Assembly: GCA_036867785.1 (NCBI GenBank) | Contig: CP145409.1 | Location: forward strand, 1,116,001 to 1,180,000 | DNA from: Plasmodiophora brassicae | Lineage: Eukaryota | DNA length: 64,000 nt | Direction of reading: 5' to 3' | Shown here: positions 1 to 64,000 of the stretch, in pieces | How the letters are laid out: every line of letters begins with the position of its first letter | Position numbering within the stretch: the stretch's first letter is position 1 | Program-made: the position numbers and the translations under genes | The notes under the pieces: generated by a model | The model's database searches: none | Seen by the model: the letters and a program-made list of their open reading frames with translations, nothing else | What the model was told of the DNA's origin: nothing

Positions 1-201
1 GCCATTCAGATCCCGCCAGCAGTTGCCACATGCAACACTACGAACCTGCCCGCGGGCGCGCAGATCGAACATGACCAACGCGACGACGCCGCATCGCTTG
101 TCGCTCTGCGTCACCTCGCCATCGCGCTGGCCCACGCTGCAGACGTAGCCCGTCGTGTACTCGCCAGTGCCGATACAGAGACAGTTCGGCAACGCCGTCA
201 T
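1..201 (-). CDS. gaaA: D-galacturonate reductase-like (GaaA-type, Gfo/Idh/MocA NAD-binding) oxidoreductase, 5' end only; runs off the window
   Basis: Manual translation from ATG 201: [52 protein letters not shown], then a GT donor. This matches the GaaA N-terminal signature [10 protein letters not shown]...SDK..GVV.L..FDLR.RG. Not in the ORF track. Confidence 0.8.
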
Positions 202-386
202 GTGCCAACCTGCTCGATGCGAAATGGGCAATTTTGGACAATTCCCCTTGTGTCTTGTTGTGTCAAGGTCCTCATCTCCGCGCGACCTTTGAGTCCATTG
301 GCATGCACTCTGCAAGCCCTCGGTCACATGCCTCGGCACTCAATAAACAACGGTATGTGTTGTATGACAATATATCGGGAGGAGCG

Positions 387-873
387 TCATTTCAATTGAG
401 AGGCGGAGTTCTGAATCCTTTGCTGGATGGCGTCCAGGACGGCCATGTGGCTGCGAAGAGATTTCGCAGCGCATTCGTCGACGAATTTCTGGGCTTTCGC
501 GACGGATTCCGGGTCGGTTCGCGTTCCGAGACGGTCCTTCCCCTCGTCGTTGCACGTGAGGAGACCGCGTTGCACACGCTGCTGAAAGTCGTCCATTTCT
601 TGCTCCACAACATGCTTCATTTTGTCCATGCGATTGGTACACGACTGCATGCACGCCTGGAGCGACTGCCCCTCCAACGCCACGTTGTCAAGGCATTCGG
701 CCATGCACATATACGCACCCTGGGACAGCGATCAGAAACCCAAGCATGTTACAAATGCCAGGCAGATAACGAACCTTTTGCAGCGGTCGAAGATGCTCCC
801 GGTCGAGTGTCTTAATCATGCCATCGACAGCTCGCTGGAGCACAGCCTGTTCCTGCTGCGCCTGAGCTGCCAT
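387..873 (-). CDS. FAM136A: FAM136A-like (DUF842) twin CX3C protein, 2 exons
   Basis: MAAQAQQEQAVLQRAVDGMIKTLDREHLRPLQK, intron ~720-774, then GAYMCMAECLD...CMQSCT...EMDDFQQRVQRGLLTCNDE...FVDECAAKS. Confidence 0.85.
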
Positions 874-1319
874 TGAAACACTGCGGAGTGCGCTGCGCCA
901 CCGCCCACCAGCCACAGCTGGCGTCCCGATAAGGGACGCACGTACACCCGGGACGGTACGGTAGCAACGTCGGTCACCACTCATCAGGCCCATCATTCTA
1001 TAGGCCGACACAATTTCTGTGGTAGTCCGTTCTGTACCTGCACCACCCAAACCCAACAACGTATCGATTGGCCGTTTGCCAGTCGCCTTTTACTCAGGTC
1101 TGCCCCGTATCCACAAAAGCGAACGCGTGGCCTGCCCGATAATCCTGCAATCTGCACAAGAGCCGTTTGCGACGTCTACAGCGCCAAAAGAAACGGCTAG
1201 GCTATTGGTGAAACTTGAAACGGCGGCGAAGTCGAGTGAACGTCGCGTCGCGTTTTTGGAGCAGTCCGCTGCGGGATCCCGGCAATCGTCACTGTCGCGG
1301 GTTTGCGGTTGGCACGACA

Positions 1320-2448
1320 ATGTGGTCGGGAGCGCGGCGCCTGCTGCAAAGAATACCGTCGCATGGGCGGTTGTCGTCCACGGCGGCGGTCTTTGTGGAT
1401 AAGAACACAAAGGTCATTGTCCAGGGATTCACCGGCAAGCAGGGAACGTTTCACTCCGAGCAGGCTATCGAGTATGGGACGCAGATGGTTGGCGGCGTCT
1501 CACCTGGCAAAGGCGGTCGAGAACATCTCGGCCTTCCCGTCTTCAATACCGTTGCAGAAGCGAAAGCCGCCACTGATGCTGACGCCACTGCCATCTACGT
1601 TCCTCCGCCATTCGCGGCGGCCGCCATTCTCGAAGCCATTGAGGCTGAAATCCCTCTGATTGTTGCGATCACTGAAGGAATTCCACAACACGACATGGTA
1701 GACCTCAGCTGCGTTACCGACAACTCGGATGTGCTGATTCATGCCATTTGACCATTAGGTGAAAGTGTTGCGCGCATTGAAAAAGAAACCCAATGTTCGA
1801 TTGATCGGCCCAAACTGTCCTGGAATCATTAAGCCAGGCGAGTGCAAGATTGGAATCATGCCAGGATACATTCACACGCCGGGCAAGATCGGTATCGTAT
1901 CAAGGAGTGGTACCCTCACCTACGAAGCTGTGCATCAGACAACGGCTGTCGGGTTAGGGCAGTCGACTTGCGTTGGAATTGGTGGTGATCCTTTCAACGG
2001 CACTAACTTCATCGACTGTATCGATAAGTTCCTGAAGGACCCACAGACCGAAGGTATCGAATTTAATTGTGGCTAATGGCTGCCAGAAATAATCCTTCTC
2101 CCCAGGCATTATAATGATTGGTGAAATCGGCGGGCAGGCTGAAGAGCAAGCAGCTGCGTACCTTTTGGAGCATAACACTGAAAACAAACCCGTTGTCGGT
2201 TTCATTGCCGGTTTGACGGCTCCTCCAGGACGTCGAATGGGTTAGGCCCTTTGCAGGTCAGCTTTCACCATGCACTTAACTTCGTCCCTATCTCTGTAGG
2301 GCATGCTGGTGCCGTCATTTCTGGTGGCAAGGGTGGTGCCAAGGAGAAGATAGCGGCTTTGAAGGAAGCGGGCGTGCGCGTCTCCGAATCTCCTGCAGGT
2401 GTCGGGAAGCTGATGCTTCAAGCAATGAAGGATGCAGGTCGTGCCTAA
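1320..2448 (+). CDS. SUCLG1: Succinyl-CoA ligase alpha subunit, mitochondrial (multi-exon)
   Basis: Arg-rich presequence; [38 protein letters not shown] and the GHAGA phospho-His motif. Confidence 0.97.
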
Positions 2449-2585
2449 GGGTTCCCAGTCTGATAAACAATGTACCCGGTCGCGCATCTAAGTTCCACTG
2501 AAATCTGTCAAGGCTGTACGCCTACATTGACATTGTTTGCGAACTGTAAAGAGGATAATAGGAAACTACATGTCAGATGTCTATA

Positions 2586-3688
2586 TTAAATTACATCGAT
2601 CCCAGCAGCGGACAGGGCTGAACAAGCCGAGTCGGCAAGGGCGGTTTCGATGATAACGAAATCCCGGCTAAAGGTGGAAAGGTACAGAGGTGCAATATTT
2701 GCTAGTGGCTTGGACAGTGCAAGAGCTAGGCCTGTTTCGGACCAGCCCCATTCGCCAAGAACTTTGAGAGCGGTCCACTGCTGGATCGTCCCACCCGGGA
2801 GCAATGTCGACGTTTGACGATCGACAATCAGCGAGTATTGTTGGTCGTCAACTGCAGCGAACGAAAGGAACGCGGAGCATCGGGGGCGGATGAACAGGAT
2901 ATCAATCAGCGAGCGCATAACGCGATCGATATCTGACGCAGGGATAGAATGCAGGAAGAATTCGCCTGGAATTCGTTCAAGGCGCAGGTTGCCAGGCGAT
3001 CCTGCGCTCTCAGCATCCGAGAACGATGGGGATGGCGTATGCCGTGTGGGCACGTCTACCAAACGTTCCTCGGGTTTCGCGGCATCGCCATCGCTACTGT
3101 CTTCGTCGACCTCGAGCCCCAGGTTCCTGCGAAGACAATCTAAAGCGCCATTCAGCTCGCGTTCTTTGACTAGGAGCACACGGGAATCAGTATGCATTTG
3201 ACATCTGCCGTACAATTATGTGCACCTAGGATATGGTCTTCAGTCGCTGTCGATACGTAGAAAATCGAGTACTGGAAATCGGCCAGAACCGACAAGATTT
3301 TCCCGACAGACCCTCCTGGCGAACTCGATCAATAATGCAAAGAACTTGCAAATCCAATCCCGACACGAACCTTGCTCTCCTATGGTTAGTCTCAGAGCTC
3401 GCCATATCATGGGCGACGAAGACACGCCAGGAATGTTCATGATACGTCCAAACGATGACTGCTTCATGATGAGCGATACTTCCTCATCGGTCACCGTGTA
3501 CGAGAAGAATCGCCTGCCATCGGCACACAATCGGAAATCGGCGTACGCAACGGGCGTCAGGCGTGCCGGTTCGCCAACCTGCTTTTCTCATAGAAGAACA
3601 GTCTGATCAGGTGCACGGCGGCTAGGTCGTGTTGCTCGATCGGCAGGCGAACAATGACGAGCTTGGGCGGCAGAACGGACACGTTCAT
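2586..3688 (-). CDS. CASTOR/GATS-like tandem ACT-domain protein (multi-exon)
   Basis: MNVSVLPPKLVIVRLP...LIRLFFY; RFFSYTVTDEEVSLIM; WRALRL; second half FLSFAAVDDQQYSLIVD...WTALKV...LSKPLANIAPLYLSTFSRDFVII, the ACT_7/CASTOR pattern. Confidence 0.75.
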
Positions 3689-3937
3689 CGATCAGCGGCG
3701 CAATCTCGGGAATGCGCCAGCCCACATTTCAACCGGCCCGGCTTGTGCCGCCGGTGACAGGCGAGGCAAACTGATGATTAGCAAATGGCAACTATGTACG
3801 TACTCCTGACCTCGGTGTTCCTCCCAGTGCCCCTTGGAAGGCACGTGCATGCAACGGCGATATCCATTTCTACGCTGCTCATATTCAAAACTCTGATAGG
3901 GCGACCTCATCGACATCAACATTGAATAGGGATGGTA

Positions 3938-4371
3938 GGGGGGACTTGTGATGTGTATTTAACACGCTTAAGCGGCGAATGCAACGAGCTGGTCGTTGCA
4001 GCTGCAGCTGGATCGCTGATCTAGCGCAATGGTATTTAACACGCTTAAGCGGCGAATGCAACGAGCTGGTCGTTGCAGCTGCAGCTGGATCGCTGATCTA
4101 GCGCAGGCGACGAAGGTGAAGGCGGTGGGCGATCAACGGACCAGCTTCTGACGCAACGACCAGTTCGTTGCGCTCGGCGCTTCAGCGTGTTAATGCACTT
4201 TACAAGTCCCCCCCCCCTGATCCAGCGGCAGCCGCAACGCTTCGTCGTTGCATTCGCCGCGTTAGCCTGTGTTAATACACATCACAAGTCCCCCCCCTGC
4301 GCTAGATCAGCGATCCAGCTGCAGCTGCAACGACCAGCTCGTTGCATTCGCCGCTTAAGCGTGTTAAATAC
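3938..4371. mobile_element. MITE/foldback-like cluster: five related units (2 direct, 3 inverted) with GGGGGGACTTGT termini
   Basis: Identical 74-bp units at 3955-4028 and 4032-4105; exact reverse complement at 4298-4371; diverged inverted copies at ~4130-4217 and ~4219-4297, both ending ACAAGTCCCCCCC. Confidence 0.8.
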
Positions 4372-5299
4372 TCTATTCCCATATTTATCATGTTGGCGAT
4401 GATAGGACAGGGCGGCTCTATGGACCGAACGCTACGACACTCAGTCGGCGGCTGGATCGGAGAAACACGTTCGACCAGTTGCCGTTGGGCTCGGCTACAA
4501 CAGCTGCCCAGGTGAAACCATTCGTGACCGCATGGCGCTATAAAATCGAGCGACGCGTCTCACCATCGCTATGCTTTGAATGGGAACGCCATCACGCTCA
4601 AGCATATTACCCCTTACGACCTACAAGGACAAGAAGTTAAATCAACCGGTCCGTACAGTTATACATTGAAGGAAGAGTAGTTGCGAAATCAGCTCAAATG
4701 CATTCTTCCACGAGAATAGTGTCAGAACAGATCTTGGTAAAATTGTAGAGTCATCATGAAACGAGAATGCTTTTTCAACCAACGACACGTACATTCGCAT
4801 GATCTGGCAAGATGCCGGCCGTCCGGCCATCGTTCGAGGTGACGACTGACGGCAGACCGGAGACCGCAACTCCGCCACGCAATCCGCGCAATGCTTTCGC
4901 CGATATTAGCGCCCCGTCATATACTCTCCTTGCTGTAGATAACCGCAGCTTCACGTGGGGCGTCGCCGTTTCCAGCGGGACGTTAGTCGCGATCAAACAT
5001 GCTCCAGTTGCTGGTATTCAGTCAAGTCATCATAGACGGTTCAGTATTGTGGCTCGCTGGACTTTAGCATTCGGTACACGGCTGGCGATTATCAGATATC
5101 GATGATGCTACCGCCAACAGTTTGCCATTGGTTATGTGTTGCCCGGCGGGGCTCGGTATATTTACTTGTCTCGTTTCCTGCATCAATGTGCTGCTGTCCT
5201 GGGCTATATTGTATTTAGAAATAGGAAGGATGAACGGGTTTACCACTGTGGTGACGTGGCAAGACCGACGTCGTCGAGGAGACGGGAAGGATAAACGGC

Positions 5300-5650
5300 A
5301 TCGTGTTATTGGCTCTTGTGACAAGAGTCTGCAAACAAAGTACTATAGTGCGCTCAGCTACGTACCACCCCCAGGTCGACGTCTTCATTTCACGAGCGTT
5401 TGACCATTGCATCTGTCGCCACTCTGCCATGGCATGGGGCCCGGAAGGCGCGAACGTCTGTGACGTCAAGGGCTCTGCTGACATCAGCATCCTGTCGCGC
5501 GCTAGCTGCTATCGTGGCCTAGTTGGGCGGTGCGGGATGCGACGATCAAACGCTCGTGAACGTGAAGACGTCGTAGACGTGGGGGTGGGACGTAGTGCGC
5601 ACTGTAATCCCTTGTATGCACACTCTTGTCGCAATAGCCAATAGAACGTT
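5300..5650. repeat. Degenerate long inverted repeat (decayed foldback/MITE)
   Basis: 5302-5413 aligns with the reverse complement of ~5536-5648. Shared blocks: TATTGGCT, GACAAGAGT, AGTGCG, CTACGT.CCACCCCCA, CGACGTCTTCA, TTCACGAGCGTTTGA. Confidence 0.8.
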
Positions 5651-5882
5651 TGTATCCCTCCCACCGCGTCCCAGCGTCTCCGAGTAGACTGCCGGTGAAA
5701 CACGAATCGCAGTGCCGACGCACCTGACGCATGATCGGAGCAAATGGCACTCGCCCAAGTCCATCCGCACCAGCGAATCCATCAATCGCATCGCCTGCGT
5801 GGGCGCGGCATACACGTCAGACACTGCAGGCAGCAGCCGTTGCAGGATAATGGTTTCGGGATTGGACCGCTGTGACTGGGCG

Positions 5883-8800
5883 ATGGCGTCCCCGTCGAAA
5901 CATGTGGTCGTAGTGCAGCCTCTGTCTCAGCCTGTCACTCCTAGGCAAGGCGTTGTCTCCTATGGCGGGCCGCCCACCGACTTCCCTCGATGTCGGTGAG
6001 GGTGCCTCGTCGCGATCACCGTCGCCCAGGCAACGAGCGATGTACTCCGAGCACTTCAGCCCGTCGGCGGAAGGCGCCGCCGCCGTCGTCAACCCCAACG
6101 CCATCCGGCTGGCGCCGATCGCCTCGACCAGGAAGACGGTGCCATCACCTACCCTGAAGATGTTTAAAGGCGGCCCAGTCGCGTCCGTCTCCACTGCGCC
6201 CATGAAACGCACTGAAGGCCCTGAACCGCGCGTCTCGGCCCCGTTCAAACGTGGGCCTGGACAGGCGCCCCGGCGCATTGAAATCCAGCGACGAAAGGTC
6301 GCCCCGAAGGCGCAGAAGCCTTCGTATGATTACTGACCATTGCGCAGGTCCTGTACCAGGAGCAGAACGTAGGCGCGCTGCTGAAAGGGGCCGGCATCGA
6401 TTACAGCAAGTACACGTTGGACACCGACCACAAGACGGGGCGGAAAGCGTACCTGCCACTTGAAGTCTTCGACGACACCGAGTACGAAACGCGCACCGTC
6501 GACGAATGGCTGGGCACCACGCGTCCATGTCAGGTCGTGGCGCGTGCTCTTCGCCTCGACCAGGAAACGGGACTAGGTAGCCGAATCGTCCGCCGTTCCT
6601 AGACACGACTGCTGTGAACCGATCCGCTGCTTATGTAGGCACGTTTGAGCCCTGCACCGTGACGGGGACGAACGGGTCCAATTATATCGTTCGGTTCGAT
6701 GGAGATCCGGCTGATGAGCGCCAGCTCCACCGTCTGCACATCCTGTTCGGCGTGGAGGACCCGAGCGTGTTCGTCGAGCGTGTCGCGTCGGCGCATCGTA
6801 CGCGCCGGGAGTTCGAGGCCCGGACCCGATACGGTCTGTACATCGACTCCATGCCGATCGACGAGATGCAGCCGATCGATTCGGAGCAGGCGAATCGGAT
6901 ATTGAATTCGGCGCTGAACACGCAAGCCCTGAAACAGAACGCGCTGGATTCCACGTCGCTGATCGGCGAAGTGAACACCGATTTCGCCAGGACCATGAAC
7001 AAGATCATCTTCGACCGGAACCTGAATCAGCCGTCCCAGGCGGTGCTTCGCGAGTCGCTGGCCTATGTTCCTGAGCAGAAACGAGCCGCGCCGGAATACG
7101 CTGTGGTCAAGGTGGCCCCGTACGACTTCAACGCCCGGTTCAACGATTTCTCGTTCCACTGCCTGCTGGTCAAGAACGAGGTGATCGTCGCCCTACACGC
7201 TGTTCGCCTGGAGTGCAACCATCTGTTGAACCTGTCCATGTTCAACACGCACATCAGCAAGACGATCGCCATCGACGAGTTCGAACAGCTGCAATCGTCG
7301 TCGCTGGCCCAGTTGCACACGTTCCTGACGGGGTCGTGGGTGACCGCCCTGAAGAGCGCCGTGAAGACGTCGCTGGCCACCGTCGGCAAGGGGTGGTTCA
7401 ACCTCGAAGAGCGCAACCTCGAGGTGTACATGTTCTCCAAGCTACGCAAGTTCATGCTGATGATCAACTTCATCATGGAGGACACCCTGCACACCCTGAT
7501 CGAGCATTCGCTGCGAGAATACGTCCGGTTCTTCGAGGCGTTCACGGTGGACGGGCAGTTCCCGCTGTTCAGCGTCGAGCTGACTGTTCGCGACGGCAAG
7601 ATTGGCCTGTCGACCAAGATCGAAGCGCTGGAGGAGCTCCCACTGGCCTTGTTCGATCGTGGACTGTCCATGTTGCATGATATCCCCCAGCTGGAACCGC
7701 TGGTCATGGAGAACCTGTTCCGGTCATCGCATAAAGGCAAGCTGGCGTCCATTCAACGGCAGACGCCCTGGGTCCAGGATTTCGCCAACCGGATCACAGC
7801 CTGCGTCAACAAGGCCCTGCAACCGCTGAAGGCGTACGTTGCCACGTACGACCAGCATCAGGAATTCCTCGGTATGCTGTGCTGTGCGATTGTCGGCTGG
7901 AAATAATGACGCTGGCACTGCAGCACTGAATGTCGATGAATATGTGGCGAAATACTTTGAAACGAGCCATACGATCGAGGACGTGCGATCGGAGGTCGAG
8001 CGTCAGCACACGCTGAGGCGGGATTTCGAGGCGTCCATCCCGCTGCAATCTAATCTTGGCCTGTGCGTCGTGTCCAGTGAGGCTGTACGGCGGGAGCTCT
8101 GCGAGAAGCGAACGCTGATCGCGACCCGTCTACTGGAAACGTACTGCCATCTGACCCGGGAACGATGCGTCGTCATCGCCAAGGACTTCAACGGCATTCG
8201 TGCCACGTTGCAACGAACGCCGGCCAATATCGAGGCGCTCGTCGAGATGCGAGAACACCTTGCTCTCGTTCCTAAAACCGTCACGGAACAGAAACCCAAC
8301 ATCGAAGAGGTCCGGTTTGCTGACTCCTGGTGTTCGCTCGAAGCGTGACCGTGGCCGAACAGGTCCTTGCTCGGTTCGCGATGCTGGAGGAGTTCGGGTT
8401 CAGGTTCACGAAGGACGACTTTGGTGCCCGTTGGGACACGTTCGCTCTTCCAAAGACCATCGCTGACCAGGTATACCTTTGGGTACACAGACTGCCCATG
8501 ACTTCTGTGGCTGACATTTGTCCTATCCCCTTTAAGGTCGCCAGCGTCAACGCTTATCTGGATGAGCAGAAGTCAGTGTTCGAGGAGCAAGTCACTGGCC
8601 GGCAGAAGGCGTTCGAGGCGGACGCGATGGACCTCGATGCAGAGGTTCGCAGCTTTGGCCAGTACAATGACCTGTCCAAGATCAGGTTGATCGCTGATAA
8701 AGCCAGGAATATCGAGGTATCTCGCCAGTGCACTGTCGTTGTAGCCGGTATGCTGACCGATTCGTGCCCAGCTGAAAATCGCCGAGTACACTGAGAAGGC

Positions 8801-11800
8801 GAAGCAGTTCAACTCGGACGAAATGCACTTCGGGCGGGAAGTTACCGATTACAGTCGCGTCAAGGACCTGTCGAAACAGTTCCAACCGTACTCGCTCATG
8901 TGGAGCGCTTGTTCGGCCTGGAAAGATAGCAGCACGAAGTGGCGAACGGGGTCATTTCTGCAGATCAAACCGGACGAAGTCGCACGCGACCTGGAAAACT
9001 ATCAGAAGGATCTGAACAAAGCCATTAAAGCGCCGCAGATCAAGGAAAACAACGAGCTGAACGCGATCGCTTCGAATTTCGCCGGCCAGATGAAGGAGTT
9101 CGAACCTCTCCTCCCTCTCATCGAGGCGCTCGGTACGTCGCGTTTCAGAACGTGGAAGTCATGTATGACCAATGTTGGGGTCTCTCTGTTGAAAAGGAAA
9201 CCCGGGCATGCGTCAGCGCCATTGGGATGCCCTGTCGGCCGCATTGGCCATCGACCTTCATCCGGACGAGACGTTCACCCTGGACCAGGCCATCAACAAA
9301 CTGAAACTGCAAGAGCGCATGGACGTGATCTCGAAGGAGGGCGAGCGTGCCGGCAAGGAGTACATGATTGAGCAGTCCCTGAACAAGATGCAGGACGCCT
9401 GGGCGAACATCCGCTTCGATGTGTGTATGCCGCCGTGTTTGAATCAGTTCGTGTTTAACGTGGGCGGCAGGTCGTACCCTATAAGACGACTGGGACCTAC
9501 ATCGTCAAAGGCACCGAGGTCGTCATGGCATTGCTGGACGAGCATCGTGTCATGACGCAGGTTCGTGAATAACGTTCGTGTCTGTGTATCGATGTACGTG
9601 AACGTCCGGTGACCAGGCCATGCAATTCTCGACCTTCAAAGGCCCGTTCGAGGAACGAATCAGCAACTGGGACCACAAGCTCCAGCTCGTCAGCGACGTT
9701 CTTGAGGTGCTGTTAATGGTGCAGGTGGCGTGGCTATACCTGCGCCCCATCTTCGATTCGGCCGATATTCTGAAACAGCTACCTGTTGAAGGCAAACGAT
9801 TCAGGTGATATCCCACATCGTTGTCTGCTAGGCTTTGCTCATCGGCAGCACTTGTGCCCAGCAACGTGAATCGCATGTGGCGAACGACGATGGCGAACTT
9901 TTTCGCCAACCCTGATGTGCTGGTCGTATGTGACGACCCGACCCTGCTGGCCCAGTTCCAGGAGGGAAACAAGCAGCTTGAAATCGTGCAGAAGGGCCTC
10001 AGCGACTACCTCGACTCGAAACGAGGCGCTTTCGCCCGATTCTATTTCCTCAGCAACGACGAGCTTCTCCAGATCCTATCCCAGGCCAAGGACCCCACCG
10101 CCGTTCAGCCACATCTGAAGAAGTGCTTCGAGAACGTTACTCGGTAGGTGTCGGACGTCACGTCCGGCAGAGCGCGCCCTGATCGCGCCTGCGCAGACTG
10201 GAATTCAATGCCGATGGTCGCATATCGGCCATGTTCTCCGCCGAGAAGGAGCGCGTCGACTTCAAGGAACTCATCGACCCGTCCGAGAAGAATGTTGAGA
10301 ACTGGCTCAGCGAGGTCGAAGATATGATGCGAGCGTCGGTCAAGAAGGTCATCAATGACTCGGTGGCCGACTACCTGGAGAAGACGCGATCGGATTGGGT
10401 GAAGGACTGGCCAGCACAGTGCGTCCTGACGGGTTCCCAAATTCACTGGACCCGGGAATGCGAACAGGTTCGGTTCGCCGGACACCACTGCCCGTCGTTC
10501 CGTGTTCTCACGATGCACATGACACAGGCGCTTCGTCAGGACGGTCATAATGGCGTGAAGAAGTTCCTGGACCTCCAGCGTCAACAGCTGTCGGATATGG
10601 TGACCCTGGTGCGAGGCAACCTGACACCTCTGCAACGAATGACAATCGGGGCACTCATCGTGCTCGACGTGCACGCCCGCGACGTCATCTCCCGGATGGT
10701 GGACGAAGGCGTGTCGGCCGTCACCGACTTCGGATGGATCTCTCAGATGCGATACTATGTCGATCCGTCGACCAGCCAGATCGCTGTGCAGATGGTCCAG
10801 GCTCGGTTCGATTACGCCTACGAGTACCTGGGCAACTCCCTGCGTCTTGGTAGGTGAATGTGCCGGCAATGGTGCACGAAGGCGTCACTGACGGGCTCGC
10901 CAGTCATTACTCCACTGACCGAGCGCTGCTACATGACGCTGATGACGGCGCTTCAGCTCCATCTGGGTGGTGCTCCCGCAGGGCCAGCCGGTACCGGCAA
11001 GACGGAAACGGTGAAGGACCTCGCGAAATGCGTCGCTATTCAATGTGTCGTCTTCAACTGCAGCGATTCGCTGGACCACATCGCCATGGGGAAATTCTTC
11101 AAAGGTACCTGGCTGCCCAGCGGTGCCATTATACGTTACGGGTGTTAACGTCGTCTGCGATCCAGGGCTGGCATCCAGCGGTGCCTGGGCGTGCTTCGAC
11201 GAGTTCAACCGTATCGATATCGAAGTGCTGTCCGTTGTCGCTCAGCAGGTGCAGACCATCTGGAACGCTGTGCGCGCCAAAGTCGACCACTTCGTGTTCG
11301 AGGACTGCGAGCTTCGTCTGCGCCTTGTATGCCATTCGCTGTCGGCCTGCCCACACGTGCGCGCCCACTGACGTATCGACGTTCGCAGTCGTGCTGTGCG
11401 TTCATTACGATGAACCCTGGGTACGCCGGTCGTACCGAATTGCCGGACAACCTGGCGGCCCTGTTCCGACCGGTCGCCATGATGGTGCCCGACTATGCCT
11501 TGATCGGTACGCCCAACGCGTCTCCCGTCCTGGGTGTGCACCAACGCGTCCTTGCTCGCCAGCCGAAATCATGCTGTACTCGTTCGGGTTCAGTGCCGCG
11601 CGCGCCCTGTCACTCAAGATGGTGGCCACCTTCAAGCTGTGCTCCGAGCAACTATCAGCTCAGGTAACTCGGTGCCCGCCCCGCGCGTTCACCCATGTTG
11701 CATAACATCGTTGCAGGACCACTACGATTACGGGATGCGAGCCGTCAAGACGGTCATCACCCAGGCAGGCATTTTGAAGCGAAAGGACCCTCAGTTGGAT

Positions 11801-14800
11801 GAAAACGTGTTGCTGCTGAGGGCGCTTCGCGACGTCAACGTCCCGAAGTTCCTTGTCGATGACCTACCTCTATTCGAGGTTCGTGCTGTCGGTTTCTCGT
11901 CGGGTTCCACGCGGTTAACGAGACGGTCAGGGTATCATCTCCGACCTGTTCCCTGGGATCGCTAAGCCAGACATCGACTACGGTGCGCTGATGAACGCGA
12001 TCATCGCGTCCGCTATGGAGGCAGGCCTCCAGCCCGTTGGGTCGTTCTGCCAGAAGTCGATTCAGCTGTTCGAGACGGCCGAGGTTCGTCATGGTCTGAT
12101 GGTGGTCGGTCCCACTGGCGGCGGCAAGACCGGCAACATCGCCACGTTGCAGAAGGCGCTGAACCGGCTCGCTGACGGCGGCCTGGACGAGTTCCTGCGC
12201 GTCAAAACCCACGTCCTGAACCCGAAGAGCATCAAGATGGGGCAACTATACGGCCAGTTCGACGAGGCGACCCACGAATGGTGCGTCCGGACGTTGCTGC
12301 ATTGAGAAACGGGGCTGACCGTCGTCGTCCTCCAGGACGGACGGTATTCTGGCGTTCGTGATGCGTCAGTGCTGTGAGCCGAGCGACGTTCTGGAGCGCT
12401 ACTGGATCGTCTTCGACGGCCCCGTCGACGCCCTGTGGATCGAGAACATGAACACCGTCCTGGACGACAACAAGAAGCTGTGTCTGAACTCGGGTGAAAT
12501 CATTCAGGTCAGGGCGCGCGCCACGTACCGTCGCGCTTCAATGGGTCTGATGCGCCACCGAAGATGCCGCCAACGATGACGATGATCTTTGAGGTCGAAG
12601 ACCTGAGCGTGGCGTCACCTGCCACGGTTTCCCGATGTGGGATGGTGTACATGGATCCGGAGGCCATCGGTCTCAGGCCCTTGGTGGCGTCCTGGCTACA
12701 GGTACTGCCGGGCATTGGTGTTGTTGCCCATAGACGCTGCCGTCGCCCACGTCTCGTTTACCACAGAGCCTACCGAAAGCAGTCGACTCTCTCCAGCCCA
12801 TGCTGCTGTACCTGTTCGACACGTACGTCGAGACGGCCATCGCGTTCATGCGCCGGAACCTGGTGGAGCCTGTGCCCACGGTCAACACGAACCTGGTCCA
12901 GGCGGCCACCGGCATCCTCGACTGCTTCTTCGCCCCGTACCGTCCCGTCGCCGATAAGACCGTTGACGAATCGGAGCTCGCCGAGAAGGTTGAGCGGCTA
13001 GGTACGCGCGGTAGACGCTCGAGGCTGTCCCAGGCACCAGCTGACGACGTCGCAGGTGGCCAGATCGGGCCGCTCTTCCTGTTCGCACTGATCTGGTCGG
13101 TGGGTGCGACCACGAACGAGGTTGGGCGACAGAAGTTCGACCAGTGGCTCCGTCTCCAGCTGGACCTGAACGGGTTCGAGCGTCCACCTCCCGAATCAGG
13201 CCTCGTCTACGACTTTGTCTTCGACCTGCAGACCGATTCGTGGCGCATGTGGATGACGACCGTGCCGGAATACGTGATCCCCAGCAAGTCGGCGTTCCAG
13301 GACATCATCGTACCGACCGTCGACTCGGTGCGGTACACGTTCCTTCTCGATCTGCACATTCGTCACGGCAAGCACGTCCTGTTCACCGGCAACACGGGCA
13401 CGGGCAAGACCGTGAACGTCACATCGTACCTGGCGACGATGCCCGCTGAACTCCAGCCCATCTCGTTGATCTTCTCGGCGGCCACCAGCTCGAACCAGGT
13501 CCAGGACATCCTCGACGCCAAGATGGAAAAGCGCAGGCAGCGCGTCTACGGGTTCGGCGCCGTCATCGTTCGTCTGCCAGCCGCGGTCGTTGACTTGTTC
13601 GGTTGTGCAGGCCCCCGATCGGGAAGACGTACGTCGTGCTCGTTGACGACATGAACATGCCGGCGAGGGAGAAGTACTTTGCACAGCCGCCGATCGAGCT
13701 GCTGCGACAGTGGATGGACCACAGCGGGTGGTACGACCTGAAGACGCTCCAGTTCAACAAGGTTGTCGATCTGATCTTCATCGGCGCCATGGGTCCGCCC
13801 GGCGGCGGTCGTAACCCGGTCACCGGCCGCTTCCTACGTCACTTCACCCAGGTACGCCACGTTTTCAGAGGGCGTCCGCTACGGTTGATGATTGGCGACA
13901 GGTGAACCACACCGACCTGAGCTCGGTCAGCCTGCAGCAGATCTTCCTGACGATTCTGCGCGACTTCCTGCAAGCGTTCCCAGACGAGATCCAAGTCTGT
14001 GCCAGCGCGCTGGTTACGTCGACCGTTGAGATTTACAAGACGATCGCCGCCGAGCTTCTTCCGACGCCCTCCAAGTCGCACTATACGTTCAACCTTCGTG
14101 ACCTGTCCAAGGTGTTCCAGGGGATCCTCAACGCCGACCCTCGTCGCGTCGCCGATGTCGACGCGTTGCTGAGATTGTGGATCCATGAGAACCGGCGCGT
14201 CTTCGCTGACCGGATGGTCAACGCCACCGACCAGGACTGGTTCACAGGCCTGCTGACTCGCCTGCTGAAGGAGAATTTCGGTATGGGTAGGTGTCCACGT
14301 TGCGGTGACGTTGGCTGATTGTGTGTGTGTGTGCGGGCAATCAGGCAAATCGTGGCTGGAGGTGGTGACGAACCCGGAAGGTCGGGTCCTGTTCGGCGAT
14401 TACATGGGCGGGAGTGGGGCCGACGTCCGCGTCTACGACGAGATCACCGATATGGACAAGCTGGTGACCGTCATGGAGGAGTACCTGGAGGAGTACAACA
14501 GCGAGAAGAAGAACAAGATGAAACTCGTCATGTTCATCGACGCGATTGAGCACGTGTCGCGCATCTGTCGCATCCTTCGTCAACCTCAGGTTGGTGCCCG
14601 CCCGGCGAGCCGCGCGGCCCCTGTCGTGAAGCGTGCCGACTTCGTGTTAGGGCAATGCGCTACTGCTGGGCGTTGGTGGCAGTGGCCGGCAGAGCCTGAC
14701 GCGGTTGGCCGCGTTCATGGGCGAGTACGACCTGTTCCAGATCGAAGTCAGCAAGTCGTACGACATGAACGCGTGGCACGACGACCTGCGGAAGTGCCTA

Positions 14801-17800
14801 CTGTCGGCCGGCCTGCAAGAGAAGCAGACCGTCTTCCTCATGTCCGACACGCAGATCGTCAAGGAGGCCCAGCTTGAGGTTCCGGTCGCACAGAGCAGCG
14901 TCGGGTGGACGTCGTCGCTGATGGATATGGCTTGACGCAGGACATCAACAACGTGTTGAACTCGGGCGACGTCCCGAACCTGTACAACGCGGAGGACATG
15001 GAGGCTATCATCAACGCGTGTCGGGTCGATTGCCAGCGCCGGAAAGTGGCGCCGACCAAGGTCGGAATCATGGCTGTGACGCGCCCGATGCTCCGACTAC
15101 CCTGACACGACCGTGTCCTAGTCGAACATTTACGCCTCATTCGTGGCGCGCGTTCGCACGAACTTGCACATTTGCCTGTGCATGTCACCGATGGGCGACG
15201 CGTTCCGGACGAGGTTGCGGATGTTCCCCGCTCTGGTCAACTGCTGCACGATTGACTGGTTCTCGCCCTGGCCGGCCGAGGCGCTGCGTTCCGTTGCACT
15301 GTCCAGCCTGACGGAGGACGACCTGGTCAGTGGGAACGATCCGCCACGATGTCTGATCTGCGTGTTGACGTCCTGCGACAGTCCCTTGGCACGATTGAAC
15401 CCATTGTCAACATGTTCGTCGCGATCCATCAGAGCGTCGAGCGCAACAGCATTGCATATGCGGAATTGCTTCGCCGGCACAACTACGTTACGCCCACGTC
15501 GTACCTGGAAGTCCTGTCGACATTCAAACGGATTCTCGGTACCGATCAACGGTATGTACCGTCATGGGGCGCATCCTGACGTGTTGCTCCTTTCAGCTAT
15601 CAAGCGGAAGGAAGTGGGGGGCCTTCGCGACAAGCTGCAGAACGGTGTGGACAAACTGGAGCAGAGCGCAGAGGCCGTTGCCAAACTCCAGGTCGAGCTG
15701 GTCAACAAGCAGCCCATTCTGATCAAAACGCAGGAGGAGGTACACGCGGCGGCGCTTCGGGTTGTCGGTCCAGGTCGCTGACCATACGCCGCAGGTCGAA
15801 ACAATGATGAAGCAGATCAGCGTTGACAAGAAGGACGCCGATGCCACGCGGGAAGTTGTCTCGAAACAGGAAGCGGACGCGCAGACCAAGGTTGGTCAGG
15901 GCGGTGTGGAATGCTCCAACGGATACGAACCGATTTTGTGACAGGCGGCGGAATGTAAAGCCATCAAGGATGATGCTCAGAAAGACCTCGACCTGGCGCT
16001 CCCCGCGCTGGAGGAAGCCGTCTCGTGCCTCAAGTTGCTGAAGAAGAGCGACCTCGACGAAGTCAAGGCGATGAAGAAGCCACCTGCTGGTGTCTTGATT
16101 ACCGTCCAGGTCGGCAGATGTCGATGCGTCGGCTCGTGTGCCATCGCTGATGACGTGCCAGGCCACCTGCATCTTGTTCAATATCCCGCCGATTAAGAAG
16201 AATGATCCGGACAACGTGGGCAAGAAGATCAACGACTACTGGGAGCCGGCCTCGACCAAGCTCTTCAAGGATGCCAAGAAGTTCCTCGACATGCTGATGA
16301 CATATGACAAGGATAACATTCCCACCGACGTGATCGAGAAGGTCCGATGAAGGTCGCCCGTTGACAAGCGCCAGCTGATGACATCGGGTTCTGCAGATCA
16401 AACCGTTTATGGAGCGAGAGGACTTCACGCCTCTCGCCATCGAGAAAGCGTCGAAAGCGTGCAAAGCGATCTGCCAGTGGGTACGCGCCATGTTCACATA
16501 CGACACGGTCGCCAAGAACGTCGAGCCGAAGCGTATTGCTCTGCGCGCCGCTGAACAGGTCCCACAGCGGTGCTCGACTGTCAATCGTGTCCTTGCGCGC
16601 TAACGATCGGAACAGGAACTCGAGCGCGTCAATGCCGCATTGGCTGAGGCGGTGGCACGGTTGCAATCCGTCGAGGGCCGAATCGCAGCGCTCGAGGCCA
16701 ACTACATGGCCGCGGTCCAGAAGAAGGAAGCATTGGCGTCCGAAGTCGCCATCTGCAAAGTCAAGCTCGTTCGCGCCGAGAAGCTCGTCGGCGGCCTCGG
16801 CGGCGAACGTCGTCGATGGTCGGAGACCGTCAAGGTTCGCCTCACACTTCCGTCGTGCCCGACCGCGACGTTCCCGTTTAACGCATGGCTTAGGATTTGA
16901 CTGTGGCCTACACTCGCGTTACGGGTGACATTCTCGTCAGTGCTGGGTCGATTGCCTATCTGGGGGCGTTCACTGGCGAATTCCGGAATAAGATCGTGAA
17001 GGTAGGCGGCTGAGCTCCAACACATGCGGAGGTGGCTGTGCGTTAACGGTTGTTGGCATAGGAATGGCACGACAAGCTAGCGCAGTATGACATCGTGTAC
17101 AGCGCCGGGTGCACCGTCTCGTCAACGTTGGGCAACCCGGTCGCGATACGCAGCTGGAACCTGTTCGGTCTGCCGACCGATACCGTCTCTATCGAGAATG
17201 GCATCATCATGGCCCGAAGCGTGCGCTGGCCGCTCTTAATCGACCCGCAGGTTCGATACCCGTTTGTCCTTGATCATTACGAGTGCTGAGGTTGTGTGTG
17301 TGCCTACCCAGGGCCAGGCCAACAAGTTCGTGAAGGGCATGGGCAAATCCCTCGCCAAGAACGGCATGGACGTCGTGAAGCTGACAGATAACTTCACGCG
17401 AACGCTGGAGAACGCGATCCGCTTCGGTAAATGGGTCCTGATCGAGAACATTGGGAACGAACTCGATCCGGCTCTGGAGCCCGTCCTCCTTCGACAGGTA
17501 CGAACACGAACGCCTGGCAATGTGGCGTGCACAGTCTCAGCGACATCGTAGACGTTCCCGGTGAATGGCGTACCGCATATCACGATCGGCGACGCGACCA
17601 TCCCATACAGCGGTGACTTCCAGTTCTACATGACGACGAAGTTGCCAAACCCTCACTACTCGCCCGAGTTGCAGGTCTCGATGCGCGTCCGCCTGACGCA
17701 CAGTGGTGTCCTGACTCGTCCAATGATCAGGTGAAAGTGACCCTGCTGAACTTCACGATCACTCGGGCCGGTCTGCAGGACCAGATGCTGGGCATTGTCG

Positions 17801-20800
17801 TATCGAAGGAGTCGCCTGAATTGGAGACGAAGAAGAACCGATTAGGTAAACGAGAACGCGGCACCAGTCGGTCCCCATCCTGACCGTCCCTGTAGTCGTT
17901 TCGAACAACAAGATGAAGGAGGAGCTACAGGAGATCGAGGACAAGATCCTCAAACTGCTGTCTTCGTCCCAGGGCGATATTCTCGACGACGAAGAGCTTA
18001 TCGACACGCTGGCATCGTCGCAGTCGACGTCGCGCGAGATCAACGAAAAGGTGATCGCGTGCGGTCGTCTTGTGTGCTGAGAAGCCTGTTTGAACGCGGG
18101 CATCGTCGTCGTCAGGTTGCCGAGGCGGAGATCGTCGAGAAGGAGATTGATATCTCTCGGGCCGGCTACATTCCTGTGGCGTTCCGCGCGTCTCTCCTCT
18201 ATTTCTGCATCGCCGATCTGGCCAACATCGACCCGATGTACCAGTACTCGTTGCAGGTCTGCCCGTCAGACACGTCGTCGTCCACCTGCCGTCGGTCTAA
18301 ATAGGACGTTCAGTGGTTCGTCAACTTGTTCCTCCTGTCGATCGAAAACGCGATCGCGTCGGACGTGTTAACGACTCGGTTGCTGAACCTGAACGCCCAC
18401 TTCACTCGCAGCCTATACGAGGCTGTCTGCCGATCCGTCTTCGAACGGCACAAGCCGCTCTTCAGCTTCCTGATCTGCACCCAGATCATGCAAGGCGACA
18501 ACCTGATCGACCCCGACGAATGGAGGTTCCTGGTCGGCGGCGGCGCTCCAACCAAGAACATCGAACGACCCGGTACAGGAGCGGCATTGGTGTTCGACAG
18601 CTGCGATCTAACGACCACACAGCAAGCTGGATTGCAGAAGATATGTGGCAGTCGATCCTGGCGCTGAGCGACCTTCCCAACTTCAGCCACATCGAGCAGA
18701 GCTTCCTGAACCCATCCGGGTTATCCGTCTTCAAGACGTATTGCGACGCCAGTACGTTGGAACGAATCTGCCAGACATGGTTCGGGCCGGGTCTCTGATA
18801 TCGTGCAACAGGCGACTCACATCATCAGCCGCTACCGGTCCCGTTCGATACGTCGTTGTCGCCGTTCCAGAAGCTGTTGGTGCTGAAATGCCTGCGACCC
18901 AGCAAGATGCGCGATGGCATCGAGGAATTCATCATCAACCAGATGGGTCGTGAATTCACCGAACCTCCTGGTACTGTTGCCCAAACGCTAATCGCTAGTT
19001 GCCGCTGACGACCTCTTCAGCGTACGACCTGGCGGGGTCGTTCTCGGTGTCAACCTACAAGACCCCACTGGTGTTCGTCTTGAGTCCTGGCGCCGACCCG
19101 GCAGAGGACCTGATGAAGTTCGCCGAGGACATGGGCATGAAGGAGAAGCTGAAATCGACGTCGCTTGGTAAAGGACAAGGCGTCATTGCCGAACGGTGTG
19201 CCGCAGATCGGTTGCCCGCTGGCGGTTCTCTGAGTGTTGACGATGGCCAGGTACATCACGGCGGCCTGCCGGGCAGGGGGATGGGTCTTGTTGCAGAACT
19301 GTCACCTGGCGATCTCATGGCTGCCCACCCTGGAGATGATCTGCGAATCGCTTGTCGATCGCACCGATGTCAGCCCACAGTTCCGCCTGTGGTTGACGTC
19401 GCTTCCGACGCCCAAGTTCCCGGTCTCCATTCTCCAGGATGGCGTCAAGATGACCAACGAACCACCTAAAGGTTGGCAATCCGACATTCGCATTGCGTCC
19501 GATGCTGACCGCTGTCCGTTTCAGGGTTGCGGGCGAACCTGACGAGGTCGTACCTTGGGTTCACTGACGAGTTCTTGAACGACTGCAACAAACCGTCCGA
19601 GTTCAAGACGTTAACGTTCGCCTTGTGCCTGTTCCACGCCAACATCCTTGAGCGGCGTAAATTCGGCCCACTCGGATGGAATATTCCTGTAACCAGCGCG
19701 CCTCGTAGTGTTGCACCGCCAGCGGTTGCTGACTTTGTCTGTTGAAGTACCGGTTCACTGAATCCGACCTGCAAGTCTGTATCTCCCAGCTGAGAGACTT
19801 CATCAACATGTTCGACGAGATCCCATATCAGGTACCGGTGACTGTTTGGGGTTGGTGTGCCCACGTCCCGATCTGAGAGAACCGAAGGTGATACACTTCC
19901 TGACATACGACATCAACTACGGTGGCAGAGTCACCGACGACATCGACCGGCGTACGATACGGACGATCCTCGACGACTTCGTGACGCCTCAGGCTCTGCG
20001 ATCAAGTACGTGCATGGGGCTTTCTCGACTGGCAAACATGTACTGAGCGTCATCGTTCAGACTACAGCTTCTCAGCATCAGGACATTACCATTCGATCCC
20101 GGCTGGGAATCGCGAGGATTACCTGTCCTACATTCGGTCGTTGCCGTCGACATCCGATCCGGAAGCGTTCGGCCTGCACGATAACGCCGACATTTCGTAT
20201 GCACGCGAAGAGACAAACAGGTTTGTGGGAGCGATACAACTGTGTGCCGGGAGAAGGCTGAATTGTTGTTGGCAGCCTGTTCGCCTGTATTCTGTCGATT
20301 CTGCCTCGGGTCAGTTCGGGCACGGGCAAGTCTCGCGAGTCGATCGTGGCCGATGTGGCCACTCGTATACTGGCGACGTTGCCGGCCGTGATTGACATTG
20401 AATCGGTGACGAAGATGTACCCGACGTCCTACACGGAAAGCATGAACACGGTCCTCGTCCAGGAAGCGATCCGCTACAACAGGTTGGTGCTTTCCATGGC
20501 GCTTTATGGCCCGGTGACTGAAACGACGGCTGTAGATTGCTTGTGCGCGTCAAGGAGACGCTGATCGCATTGGGCAAGGCGCTCAAGGGAGAAATGGTCA
20601 TGACCGCTGAGCTGGAGAGCATGGCCGATTCGCTGTTCAAGAACCAGGTCCCCGACGTCTGGTCGGCCGTCGCCTACCCGTCGCTGCTGAATCTGTCGTC
20701 GTGGGTCAATGACCTGCACGCCCGAATGGTACCGTACCATGGACCCGTTGTGTGCTGGACCCGCCACCAACCCGGCAATGTTCGCTAGGCGTTCATTAAC

Positions 20801-21405
20801 GGCTGGATCAAGGATGGCACACCGGCCGTATTCTGGATATCCGGGTTCTTCTTCCCACAGGCGTTCCTGACCGGTACGCTTCAGAACTATGCACGTCGCC
20901 ACGTGAAGCCGATTGATTCGGTAACGTCCACTGCTGACCAGTCCTGGGGATCTCGCTGAAGACACGTGTCTGGATAGGTTTCGTTCTCGTTCCGTGTTAT
21001 GCCACCGGACTTCCAGCCTGGCGCCGAACGCGTCGCTGATGGTTGCCTAATTCGCGGGTTGTACCTGGAAGGGGCACGCTGGGACCCGATCAGCGAGTCC
21101 CTGGCCGATTCCACACCCAAAGAGCTCTATGTCGCAATGCCAACGGTATAGCTGGCACCCGCATGAAGCGGGCAGTACATCGTCTCACGGTCGCATAGAT
21201 CTGGCTGGTTCCTGTGGTCAATCGCGTCGAGCCCAAGCAAGGCGTCTACAGTTGCCCAGTCTACAAGATCCTGACGCGAACGGGGACCCTGTCCACGACC
21301 GGCCACAGCACGAACTTCATCATGTTCTGTGAACTGCCCTCCCTAGCTCCACCCTCGAAATGGGTCAAGGCGGGCGTCGCGCTGTTCTGTGGCCTGCGAT
21401 ACTGA
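5883..21405 (+). CDS. DNAH1: Axonemal inner-arm dynein heavy chain, DNAH1-like (dozens of short introns; start could be 5883 or 5962)
   Basis: N-terminal [16 protein letters not shown] and [20 protein letters not shown]; linker [12 protein letters not shown]-loops [77 protein letters not shown]-terminal [11 protein letters not shown]...[10 protein letters not shown]. Confidence 0.95.
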
Positions 21406-21679
21406 GCAGCGTATCATTTCAACACATGCAATACAGCAACAACGTTGTCCTGCAACTTGCCGATTCGCCAGTCCCACAAGGCGATCCCGTTTAGATCCGT
21501 TGAACCTTACGAAGGATGACATCACGTCCCATGAAATCCAGGACCAACAGCAGGTAGACCGTTTGGACTTCTGAAGACGCCACCATGAATGGGGTCGCTT
21601 GTCACATTCTGCAAGACCGGCTTCAGCGAACGAGCAACCTCATTGACGATGTATGCGGCGGTACTTGCAACAGGTACGG

Positions 21680-22263
21680 CTAATCAAGACGAGATTCTCG
21701 AATGACGAGAAGCCATGCTTCGACGGTCACGATGCCCAGCACTGCGACGAGGCCGGTGCAAACCGACGCGACCGGCGACCAGTGCATCGATTGCCCGACG
21801 GTGTATCCAGCGACCATCGCAGTGATCATCGAAGCGATCATGTTGACGCCCATGCTGATCGCCCGTCGATCCGTCGCTTTTAGCGACAAGTCCCGCGCCT
21901 CATCGCGATCCGCTTTCATCCCGACCATCTGACGATACGCGATCGCATCCTGCTTGCGGCGAAGTTCATCCAGTCTAGCCGCGAACGACGAGCTCTGGGC
22001 AGACGCTCGTCATCGGACAATGAAACCAGCATAAGCAGGAATATTACTCGTGGCCGACTGGGTCGCCCATAGTCGCCAGGTTCGATATCAGACGATTTCG
22101 CGATCGTATGCAGATACATGTTCGAGTCGACACCCATCTCCCGCGCCCGCTTGCACAGACGCACCAAATCGCCCTGCTCAACGTAGTCGCCGGGCTTCAG
22201 CGCCTCGTGCCACGAGACACGCCGACCGACGTCGGCGATCGTTTCCGACACCAGCCAGCGCAT
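21680..22263 (-). CDS. TMEM199: V-ATPase assembly factor Vma12/TMEM199-like
   Basis: Spliced ARLDELRRKQDAIAYRQMV motif followed by two TM helices (ISMGVNMIASMITAMVAGY; GLVAVLGIVTVEAWLLVIR). Confidence 0.8.
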
Positions 22264-22378
22264 CTCTCCGCAATCGTCGCAACGCGCGATGTCTTTTGTA
22301 CCAATAGAGAGACCCAGTCAACGCTCTTCTCGCCAGTCCTCCACAGGTCTGGTCATCGCTGTACGTGCTGTAGTGGTA

Positions 22379-23361
22379 TTAGATGTCCAGCGGGACAACC
22401 AGAGCGAACAGGATCAGGAAGGTGAACAGTACGAGCAGCTGGGAGTAGACGCGAATCGCGAATCGCCGTTTAGCGGATTTGAGCTCATCGATCTGGTGGA
22501 ATGAGATCAGGGTGGCATTTGATTGACGATCGCGTACCTTGACGAGCAGGTCGGCTTTCGTGCATGTCTCCAGGAACGTCGACGGCTAGCAGCACTGCAT
22601 CAGCCAGAGGTTCATAGGACAAGACGGGCGAGTAACGCCTCTGGGTCTGTCCATACGTTGAACGGTATAACTGCGTTTGAAGAGGTAGACGTTGACTCCA
22701 AAGTCTTCAGGTCGTGCTCATACCGCTCCCTGTCATCCGTGTACTGCTGGACAACGGCTTCCAGTCGATGCAAAGCCTCCTGCATTTCGGCCAGTTTCTA
22801 GCGCGCTACGTGAGAAGGACGACATGCCATCAGTCATAAAGAACGACCCGTTCGCTAACAGAAGCCTCTTCCTGCTTCCGCATCAGTTGCTGCTCCAGCT
22901 GGGCGACCATCCTCGCTGCGCGCTGATGCTGTTGCCTGTGCCCGATGCCGTCGGCTTCCTGGACCTGGAGGCAAACAGTCAGACGTGTTACCGTCCTTCC
23001 CACTATATACCTTGTGCTGGAGAATGGCCTCTTCTGCACCGTGCAACTTTGCCGTCAGCGACGTGACATTCGACTCTAGCAGGGCAACTTCGGATTCCTT
23101 CGCCAGCAGGTCCGCCTGCAAACTAGCAGCCAGTTCCTCCGCCGTCCTGGCCCGCCGGCCCGCCTTGTCGACGTCGTCGCGCAGCGCCTGCAGCTGCGCC
23201 TCGAACCGTGCCGCCTCCGCCCGGCACTCGTCCAGGCTGCGGGCCAGCGCCCGGTTCCGCTCGGCCAGCTCCCGCTGCCGCTCCGCCCCGGTGTCATGCG
23301 CCGCCTTCAGCGACACGACGCGAGCGAATTCCTCCTCGCTGATCAGAATGCCATCGGGCAT
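22379..23361 (-). CDS. Coiled-coil protein with C-terminal transmembrane anchor (golgin-like architecture)
   Basis: MPDGILISEEEF followed by heptad-rich exons; last exon ends VYSQLLVLFTFLILFALVVPLDI*. Confidence 0.65.
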
Positions 23362-23393
23362 TTTGCCAACTGTGCAACTGCATTGGTGCAGAC

Positions 23394-23529
23394 TGTAGTT
23401 CCCGCAGTCGCGACGCGGACGACAGGTGTAGTTCCCGCAGTCGCGATGCCGACGACAGGTGTAGTTCCCGCAGTCGCGACGCGGAAGACAGGTGTAGGTA
23501 GTTCCTGCAGTCGCGACGCGGAAGACAGG
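23394..23529. repeat. 33-bp tandem repeat (4 copies plus a degenerate fifth) in a bidirectional promoter
   Basis: Unit TGTAGTTCCCGCAGTCGCGACGCGGAMGACAGG at 23394, 23427, 23460 and ~23497. Confidence 0.92.
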
Positions 23530-23615
23530 ACGGCAGTTCGAAAGTCGCGGGGAGACAACATGGGCACTGCGGATCGGAGGTCGGTGGCGCATTCTGCCTT
23601 AGACGGCGGCCGGCG

Positions 23616-23816
23616 ATGGGACTGCAGGCACTGGCCGCTCTCGTCGTCGTGGTCGTGTTCTGGGCCATCGGCGCCTACGCTCTGGTCCATGCGAGCGTGT
23701 CCCGGTTCCTGAAGGTGCTGCTCGGGGTCGTCCTCGTCCTCATACCGGTCGCTGGCCCGTTCTACCTGTGCCTACCCGGAGCGATGCGCCCGTCGTCGTC
23801 GGCGTCTCCAGTCTGA
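23616..23816 (+). CDS. 66-aa two-TM micro-protein, PLDc_N-like pattern
   Basis: MGLQALAALVVVVVFWAIGAYALVHASVSRFLKVLLGVVLVLIPVAGPFYLCL: hydrophobic hairpin with K..L.....P..G..Y. Confidence 0.55.
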   Translation: MGLQALAALVVVVVFWAIGAYALVHASVSRFLKVLLGVVLVLIPVAGPFYLCLPGAMRPSSSASPV

Positions 23817-23912
23817 TGCAATATCCAAGTCGCGTGAATGACCAGTATAAAGGGAACGGTCCGCACGCCTGTACGGTGACGATCGGTTAAATGATAGAGG
23901 GTGGGCGCCGTC

Positions 23913-25536
23913 ATGGTTGTCTGTCATCCGTTCAGCGACGAGGACGCAGTGGTTCGACTTGCGCGTTGGATACCACCGCGACCTCGTCTGACGCCCGCCG
24001 TCTTCCCCGTCCACGAGTTCCGTTTCGTGCCGCGCCTGTCGGATCGCCTGGTCCGGGCCTCGTCTGGCCTGCTGCGCTTCGGTGAATCCGAACCGGACGT
24101 GGGCCCCATCGTCCGCGATATCGTGTCGCCCCGAATCCCATTGACGCATGCCCCAATCTGGACAGCGCCGCCTATAACCCGCACATCCAGCGTGACCATC
24201 ATCGAGGGGTTGAAACCCGCCAAGAAGGCATCGTACTGGGAGCCGTCCGACCCCAACCTCGGGTCACGTCAGAGACCAGCACCGCACGTCCGCTCATGGG
24301 CGACGCTTGCGAGGCGTCAGACGCAGGACCCGGATATTGCCGATCGTGACCCTGGGCCCGGGGCGCTTCGAATCAACTACGATGCCGTCTTGCCTAGGGT
24401 CCACGTGACCGTCCTCCCTCCCAACGAACTCGACCCGCCTTCCAAGGCACATGTTTCTCGCAGGTGAGCGCGTCGTTGTATGTGACACATGCCGCGACCT
24501 GAGATCATGTTAGGGTGCCGACGCCCGTTGCCGTTCGCAGGCAGCGCAACGAAGAGCACATGCTGACTGTCCGCCTGCGCAAACAGCAGATCGAGAGGTG
24601 CCGCCTGGAGCGGCTACAGAAGAAGTACGAGCGGATGATCATGTCGGAACGAACGAGGGAGCGGGTCAAACATCGTCTGAGGACCTGGATCGCCATCGGC
24701 ACTGTCCTGCGATACGCGCAAGGATTCTCCCACGCCGTCTGGCGAAACCATCTCGGGCATAAGGTCGGCCTGTCTCCGTTCCGGCGACCTCCCCGACTAA
24801 CCCATTGGCCAGTTCCGACGAGTTGCCGTCATCGTGACGCGTTTACGCGCCTGGGTCTACCGCTTCCGCAAGCGCAGGGACGCGGGTTTCACGTACACGA
24901 TAGACGATGTCGTCGCCGCCCATGCCGCCTGCGCTCGTGCCGTTCGCAGGCGACGCGCCTACACGCGTCGTCGCATCGAAATCCGCGCCCTGACGAATAT
25001 CATCGGTACGTACCTGTGGCCGGTGCGCATAACGGGGCCGTTGCTGAGGCAGGGAACGAACAGATTTCTTCGAGAACTCGTCGCTGCGTGCCACGTTCTT
25101 CAGGTCGGTGCACCATATGCTGGACAACGCCACCAAGGTGCAGCGCTGGTGGCGGGAGATGAAACGCGTCCGGTACGCCCGACTGGATTTCATCTGGGAC
25201 CGGATCCAGGACGCGATCCGGACCGCCAAGCGACCGCGTCGGTCGCGACGCTGCCTGCTCCTCGAGCACATGATCTGCTCCAGGTTGACGGATCGCGTCT
25301 ACGACCAGGCCAGGATCGCGTTCCGCGACGTGCTCCGCAGGCGCCGGGCCGGCATCTCCATCGAGCTGACCGCCAGCGGCTTCCTGCGCCGCGAGATCTG
25401 GTTCCGCATGCAGGTCCTCCATCAGGAACGCGCGTGGCGCTCCGACATCATGTCCAAGGTCAAGGCCGCCCGGCCCCACAAGAACCCGCGTCGACGACGC
25501 CAGCAGGCGCCCGTCAGACGCACCATACCAATATAA
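23913..25536 (+). CDS. Hypothetical basic protein with IQ-like motif (multi-exon)
   Basis: Successive ORFs 23901-24467, 24515-24762, 24812-25005 and 25066-25536 are joined by GT-AG introns; NATKVQRWWR is IQ-like. Confidence 0.5.
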
Positions 25537-25667
25537 CCTGCCCCCGAGGGTCAACGTTGTTAACGTTGACCCGAAGCCCGGGCGCAACCGTCCAAAGGTG
25601 GCCGTCCGCGTGCGCGCGCCGCGCTTCTAGAGCGACAGGAACCTGCTTCGGCCCTCGCGGGCACCAC

Positions 25668-26258
25668 ATGCCGCCGGTCGGGCACCGGATCCAGCTGTGC
25701 TCGATAGACGACGCGGGTCAGGTGTCGGAGCTCGCGTCCGAGACGTTCCGGGAGACGTGGGCGAACCACCCGATCTACACGCCCCGCGACGTCGACCTGT
25801 TCGCGTCGCAGCTCGACGTTGAGTACTACAAGGGCGTTCTGGGGAACGGCGCCCACGAGGTGTACGTCCTGGAGGTTCTGGATGGCAAGGCTCCTGGCGA
25901 AACCGATGCGAGATACGCGCCGGCCGGGTACGCTCAGCTGCTGTTCGACGTTCGGGAACAGGGTGTGAGCGGCCCGGGTCCCTGCGTCGAGATCCAGAAG
26001 TTCTACTTCCATTCCCGGTACCATCGGACAGGGCTGGCGGGCGAGCTCATGCAGCACGTCATGTGGAGGGCGCGCCAGGTCGCCAACACCGCCTGGCTTG
26101 GCGTTCACGCGCAGAACGAGAAAGCCAAGCGGTTCTACCGGAAATTCGGGTTCGAATGGACGGGCCAGACGAAGCTGTTTGGCGTTACGCTTGCCGGTAT
26201 TCCAGACATTGACCAGGTGTGGGAATGCTCCTTGCCCAGAGAGGAATCATCAGTGTAA
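25668..26258 (+). CDS. GNAT N-acetyltransferase, PaiA/spermidine-acetyltransferase-like, intronless
   Basis: ELASETFRETW; AGYAQL; VEIQKFYF..RYHRTGLAGELM (motif A); AWLGVHAQNEKAKRFYRKFGF. Confidence 0.85.
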   Translation: MPPVGHRIQLCSIDDAGQVSELASETFRETWANHPIYTPRDVDLFASQLDVEYYKGVLGNGAHEVYVLEVLDGKAPGETDARYAPAGYAQLLFDVREQGVSGPGPCVEIQKFYFHSRYHRTGLAGELMQHVMWRARQVANTAWLGVHAQNEKAKRFYRKFGFEWTGQTKLFGVTLAGIPDIDQVWECSLPREESSV

Positions 26259-26327
26259 CGCGGCGAGCGTGTTCTGCGAAACCCTGTGCTGATGACGTCT
26301 ACCGGAGCAGGCGCACACGGTTGGCGA

Positions 26328-26900
26328 TTAGTTAGGCAACGGTTGAATGTACTGAAAATGAAGCCATGAACAGGGCTGAGAGTCTGGGACGTACTGTGCA
26401 GCGGGCACCTCCGTGCTGGTTTCAAACTTGACGACCAGGCCGGATTCTGGGTCACGAATCATACACTGCGAATCACCAAAGTAGCCCTGGGCACATCCTT
26501 GCATGTGCCCTAGGGAGGTCCCAACGCGGCTTTGGCTGCCGAAGAACCCATGGCTGATAGTGTAGCCGGCCCAGAGCGCGATCGTCGTGGCGACGATAGT
26601 CCCATCGACAACAGCGCCATGGCATTCGCTGGAGCCCTCGTCCCGGAGGAGACTGATGATAGACTTGCAAGGGACCTCAGAGGGACTGGCAATGTTCGCT
26701 GTGAACTGCCAGTGACCATCCACGAAGACGGGACGCCAACTCATGATCAGTGGACCATCAAGATGCCGGACCAACATCGCCGCTCCTCCTGTACAGGGCG
26801 TCGCCTCCATAACGCGTTTGAGCAGAGCGGCCGATCGTGGTCGACGTCATGTCGCGATCCCCAGGACGAACACGATTGATGCCCGGCACCAGGTACTGCT
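26328..26900 (-). pseudogene. Degenerate Vint-type Hint domain fragment (no VWA domain; frameshifted)
   Basis: LIMSWRPVFVDGHWQFTANIA...HGAVVDGTIVAT...SHGFFGSQSRV...RDPESGLV follows the Vint pattern. The upstream segment INRVRPGDR lies in another frame. Confidence 0.7.
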
Positions 26901-27033
26901 TGTATTACACCCATACTGTCGAAACGGACAGGCGAAAGTACGAACTGTGACGGCGACAGCGCAGACGGCAGCGCCCGGCAGCCTGACTCGTGGGGAAGTG
27001 TGGCCTCCCGCCGCCCTTAAAAATGTCGTTGCG

Positions 27034-28853
<1,820 letters not shown>

Positions 28854-29622
28854 TCACGCACCTTCAACGCCCAAGAATACATACAAATGGCCGTATTCCC
28901 CCACACGTTTGTCATGCATGGTTTCTGTCTTGAGCATCACCTACGTCCCTTGATGGCAGTAACGCCAACGGCGGCTTGTCTTGGCCGGTTGTCCGCGAGT
29001 CCGTGACAGCCTCATGACTGTTGGCTGTGAGCGGCGACTGTGTAGAGAAGATACTCTGGTGCGTTTGCACGCTTCCTGGCGCGCGCACGGTCGCAGGGTG
29101 ACGGCGCTGTCGTCACAGGCCAGAAGATATCTTCCTACCTAGGTTCAAGGCAGAGCACACCCGTGTCGGTGCCGCTGTCACCTATTGCGGCCGAGGTGGT
29201 CATGGAAGGAATCGCGGGACAGTTAGCTCCTATTGATACGAAGGTGGCACCCGGCACCGCCGGAGAAGGCGATGACGTCCATGGTACGGTCCCGGATCGT
29301 TGTTCATGGGCCAGGGAATAACGCAGCGGGCAGAGGGCGGGTCCGCCGGAGCCGAGTCGTCGTTGACGACGCCAAAGTCTACAGCGAAGGAATGCCCATC
29401 TCCACCGCCGACGTGTAATTCCGCTATTCCAGGAGCCCCGCATCTGAATCGGCGCCGGTCCCGCCGTTCGATCGAGTCGACGCAGAAGCGGCTCAGCATC
29501 GATGACCTTGATCTGTCGTCCGAGTAACCGCAACTAGCATTTGGCATCAATCCCCATGATAGGAGATGCCTTAATGATAAACACCATAGTGACTATAAGT
29601 GATTCTCGGTTGATATTGACAA

Positions 29623-30421
29623 TCAGCTGGAGACCGCAGCGACCTTGGCCTTCTCCTTCTGGGCGACGTTGTAGTTGTGCAGCCGGGCGATGTTGACCTC
29701 GGAGATGGTGATCTGGTCTTTCAGGAACGCTAGGTCTATGTCCAGCGAAGCATACGTCGCCGATGCCGACTCGAGATTCTTCTGCAACAGCGACATCGCC
29801 TCCTCGTACGAATACTCCATCATGATGTTCGCTCCGATCCACAGCATTACCTGTCAGCTTCAGCAGTCAGAACAGTAGCGCTGGCCTGAATGATACTCCA
29901 AGCATCGACCTTGCCGTCACCAGGATTAACCGTCGCCCGTCCGAACACATTGTCGGCCAGCTTGTACCGCATCTCGACAGGGACTATCTCCCCGTTTTCC
30001 TCGCCTTCCTTGTGCTTCTCAATGAGCATCTCCAGGACATCTGCAAGATATCAGTTATAGAAGCGTCGTGACGCGAGATCGCTCACCAATCGCACGGCGG
30101 ATATCAGGCATCTTGCCTAATAACGATCGCTTCTGCTGGACCAGTCGTCCTTCCATGAACTATATTGGAAGCACGTCAGAGCAGGCCAGCACATACCATG
30201 GCCAGGCAGGTTCACCCCAACCTTGTACTTGCCGTAGACTTCGGAGATGGCCTTCATGATGGCCTGAATATCCTTGCCCTGGACATGGCCGGCTATGTCC
30301 TCCTGCACCGACCCATATCAGATCATTGCACCGTTCCAGCACGACCGCCTGCACCGACGATGAAGGTCGCGCGAGGGATGTTCCTGCTGTTGTCATCGGC
30401 GGAACCCGACGCCTCCTCCAT
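29623..30421 (-). CDS. PFDN3: Prefoldin subunit 3
   Basis: RNIPRATFI; YGKYK; KMPDIRR; YKLADNVF; LWIGANIMMEYSYEEA; LAFLKDQITISEVNIARLHNYNV. Confidence 0.95.
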
Positions 30422-30859
30422 TCGGCTGCCCATTCGCAGTCCGCCAACTGCGCGAGCCTCGCCCCTGGGCAATGTCGGATGAACCTGCCTGGCTATTATC
30501 GTATGTGCTGGCCTGGTCTGACACGCTCCACATAAACCCCTACACCGCGCACCCGACAAGATCACCCGCGAATGCACTACTCATGCGCCAGTGGCATCGT
30601 TTGTGCATGCGCTAGCGTTAAGAGAGCGCTGACGATGGGGTACGATACATATCTTCATTGACCGTATGACTGTGCGTATTTGCCAATGGGCGCGTTCCGC
30701 AGGACGGCGATAGTGGCGAACTGCAGGAGGGATGATTCCAGCGCGTCATGTACGGGACAAGCGACGGGTTGCCGTTCGGGATCCAGGGTCGGCATCGCGT
30801 TCGTGTGTGGCTGATCTGAAGTCCGTGGTCCAATACCGTGTTCGCGTGACGTCTGGGCA

Positions 30860-32154
30860 ATGGACTTGGTAGGAGGCGCTGTACGACGGGCATGGCGGGA
30901 ATGCTGACGCATACGGCGGGCTGTGGTTATAGTTTCAGTCGTTGGCGGACGGCCTCAGTGGTTTCTTCAACGGCGGGCAGCATGCTCCGCGACGCCTATC
31001 CGTGTTCAAGGAGACGTACAGAGCGCTGCCGATGGCGTTCGCCAACAAAGACCATCTTGAGATGGGCAACAAAGGTACAAGTTTGTGCACTATGTGCCGT
31101 TTGGCACACATCTGAATCTGCTGCCAGTGATTCTTCCACCGTCTGCATTAGCTCGGCTAAGTGAGTATCGATCGTATACTGTGTCGAGACATTGCCGCTG
31201 ATTCAGCGTTCAGCACGCTCTAATGTCGAGTACCCAATGATGTTCTCGCTGGTCAACGAATCCAACTCGTTGAACACGCATGTCGGTGTCATCGAGTTTT
31301 CCGCACCGGAAGGCATCGCGTATATACCGTTGACGGCTATGAACTCGCTGGGCCTCACGACCGACCAGAGAGCCACATTTACAAGCACAGTTTTGCCGAA
31401 AGGAACCTACGTGAAGATTCAGCCGCATGCGACGAAGTTCATCGAACTGAGCAACCCCAGAGCCGTCCTGGAAAAGTCAGATCAACGTTAGCCGTACTTA
31501 ATCCGTTTGCCATCTAACCGTAGTCGGCTAGATCGCTACGTTCCTATTCGTGTCTAACGAAAGGCGAGACGATCCTGATATCGTATGCGGATACCGAGTT
31601 CCTGATCGACATCGTTGATGTAAAACCCGAAAACGCCAGTAATGCGATCTCGTTGATCGATACAGACGTCCAAGTCGAGTTCGACCCGCCGAAAGATTAT
31701 GTCGAACCTGTGTTTGTCCCGAGAGTCCAGGACCCTTCTCCTCCGACCCCCACCCCTGTTGTCTATTCCAACGCAGCTGCGTCGGCTGAACAATCCGCTA
31801 ATCGCGCTTCTTCGTCCTCGATAACGGCCCCGTCCACAACTCCCTTGTCAGCACGACCCGGTGGGTACAGACTGAAAGATCCGGCCCCGGCGGGCTCGCC
31901 TGATGTTGCATCGGCATCATCGCCTGCACCCCCCGCGACATCCGGCACAGGTCCAAGGAAGAGTGTCGTGGAACAGGTCTGGTCGCGGTCTGGTTTGGGG
32001 CATCGTGCGGGCGCGACACTTACCGGTTCATTAGGGTCAGTGGCGTTACTTCTACGAAACCGATCCCGTCACGCACCGCCGACGACTCATCAAACGAGAA
32101 CCGCTGACGCCGTCGCGCCCGTCGATCATGTCCCCTGGCCGCAGCCTGCAATGA
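30860..32154 (+). CDS. UFD1: Ubiquitin fusion degradation protein UFD1-like
   Basis: LEMGNKVILPPSALARL; VEYPMMF; THVGVIEFSAPEG; LPKGTYVKIQP; NPRAVLE; LIDTDVQVEFDPPKDY. Confidence 0.93.
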
Positions 32155-32424
32155 TGGCTCCAGCGCTCACGTTGCCCATACAACCGTACAGTATTTCTAT
32201 GATCCATGTCTCCTGTGCCTTGCGTATGTGTGCCGGGCACGTTCGTACAATGTGTCCGATCCTTCGACGTGCTGCGCAGTACGATATTCGGTTTCGCAGC
32301 CGTCGGCATCGTCGCATCAACCAACCGAGGGGCGTTGTCACAGCATATCGATTGGGCATTCTCATACCCACGTCGACCGCGAACACCGCCACCGCGACTG
32401 GTCGGCCGCAGGATTACCTCCAAG

Positions 32425-32610
32425 TTGTCGTTTGGATCGTGGAACCTTGCACAGCACGATTTGGCGTTGTCGCCAAACAGAACCTTGCACAGCGGCATCC
32501 GGCAGGCGCTGCACCAAACAGTTGTGTTGCTCTGCATGAGATTGCCGTCCTGGGTCTGGCTCTTGCAGAGAAGGCACGCGCCAACTCGCGTCCGCGACTC
32601 CGACACATGC
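32425..32610 (-). mobile_element. piggyBac-type transposase C-terminal cysteine-rich domain relic
   Basis: RTRVGACLLCK...TTVWCSACRMPLCK......SCCARFH gives C-x2-C...T..C-x2-C.xPLC...C...FH. No DDD core nearby. Confidence 0.55.
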
Positions 32611-32782
32611 AGGCTGGACTCAGACGCACCTGCCGACCCTCTCCCTCCTGGAAGAACTTGCGCCGGTTCCTTCTGGGAAGCGTGTCTGGAGGCATTGCAC
32701 GCTGGACGGCGGTGGGGCTGGATTGCCGAAGCGATCTGCTTCGTGTCGCGCAGTGCGTGCGCCTGCAGCAGCAGAACGGCAC

Positions 32783-33302
32783 ATGGCGGCGATCGTGGAC
32801 GGCGGGCGACGCGATCTGGAGGTCCGATCCACAGATGCCGTGTATGAATCGGCGTCGGGGCAGGTGCCTGTTCAGTTCCAGATTGTGACGATGCGCCGCA
32901 CCGTCTACGCATACGTCGGGCTGAAACCAGGGGACCTGAAGGATTTGTCGATGGCGACGAGGACGCCCTACGTAGGATATTCCCGACGCAATCCCATACC
33001 TAAAGCCTGCTGACAAGTGGCATAGTCGGATGTGCCTGCACATACACAGCTCGTATCAAACGGCGACGACAACCTGGAACGATCGTCGTTATGCCGTCGT
33101 CTCGGTTCGTTGAATTTGCCAAACGCACGACCGGTTTGCCGCGGCTCTTCTGACTCTGAATGCTGTAGCCATAAAGACGGGACGTCGCGTCATGCTGAGT
33201 TACAATCTGCCGAGCACCGATACGTTCATAGCGGCCTGGGTCGAACGTCAGTTGGTACAATGCCTGGTCAACAACAACGAAGGCGAACGACCCGAGACCT
33301 AA
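32783..33302 (+). CDS. PSMG4: Proteasome assembly chaperone 4
   Basis: VQFQIVTMRRTVYAYVG...LKDLSMA; SSLCRRLAIKTGRRVMLSYNLP...VERQL. Confidence 0.85.
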
Positions 33303-33388
33303 TGTCCCCGCTGCGTATATAACAATACCTGCCCCGGCTCAACGACTACAGGCGACGGAATGGTTAGGCAACGACGTTCTCTTGACGT

Positions 33389-34036
33389 TTATAATTCGGC
33401 GACGATAGGCTTAGAGGAGCCATCGACCATCATCCATCCGAGAAGCGCCACATCGGCAAATGTGTCGTGCACGATGAACGAACCGGTTCGTTCATCGCGC
33501 GATGTTCGCAGGCGGCGAGAATATGCTCTGCCGGGTGGCCAGATGGTGTCCTCGACATTCTGTTCGACAATGTCGAGGTACCCGTCATGCACGTCAACAA
33601 CAACGGCGACGTGGCCGGTCTTGGCATAGTAACCGCCCGCCGCCCATACTAGCAACGTTCCCCTCTCCGGGACAGTCGTTGACCCATTCGCATACGCGAC
33701 CAGCGGCTCTCGATACTGGTCGCCAACGCGAACCACATCCTTCAAGTCGTAGATGTCGTAGGCCATCGGGATCGAGTCGAAGACGACGCCGTGGTTCAGG
33801 AGAAGATACCGTCTAGCGAGCTCGACGCACTGCCACTTGATGCCTGTGAAGACGCCATTAACGTAGTTCTGCATCCACGTCGAATTCGCTGTGGCGGAAT
33901 CGCAACTGTAGACTTGCACGCCGCCCCAAGTCTCCCCGAGAATCGTCCCGAATGGCGCCGCCGAACTTGACAAGGATCGTTGCCCCTGCAGGACGACGGT
34001 CGCAACTGCCACCCGAAGCACGGCCACAGCGAACAT
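33389..34036 (-). CDS. Stand-alone CHAP amidase resembling the glutathionylspermidine/trypanothione amidase domain, intronless
   Basis: APFGTILG..GGVQVYSCD; GIKWQCVELARRYL (catalytic Cys); TGHVAVV (His); VEQNV; LLGWM. Hydrophobic N-terminus. Confidence 0.88.
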   Translation of the reverse strand: MFAVAVLRVAVATVVLQGQRSLSSSAAPFGTILGETWGGVQVYSCDSATANSTWMQNYVNGVFTGIKWQCVELARRYLLLNHGVVFDSIPMAYDIYDLKDVVRVGDQYREPLVAYANGSTTVPERGTLLVWAAGGYYAKTGHVAVVVDVHDGYLDIVEQNVEDTIWPPGRAYSRRLRTSRDERTGSFIVHDTFADVALLGWMMVDGSSKPIVAEL

Positions 34037-34475
34037 CTGCCGCGCTTTACCCCGCCTGACTAAACGACCGATCACACTTCGTAGGTACACAAAATGGGCC
34101 CGCGATCCAGATCACTGGTTACGGAGCTCTCCGACTCCCATGTTAGGTACTCGGCTGCGCGTCATTCGTCCTTGCCAGGCGGACAACTGACCACCATAAG
34201 AGAATCGCAAGAGCACTGTATTGAGGACACTGGACGGCGACCGGGCGCACTCGCATTCAAACAACCGACATTGATAAACGTACCTCAACTAAGAAACAAC
34301 ACAGTTGACATAAAATAGTAGAAAGCCAACGAGCAAATGAACAGTAGACCGGCGACACCGCACATTGCAGGCTTCAAGAGCGCCAACTGCCCTCACAACG
34401 CACTACAAACGGGGCCATTCTGTGGTGATTGTTGGCATTTATTCTGCACCATATGCAACGACGCATATTGCCTGC

Positions 34476-35390
34476 TTACTGCGACTGCAGAGCAGCCATC
34501 TCCTTCGATTTCTCGCCTAGACACAACGTTAGGTCTTCGTGAGACACACGCGACGACAGAGAAAACGTACGTTCCAGCTTGTTGACCTTGGCGGTTGCCT
34601 TTGTGCCAAGCTTGTGACGGCCCCACTTGCGGAACGAGTCCGTGTTGTTGTTGAACTTCTCAAGGAACGCCTTGTTGAGCTGATCGAACGTAGCCTGGTC
34701 CTCCTTGCGGACATCGGTGATAGCGAGAACAGCAGCAGTCTTCTGATGGACAATCATGCCAAGACGTGCCTTGCCCTTGACAATGCAGTAGGGGACGTTC
34801 TTCGCGCGGCAAAGAGCAGGAAGCCACAGAACCAGCTCGAGCGGGTCAACGTCGTGCGCGATGACAACCATCTTCGCCTTGCCCTTCTCGATGAGGCTCG
34901 TGACATGGTTAAGGCCGAATTTGACGAACTTCGGCTTCTTGGCTTCCGTGGTCGTCGTCTCACCTGCAGCAAGCTGTCGACCATGTTAGCGCTCCGTTTA
35001 TAGGCTCAAACACAATTGCAATACCTTCTCAGCAACAGCGCGCAGTCGGAGCTTCTTCTCCGGGCGAGTTTCCGGGCGGTACTTGGACAGCAGCTTGAAC
35101 AGGGTCGTCGACTGCGCCTTCTCCAGCGTGTTGGTGAAGTGGTTCACCGACGGAGGCGCCTTGAGACGCTGCTTGAGGATGGCGCGCTGGCGCTGAATGC
35201 GGATGTACCGCGGCCACTTCACATAACGTCCCAGATCACGTCCGGGAACGTTTTCGCGACCAATGCCATAGTTGCGCGGCCGAGCCTGGAACAAGTGGGC
35301 GTGTTCCTCGTGGAACTTGGACTTCGCCGACGTCTTCTTCACAGGCGCCTTGGCACCGCCGGCCTTCTTGGCACCCGTTGCTTTCGACAT
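34476..35390 (-). CDS. RPL7A: 60S ribosomal protein L7a (eL8)
   Basis: [59 protein letters not shown]. Confidence 0.97.
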
Positions 35391-36050
35391 GATCGCTCTG
35401 GCTGCAACACCGGACCACCACGGACACCGCACGGACTTCCATATACGGTCGGGCGCCCTAAAACTTCCGAACTGCTGCGGCCAGTTCTGGTTGACTGAGG
35501 AATGCTGCTCTTCATTGCCAATTATCTGCCATTCAGCCATTCGTACCCGAAATCGTGCCTAATATTTACAGAAATTCTCAAAAATTTGAATAAAGCTACA
35601 GAAATGGTTCACTAGGTAGGTACAACAAAATGGAATGTGGGTCACCTTGTGATTTGGTTTATTCCACTGCGCAGTACGTCATTGGGCAACAAGCTGTCGC
35701 CTGTTCATCCACTGCCCTGCTCACTCGGACCCCTCAAGTCCAACGTCGTAGTTACCACGGGACAGGAGTGTCAGCGACCTGCGGCGCCCAAGAGACGCCC
35801 ATTGGGTTTCGTGTTGCTTAGTGGACTTCATGTACAGGCAGAACGGGACTGTACCGTGGCATGCTCGGTTTGTGGCCGGGCGTGTTTGTGGTCCGCTAGG
35901 CGCTACGGTCGCCGGTCCTACGATATAGCCAACAGAGGAGCAGAGAGCCGTGCCGGCGGAGGCCGCGCCGCGCCGCAACCGCCCGCGCACCGCAGTCTGC
36001 ATTTGAAGTCCAACGTTGAACGTTCCGTTTCGGTCCGCAGGCGCACTGTC

Positions 36051-37296
36051 ATGTCGTCATCAGCGCGCCCGACGCTGTACTGGCCGCGGGCGGCCTCGGA
36101 GTCGCCCGTACGAGGCGGGAGTCCTGCGGCGAACTCGACCTGGGGCGGCGCTGGACCGCCCACACCAACCTCATTTTTCATGCATGATTCGTCATACTTC
36201 TTTGGCGCTCCTGGGGCATTCTCCAGTCCAACGTCGTCGGCGAATGATTTCCTGCAACGATCGCGATCAGAAAATGCTGCCTATCGTAATGCGTCCGAGG
36301 ACGAGGATGATGACGATCACCCGCAGGCCGATATCGAGCATGCCCTTCGCATAGACTCGCTCCTGGAACCGGTTGAATCCAAATGCACAGATCCCTCTGA
36401 CCAGGTTTACATGGGGTCCACACTGCTCAAGTATGCTCGATTTCTGTTTTTAATGTTTGCGTTCTTGTCGGTCCAGTTGCATGGACTGGACGAGTCGCCG
36501 CTGTTGTTGATCTGATTCATTTACTTACTTTCGTATCGACAGACCGATCGTATCTGATAACGGCCCGCATGCTGATTCGTACGCCTCGAAACTGGTCGGC
36601 ATTGGATTACCCGCGTCCCCCGTTGCAAGGTCAGACGTGATGTACCCGACATCAGGCCCGTCGCCTTCCACAAAGGTCTGCCCGTTTTTCCTGCAGCGCA
36701 CCTGCCGCTATGCATCGCATTGTCGGTATCGACACGATTTCGGGTCCTTGTGCCCACAGTGCGGTGCTGAGGTTGCACTGGACGAGCAAAGCCAGGAGCT
36801 GCATGTCCTGCAATGTGCCGAGTCACGCATGATGGCAGAAGAAAGGCGTTTGTCTGTCCTGCTGCAGTGCGAGATCTGCTTCGACAACATTGTCCGCTCG
36901 GGACGAAAGTTCGGTCTGCTCCAAGGCTGTGACCATGCGTTCTGCCTACCATGTATTCGAAGTTGGCGTGGCAGTACCGGACAAACGAAAGAGAACCTAC
37001 GTGCATGCCCCATGTGCCGCCAGGACTCGCACTTCGTGATCCCGTCCGACCGCATGGTCACCGACCCGGCGAGAAAGGCGGCCGTCATTGAGAAGTACAC
37101 GTCGAGGCTACGGCAGATCGAGTGCAAATGGTTCGCGCGCGGCAAAGGGACCTGCCCGTTCGGATCGTCCTGCTTCTACGCGCACACGAACGAGGACGGG
37201 ACGCTGGCACAACCTGAACGGCTCCAGCACGGGGCCAACGCCGACGGTGTCATAGAAGTCATGAAGCCCATGCGGCTTAGTGATTTCTTCGCATAA
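36051..37296 (+). CDS. MKRN: Makorin-like RING/CCCH E3 ubiquitin ligase
   Basis: CCCH CPFFLQRTCRYASHCRYRH; RING CEICF...FGLLQGCDHAFCLPCIRSWR...CPMCR; FVIPS; C-terminal CCCH CKWF..GKGTCPFGSSCFYAH. Upstream exons join in frame via introns 36431-36542 and 36579-36629. Confidence 0.9.
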
Positions 37297-37399
37297 CCAA
37301 AAATACAGCCTTACTTAGGCCACTCGTGGTTCCCGGTCGGGCGATAGTCCGAGCTGCACTGCACAACGGCTGGCGTGTGTCGATTGACGGCGGCCGGCT

Positions 37400-38109
37400 A
37401 TGACGCACGTCGTCGTCGCCGTCGTCACCGGGTTCGGCCCATTTGGCGATCGGCACTCCCATGTGAATCCGTCGTGGGAGGCGGTCAAGGCGCTGCCCGA
37501 TACGATAACCGTATGCAGGGTTCGCGGCAAGTCGTGAACTGGCTCAATCCGACGCGGACGCTTAGGTCGCAGACGGCGAGTGCGTCGTCAAGGTGTACAA
37601 GTTCGAGCTGCCGGTCGAGTATGGTGCCGTCCAGAGGCTAGCTCCTGAACTGCATGCCAGGCACCGCCCCGATATCGTGTTCCACTGTGGTGTGGGCAAA
37701 AGCCACATGTACTGTACGATGGTTTCGCTTACAGGCAATTTGGACCGCTGCTCACGTTCGCCCAGGCCTTGAATCCGTCGCTCATTCGAAAGGCTACGTC
37801 CGGCCGGACAACATTGGATGCACAGGGAGCAACGACTGCGATGCCGACACGCTAACCGTGGATGTCGATCTCCTTCAAGCGCTGACGCACGATCTGAACG
37901 CGACAAATCCGCCCGACCCCGTCGTCATCTCAGACGACGCCGGCAGGTTCCTCTGCGAGTTCACCCTGTTCCAGTCGTTGAATCTGGCGCGTCGATCGCG
38001 GCGCCCATTATCCCTTTTCTTCCATGTCCCGCCGGGCCATGTCGAGGCATCCACAGAACTGATTAAGCGATCCCTGGTGTATCTAGCTCGTCACGTTGGT
38101 ACCCTGTAG
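37400..38109 (+). CDS. PGPEP1: Pyroglutamyl-peptidase I (C15)
   Basis: VTGFGPF...VNPSWEAV; LPVEY; FHCGVG; SDDAGRFLCEF; FFHVPP. Confidence 0.93.
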
Positions 38110-38153
38110 GGCGGACATGTTGCGTTTATTACAACGTCGAAGGTGCCACAGGC

Positions 38154-38588
38154 TTATGGGGCTTCAGGTGCGTTCGCAGTGGAAGGATTGGTGGGGCGAG
38201 GTGCACCAAATCCCATTAATTGGCCCACGGCGCCATCGTTGAGCCTCAGGCTGGCCGTGGTACGAGGCCGCCCTAACATTGTCAGGATGCGCGGGTTCAC
38301 CACCCCACCGCCCGCAGGTGCCAGTAACGGGGACCGGAAGTAACTGAGCTGGTCGCCTCCGGGCCCGAGCACTACCGGGCCGCCCTGAAAGTCAATGCCG
38401 ATGTCCGCCGCCACTGTGTTCGACGTGTCGACGCCCAGGTTCTGGACGGACGAGAACCCTTGGCCGAACTGAGCGGATCCTGCCGGGATCGGGATTGTCG
38501 TAACGTCGCCTGAGACCAGTACCGACAGAATGCAGCTCAGCAGCAGGCAGGATAGAGGCGTCATTGATGCTGCAGACGGAACCGTCAT
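38154..38588 (-). CDS. Small predicted secreted protein of unknown function, intronless
   Basis: Signal-peptide-like MTPLSCLLLSCILSVLVSG followed by a Gly/Pro-rich mature part. Confidence 0.65.
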   Translation of the reverse strand: MTVPSAASMTPLSCLLLSCILSVLVSGDVTTIPIPAGSAQFGQGFSSVQNLGVDTSNTVAADIGIDFQGGPVVLGPGGDQLSYFRSPLLAPAGGGVVNPRILTMLGRPRTTASLRLNDGAVGQLMGFGAPRPTNPSTANAPEAP

Positions 38589-38693
38589 ATCGGAAGTGGT
38601 CTACTCGGTCGTTACGCATGCGGGCCACCACAATTGTTTTGTGGCCAGGACCGGTACACTATCAATAGGTTACAGGGACACATGGATATATAT

Positions 38694-38938
38694 TCAGTAC
38701 GTGATAGGCGCCTGCTGCGTTGGCAGGATACCGAAACGCTTCTTGATGGTAACACGCTCTCGCGAGTACTTGTCGTCAGGCGAGAACCGGGCAGGGTGCG
38801 CCGAGTGCGTCGGCATACCTCGCGGGTCGACTTTCTGTTTATTGCATCCATGAGCACCGAAATAGGATGCATTCCTATCATCCCTACCTTGAGCGTGTAG
38901 ACACGCTTGCCGTCCTCCATGTAGTACATCAGATGCAT
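38694..38938 (-). CDS. NOP10: H/ACA snoRNP protein Nop10
   Basis: [17 protein letters not shown], intron, then [41 protein letters not shown]. Confidence 0.96.
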
Positions 38939-39159
38939 GGCGACAGACTGCAATGGGGAGCAGCTCTCGCGGAGTCCGTGAACACCGTCACGGACTCCGT
39001 GGACTTTACACAGTACGTCCTTCCTTACGTTAGCTATGGTTGTTGCACCTGCCCGAAAGTGCTCGTGACGATTCCAACTCAGCACTACCTTCGACATTGC
39101 CTGCCGTGTCTGGTGAAGTCACAGAGTTGGCAGAACCTGCATGGCAATGGACAGGTGAG

Positions 39160-40435
39160 ATGTCGTCAGGCAGTCCGGTACGAGAAGGTGCGGGGCCGTT
39201 CGTCCCGGGCGCCAGCGACACTGATTGGGGCCCCGTTGTCATCGCCTGCGATGACCTTGTCGCCGATCTGGAGGCGCAGGACGACCAGTGCAGTGAGATC
39301 CTTGAAATGGTCGACACTCTACATGTAAGCGGTACAGACGAATGCGTTGCGAAGACGTAACGATATCGTTTCCATGTAGACGCATAGCCTGGAACAGGAC
39401 ATGCAACCGATTATGGTGGCACTGGAGAGCGTCTCAAACGACATTGACCACAGCGTTCTAGACCGCAATGAAGCACATAGCCGCATCAAGAAGTTGCTGG
39501 AATCACAGACCGACCTCGAAAAGCGTTGCCATCAACTGGATCAAGCCCTGGCGAACGCCGCGAAATTCGATTTGGAGCGGAGCGATGCGATCAGAAAGTT
39601 GGAGAATGCACTCGGCCGGGCACAAGACGATCTGCAGAAAGCGAACGGGCAACTCAAAAGCCTGCAGGCAGACGTCGAGGACCGCCAGACGCAGATCGCG
39701 TTCCTCAAGGATCAGGCGAGAATCTTGTCGGAATCCGTTGAAACGCTGACCCAAACGAAAAACGACCTGGAACGGTCGAATCGGGAATCTGCTAAGCAGG
39801 CCCGGCTGGCTCGCGATAAGAACATCGATTTGATGAACGCCCTGGAGAAAGCGACGGATAAGATTGCGGCTGTAATCTATATCGGTTCCTGTACATCGTT
39901 TCGCGCGTTGATCATGACAGTCAGATGGAGCGCGAGAACGTTCACCTGAAGCAGACGAAGCTCCTGCAGATGCACGAGCAGGCGGCCAAAGAATCGGAAA
40001 TCGCCCAGGTACGTGAATGTCCCCGGGAAAGGTTCAAGTCTTGTCAGCGCTGACGATGCCAGGTTAGATGCGACGGCAGTTGGAGAACGCATTGGCGCAG
40101 CAGGTCGCCATGCAGCGGACCCTTGACAGGTCGTCAGGCGCGAAACGCAGGCATGAAAGGGAGCGGGCCGACCTGGAGAAGAAGGTCGCCGAGCAGGACG
40201 CGCAGATCGCAAAGCTTTGCAGCAGCCTTCGCCAGCTCCGATCCTTCTTCCACAGGTACGACGAGTTCGTGTCATTACTGCCCACGTTGACCGTCTGTGG
40301 TACAGCATCGAGGCTATGGATGCGGGTGATGTTGCCCAGACGGAAAGCACCGGGTCGGGGCCGAGGAAGCCGTTCCAGTTCGGGCGAATCCTGAAGGAGC
40401 TCGACAAGCTCAGCACGACCGTGGAAGGATTGTAA
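39160..40435 (+). CDS. Coiled-coil protein of unknown function (multi-exon; start uncertain)
   Basis: Heptad-rich exons within 39380-39871, 39925-40007, 40063-40255 and 40305-40435 with GT-AG boundaries. Confidence 0.6.
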
Positions 40436-40834
40436 TTTGTAACACTCCTCTGTTTCACAACAGGACAATGGTTCTGGGTGTTGCGCTGATGCAGACGGCA
40501 GAACACAGGTAGCGCAACGAGACACAGCTGACGGCAGGGAAAGGGCGTCCGCGATGGTGAGAAACGCTCGACTGTCCATATCGTTCGCGTATAGAGGCAA
40601 CCAAACCGCTTCCGGCGAATGCGGGCGCGCTGTCTATATCGCGACTGACTGGGTCGTCCCTGTCCTGGCTGACCGGCTACTTGACCTGGCCGTTTTAGTA
40701 TGTGCTCGCCTGAAGATTGATCTGGCTCGCTGGCAGAGCTACACCGATCATGGTGGCTCTGGGGCGTGCCACGACCGATGTGGGACAGTGCGGCCCAGAC
40801 CGGAGTGAAGCACAGAAGCGCTTCAAGACGTTTC

Positions 40835-41170
40835 CGGAATGAAGCGCAGACCCATCAAGACACGGCTAGCATCACGATTCGACCTCGAAACACGTTCCCA
40901 GGACAGCAGTATGGTGGGCGATGCGCTGAACCAGACACAAGGTGACCTACAGAAGGCGAAGCGGCAACTGACGATCAGGAACGCAGAGGCCAATGACTTC
41001 CAGACACAGACCGCATTCCTCACAGACCAGGCCAGAACACAGTTGAAGCGTCGATACAAACGATAACCGATCTGTAGCGGTCGTGTCGGGGGATGCGCTA
41101 CATGCAGGCCTGGCTAGCTTGGTAGACAGAAACATCGACCAGAGGAAGGCCTTGGAGAAAGCAGCAGTAG
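40835..41170 (+). pseudogene. Decayed partial duplicate of the upstream coiled-coil gene
   Basis: DALNQTQGDLQKAKRQL...QTQTAFLTDQAR vs NALGRAQDDLQKANGQL...QTQIAFLKDQAR, and DRNIDQRKALEKA vs DKNIDLMNALEKA, with a deletion, a stop and a frameshift. Confidence 0.75.
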
Positions 41171-41269
41171 CGTGGAAGGGTCACTGTGATAGAGAACAAA
41201 TGTGGGAATATCGCGCGGTGGACAAATATCCCCAGACGAGGTACCTGATCGGTTCGGGTCGCTGTCGTA

Positions 41270-42409
41270 ATGTCGACGGAACGCTCGTACGATGTGCAAT
41301 GGATGTGTGCGGCGTTCGATGAGGCCGCCGTGGACTTTGAGACGATCGCCCTGTTGACGCCCCATGTACTCCAGACCGAGAACTTTCGGGGCCTGGTCGG
41401 CGAGGAGATCGCATTCGTCGTCAACGCGCACCTCGAGCTGGAGGTAAAGTACAGAGGAGCGTATCGAGCCAGCCGCGCAAAGGTCCAGCCGGGTGCCGTC
41501 TGGGCGCCCGACGACGACCTGTTCGACATCGCACAGAGCCTGTGCGATTCGATCCGGTCGATCTGCAGGAAGATCCGGGCGGCGCCGCACCTGCTGAAGA
41601 CGCTGAAACGGAACGAAGCGACCGCCGAGACGCCCTGGTTCATGGTGCTGTCGCAAGTTGCCGAGTTCTTCTCGATCACGAAGCGGAAACTGTTGGCGCT
41701 GGCCGAGGACGAGTACGTGAACCAGGAGGCGCAGCTCGAAGACATCGCGCGAACGCTGACGGAGGCATCGCTGAAGGAGAAAGAGCTCCAGCTGGCGAAC
41801 AAGGCGCAGAAGGCGGAGCGCGCCCTTCACCAGGCACAGACGACAACGACGATCGAGGCGCTGAAGGCGGAGATGGCCAAGATTACGGCGACGTTGAACG
41901 AGAGGCGCGCCAAGACCGAATCGGAGACCGTGACGGCGCTTCGCGAGATCCAGTTCGAGAGGGAGCGGAACGGGCGGCGGCAGGAGCAGCTGGAGAAGAT
42001 CGAGGCGCAGACAGGCAAGTTACGGGTCGACGGCCTGGACAAGGAGACGCGGTCCAGGAAGGAGGTGCGACGCCTGACGCACGAGACGGCAGAATGCATC
42101 GCGGCGTACGACGAGAAGATGATCGAACTGACCGGACAGTACGACGCCCTGCTCGTCGAGTACGACCGCGATGCAGCCGTCCTGAAAGACGTTCGCGAGG
42201 CGATGGAAGCGCTGATTGAGGAACGAGAGGAATACGAGGCCGTCCTTGCCGAACAAGAGCGAATCCGCCAGGAGAACGAGCGCCGCCTGAACGCGGCGGC
42301 CGTCATGATCCAGAAGATCTGGAGAGGGTATAGCACTAGGATGGCGCTGAAGCGGAACGCCAAAGGCGCCAGCGGCAAAAAGGGCAAGGGGAAGGCGAAG
42401 AAGAAGTGA
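41270..42409 (+). CDS. DRC10: Dynein regulatory complex subunit 10 (IQCD-like), intronless
   Basis: Long coiled-coil; IAAYDEKM; IQ motif AAVMIQKIWRGYSTR; Lys/Gly tail GKKGKGKAKKK. Confidence 0.85.
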   Translation: MSTERSYDVQWMCAAFDEAAVDFETIALLTPHVLQTENFRGLVGEEIAFVVNAHLELEVKYRGAYRASRAKVQPGAVWAPDDDLFDIAQSLCDSIRSICRKIRAAPHLLKTLKRNEATAETPWFMVLSQVAEFFSITKRKLLALAEDEYVNQEAQLEDIARTLTEASLKEKELQLANKAQKAERALHQAQTTTTIEALKAEMAKITATLNERRAKTESETVTALREIQFERERNGRRQEQLEKIEAQTGKLRVDGLDKETRSRKEVRRLTHETAECIAAYDEKMIELTGQYDALLVEYDRDAAVLKDVREAMEALIEEREEYEAVLAEQERIRQENERRLNAAAVMIQKIWRGYSTRMALKRNAKGASGKKGKGKAKKK

Positions 42410-42520
42410 CACCAGTGAACGTTCATTCTGGCCAGGACGTAACAATGAACCCGGCTCCAGTGCAGTCCTTGCACGAGGGACCCGAATGACAGGGTTCCGC
42501 AGATCAAATGCATGACGGGC

Positions 42521-42740
42521 GTAGTCGCGCGACTACCCAGCCCCGTATGTGCGGTTCGCCGGTGCCACGCGGGCAGTCTGCAGTCGCCAGCATCGGGTGG
42601 TACGACTGCGACCCCGTCCGTGGGCGGTCTGCAGCCTACCGAGTGGGCAGTACGACTGTGTCCCGTGGGCGGCGTGCAGACAACTGCACCCGCTGTGTGG
42701 GCGTCGTGGCCCTGCGGCCGCCGGGTCGGCCTGCAGTCGT
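42521..42740. promoter_or_regulatory. Perfect 16-bp palindrome plus degenerate repeats upstream of APC10
   Basis: GTAGTCGCGCGACTAC at 42521-42536; GTACGACTG..CCGTGGGCGG..TGCAG at ~42600 and ~42650; CTGCAGTCG at ~42578 and ~42731. Confidence 0.4.
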
Positions 42741-42754
42741 TACGTGCGGATTGA

Positions 42755-43558
42755 ATGGATTTTGGGGATGTGCGCGAGGTCGGCGAGGAAGCCGTGTGGA
42801 CGCTGTCGACGGCCAAGCCGGGCAACGGCGTCGATCAGCTGCGGGATGGGACCGTCGAGTCGTTCTGGCAGTACGAGGCTGGTTCTTGTCCCGGGTCGTG
42901 GATTAGTTGACGGTGTCATGCAGGTCGGATGGCGTCCAGCCGCACCTTGTGAATATCCAGTTCCAGAAGAAGATGAGGATCAAGGTGCGTTGACAAAGGA
43001 ACGCGGGTAATATTTCACTGTGACTCATCGTGAGCGCGTAGGAGATTCAGATATACGTAGACGAGAAGCTCGACGAAAGTTACACGCCGGTGCGATCCTC
43101 CTGGACAGTGTGGTTATCGCAGTACATGTTGATCGTGGTCGTAGCAACGCATCTCCATTCGGTGCGGGACGACATTTCATGACCTGCACGAGGTGCAACT
43201 GCTAGAGCTCCAGAATCCGTCGGGCTGGGTATCCATCCCACTGGCGGATCAGAGTGGCAGGTTGGTCTGTGTTCCCCGCACGTATGCTGGTCATGTTGAT
43301 TGATGCTGTATTGGGTCTTAGTGGTTTCCTTCGAACGCATCTGATCCAAATTGCTGTACTGGCTTCGTTCCAGAGCGGGCGTGACACCCATATTCGACAA
43401 ATCAAAGTCTATGCTGCATGCCAGTATCTGCTTCAGTCGACAGTCGATCGCTTGCTCGCAACTGACCATGCGGTTTTAGGCCCCCAACGAAGGGGTTTGG
43501 TACGCCACTGTCCACCTTCACAACGATTGAATTTGAGCAGTTTACTCGGCTCCGATAA
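42755..43558 (+). CDS. ANAPC10: Anaphase-promoting complex subunit 10
   Basis: AVWTLSTAKPGNGVDQLRD...FWQSDGVQPHLVNIQF; DESYTP; IQIAVL...QSGRDTHIRQIKV; C-terminal FTTIEFEQFTRLR. Confidence 0.95.
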
Positions 43559-43655
43559 CATAAAGAACACGCCGACTGTAACTGCCGAGTGATGTGTTTC
43601 CAGTTTACTGCCAGGGATTGCAATGCAGAGCTAATGGCGTTGGCTTTCTTTGACT

Positions 43656-45665
43656 CTATTGCCTTGTTCGGGCCCGGCCAAGCCTGACGTACGCGCTGCT
43701 CTGCGGTCCTTTCGGTGGTGGTGTAGGTGATAATGACGAGCGGCAGCGTATGGAGACAGGCTTGCTGGTATGACGGTCGTGGATTGCCGCATGCGTTTTC
43801 CTCAAATCCGTCAACGACAAAGGTGCACATAGATCATGCTCCTCGTCCTCCGATTCGATGCCAGCGTCCTGCGTGCTGGGGAGCCGGGCGACCGACACCT
43901 CATCACCAGCCCCGGCTTCAGGTCTGGGTTCCTCGGAAGCAGCACCTGGGCTCTCGGGAAGAAGGTTCGCCACCATCTCTTCAATTGCACTAACCATGGC
44001 CATAGTATCAGCCGTTGCACTCTGCTCCCCAACACTGCTATCAGTGGCGCATCTGGCACGCTTCACACGTCAGCCCAAACCTGTGGTTCGCCGGTCAGTC
44101 GTTCGAGAATGGATCCCAACAGACCATGCAACGTATTCATCGATGAGCGTGCGCTCTGGACTTCGTTGCAGCTGGTGGCGGTCGCCGTTTGAATCCTCGC
44201 CAAATCCGCCTCCAAGTGCTCCACCAAGCGCTGCCGTTGATGACACCCGGCCTCTTCGACTTGCCTGCGTTTGCGAATCAGATTACAGTCTTCACAGGCA
44301 ACACCATGGCTCCCAACTTTGTGAACAGGGCGTGCTCGTCCTGAATGACGGTCAGTTCTTCTTCAAGCACCTGCGCATCCAGCATCAGTCGCAGCGTAAG
44401 ACACAAATACCAGTTCGACGCACCTGAGCGGTGCCGTTCAAGTCGCTGACGCGAGCCAGGAGATCGAGGTTCTTCTGTTCGGCGACGGCAAACGACTGAA
44501 CGAGCACGCCAACGTCCGAAATGCCGGTGCCCATCTTGATGTTCTGCAGCGCCTGCACACCACAGTGAATTACACTACGATGCTTCGAAGACACAACCCA
44601 ACCTGCTGCAGATCGTTCGTGGCCGTCGACATTTCGAGAACCTGCTGCGACTCGTTCGTGATCTCATCCGTGATCAATGCAATGCTTTGCCGAAGGCGCT
44701 TGATCTCCTGCTTGGCCATTTCCTGGGGATCCTTCTCCGCCGCATGTCCCACTTCACTGTGCTTGATACGTGTCAGCTGCGAACGCAACCAAGGTTCAGG
44801 TTCCCAGTTGTCCACGTCCCCTTGGAACAATGTCGCACCTGCTCCGGATTCAGGTCTTTGCAAGTCAGCGCCTCCATCTGTAAACGATGCTCCTCGAGGC
44901 GCCGGGTCAGCTGGTCGGACTCTTTCAGGAACCGGGCCTGGTCTTCATCCGTTTCATGCTTGATGTCGAGCAGCTTCCGGTGGGCGGTTTCCCGAGCCCT
45001 TCAACGGCATTACAATTTGCAACCCGAACAACACGAATCGGCCTAACGCACCGGTACGCTGATTCCGTCTGATCCACCATGTTCCACATCTCGACCTGCT
45101 TCTGCTGGATGTCCTCCTGAAGTCGCTGGTACGTGCCGTTCAGCGCGTTCCAATCGCGGCGCAGCATGTCGATCATATGGCAGAGTTCGGTGTTGTGCGC
45201 GACCGTCTCGTTGTACCGCTTCAACGTCTTGTCCAGCCGGTCCTCGGCAACGCGTATCTGGCGCCAAACCTCGGCCAGGCGCTCTTCGCGCGAGTTCATC
45301 CCGCAGACCAAACGCTTCCGGTTGAGAATGTCCTCGCGAGTCGCATCGATTCGCGATCGTAACGTTGCGATGCGCTCGTTCTCGACGTCGAGCTGTTTGG
45401 TGAACTTCTCGTAGTCTTCCTGCAGGCGCCTGACCTCGAGCGCCAGCTCAATGGACGACGACTGGCTGGCGCGGATCATCTCCAACGTCAAGTCCTGTTT
45501 CAGGCGGTCGTTCTCCATTTGGAGACGGCGAAGGTGCTGATCGCGCCCATGGACGTTGTTGACCGAATGCGCCCGTCTCAGGCCTTCGACCTCGCGAAGC
45601 TTGCGTTGCAAGCTGATCAGCTCATGCTGGACGGGCGGCTCCACAACCGGCACCAAGTGATTCAT
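43656..45665 (-). CDS. ODAD1: Outer dynein arm docking complex subunit DC2 (CCDC114/CCDC63-like)
   Basis: ELISLQRKLREVEG; QIRVAEDRLDKTLKRYNETVAHNTELCHMIDMLRRD; QSFAVAEQKNLDLL. Confidence 0.75.
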
Positions 45666-45808
45666 GTAGGTCTTAATATGGATGTGGGTACGTCGTGGCG
45701 ATCAAACCGGTGTGCTTTTAGACTTGCCCGATGTCGAATCCGCAACGTCGTCCCATAACTGAAGTCTGGCCGTAGCGGAACGCGCTGAATATACGAGCAC
45801 CAGCAGGT

Positions 45809-47213
45809 TTATTCTTGTAGTTGACGTCTGCTCGAACCTGGCCTGGACCGTGTGCCTTCGTACCTTTCAGCTACCGTCGCTGTGCCATGACTGGGCCTCC
45901 TTCTACCAGCATCCTCGCCGTCCGAATCTGCTGGTTCCCTGATCAGATCCATTCCAGGTGGGCGTAATGAAAACGGTACCTTCAAACGTATACCGGACAG
46001 GGCGTGTTGTCGACCGCCTCCCATCTACAATGTTGCTGTACGACAGGTCGAGGCCCAGAGCGAGGCCTTGACGTTTCAGACGCTGCGCTTTACGTTCCTC
46101 GGCCTCAATCCGGGCGAGTTCCGCTGGGATCAGCTCCGTCTTTAAAACGTTGCACAGTTTACCAAGCAACGGGTCAGCACCGTCCGCATCGGCATGCGCT
46201 AACGCGACCAGTTCATCGACGGTCTTCGCCTCCAGAGTCATCGTCACCGACCCAGAGTCTGGCTCGGGTGCATGCTGCCGATACACGCGACTGCATTGCC
46301 GGTTCGACGCGTCCGGGAACAACCAGTACAAATTGCCCCGAGCGTCTTCGCCAAGCGGACTGTCCCGTAACTCGCAGGACGCTGCGCCAGGTGCGTCAGA
46401 ACCGCCCGTAAGCTGGCAGACGCGCGTCGCGATACCTCTTGCAACAAAGTCCTGGATCTCGAAGCTCGACTGGGCGCACCAGTCGCACAGGTTCGATAGA
46501 ATCAACAGCTGCAGACGGCGTGCTCAGATCGCGGCGCGTAACGAACCCGATGCGCAGTCAACCTTCGCGTACGGCGACATGGAGTGCACGTCGGCCTGCC
46601 ACTGATCGAGAATGGGCCCTCGTTTCCTGCCGGCACGCGGATCGTCAACCAGCGACTGATACGTCTCATCGTCGTCATGGTTCGGATCGGCGAATCCGAC
46701 GAACTGCGACCGCATGTCCTTCACGATCTTATGCACACAGGATTGCCACTGGTCGGGCCTACGGTCCAAGTCAAACATGCGATTATAAGACGCATGTACA
46801 TAGGGGAAACTGACTGACTTCAACGCCTCTTTCCTGTTCTGTCCTAAGAATATGCATCGGGCGACCAAATCGACATATAGCGGGTCGTCACGGGAGAACA
46901 GGATCGACTGTTCCAATTCGAGGAACGAGAACGGCGGCATATTAAGAACCGTCGCGAACGCCCTACAGAACGACAGGATGTTCGCGAATTCCGCAGTGCC
47001 ACCCACGTCTACAATCGGGACATCGTCTGCGGGCCCCGGGGCCACAGCCGGCTCAGGCACGTCCACAACCTCAACCGTTACGTCATTCTGCACGTCGTCC
47101 TCGTCCTCGTCCTCGTCCTCGCCATCGTCGACAACGTCGTCCTCGTACTCGGACCCGGACGACATGGCGCTGCTGGACTCGGGGCCCGTGTCGTCGTGAT
47201 CGACGTGTTCCAT
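45809..47213 (-). CDS. DDT/WHIM/WSD-domain chromatin remodelling accessory protein
   Basis: Acidic N-terminus; DDT-like EFANILSFCRAFATVLNMPPFSFLELEQSI; WHIM1-like MSPYAK..LILSNLCDW; WSD-like LRDSPLGEDARGNLYW. Confidence 0.75.
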
Positions 47214-47225
47214 CACAACGCCAAA

Positions 47226-47447
47226 ATGTCCGTGCGCAGCCGCGTGCAGCTCGCCGACGGCGCCGTCCCGTTCGCCCTCGACCTGCCTGTCCCCGCCAGC
47301 ACCGAGCACGATCTATCGGCACTGATTGCCGCTGTACGCCTGGCGCGCGAGCAGACCCGCCAGTTCTTCAACGACGAGCTCGCGCGCACCGACCCGACCT
47401 GGACCACGAAACGAGCGAAACCGGCTGACGAGGACGGCAACGAATGA
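47226..47447 (+). CDS. 73-aa protein, possible KEOPS subunit Gon7-like
   Basis: Beta-strand-like N-terminus, amphipathic helix DLSALIAAVRLAREQTRQFFNDEL and an acidic tail, which is the Gon7 architecture. Confidence 0.45.
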   Translation: MSVRSRVQLADGAVPFALDLPVPASTEHDLSALIAAVRLAREQTRQFFNDELARTDPTWTTKRAKPADEDGNE

Positions 47448-47472
47448 AATGGGCAAACCGCACACGATTTTC

Positions 47473-49710
47473 TTAGTGGCTGTGGTCGTCGTTGGTTTTC
47501 GACAAGAGGTAGTGCTGGTGCTCAGGGCGCTCGTCACAACGGACGCGGACGTTGAGCTGTTTCATGACGCCTGGGCACGGGTCCTCGCCGAACGACTCGT
47601 CGTTGGCCTCGATCCAGCAGGAATGCTCGCCGAGGCAGTTCTGCTCGATAACGGCCTGCGACGTCACCGCGTGGCACCCTCGGTCGATGACGTCGCCGTC
47701 CGGCGTGCCGTACGACGCGAACACGACCTCGGTGATGACCTGCGACGGCTTCGGGCACGTGAACAGCCCGACGACCGCGTCGCTCGTATCGGTATGCGTT
47801 CCATGCGAGTGATGCCGTTGCCGCATCGACAGCGCTAAGTCCGCGGTGTGACGCGGCTTGCAGCGCGCCACGACCCGCAGCTGCTTCGTAACGCTTGGGC
47901 ACGGGTCCTCCGGGTGGAACGCATCCCCTGGGCGGTCATCGGACGCCGCGAACGTGCACTTGTGCTTGCCGATGCAGCGGCTCCACACAACGGACATGGA
48001 GCGCGGGTGGTGGCACGTCGGGTTGATCGTCCTGGCCAACGGCGAGCTGTGCGCGACGGGCGCGCCGAACGACGCGAACACGATATGGTCGATAACCTGC
48101 CCTTCAGCGCACTCCAACGAGAACTCGTCGTCCTCGCCGGCCATGACCAGCAGGTCGTCGTCGCCGCGGGTGCTGCACCTGGCGACCGCACGAAGCTGTT
48201 TCGTCGTGGTCGGGCACGGGTCGTGGACGCTGCCGAACACGTCGGTGCAGTGGTCATCGCCAGCCACGAACGAACACGACTGGCGACCGACGCAGCGGCT
48301 CCAGACGGCCTCCATCGAGTTCGGGTAGTGGCACTTCGGGTCGATTGTCGTGAATCGCGCCGGGGTCGTCGCCGGCGTCCCGTACGTGGCGAACTCGATG
48401 CGGTCGATGACCTGGCCTTGCCCGCACTGCAATGTGAACGTCTGGTCCTCGGCGGCGGCACCGTTGACGGTGACGTCGAGCGACGGATCGCACCCCTCCA
48501 GGCATCGATGCTCGGTGCACTCCGCGAGCACGTTCATGTGCTTGTGGTCGAACGGGCACGGGTCGCCCAGGAACGCATCGTTCCAGGCGACAATGCTGCA
48601 GTTACGTTGGCCAACGCAGGCGCGTTCCACGATCGGCAACGCATGCGGCGAGTCGCAGACGGCATCGGGCACGCCACCCTTCGGCAGGCCGAACGACGCG
48701 AACAGGATCCGGGAGATGACCTGGTCGGGTCGGGGGCACTGTAGGAGCAACGGGGCAGCATAGCGCCCCTGGCCGCTGCACGACTCGTGGACGAACTCGT
48801 CAGCGAACCCGGCAACGACGACGCCGTAGTCGTCGGGGCGACGTCCGCATCGGGCGACGACGACCAGCGCGTTCGTGCCCGATTGCGTTGGGCATGGGTC
48901 GGCGAACAGGGCGGCCGGATCGCCAATGGTGCATGAGTGCTGACCCACGCAGGCGCCGTACACGACGGGCGTCGACGTCGGGTGATGACAGTTCGGGTTC
49001 ACGATCGGGTCGCCTTGGTAGGTGGTCGGCTGCCCGTACGACGCGAACTGGATCTCCTCGATGATCTGGTCGTTCTCGGGGCAGGTCAGCGTGAACGGTG
49101 AGCCGGCGTTCGCCGAGGCACTGACGATCGCCGAACATTCGCTGGACGGGTACTCGCAGATCGGTTGTGCCAACGCCTTCGTGCCCTCGCAATCGGTGGC
49201 GTCGTGCGTCATGAACTCGGCTTCGGTGACGAGGATGGAGCACGACGTGTGCCCGGCGCATCGGTTCCAGAGGACGTCCTTGGCGTTGGGCGAGATACAC
49301 GCCGGGTTGTCCATGACGACCGAGTCGATACCGGTGATGACCTTGCCGTCGCCGCATGACATGGTGAGGACCGTTGGTGGTGGAGGCCCGCACACGAACG
49401 TGATCTCCAGCTCCTTAAGGCGGCCAGAGCACGTTTCGCCGAAGACGGCGTTGGTCGCCGACACCTTGCAGGTATGCTGGCCTAGGCACAGGCTTGATAC
49501 AATCTGCACCTGCTTCTTCGCCTGGGCGTTGGACAACGGGCAGAAACATGCCGAATACGACACGGTGGCGATCCCGGTGATGACATTCTTCGCTCCCGGA
49601 CACGTCAGGACGGCAACGCTGTTCTCGACCGCTACTGCTACGCAGGCATCCGCTCGACGTCCCAACGCGGCCGCCATGATGACCACCAGCAACGCCATCA
49701 ACCTTGCCAT
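47473..49710 (-). CDS. Secreted multi-domain SUEL/rhamnose-binding (Gal_Lectin) lectin, 7 repeats, intronless
   Basis: Signal peptide MARLMALLVVIMAAALGRRADA; repeated L.C..G.VI..I.FAS[YF]G...C.G...C.....F.DPCP...K.L.V...C. Confidence 0.9.
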   Translation of the reverse strand: MARLMALLVVIMAAALGRRADACVAVAVENSVAVLTCPGAKNVITGIATVSYSACFCPLSNAQAKKQVQIVSSLCLGQHTCKVSATNAVFGETCSGRLKELEITFVCGPPPPTVLTMSCGDGKVITGIDSVVMDNPACISPNAKDVLWNRCAGHTSCSILVTEAEFMTHDATDCEGTKALAQPICEYPSSECSAIVSASANAGSPFTLTCPENDQIIEEIQFASYGQPTTYQGDPIVNPNCHHPTSTPVVYGACVGQHSCTIGDPAALFADPCPTQSGTNALVVVARCGRRPDDYGVVVAGFADEFVHESCSGQGRYAAPLLLQCPRPDQVISRILFASFGLPKGGVPDAVCDSPHALPIVERACVGQRNCSIVAWNDAFLGDPCPFDHKHMNVLAECTEHRCLEGCDPSLDVTVNGAAAEDQTFTLQCGQGQVIDRIEFATYGTPATTPARFTTIDPKCHYPNSMEAVWSRCVGRQSCSFVAGDDHCTDVFGSVHDPCPTTTKQLRAVARCSTRGDDDLLVMAGEDDEFSLECAEGQVIDHIVFASFGAPVAHSSPLARTINPTCHHPRSMSVVWSRCIGKHKCTFAASDDRPGDAFHPEDPCPSVTKQLRVVARCKPRHTADLALSMRQRHHSHGTHTDTSDAVVGLFTCPKPSQVITEVVFASYGTPDGDVIDRGCHAVTSQAVIEQNCLGEHSCWIEANDESFGEDPCPGVMKQLNVRVRCDERPEHQHYLLSKTNDDHSH

Positions 49711-50097
49711 TGTTATGCTCCTGTCGATCTCTCTCGTTGAGAAAAAACGTCTATTTGGGAATGTTGGGTTGGATCGTGCAGGCGTCGCGTGTCCTATGGG
49801 GTAGCAGACGAGAAGCACGCGCTCTTATCCAACCGAAACGAATCTTGAGTTCCAGATTCGGCCGCCGATCCTGGCGTGCGTGCCATCGGGCAGGAATCCA
49901 TCGCCGAGCTGCCAGTATGGCGACCCTGAACTCGGGTTACCCTTGACCAGCGTCAGGGCTTGATGCAAAGCGACGTCCCAATAACAAACGTCTCGACCGA
50001 ACAATTGTCGTCCAGTCACGTGACGAAGTCATGCGCGGCAAAAACCAGCCCCTCGACTCCATTCGACCGCATTCGGTATATTTTACGTCCAGTGGGA

Positions 50098-50891
50098 ATG
50101 TTGCTCATCGTTGGGGCTGTCGTGGTGTTGGCGTGCGTCCGGACGGCGGAAGGGCAGGCGCCTATCCCGGCGCGACCGGACGGGTGGGCGGTGGGGCCGC
50201 CGGGTGCACCGGTCGTCGTCGACATGTTTCTCGATTTGATGTGCCCCGACTGCCGAGCGGACGACCCGATCATCACGCAGCTGGCGCGGCATTATGGCGA
50301 TCGCGTTCGGATCGTGTACCACGTGTTTCCGTTGCCGTATCATCGCAATGCGTTCGCGATGGCTCAACTGGCACATTACATCGGCAATCGCTTGAACACG
50401 ACTGGGTTTCTGGTACGATGCCGCGACGGCGTCACGTCTGCTTGAGCGTGCGCTAAGCAGGCCACAGAAATGGAAAACAGGCGCCTTCGCAGTTCAGGAT
50501 TCATTTGGAAACCAAGCCACCTCAGGTCTGTCGCAAGACGATGTTAATAGCCGGTTGGCGGACGTTGTCGGTACGTATCGTGCGTCATTCATCGTATGCC
50601 TTGGTGGTGGTGGGCTGACTCACGTTAGCTCAACACGTTGGAATCGACAAGGAGTCGGCGTTGGCCGCTCTGAAGGACGGGCAGTTTGATTGGGCGACTC
50701 GCGTGTCCTGGAAGTACGCCTGCTCCCGAGCTGTATCGGGAACACCGACGTACCTCGTGAACGGAGTGAACGCTTTCAGTAATGAGCAGAGGACGCTGGA
50801 CGCTTGGATTGCATTAATTGATGGGCTTCTGCTCGGAAGTGGGCACAAGTCGCTCTCAGGCGATAATGAACGGACGACAGCATCGTCTTGA
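50098..50891 (+). CDS. Secreted DsbA/thioredoxin-like protein
   Basis: Signal peptide; QAPIPARPDG; DLMCPDC (CxxC); FPLPYHRNAF; WKYACSRAVSGTPTYLVNG. Confidence 0.88.
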
Positions 50892-51126
50892 AGCAGTCAT
50901 ACCCGGCGGTCCCACATCCATAATCTCGTGTCCGCTCCCAGCTCCATCGGCATGATCAACTTGCTTCGTCATCCGCAGTTTAGAGGCCGTCCCGCTGGAA
51001 ATAGACCACTAGTAGCGAATACTCGATGCTGAGGTCCGCCGATTGGCCCTTTGCTGCATGGCAATGGGTACAGGCCAATGCACGGGCGGTTGCATTGATG
51101 GAACGTTTCGCGGCGAACCGAGTTTA

Positions 51127-52263
51127 TCAATCTATGACCATTCCTGGCGTGGCTACGTTGGCTGTTGAGCCCGCCGATGAACGCAGCGCATCATACTTCT
51201 TTGCATCGTCGTTCGACGTTATGCCGTATCCTGGCTCGCTTTCTGCCTTGTCAAAGTCACCAGCTGCTGCGCCCGCGACCTTCGCAAACCCGTCGTCGGC
51301 TGCTCTATGATCATCCCATTCCAAACGCAATGCTGTGAGTATCAGCCTTTCCAACTCGTCGTCGTCGACATTGATCGTCTTCAGCAATGCTGTCGCTGAC
51401 GTAAAAGGCATCTTGACAATAGCAGGCGCTACGCTCTGTACATAAGCGATCGCGAACCGATACACCCATTCTTGGCCCTGGTGCATGATGAACGCGACGT
51501 CGAACAGTCGAGCGCACTGCCTGACAGGCAGGGCGTAGGCAAACATGGTCAAGAACCATGGCGTCCCGTAACAGAATGGCTCAATGCCTTCTTCGCCAAA
51601 GTACCGCCGGACATCTGGAAGCTTCGACGATATCAGCTGTCCGAGGGTCCTTAGGCACGCTTGAAGCTGGTCCAGGCCGTCAACGTAGAGTGCCTTCATG
51701 TTTAGTCGCTCCATGAAGGCCACGACGATCCAGAACGCCATCTCTTCGTCGTCGCACACGAGCAGGATAAGGCCTGTCACTATGTTCATGCCCTGAACGT
51801 ATCGTACGTCTTTGCCAAGACGATCGGCGAGTGCGTTCAGCAAGCGCGTGAGCTGACCTCGACCTGGGCCTGTAAAGAACCGGTGGTCGGAATAGGTTCG
51901 CGGCACGTCGACCTCAATCTGCCGTATCACTGATTCGTCCTGGTGAGCATTGAAGTATGATGCATAAGATCGCGGTGAGCTGGCCCGGAGGGATGATGCT
52001 CCAGATGCTAACAGCCAAATCGTCGAGCGACATTCGCACGGAATGCCTTTGGCTAATAGGCGCTGTACGGCGACAAGGTTTGATACGCGCCAGTGGTCGA
52101 CAGTCTTCTCAGAGATGGCGATTTCACGCCATTGCAGTGCAAGCTGCGCATCAGCAATGGACTGAATCGTTAAGCGCGATAAGGTGATCGGCGCCACGTT
52201 CGGCACCCTGAATCCGTACTCGTCGAGGAGCGTCACGGCCACCTTTTCTGGGACCAGCTGCAT
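51127..52263 (-). CDS. TBC-domain Rab GTPase-activating protein
   Basis: LDEYGF; KGIPCECRSTIW; QIEVDVPRT; YVQGMN; EEMAFW; PWFLTMFA; RLFD. Confidence 0.9.
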   Translation of the reverse strand: MQLVPEKVAVTLLDEYGFRVPNVAPITLSRLTIQSIADAQLALQWREIAISEKTVDHWRVSNLVAVQRLLAKGIPCECRSTIWLLASGASSLRASSPRSYASYFNAHQDESVIRQIEVDVPRTYSDHRFFTGPGRGQLTRLLNALADRLGKDVRYVQGMNIVTGLILLVCDDEEMAFWIVVAFMERLNMKALYVDGLDQLQACLRTLGQLISSKLPDVRRYFGEEGIEPFCYGTPWFLTMFAYALPVRQCARLFDVAFIMHQGQEWVYRFAIAYVQSVAPAIVKMPFTSATALLKTINVDDDELERLILTALRLEWDDHRAADDGFAKVAGAAAGDFDKAESEPGYGITSNDDAKKYDALRSSAGSTANVATPGMVID

Positions 52264-52478
52264 CTGCTCTCGTTCGGGATGCACTGCAACATCGTTGTCT
52301 GCGCAACGACAATGGCATGCCCCCATGCACCGACCTTCCCCTATTGCAGTCCAAATTATCAAGCACAGGCGTACGTTGCGATCGCAGGCTGAAATAGTCT
52401 ACAGTAATCCCACCCATCTTGTTAGTAGAAACAGCCTTGAGGGTGCACCTTTGGACGGTTCCACAGGGTCACGGGTGC

Positions 52479-53456
52479 GTGTCTTGACTCCCCCCTCGAC
52501 CGGACATGGTCGTCTGACGCAGCCGATTCTTTCTCGGAGCTCCTCGAACTTGATCTTTCCCAGGGCTTTGGTGAAGATGTCCGCGAGGTTATCACTGGAG
52601 CGCACATACGAGATTCGCAATTGGCCGTCAGCCACTTGGTCCCGGACGTAATGGTGTCGGATGTCGATGTGCTTCATCTTACTGTGGTTCACAGCGTTGT
52701 TGGCGAAGGCAATAGCACCTTGGTTGTCAACGAAGAGGTCCGTCGGATGGGTTTGTGGAAAACCAATTTCGCCGAGGACAGACCGTAGCCAGACTGTCTC
52801 AGCCGCTGCTTGGGAGGATGCCACCGTTTCCGCTTCACACGACGACAGGGCCGTCGAACGTTCCTTTTGTGTCTCAAACGTATCCTGCGCTACCTCAACG
52901 GCACCCGTGACTACGGTCTACTCTACCGTCGTACACCAAATCAAACCGACCCTGTCCTCCAGGCGTACTCCGACTCTGACTGGGCTGGAGACCTTGACAC
53001 TCGACATTCCACCAGCGGCTACATTGTCTTCCTGAACGGCTGCCCCATCTCGTATAAGACAACAAAGCAACGTTCGACGGCCCTGTCGTTGTGTGAAGCG
53101 GAAACGGTGGCATCTTCCCAAGCAGCGGCTGAGACAGTCTGGCTACGGTCTGTCCTCGGCGAAATTGGTTTTCCACAAACCCATCCGACGGACCTCTTCG
53201 TTGACAACCAAGGTGCTATTGCCTTCGCCAACAACGCTGTGAACCACAGTAAGATGAAGCACATCGACATCCGACACCATTACGTCCGGGACCAAGTGGC
53301 TGACGGCCAATTGCGAATCTCGTATGTGCGCTCCAGTGATAACCTCGCGGACATCTTCACCAAAGCCCTGGGAAAGATCAAGTTCGAGGAGCTCCGAGAA
53401 AGAATCGGCTGCGTCAGACGACCATGTCCGGTCGAGGGGGGGGGGAGTCAAGACAC
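52479..53456. mobile_element. Ty1/Copia LTR retrotransposon RT-end/RNase H/PPT fragment arranged as an inverted duplication
   Basis: + strand: LKRILRYLNGT...AYSDSDWAGD..TRHSTSGY...KQRSTALSLCEAE...DNQGAI...KHIDIRHHYVRD...DNLADIFTKAL, then GAGGGGG(G)AG. Segment 52479-52862 is the reverse complement of 53069-53456. Confidence 0.95.
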
Positions 53457-53529
53457 ACTATCCCGGGTGGGACTTGCGTGATGCCGTAGCGGAGTCCGTG
53501 AAGTCCGTCAGGTCTCTCAACGCTGGGCG

Positions 53530-54218
53530 ATGACCACCAGGTTTGCACGAACTGGGAGCCACTGCGTCCGCAACCCAACCGGCAAGGGTCCTGCCCACCT
53601 GAACAAGGTCGCATTCAAGCATAATGACAACAGTGGATTGTCCAAATTGATAATGGCAATTCCCATCCGAGGGGTCTGCGCACGATGCTACGACATTATC
53701 GGTGCAGCTGGTGCCGCGCCACCTGTGAACCGGTCTGACATGTCTTTGCAGAGTGGAAGAAGACGTTTCGGAAGTATAAGCCGTTGCAGAAGGCGCGTCG
53801 ATGCGATTCCTGTCGAGCAGATTCGGTCACCGCCGCGTACATGGTCATCTGCGACCCCTGCGGTAAACGCCTGCAGTGCTGTACAAAGTGCAAATCAAAG
53901 TTCAGCGAGACATGCCGACTGAAAGAGACCGAATGCGAGACAGCGGCTACCCCAGACGAGATCGAGAAGGCTCTTGCGGGCTTTAAGGAGCGTCGCCGTC
54001 GCGCAATGACAAGAGCAATCGAGAACGGCAGCATGACGCTGGCGCAAGTTCTGGAGATGTGCGATTCCGTTGGCAACCTTCGTATTCGGAATCTGCCGCC
54101 GAAGACACCACCGTCTGATAACGATGAAGACGCTGGTTCCACGGAAGGGTCCGTTGAGAGCGATGCACCGTCCGATGACGGTTACGCCCGCTATAATCGC
54201 GAAGACGTTGATAAATGA
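53530..54218 (+). CDS. C9orf85/DUF2039-like Cys-rich protein
   Basis: HLNKVAFKHN; GVCARCYDII, intron, EWKKTFRKYKPL; CDSC...AYMVICDPC...CCTKC. Confidence 0.85.
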
Positions 54219-54226
54219 AAACGTCG

Positions 54227-54600
54227 CTACTGCTGCGGTGTACTGGTGAGATCGACAACATCGTCGAGGAACGACGCGGTCGAGATCTGGACGAACTCGT
54301 CGAAGTCGATGCGCTTGTCCTGGTTGATATCCGCGTCCCGGAACATCATCCGGATCTGCTTCGGCGTCTTATGCTCGCCCAGTTTCGCCAGCGTCTTCTT
54401 CAGCTCCGCATACGATATGTACCCGTCCTTGTTCTGATCGAACACCTGCCACGCGGTTCATCATTGGTGGCTCCACGTCTGCGGGTTCCCACCTGAAACG
54501 CCGCCTTCATCTGCTGCAACCGCACAGGGTCCAGCACCGACGTCGCAGGCGTCGCCGTTGGTGCAACGGTGCTTTTCCTTGAGCGCGCTGACGCGCCCAT
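54227..54600 (-). CDS. Small calmodulin-like protein with two EF-hands
   Basis: AAFQ/VFDQNKDGYISYAEL; MFRDADINQDKRIDFDEF. Confidence 0.88.
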
Positions 54601-54824
54601 GCTTCCCGGTTACAAGTGGCACGTGCCCGAGTAGTGACAGCCCAGATACGGTGCCCCTTGATACGATAGGCCCCGAGCCGGCGCTCCGCGTGGTGGTGGT
54701 GGCACGTTCGCCTAAGGGTGCGCCTTGTGTGATCTGTTGCCGAATCTGCTGGGATCCGACGACGTGGTGGTGGGTGTCCGGGTCCCCCGGTCGGCCGGCT
54801 GGCTTCATTGCGGGGAACGCCGTG

Positions 54825-56847
54825 ATGGCGACCGGGCCGCGAATCCTCAACACGTTGACTGGGTTGGTGGAGGCGTTCGCGCCCAGGTCCGCTCCGTTCT
54901 CGTGGTACATGTGCGGGCCGACCGTCTACGACAAGTCGCATCTAGGGCACGCGCGGTGACGTGCCATGGTGGGCCTTGGCAGCGCGTCCCCCGTGCTCAT
55001 CGTTGTTGTGCGAGCAGGACGTATGTGTGTTTCGATGTAATTCGAAGAGTCCTTCGCGACGTATTCCGTCTGGATTCGACGTTGGTCATGGTGGGCAGAC
55101 GCCGTTCTTGTTCGTGGTTGCGGTTCACTGAAGCGGGGTCGCAGGGCATCACAGATGTCGACGATAAGATTATTGATCGGGCACGTCAGGCCGGTCATCA
55201 GTCTATAGAAGACGTCTGTGGGAGTCTATCATCGGGTGAACGCTGGCAAGGCGATGCTGATTGGAGGGCAGGTCTCGCGCGAATATGAGGACGAGTTCTT
55301 TCGATCCATGGCGGCGCTGAATGTAGAGCCGGCAGGTATCGTCTGTCTCGTCAATGGCGTGAAGCGGTTGCCCTGAACCAATGCAGATCGGCTCATGCGT
55401 GTATCGGAACACATGGACGAGATTGTTGGGTTCATTGACGGCATCCAGAGGAATGGGTTCGCGTATGTTAACGACGTCGGTGATGTCGTGTTTGATTGCA
55501 AGAAGTTCCATGCGACTGAAGGTACGACCCCCAGTGCATGTGGATCCGCAGGCCGGCCTCAGTGCTCGCTTCGCAGGGCTCGAGTATGGCAAATTGCAAC
55601 CTGCCAACTTCAATGCGCCGGGTCGATCGTCAGACTTTGCGCTCTGGAAGCGCTCTTCACGGGACGAAATAGCGTGCTGGGACTCGCCCTGGGGTACCGG
55701 GCGTCCAGGCTGGCACATAGAATGCTCGGCCATGTCCACCAGCGCGGTCGGCCCTGATCTTGATGTGCATTCAGGGGGGATCGACGTATGCATCCATCGT
55801 GACGATGACCCTATCGCAATCCTAACCCCAACGTTGTCGACAGTTGAAATTCCCTCATCACAATAACGAGAAGGCACAGGTGCGTTCGCGACTTGGTCTG
55901 CAGACGTCGTCGTCGGCTGAAGAGTTCCGTCTGCAGTGCGATGCCTTCTACAAGTCGAACGACTGGGCAACGTCATGGTGGCATACGGGCCATGTCTACA
56001 TTGACGGGCTGAAAATGTCAAAGTCCCTAAAGAACTTCATCACCATCGACGAGTTCCTGAAATCATCATCCGCTGACGCCTTCCGCATGTTCTGCCTTCT
56101 GCATCGTTATGGGTGAGATGCGCCATCATGTGTGCTCGGTTCGCCGGCTGGCTGACTCGCAACCAGGTCGGGGATTCACTTCACCGACCAGGGCGTCCGC
56201 GACGCTGACAACGTGCTGAACACGTTCGACAACTTCAACGCCCGTCTGGACTCCGTTATCGGCCGAGCTGTCAATGGCGACCATGGTCGGCAGAAGTGGA
56301 CCGTAGAAGCCATCGCGCTGCAGGAACGGTAAAAGTAGACGTTGAGGATGTTCCAGCGTGCTGTCTTGACTCGGTCGCAGCTTCATGGGAGCGCGACAAC
56401 AAGTGGTGCTGGCCCTGGGCGACAATTTCGACACGCCGAAAGCCATTGCCATCCTCCTCGATCTGATTTCAAACGTCCACGAGCATCTGGATTCAAACCG
56501 TGTCAAGTGCGGGTCCCTGCTGTGGCAAATCAGGGCATTTGTTAACAGGCTGCTGCAAACGTTTGGGCTGCAGACGGCGCCCGCCCAAGTGTCGTCCGAA
56601 CGCCCATGGCGAGATGCTGTTCAGCTTCTGGTGGATTTCAGGTCGAGCGCACGATGTTCATGAGACCTGGATCCGCTCACGAGATTGGTGTAGGCAAGAG
56701 ATCCGTTCGACGGCGCGGTCGTCGTCGGCAACGCTCAAGGACATTCTCGTGCGCTGCGATCATTTGAGGGCCACCGTCCAGGACCAGCTAGGCGTCCAAA
56801 TCAGCGATGGACCTCATGGCAAATCAGTCTGGACAGCCAGCCGATAA
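54825..56847 (+). CDS. CARS2: Cysteinyl-tRNA synthetase (CARS2/organellar-like, multi-exon)
   Basis: [82 protein letters not shown]. Confidence 0.93.
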
Positions 56848-56885
56848 ACGAGCGTTTTACATCGTCGCGCGCGTGCACGCGATGA

Positions 56886-59831
56886 TCATCCATCTGTATT
56901 ACGCGCTGCGTTCCTGGTCTTGCCGGGGTCGACCCCAACGGGTTCGTTCTTCGCTGCCTGATCGTACCTGCCTGGAACCTTCTTCAGGTCAATGCCCAGG
57001 CACTGAAGCTCGATTCGCCTCGCGTTCTTCTCAGCCATCCGCTGCTCGCGTTTCAGGTCCAGCTCGGCCTTGTCCAAGGCGTACTGTAGGTCCTTGCACT
57101 TCCGCTTCAACGACGCCTGCTCGTCGATCGCGGTCGAATACCGGATGGACTCCTCCGCGAACCTCTGGTCGGCGGCCGCCATTGCCGCCCGAACTTCCTC
57201 GACGAGCTGTTCGCTGCGCTCCAGGGACGCGCGCAGGTCGTCCCGCTGCGCGCAGACCGAGGCCAGCTTCGCTTCCAGCTGCTGGACCCGGGTCGACGCC
57301 CTCGTCGCGTCGTCCCTGGCGTCCCGGACCGCCCTCTGCATCTGCACAATGCTGTTCCGATGCGAGTCCTGCATCATCTCGATACGCTCGTCGTAGTCGC
57401 GCTCCAGCTGGATGGCCCTGGCGTCGGCCTTCTCCTGGCAGCATCCGTTCTGCAGTTACGAATATGCAATCGCGCAGCTGCCCCCGCAACGGCGTACCTG
57501 GATGGCAACGACCTCCCTGACGCGGTCCTGGAGCGTGGCGATCTCCCGCTCGCTGGACCGCTGCACCACGCGGCACTGCTCCTGCAGGTCGCTCTCCATG
57601 GCATCGCGGCGGCGTGCCTCGCATTCGAACTCGACGCGGGCCTCGCGCAGGTCCCGCTCCAGGCGCCCGTTCCGATCCCGCAGCGACTCCGCTTCGTCAC
57701 GCACGTCCTGCGTCGCTTTCACGATCTCCGCCAGCTTGCTGTCGTACTCGTGGCGCTCCTTTGCGGATTCGACGGCCCTCTCCTGTACGCACGGGTTCAA
57801 CGCGGGCCCGGTGCACAACCGCGGGGGACCTGGCACCGGCGACCTGCAGATGGGTCACGGCCGAACGCGCCGCGTCTCGCGACATGTCCAGCTGGGTCTC
57901 CAGGCGAACGATTTGCGTTCGTGCGTCGTTCAGCGCGTCGGCATCGCGTTCCTGCTGGGCGGCTGCCGTCGCCCGTAACTCGTCGTACCTACGTACGAAG
58001 ATGAGGCGGTGGGTGGGTCCATGCACCTGCGCCTTCCGGCCACTGACGCTGCCCTGGCGGATTTCGCGTCGCGCTCCGCCTTGGCCTTGGCGTTCTCTGC
58101 ACTGGTACGCGCCAGCTCCAGGTCGCGAAGTTCAGCGTGCATGGCGTCCAGCTTGGCGCGTGACGTCCCCAGCGCCTTGGCCACCGCAGCGTTCGCATCG
58201 TCACGGTACGATGTGATCTCCAGGTCCATGCGGTCCTCCAGCGATTGTTTCTGAGCGAATCCGAGAGTGAATTCCGTCTGCCTGTGGAGGCGTGTCCCTG
58301 CCGGACCTGTTTCGCTAATCCGTCCGCACGATGGACGGCCTCGTCGCGGGCCAGTCGGGCGTCCTCCAGGTCGGATTTGGCCGACGTCAGCTCCGCGCCG
58401 ATGGTCGCGTTCGTCTTCTGCAGGTCCTGCATGGTCTTCTCCAGGCTCTCGATCGTGGCCAGCATCCCTGTGCCAGCAGTCAGGGGCGCACGCGCGCCCA
58501 CAGCGAACATGGACGCAGCATCCGCACCATGGAGGTCGGCCTGCTTGACCTGGACGTCTCTGGAGAAGACGCGCTCGCGCTCTGTGGAATCCTGAAGTTG
58601 TCGTTCGAGGTCGGACACCCGTCCGGCCGCCGACGTGTACATCTGGTTCAGCCGGACCAGCTCGACCCGCAACTCAGCGATGCACCTGCGGCACGTCATC
58701 GGCCACAAGAGCGTTCCGCGCGCGACGGATCGTACCTCTCGCTGTCGGCGTCGTGCTCGCTGAGCAGCTGCCGGAACTGGTCGGCGTCCCTCGCCCTTGC
58801 TTGCAACTCCACCTGCGTCGTCAGCAGCTGCTCCTGTGCCGATTTCATGTGGCCCAGCGCCGTCTCGGTCTGCTGGCAATTCAGCGACCTGTTCGTTCAT
58901 GCCCGGCAAGGCGATTCCGACCTGGGATCTCGTCATCGTGAGCTCTTGCTCAAGGGCGTCGACCTGGGCGCTCAGGTCCGGCACCTTCGCGCACGTGGCC
59001 TGTAGGTCAGCGACCTCGTTCCGGAGGCCCATGATCAGGTCGTCCCGGTCGCGAACGTCGACGCGCGCGTCGTCCAGCTCGCGTCGCGTTTCGGCTTCCT
59101 GCGCCCGCAGCATCTGGTTCTCGTCGCCCAGCAGCGCGCATCGCTGGTTCAGCTCGCCGACTTCCTCGCCGTCGGCGCCCGACCAGTTCGAGTCGGCGTC
59201 GAACCGCCTGAGCAGCTTGCCGATATGGTGCTCCTGGCGACAGGGTCGGCAACGAACCCCACGAGCAAACGGCACGCGCGCGTAATCCAACGAGTTCGTT
59301 CTCCAGCTCCTCGTTCCGTTTCGCCATCTTCTTCGCGTCGTCCTTGACAGCCAGCAACTCGCGTTTCAGGTCGGCCGCCAACGCGTCCGCTTGGGCGATC
59401 TGCGCATCGTACGCTAGCAGCAACGGCGACCTAACCAGACAGAGAGGGAGGGTCGGTGATCATCAGAACCAGTACAGTCGCGTATGCCAGCGGCAGCCCA
59501 CAGGTATTCCGCATTGGCAATCCATGGCGGCAGGTCGTCGCTATCGTTATCGACGGCGACGGTCAGGTCAGGGAACCGCGTCTGATACGCGCGAAGCTCT
59601 GCCTCCAGGCGGGCCGCTATCGAAACCGGGGATCAGCCTAGACGCGGGCGACAGCGACACGGCAAGGCCACCGTATGTTCGAAGAAATTCCTTCTGCGAC
59701 TCCAGCTGGTGAACGTGCCGACGTACGCCGCCGGGGTCGTCGAGCGGAACGTTGGACGGTGGCACGTCCCTGGGTGCGCCCAGGTCGGATTCGGGGGCGA
59801 ACCCGACCGCAGGCCTTAGGCCGGACGCCAT
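56886..59831 (-). CDS. Long coiled-coil protein, SCLT1/CEP89-like centriolar candidate (multi-exon)
   Basis: SPLLLAYDAQI...KRNEELENEL...ELNQRCALLGDENQML motif near the N-terminus, then continuous heptads. Confidence 0.55.
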
Positions 59832-59956
59832 GGGTGGTGGCGCCAGAGAGCGGGCACTGTGTCGCACAGGGTCGGCCGCGTGGCCCCCTGGAACACGTCA
59901 GAGCACCCGCATGCACTGATGCAATGAACGGCGGCGGCGGCGGAACGTGTTTAGTC

Positions 59957-60817
59957 CTATTGCTGGTTGGATGACGGTTCGGGCAGGGCCAGCCAAGGGC
60001 CTTTCTCGACCGAGCCGCAGCCGTTGGCGCAGGAGCACGTGCCGCCGTACTCGACAGGCAACTGGGCCGCGTCGACATGCTTGAGCAGTTCGGTCTGGAA
60101 CGACCCGCCCATGATCGAGATCTTCTTGACGGTGACCTCGTCGATCAGCGGCGTGATCAGCCTCCAGGACGCCGAGAAGATGAACGGCGCGTTGATGATG
60201 AAGATCTTGCCGACGCATTCCGGGTAGTACGTCTTCGAGATGTGGGTGATGTCGCGCAGGATGCTTTGGACGGACGGCAGCTGGAACAGGCCGACACCCT
60301 TCAGGTCCAGGATCGTGAACGACGTCTCGATGTGCCTGCCGGCGACCTGGGAGCACCCTGGGAACCGCTGCGAGAACGTCTTCTCGAACTCGTAGACGAA
60401 CCCTTGCAGGATGCGCTCCGTGGTCGTGATGCCCATCATCTTCTTGACGTCCAGCTTACCGAGCACCTCAATGTAAATGGGCCGCCCTTCCTTGTCGACG
60501 CCATGGTAGAACCTCGGGTAGATTTCCTGGACCTGCCTGTCGGCATCCTCGTACTGGAACGTTCGGACGATCTCCTCGACGCCGAACTCTTTCCTCCACT
60601 TCTCGTAGTCGGCAATCATCTGCTTCGACTTGGCCGGGTCGAACTTGCGCGCGCGCAGGAACCGACAGATGAAGTAGGCGTCGTGGCGCTCCTCACTGAA
60701 CACGCCGTCGGCCTTGAGCTCGGCCACCACCTGATCGTACACGGCCTGCTGTTCCGGGCTCAGGTGCCCGACCTGGCCCGTGTACGGCTCCGCGTTGGCC
60801 GGCGCCGCGTCCGTCAT
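59957..60817 (-). CDS. SEC14: Sec14 cytosolic factor (CRAL-TRIO), intronless
   Basis: RFLRARKFD; YPRFYHGVDKEGRPIYIE; TILDLKGVG; YYPECVGKIFIINAP; QLPVEYGG. Confidence 0.95.
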   Translation of the reverse strand: MTDAAPANAEPYTGQVGHLSPEQQAVYDQVVAELKADGVFSEERHDAYFICRFLRARKFDPAKSKQMIADYEKWRKEFGVEEIVRTFQYEDADRQVQEIYPRFYHGVDKEGRPIYIEVLGKLDVKKMMGITTTERILQGFVYEFEKTFSQRFPGCSQVAGRHIETSFTILDLKGVGLFQLPSVQSILRDITHISKTYYPECVGKIFIINAPFIFSASWRLITPLIDEVTVKKISIMGGSFQTELLKHVDAAQLPVEYGGTCSCANGCGSVEKGPWLALPEPSSNQQ

Positions 60818-61129
60818 CCCAATGTCGCTGTCGTCGTCAGCGCCGAGCGCGCACACGCAGTCTCGCTATTTGCGGCGGCCGGCTCTGCGAGCGACCACTC
60901 CCAACACACACGACGACGACGACGATGACGACCACCGTGGCCAAATGTGGGTACCACAAATATCCGGGACCGCTTCACGCTGGACGAACGACGCCTTCGC
61001 GCCGCGTGAAATATCCGCGCACAGCTGCGAGCTGCACCTCGGCGGCGACTGCGCGCAAGTCGGTAGAGCTACATACAGCTGAACCTCATCACGGCCAGCG
61101 CATTCTCGTTCCATCACAACGTAACTATT

Positions 61130-62050
61130 TTAGTCACTGTCAAGGACGGCCGCGATCTCGTCGTCGGATAGTGGTTTGCCACCGTCAGCGTCGTCGTCCC
61201 GGGAAGGAGACGTAACGGCGTTCTGGTGACCGTCGGTTTCGTCGACGATCTCGAGGTCCGGGGTTTCGGCGGGCGCCCTATCGTCATCGAACGTGAAGTC
61301 GTTAAGGTCGATCGGCTTGCGGTTGAGGAGGGCGGCGTCGACCCTGGCAGGGTTCTGGCGCTCCTCGAGTTTGAACTTGTTGCGAATGTGCCGGCGGGTG
61401 CGGTCCGGGAACAGCTTGGTGATCAAGGAGAAGTCGGTGCCGTACTTGCTGAGCGCCTGGTAGAACCGTTCGGTGCTGGCCGCGTCCCATTTCTTCGACG
61501 TCGGCCGATTTGTGAACGACCGCGAATTGACGACGCGTGACGTAGCCGATTCATCGACCACGGAGAGCGCTGGTGGGCCGGCGGCCGTCTTGAACGTCAG
61601 CGACGACTGGTCTAGCACAATCCGGCCATCGATAATCCGAACCTGAGGGGCCAGATTCGAGTCCGCCTCCTCTGGCGATTCGCCGCCACCACCACCACCA
61701 CCATCGCCATCTCTGAACACGACCTCCTCCTCTTCGCCACCATTGACAACCACGTCCTCCTCGTTCCCATCATCCTCGTCGTTGTCCCGCTCCCGGTGCC
61801 CAGTAGTCCGACGACCGAGAGCCGATTTGCTCAGCTGCCCCGACTTCCGATCGATGATCAGCTCGCGCAGCGTCCGACTTGCAATGTTCGTCCGCGTCTC
61901 CTGGCTCACCGCCGCACGTTTCCTTGCAGCGGCATCGGCCAGCGCCGTCGACGTCGGCGTCATCAGCGACCGGCGCTTGGCGCGCCGCGCCGACCCGCCC
62001 GGGCTGGGGCTGGCGCTGGGCGTCGTTCCTGCGGTCGCGCTGCTGGGCAT
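61130..62050 (-). CDS. BDP1: TFIIIB B'' subunit Bdp1-like SANT protein
   Basis: APQVRIIDGRIVLDQSSL; WDAASTERFYQALSKYGTDFSLITKLFPDRTRRHIRNKFKLEERQNP. Confidence 0.9.
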   Translation of the reverse strand: MPSSATAGTTPSASPSPGGSARRAKRRSLMTPTSTALADAAARKRAAVSQETRTNIASRTLRELIIDRKSGQLSKSALGRRTTGHRERDNDEDDGNEEDVVVNGGEEEEVVFRDGDGGGGGGGESPEEADSNLAPQVRIIDGRIVLDQSSLTFKTAAGPPALSVVDESATSRVVNSRSFTNRPTSKKWDAASTERFYQALSKYGTDFSLITKLFPDRTRRHIRNKFKLEERQNPARVDAALLNRKPIDLNDFTFDDDRAPAETPDLEIVDETDGHQNAVTSPSRDDDADGGKPLSDDEIAAVLDSD

Positions 62051-62264
62051 GTCCGACCCTCCGCCTCCGGGTCACGGCATTTTTCGAATAACTGCGCCCG
62101 AAGACACGCGGCGACTCGTCCGCGCCTGGAACGGGGGACCGGGGGGCCGACACCCTACTTAACGGCTCCGCGTTCTTCGGGCGATGCGGTTTGCGCCGTT
62201 GCGGCGGCAACCGGCACTGCGCTGACGGCGTCCTGGACGGGATCGTGTCGTTTCCTGGCGACGG

Positions 62265-63560
62265 ATGCGGGTGGTCGTTGCAGCGAACGCGCTGAAGGAG
62301 TGCCTGTCGGCGGGGCGGGCCTGCGAGGCGATCGCGTCCGGGTGCGAGCGCGCCGGCGCGGAAACGATCAGGGTGCCGCTGGCGGACGGCGGCGACGGGT
62401 CGGGCGAGATCCTGCACGGCGCCGTCGGCGGCGAATGGAGATCCGTCGATGTGCACGGGCCGACCGGCCGGATCGTGCCAGCCCGGTACGTTTGGGATGA
62501 GCGGACCCGGACGGCGCTGATCGAGATGGCGAGGGCGAGCGGGCTGGCGCTGCTCACTGATGATGAAAAGGACCCGATGCAAACGTCGACGACCGGCGTC
62601 GGGGAATTGCTGCTTGACGCCGCCTCGCTGTCCCCCGAGTCGATCATCGTCTGCGTCGGCGGGTCGGCGACCAACGACGGCGGTGCCGGGATGGCACACG
62701 CTCTCGGTTACAGATTCGTCGGCGACAATGGCGAAGACGTGACCCCAACGGGAGGCGCGCTCCGCAACGTCCGCGAATGTGTCGCGCCTGTCGATCGTTC
62801 CGCGATCGATGCGATCCGGCGCGCGAACGTGACGGTCGCCGTCGACACCGACGCGACCTTGGTTGGTCCCCGCGGGGCGACGGCCATGTTTGCCCGCCAG
62901 AAAGGTATTCCATTGCGGCGCGCGCCTGGGGCGACCTGTCTCGTGTGTCTCGCGCTGACCGTTGCGCAGGCGCAAAGCAGGGCGACGTGGAGGCGCTCGA
63001 GCGTGGCCTCGGCCGGTTAGCGTCGATCTGGAAGGGATCGGCAGAGTTCGGCCACGCCGATCTCTTGCAAGTGGCCGGTGCGGGTGCGGCTGGGGGCCTG
63101 GCCGCCGGCCTCATGGCCTATTGTGGCGGGCGGCTGCGTGGCGGGTTCGAGCTGATCGCGTCGCACGTCGGCCTCGACGATGCGGTTCGTCGGGCCGACC
63201 TGGTCATCACGGCGGAGGGCATGGTCGATTGTACCGCCGGAAAGGTTCGCCCCCCCGTGTCGCGTGATGTATTACCACACGCGGTTGACGACGCCGACGA
63301 CGTGCCAGGTCCCTTGGGAAGTTGCCCGGGTCTGCGCTGGCCACAACGTTCCTTGCGCGATGCTGACGGGGTCGCTGCCCCCCGGCCCCGTCCTCGCTCG
63401 CCTGGAACGTGCGGCAACGGCGGGTGTCTTTTCCATTGCACCTGGGCCGATATCGCTCCAAGAGTCCAAGGAACGCGCCGAGGCCCTGCTGTCAACAACG
63501 GCCGCGCAGGTGGTGCGATGCTTCCGAAGCGGAATGAATCGCCGTTCTGCATTGCCATAG
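62265..63560 (+). CDS. glxK: Glycerate kinase, GlxK/GarK (class I) family, 3 exons
   Basis: MRVVVAANALKECLSA; PLADGGDG; IEMARASGL; VGGSATNDGGAG; GPRGATAMFARQK; GAGAAGGL; ADLVITAEG; GKVP. Confidence 0.92.
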
Positions 63561-64000
63561 CCCTTGTTACGGACCGGGGTAGCGGGGGGGACTGACCAGA
63601 AACGCTCGGCCAGTAGCGTTGTCAGTGACGAGCGTTGTCGCCTCGCCCCATACACAATGACTGCTAGCCATGGCAACGCGCCCCGGTTCTGCTTGTGACG
63701 CGCATCGCGACAGATTCGCTGGGCGACATATCGGAGCGGCGGCGGAAGCAGCTGAGCACGTGACTGGGGGAGGGAGGCAACGTATCGTAGCCCTGGTCAC
63801 GTGGGCTCGGTGTTCGCTATGTGACTGCTAACGACCCGTTGGCAGCTCGGTACGGCGACAAACTACGAACAACACCAACGCGAGAGCGGGCGCCGTTGTG
63901 CACGTGCGCGCTAGGGAAGCGGTTGGAGCCCCCGTCCCGTGCGCGTTATGCCCCTGTCGGAACACCTGGAGCCGTATTTCGACGGCGAGATGATTGCCCT

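Follow-up and report, generated by a model that had tools for sequence, protein, structure and literature searches.

A near-perfect inverted repeat of retrotransposon sequence between two host genes raises the question of whether the repeat is a source of hairpin RNA and, if so, what that RNA could silence. The repeat lies in a 64-kb window (the whole stretch of Plasmodiophora brassicae DNA that was analyzed, 64,000 nucleotides), and a repeat scan of the window returned it as the longest inverted repeat, with 391 nt at 98% identity. The sequence-only reading had placed it between divergent genes encoding TBC (minus strand) and DUF2039 (plus strand) proteins, with the DUF2039 ATG at 53530, and this arrangement was confirmed. 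Both genes are transcribed outward from the repeat. The features are listed in Table 1.

Table 1. Features of the fold-back locus, its neighboring genes and the coordinate anchor (window positions)
Feature	Positions	Strand	Content
Pb-miR030 precursor hairpin (coordinate anchor, outside the element)	5298..5652	-	Inverted repeat holding the published miRNA
RabGAP-TBC gene	51127..52398	-	Stop-to-stop frame, first ATG 52326; PF00566, E 3.3e-42
Left junction patch	52436..52472		LTR-matching 11-mer 52436-52446, small local hairpin, 5 bases extending the spacer match
Extra LTR bases, left side only	52473..52478	-	6 bases beyond the right side's end; match to the C2 and C20 relics
Left arm	52479..52874	-	RNase H region, polypurine tract 52488-52497, LTR stub; coincides with PHAS21-241 (transferred coordinates)
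Fold-back junction microhomology, 2 nt	52873..52874		Window compared with the C2 relic
Spacer / hairpin loop	52875..53056	+	RT end, RNase H start; in the 197-nt gap between the phased loci (transferred coordinates)
Right arm	53057..53456	+	RNase H region, polypurine tract 53434-53447 (G-run 10), 9-nt LTR stub; coincides with PHAS21-240 (transferred coordinates)
DUF2039 gene, two exons	53530..54218	+	PF10217; intron ~53702-53751 read from GT-AG and frame

The arms had been described as reverse complements of ~385 bp (52479-52862 and 53069-53456) that differ at two substitutions and in a G-run of 6 versus 10 G, and the same differences were found here, with the substitution pairs at 52841/53090 and 52816/53115. 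Alignment with the closest relatives, however, extended each arm by ~12 nt toward the spacer (to 52874 and 53057), which added three substitutions (52863, 52868, and 52869) for five in the refined arms and reduced the spacer from the 206 bp given earlier to 182 nt. The spacer does continue the same element, as had been proposed: together with the right arm it forms a single open frame with the RT end and RNase H, which is 62% identical over 183 amino acids to the RT end/RNase H of an intact element. The frame's 3' end is a polypurine tract followed by the first LTR bases, and both outer ends of the repeat stop 9 to 15 nt past the LTR start. Neither gag, integrase nor an RT core is present in the fold-back, in agreement with the earlier description. 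Since the arm frame has no match in Pfam and none in PDB, its identity as Copia type is taken from the domains of a relic on contig C20 (see below) and from the 62% match to the intact element. On these similarities, the whole fold-back traces to the 3' end of an element of Copia type. Computed folding of either strand produced a ~400-bp stem, as expected of a long-stem hairpin endo-siRNA locus, with predicted energies of -892 (plus strand) and -906 (minus strand) kcal/mol. Both mismatches of the core arms (n = 2 only) become G-U pairs on the plus-strand transcript.

Zhang et al. 2026 (PMC13547706) described phased 21-nt siRNAs in P. brassicae, with two AGOs, no Dicer, and no RdRP, and reported that a Drosha-like enzyme, PbDRL, dices long dsRNA into 21 nt. 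In the available text of that paper, the origin of the dsRNA that feeds the siRNA pathway is stated to be unknown, and a palindrome is mentioned once, for miRNAs. Its Table S6 lists 435 phased loci, given only as coordinates in the authors' own assembly of another isolate, without reads, abundance, strand, or stage. The coordinates were transferred by using published miRNAs as anchors for orientation and offset; all four published P. brassicae miRNAs that were tried match the genome exactly. Pb-miR030 matches exactly at window positions 5622-5642 (minus strand), with its partner at 5308-5328 (2 mismatches), and the offset is fixed to ~10 nt by the length given for its precursor, which is that of the duplex with 20 nt added. 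Pb-miR031 matches exactly at C1:846906 and places contig C1 reversed in the authors' Ctg_2. The expected position of the locus was written down before the rows of Table S6 there were inspected.

Two rows of Table S6 correspond to the locus. PHAS21-240 (P 1.7e-4) transfers to 53075-53442, the right arm, and PHAS21-241 (P 6.4e-6) transfers to ~52456-52877, the left arm, while the spacer falls in the 197-nt gap that separates them. These P values are modest next to the many Table S6 loci listed at 0, and reads from one arm of a perfect repeat also map to the other. None of the 234 miRNAs listed in the paper's available tables falls within the arms, as judged by eye. The coincidence lends indirect support to the view that the arms yield phased 21-nt siRNAs, as the arms of Mu killer do, here through the phased loci of another isolate.

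A second exclusion of the loop was found at a relic of the same family on contig C2. With the offset taken from miR007, PHAS21-11 transfers to C2:1508791-1509141, and the runs of the relic that are identical to the arms cover 1508789-1509139, so that they differ by no more than 2 nt from the ends of the phased locus. PHAS21-11 omits the adjacent 123-nt run of the relic that is identical to the spacer. Reads from the hairpin stem that also map to relics would limit phasing to the arm-matching part of the C2 relic. On the C20 relic, if the contig orientations agree, PHAS21-187 lies within the longest of the runs identical to the arms. The machinery for such processing is present: the genome search found two Piwi genes in tandem, in line with the two AGOs of PMC13547706, and four RNase III matches, the dicing activity on long dsRNA being taken from that paper. 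No RdRP was found by a PF05183 search of the genome, which was run without a positive control. The best explanation of these data is that the repeat is an endogenous hairpin-siRNA locus built from a captured retrotransposon fragment, and we consider this very likely.

The sequence-only reading had gone further and proposed a hairpin-RNA silencing trigger, a "Copia killer" acting on a whole family. To see what such siRNAs could match, we searched the genome (25.28 Mb, 20 contigs) for relatives. The DNA search with the repeat found two close relatives, both 97% identical. The one on C2 is a 5'-truncated piece nested inside a Gypsy-like element, and the one on C20 (97% identical to the arms) is a copy with stops and deletions which carries PF07727, PF00665, PF13976, and PF25597, that is, an aspartic protease followed by integrase and RT of Copia type. 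The parent family thus has RVT_2 with an upstream integrase, RNase H, a polypurine tract, and an LTR, the layout of a Ty1/Copia-type element. Further DNA relatives are a diverged solo LTR on C16 (78%) and a fragment on C2 (75%). Among the 77 matches of the protein search, the best that remain once the two in the window and both relics are set aside are 62 to 64% identical, and no frame longer than 400 amino acids exceeds 64% identity, so that no intact family member was found among them. The full-length parental copies which a genome-wide search with the arm was expected to reveal are therefore represented by relics only. Two intact elements among the 62 to 64% matches, members of sister families, carry identical LTRs. 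Perfect 21-mers of the arms occur in the two relics (233/382 and 248/382) and in neither sister (0/382 each); with up to 2 mismatches, the sisters have 7 and 0. By this computation, the family's own dead relics are all that the siRNAs would match.

Of the proposed trigger, the part that stands is the coincidence of the arms, and not of the spacer, with published phased loci; silencing of an intact family does not, since this genome holds no intact member and the intact sisters are too distant for perfect 21-mers. No active cognate element silenced in trans, such as Mu killer has, was found in this genome, and the locus is not filed as a killer because it lacks an active target. Today the locus preserves the memory of an extinct family; it is no demonstrated silencer of a family still active.

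It is conceivable that the hairpin dates from a time of activity of the family and, by silencing it, brought about or sped up its extinction; in other isolates, intact copies may be under its repression even now. This account is compatible with the captured-fragment explanation and adds a causal claim to it. Consistent with it, the family now consists of relics only (C2 truncated, C20 with stops and deletions, C16 a diverged solo LTR), the relics retain many perfect arm 21-mers, and the two sister families that escape perfect matching keep intact copies with identical LTRs. However, the correlation comes from a single family, and the genome holds no intact target for the hairpin siRNAs. The C20 relic has a fold-back of its own (the miR214 precursor), and fold-backs are common, so that the hairpin may have followed the decay of the family. 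We regard such a killing as unlikely. A general form of the idea, that the capture of transposon fragments as fold-backs at breaks immunizes the RdRP-less, Dicer-less rhizarian genome so that families with perfect hairpins die out, with this locus having extinguished its Copia family and the sisters below the 21-mer limit staying mobile, appears equally doubtful.

Several relics of Copia type lie beside other fold-backs. The 5' end of the C20 relic is capped by a 250-nt fold-back (C20:559752-559999) that holds Pb-miR214 exactly. A more distant Copia RNase H fragment on C17 (~280718-280997) forms a 96% fold-back flanked by two more inverted repeats, and older long-armed inverted repeats lie beside related relics in the stretches L067 (2971-5551, on C16; 83%) and L018 (2002-3296, on C2; 80%). 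Three tandem Copia matches on C1 (1517675, 1527658, and 1537641) are spaced by 9,983 nt, and Pb-miR029a-c are likewise spaced by 9,983 nt in the assembly of Zhang et al. 2026.

In the captured-fragment explanation, a promoter would read through both arms, the simplest candidate being divergent transcription from the TBC/DUF2039 promoter region that the insertion split. The read-through transcript of either strand would fold into the ~400-bp stem, which PbDRL would cut into phased 21-nt siRNAs according to the model of PMC13547706. The repeat could instead be an inert repair scar that is silent, with phased reads that only map here and are produced by antisense transcription of a relic or by another copy. 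Arms and relics do have long identical runs in common, both host genes are directed outward, and transcription of the repeat is something that we infer. Against this, the C2 phased interval ends at the arm limits and omits both the adjoining spacer-matching part and the upstream parts of the relic, a pattern that, within the transferred coordinates, only a hairpin source explains simply, and the genome has no other close copy. We therefore judge the silent scar to be less probable still than a family killer. In run X8, the contig depth was 104.7 on the TBC side, 13.6 in the arms, and 6.8 in the spacer, and DNA runs showed the reverse; these depths were given no weight, as it is a guess that X8 is an RNA run, its contigs carry no strand or level, and DNA is possibly present in it.

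The junctions of the repeat bear on how it was formed. The inner junction has a 2-nt microhomology. At the left junction, the sequence-only reading had seen an 11-bp match between 52468-52478 and the reverse complement of 52901-52911 as a hint of template switching. The match is real, although the continuation of the parental LTR already accounts for 6 of the 11 bases. The LTR is also matched by another 11-mer at the left junction, and such matches were obtained for 18 and 15 of 19,611 draws of random window stretches (~1 in 1,000 each). The spacer and LTR 11-mers of the left junction thus exceed chance, which strengthens the hint, and the left junction patch was probably templated during insertion. 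No target-site duplication of 5 to 6 nt was found at the repeat's ends. The microhomology, the two 11-mers, the small hairpin, and the missing target-site duplication together fit fold-back synthesis and capture at a break. In this scheme, a 580-nt 3'-terminal stretch of a Copia-type element would have been copied back on itself at the 2-nt microhomology, and break repair, not integrase, would have joined the copy into the short intergenic region.

The same ends make it very improbable that the repeat is a mobile fold-back or miniature element ending in LTR stubs. The repeats are terminal and inverted, with outer ends 9 to 15 nt from the LTR start, as such an element would have, but the ends are unequal, they lack a 5- to 6-nt target-site duplication, the architecture is single copy where several dispersed copies would mark a mobile fold-back in this genome, and the site is identical in divergent isolates.

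The presence of the repeat in other isolates was examined in sequencing runs. At least half of the sampled sequence words were contained in 20 of the 23 runs listed, from 8 studies, and contigs of 4 runs (four studies) were aligned to the left flank, left arm, and spacer. The TBC flank continues into the arm in the contigs of all four runs, the fold-back junction is bridged in three, and the right junction is present in two. Contigs of X1 and X7 cross the fold-back junction by at least 30 nt on either side with 0 differences; X17 crosses it by 30 and 108 nt, and X8 by only 7 nt. The DUF2039 flank is joined to the arm end in X1 and X17. Features specific to the right arm were also recovered, namely the long G-run in X1 and the base at 53090 in X1, X7, and X8. 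No loose end of the kind expected from an empty site was among those listed for the 4 runs. Fold-back reads are a familiar artefact of long-read sequencing. A palindromic or chimeric assembly is nevertheless a negligible possibility here: although no contig examined spans the whole structure, the junctions (left in 4/4, fold-back in 3/4, and right in 2/4 runs) and the right-arm-specific bases come from independent runs, and the independent assembly behind Table S6 has a matching arm-gap-arm span by its listed coordinates (987 versus 984 nt). The inversion is genuine.

The locus had also been called young. This does not hold, since X17, with 30 differences in 909 nt (3.3%) of the TBC flank, still has the same three junctions, which makes the repeat older than the split from X17. 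As a gauge of homogenization between the arms, the arm-arm difference (5 in 396 nt) is smaller than the flank divergence of X17 and close to the 3 differences in ~205 nt that X17 has in or near the spacer. X17 also has a 13-nt deletion in the arm at 52585 at ~2x single-copy depth (both arms or other copies). In X7, a C2-type contig over 52873-52958 has ~2x single-copy depth and is possibly from an extra family member.

To find out whether the locus is a single case, we asked how many other phased loci of Table S6 lie on local inverted repeats. A locus was counted when at least half of it lay on the arms of a local inverted repeat, with the same anchor-derived offsets. On C1, 14 of 25 other phased loci were on such repeats (10 separate structures), against 1.4 expected, and on C2, 10 of 22 were, against 1.0 expected, together 24 of 47 against ~2.4. 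The expectation came from shuffles within the same windows, with maxima of 7 for C1 (10,000 shuffles) and 6 for C2; loci paired on one repeat are not independent in this test. PHAS21-229 to -234 (C1) and PHAS21-17 to -23 (C2), for which the offset is unverified, were counted as misses, and PHAS21-11 was excluded from the C2 count because it is on the relic of the window's fold-back. The edges of many phased loci and repeat arms agree to ~20 nt.

At the transferred positions of the remaining 23 of the 47 loci, no local repeat was found. PHAS21-244 is single copy and without a repeat, so that hairpins are not the sole source of siRNAs. PHAS21-243, which is without a local repeat, has a 94 to 98% identical inverted pair on C16. 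A near-perfect 1.4-kb hairpin at C16:370226-371629 is 94 to 98% identical to a DUF7869 frame at C1:910257-910939, which is itself a phased locus, and this is likely a second case of hairpin siRNAs matching in trans. When 82 frames from 13 other phased regions were searched against Pfam, three matches resulted (RVT_2, DUF7869, and a weak PhyR). As far as transferred coordinates can tell, the results support the view that the window locus is one of many putative fold-back siRNA loci in the P. brassicae genome and suggest that this organism, which lacks RdRP, draws much of its dsRNA from fold-backs. We think it reasonably likely that they are a main dsRNA source of its phased siRNAs.

Loci of this type are already known from yeast and maize. 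In Naumovozyma castellii, the palindromes include Ty fragments. This yeast has RNAi without RdRP, and its palindrome hairpins are the most prolific siRNA source, with 74% of the wild-type siRNA reads (10.1101/2019.12.12.873604). The likeness is that inverted repeats give hairpin siRNAs in an RdRP-less pathway; in contrast, N. castellii belongs to another supergroup and makes siRNAs of 22 to 23 nt with a non-canonical Dicer, versus 21 nt and a Drosha-like enzyme here. Hairpin siRNAs from partial inverted transposon duplications are also described for Mu killer (PMC3440606) and for Ac/Ds composite insertions (10.1101/2020.01.07.897926). These share with the present locus a partial inverted duplication of transposon sequence, taken from a coding region and adjoining host genes, and siRNAs that match in trans. 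However, they derive from DNA transposons by aberrant transposition, whereas the source here is an LTR retrotransposon, and they are read from a flanking or element promoter, whereas both neighboring genes here point outward. For them, heritable silencing of an active element was shown; here, the genome has no intact target, and RdRP is reported to be absent.

Distant inverted insertions in yeast repair mutants (PMC11724301; median 150 bp, gaps of 30 to 119 bp) resemble the fold-back in having two inverted copies of one donor, short microhomology (2 to 11 nt), and insertion at a break without a signature of transposition. The fold-back differs from them in its ~400-bp arms, its 182-bp gap, and its retrotransposon donor, and break repair would be the corresponding mechanism here. 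Among openly accessible papers, none was found that links P. brassicae phased loci to inverted repeats. The available text of a pangenome preprint (10.64898/2026.10.14.759018) has none of the terms "inverted," "hairpin," and "small RNA," and that of PMC6823432 mentions palindromes only for mitochondria.

Within the limits of the transferred coordinates, the locus connects two published phased siRNA loci with a fold-back of transposon origin whose loop is excluded and which matches relics in trans. It makes the question of the dsRNA source, left open by PMC13547706, testable with existing reads, and turns the fold-backs of the P. brassicae genome into a class with evidence behind it. It also bears on the processing of hairpin constructs for RNAi-based clubroot control.

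Two further observations were made elsewhere in the window. Positions 3955-4371 hold nested direct and inverted copies of a 74- to 76-nt unit with short C-runs, possibly a small repeat family, and by eye a stretch at ~4158-4178 is one mismatch from the listed Pb-miR200. A 783-amino-acid frame at 47473-49824 (minus strand) has a hydrophobic N-terminal stretch and contains about six repeats, each ~105 amino acids long and rich in cysteine, which we take to resemble galactose/rhamnose-binding lectin domains.
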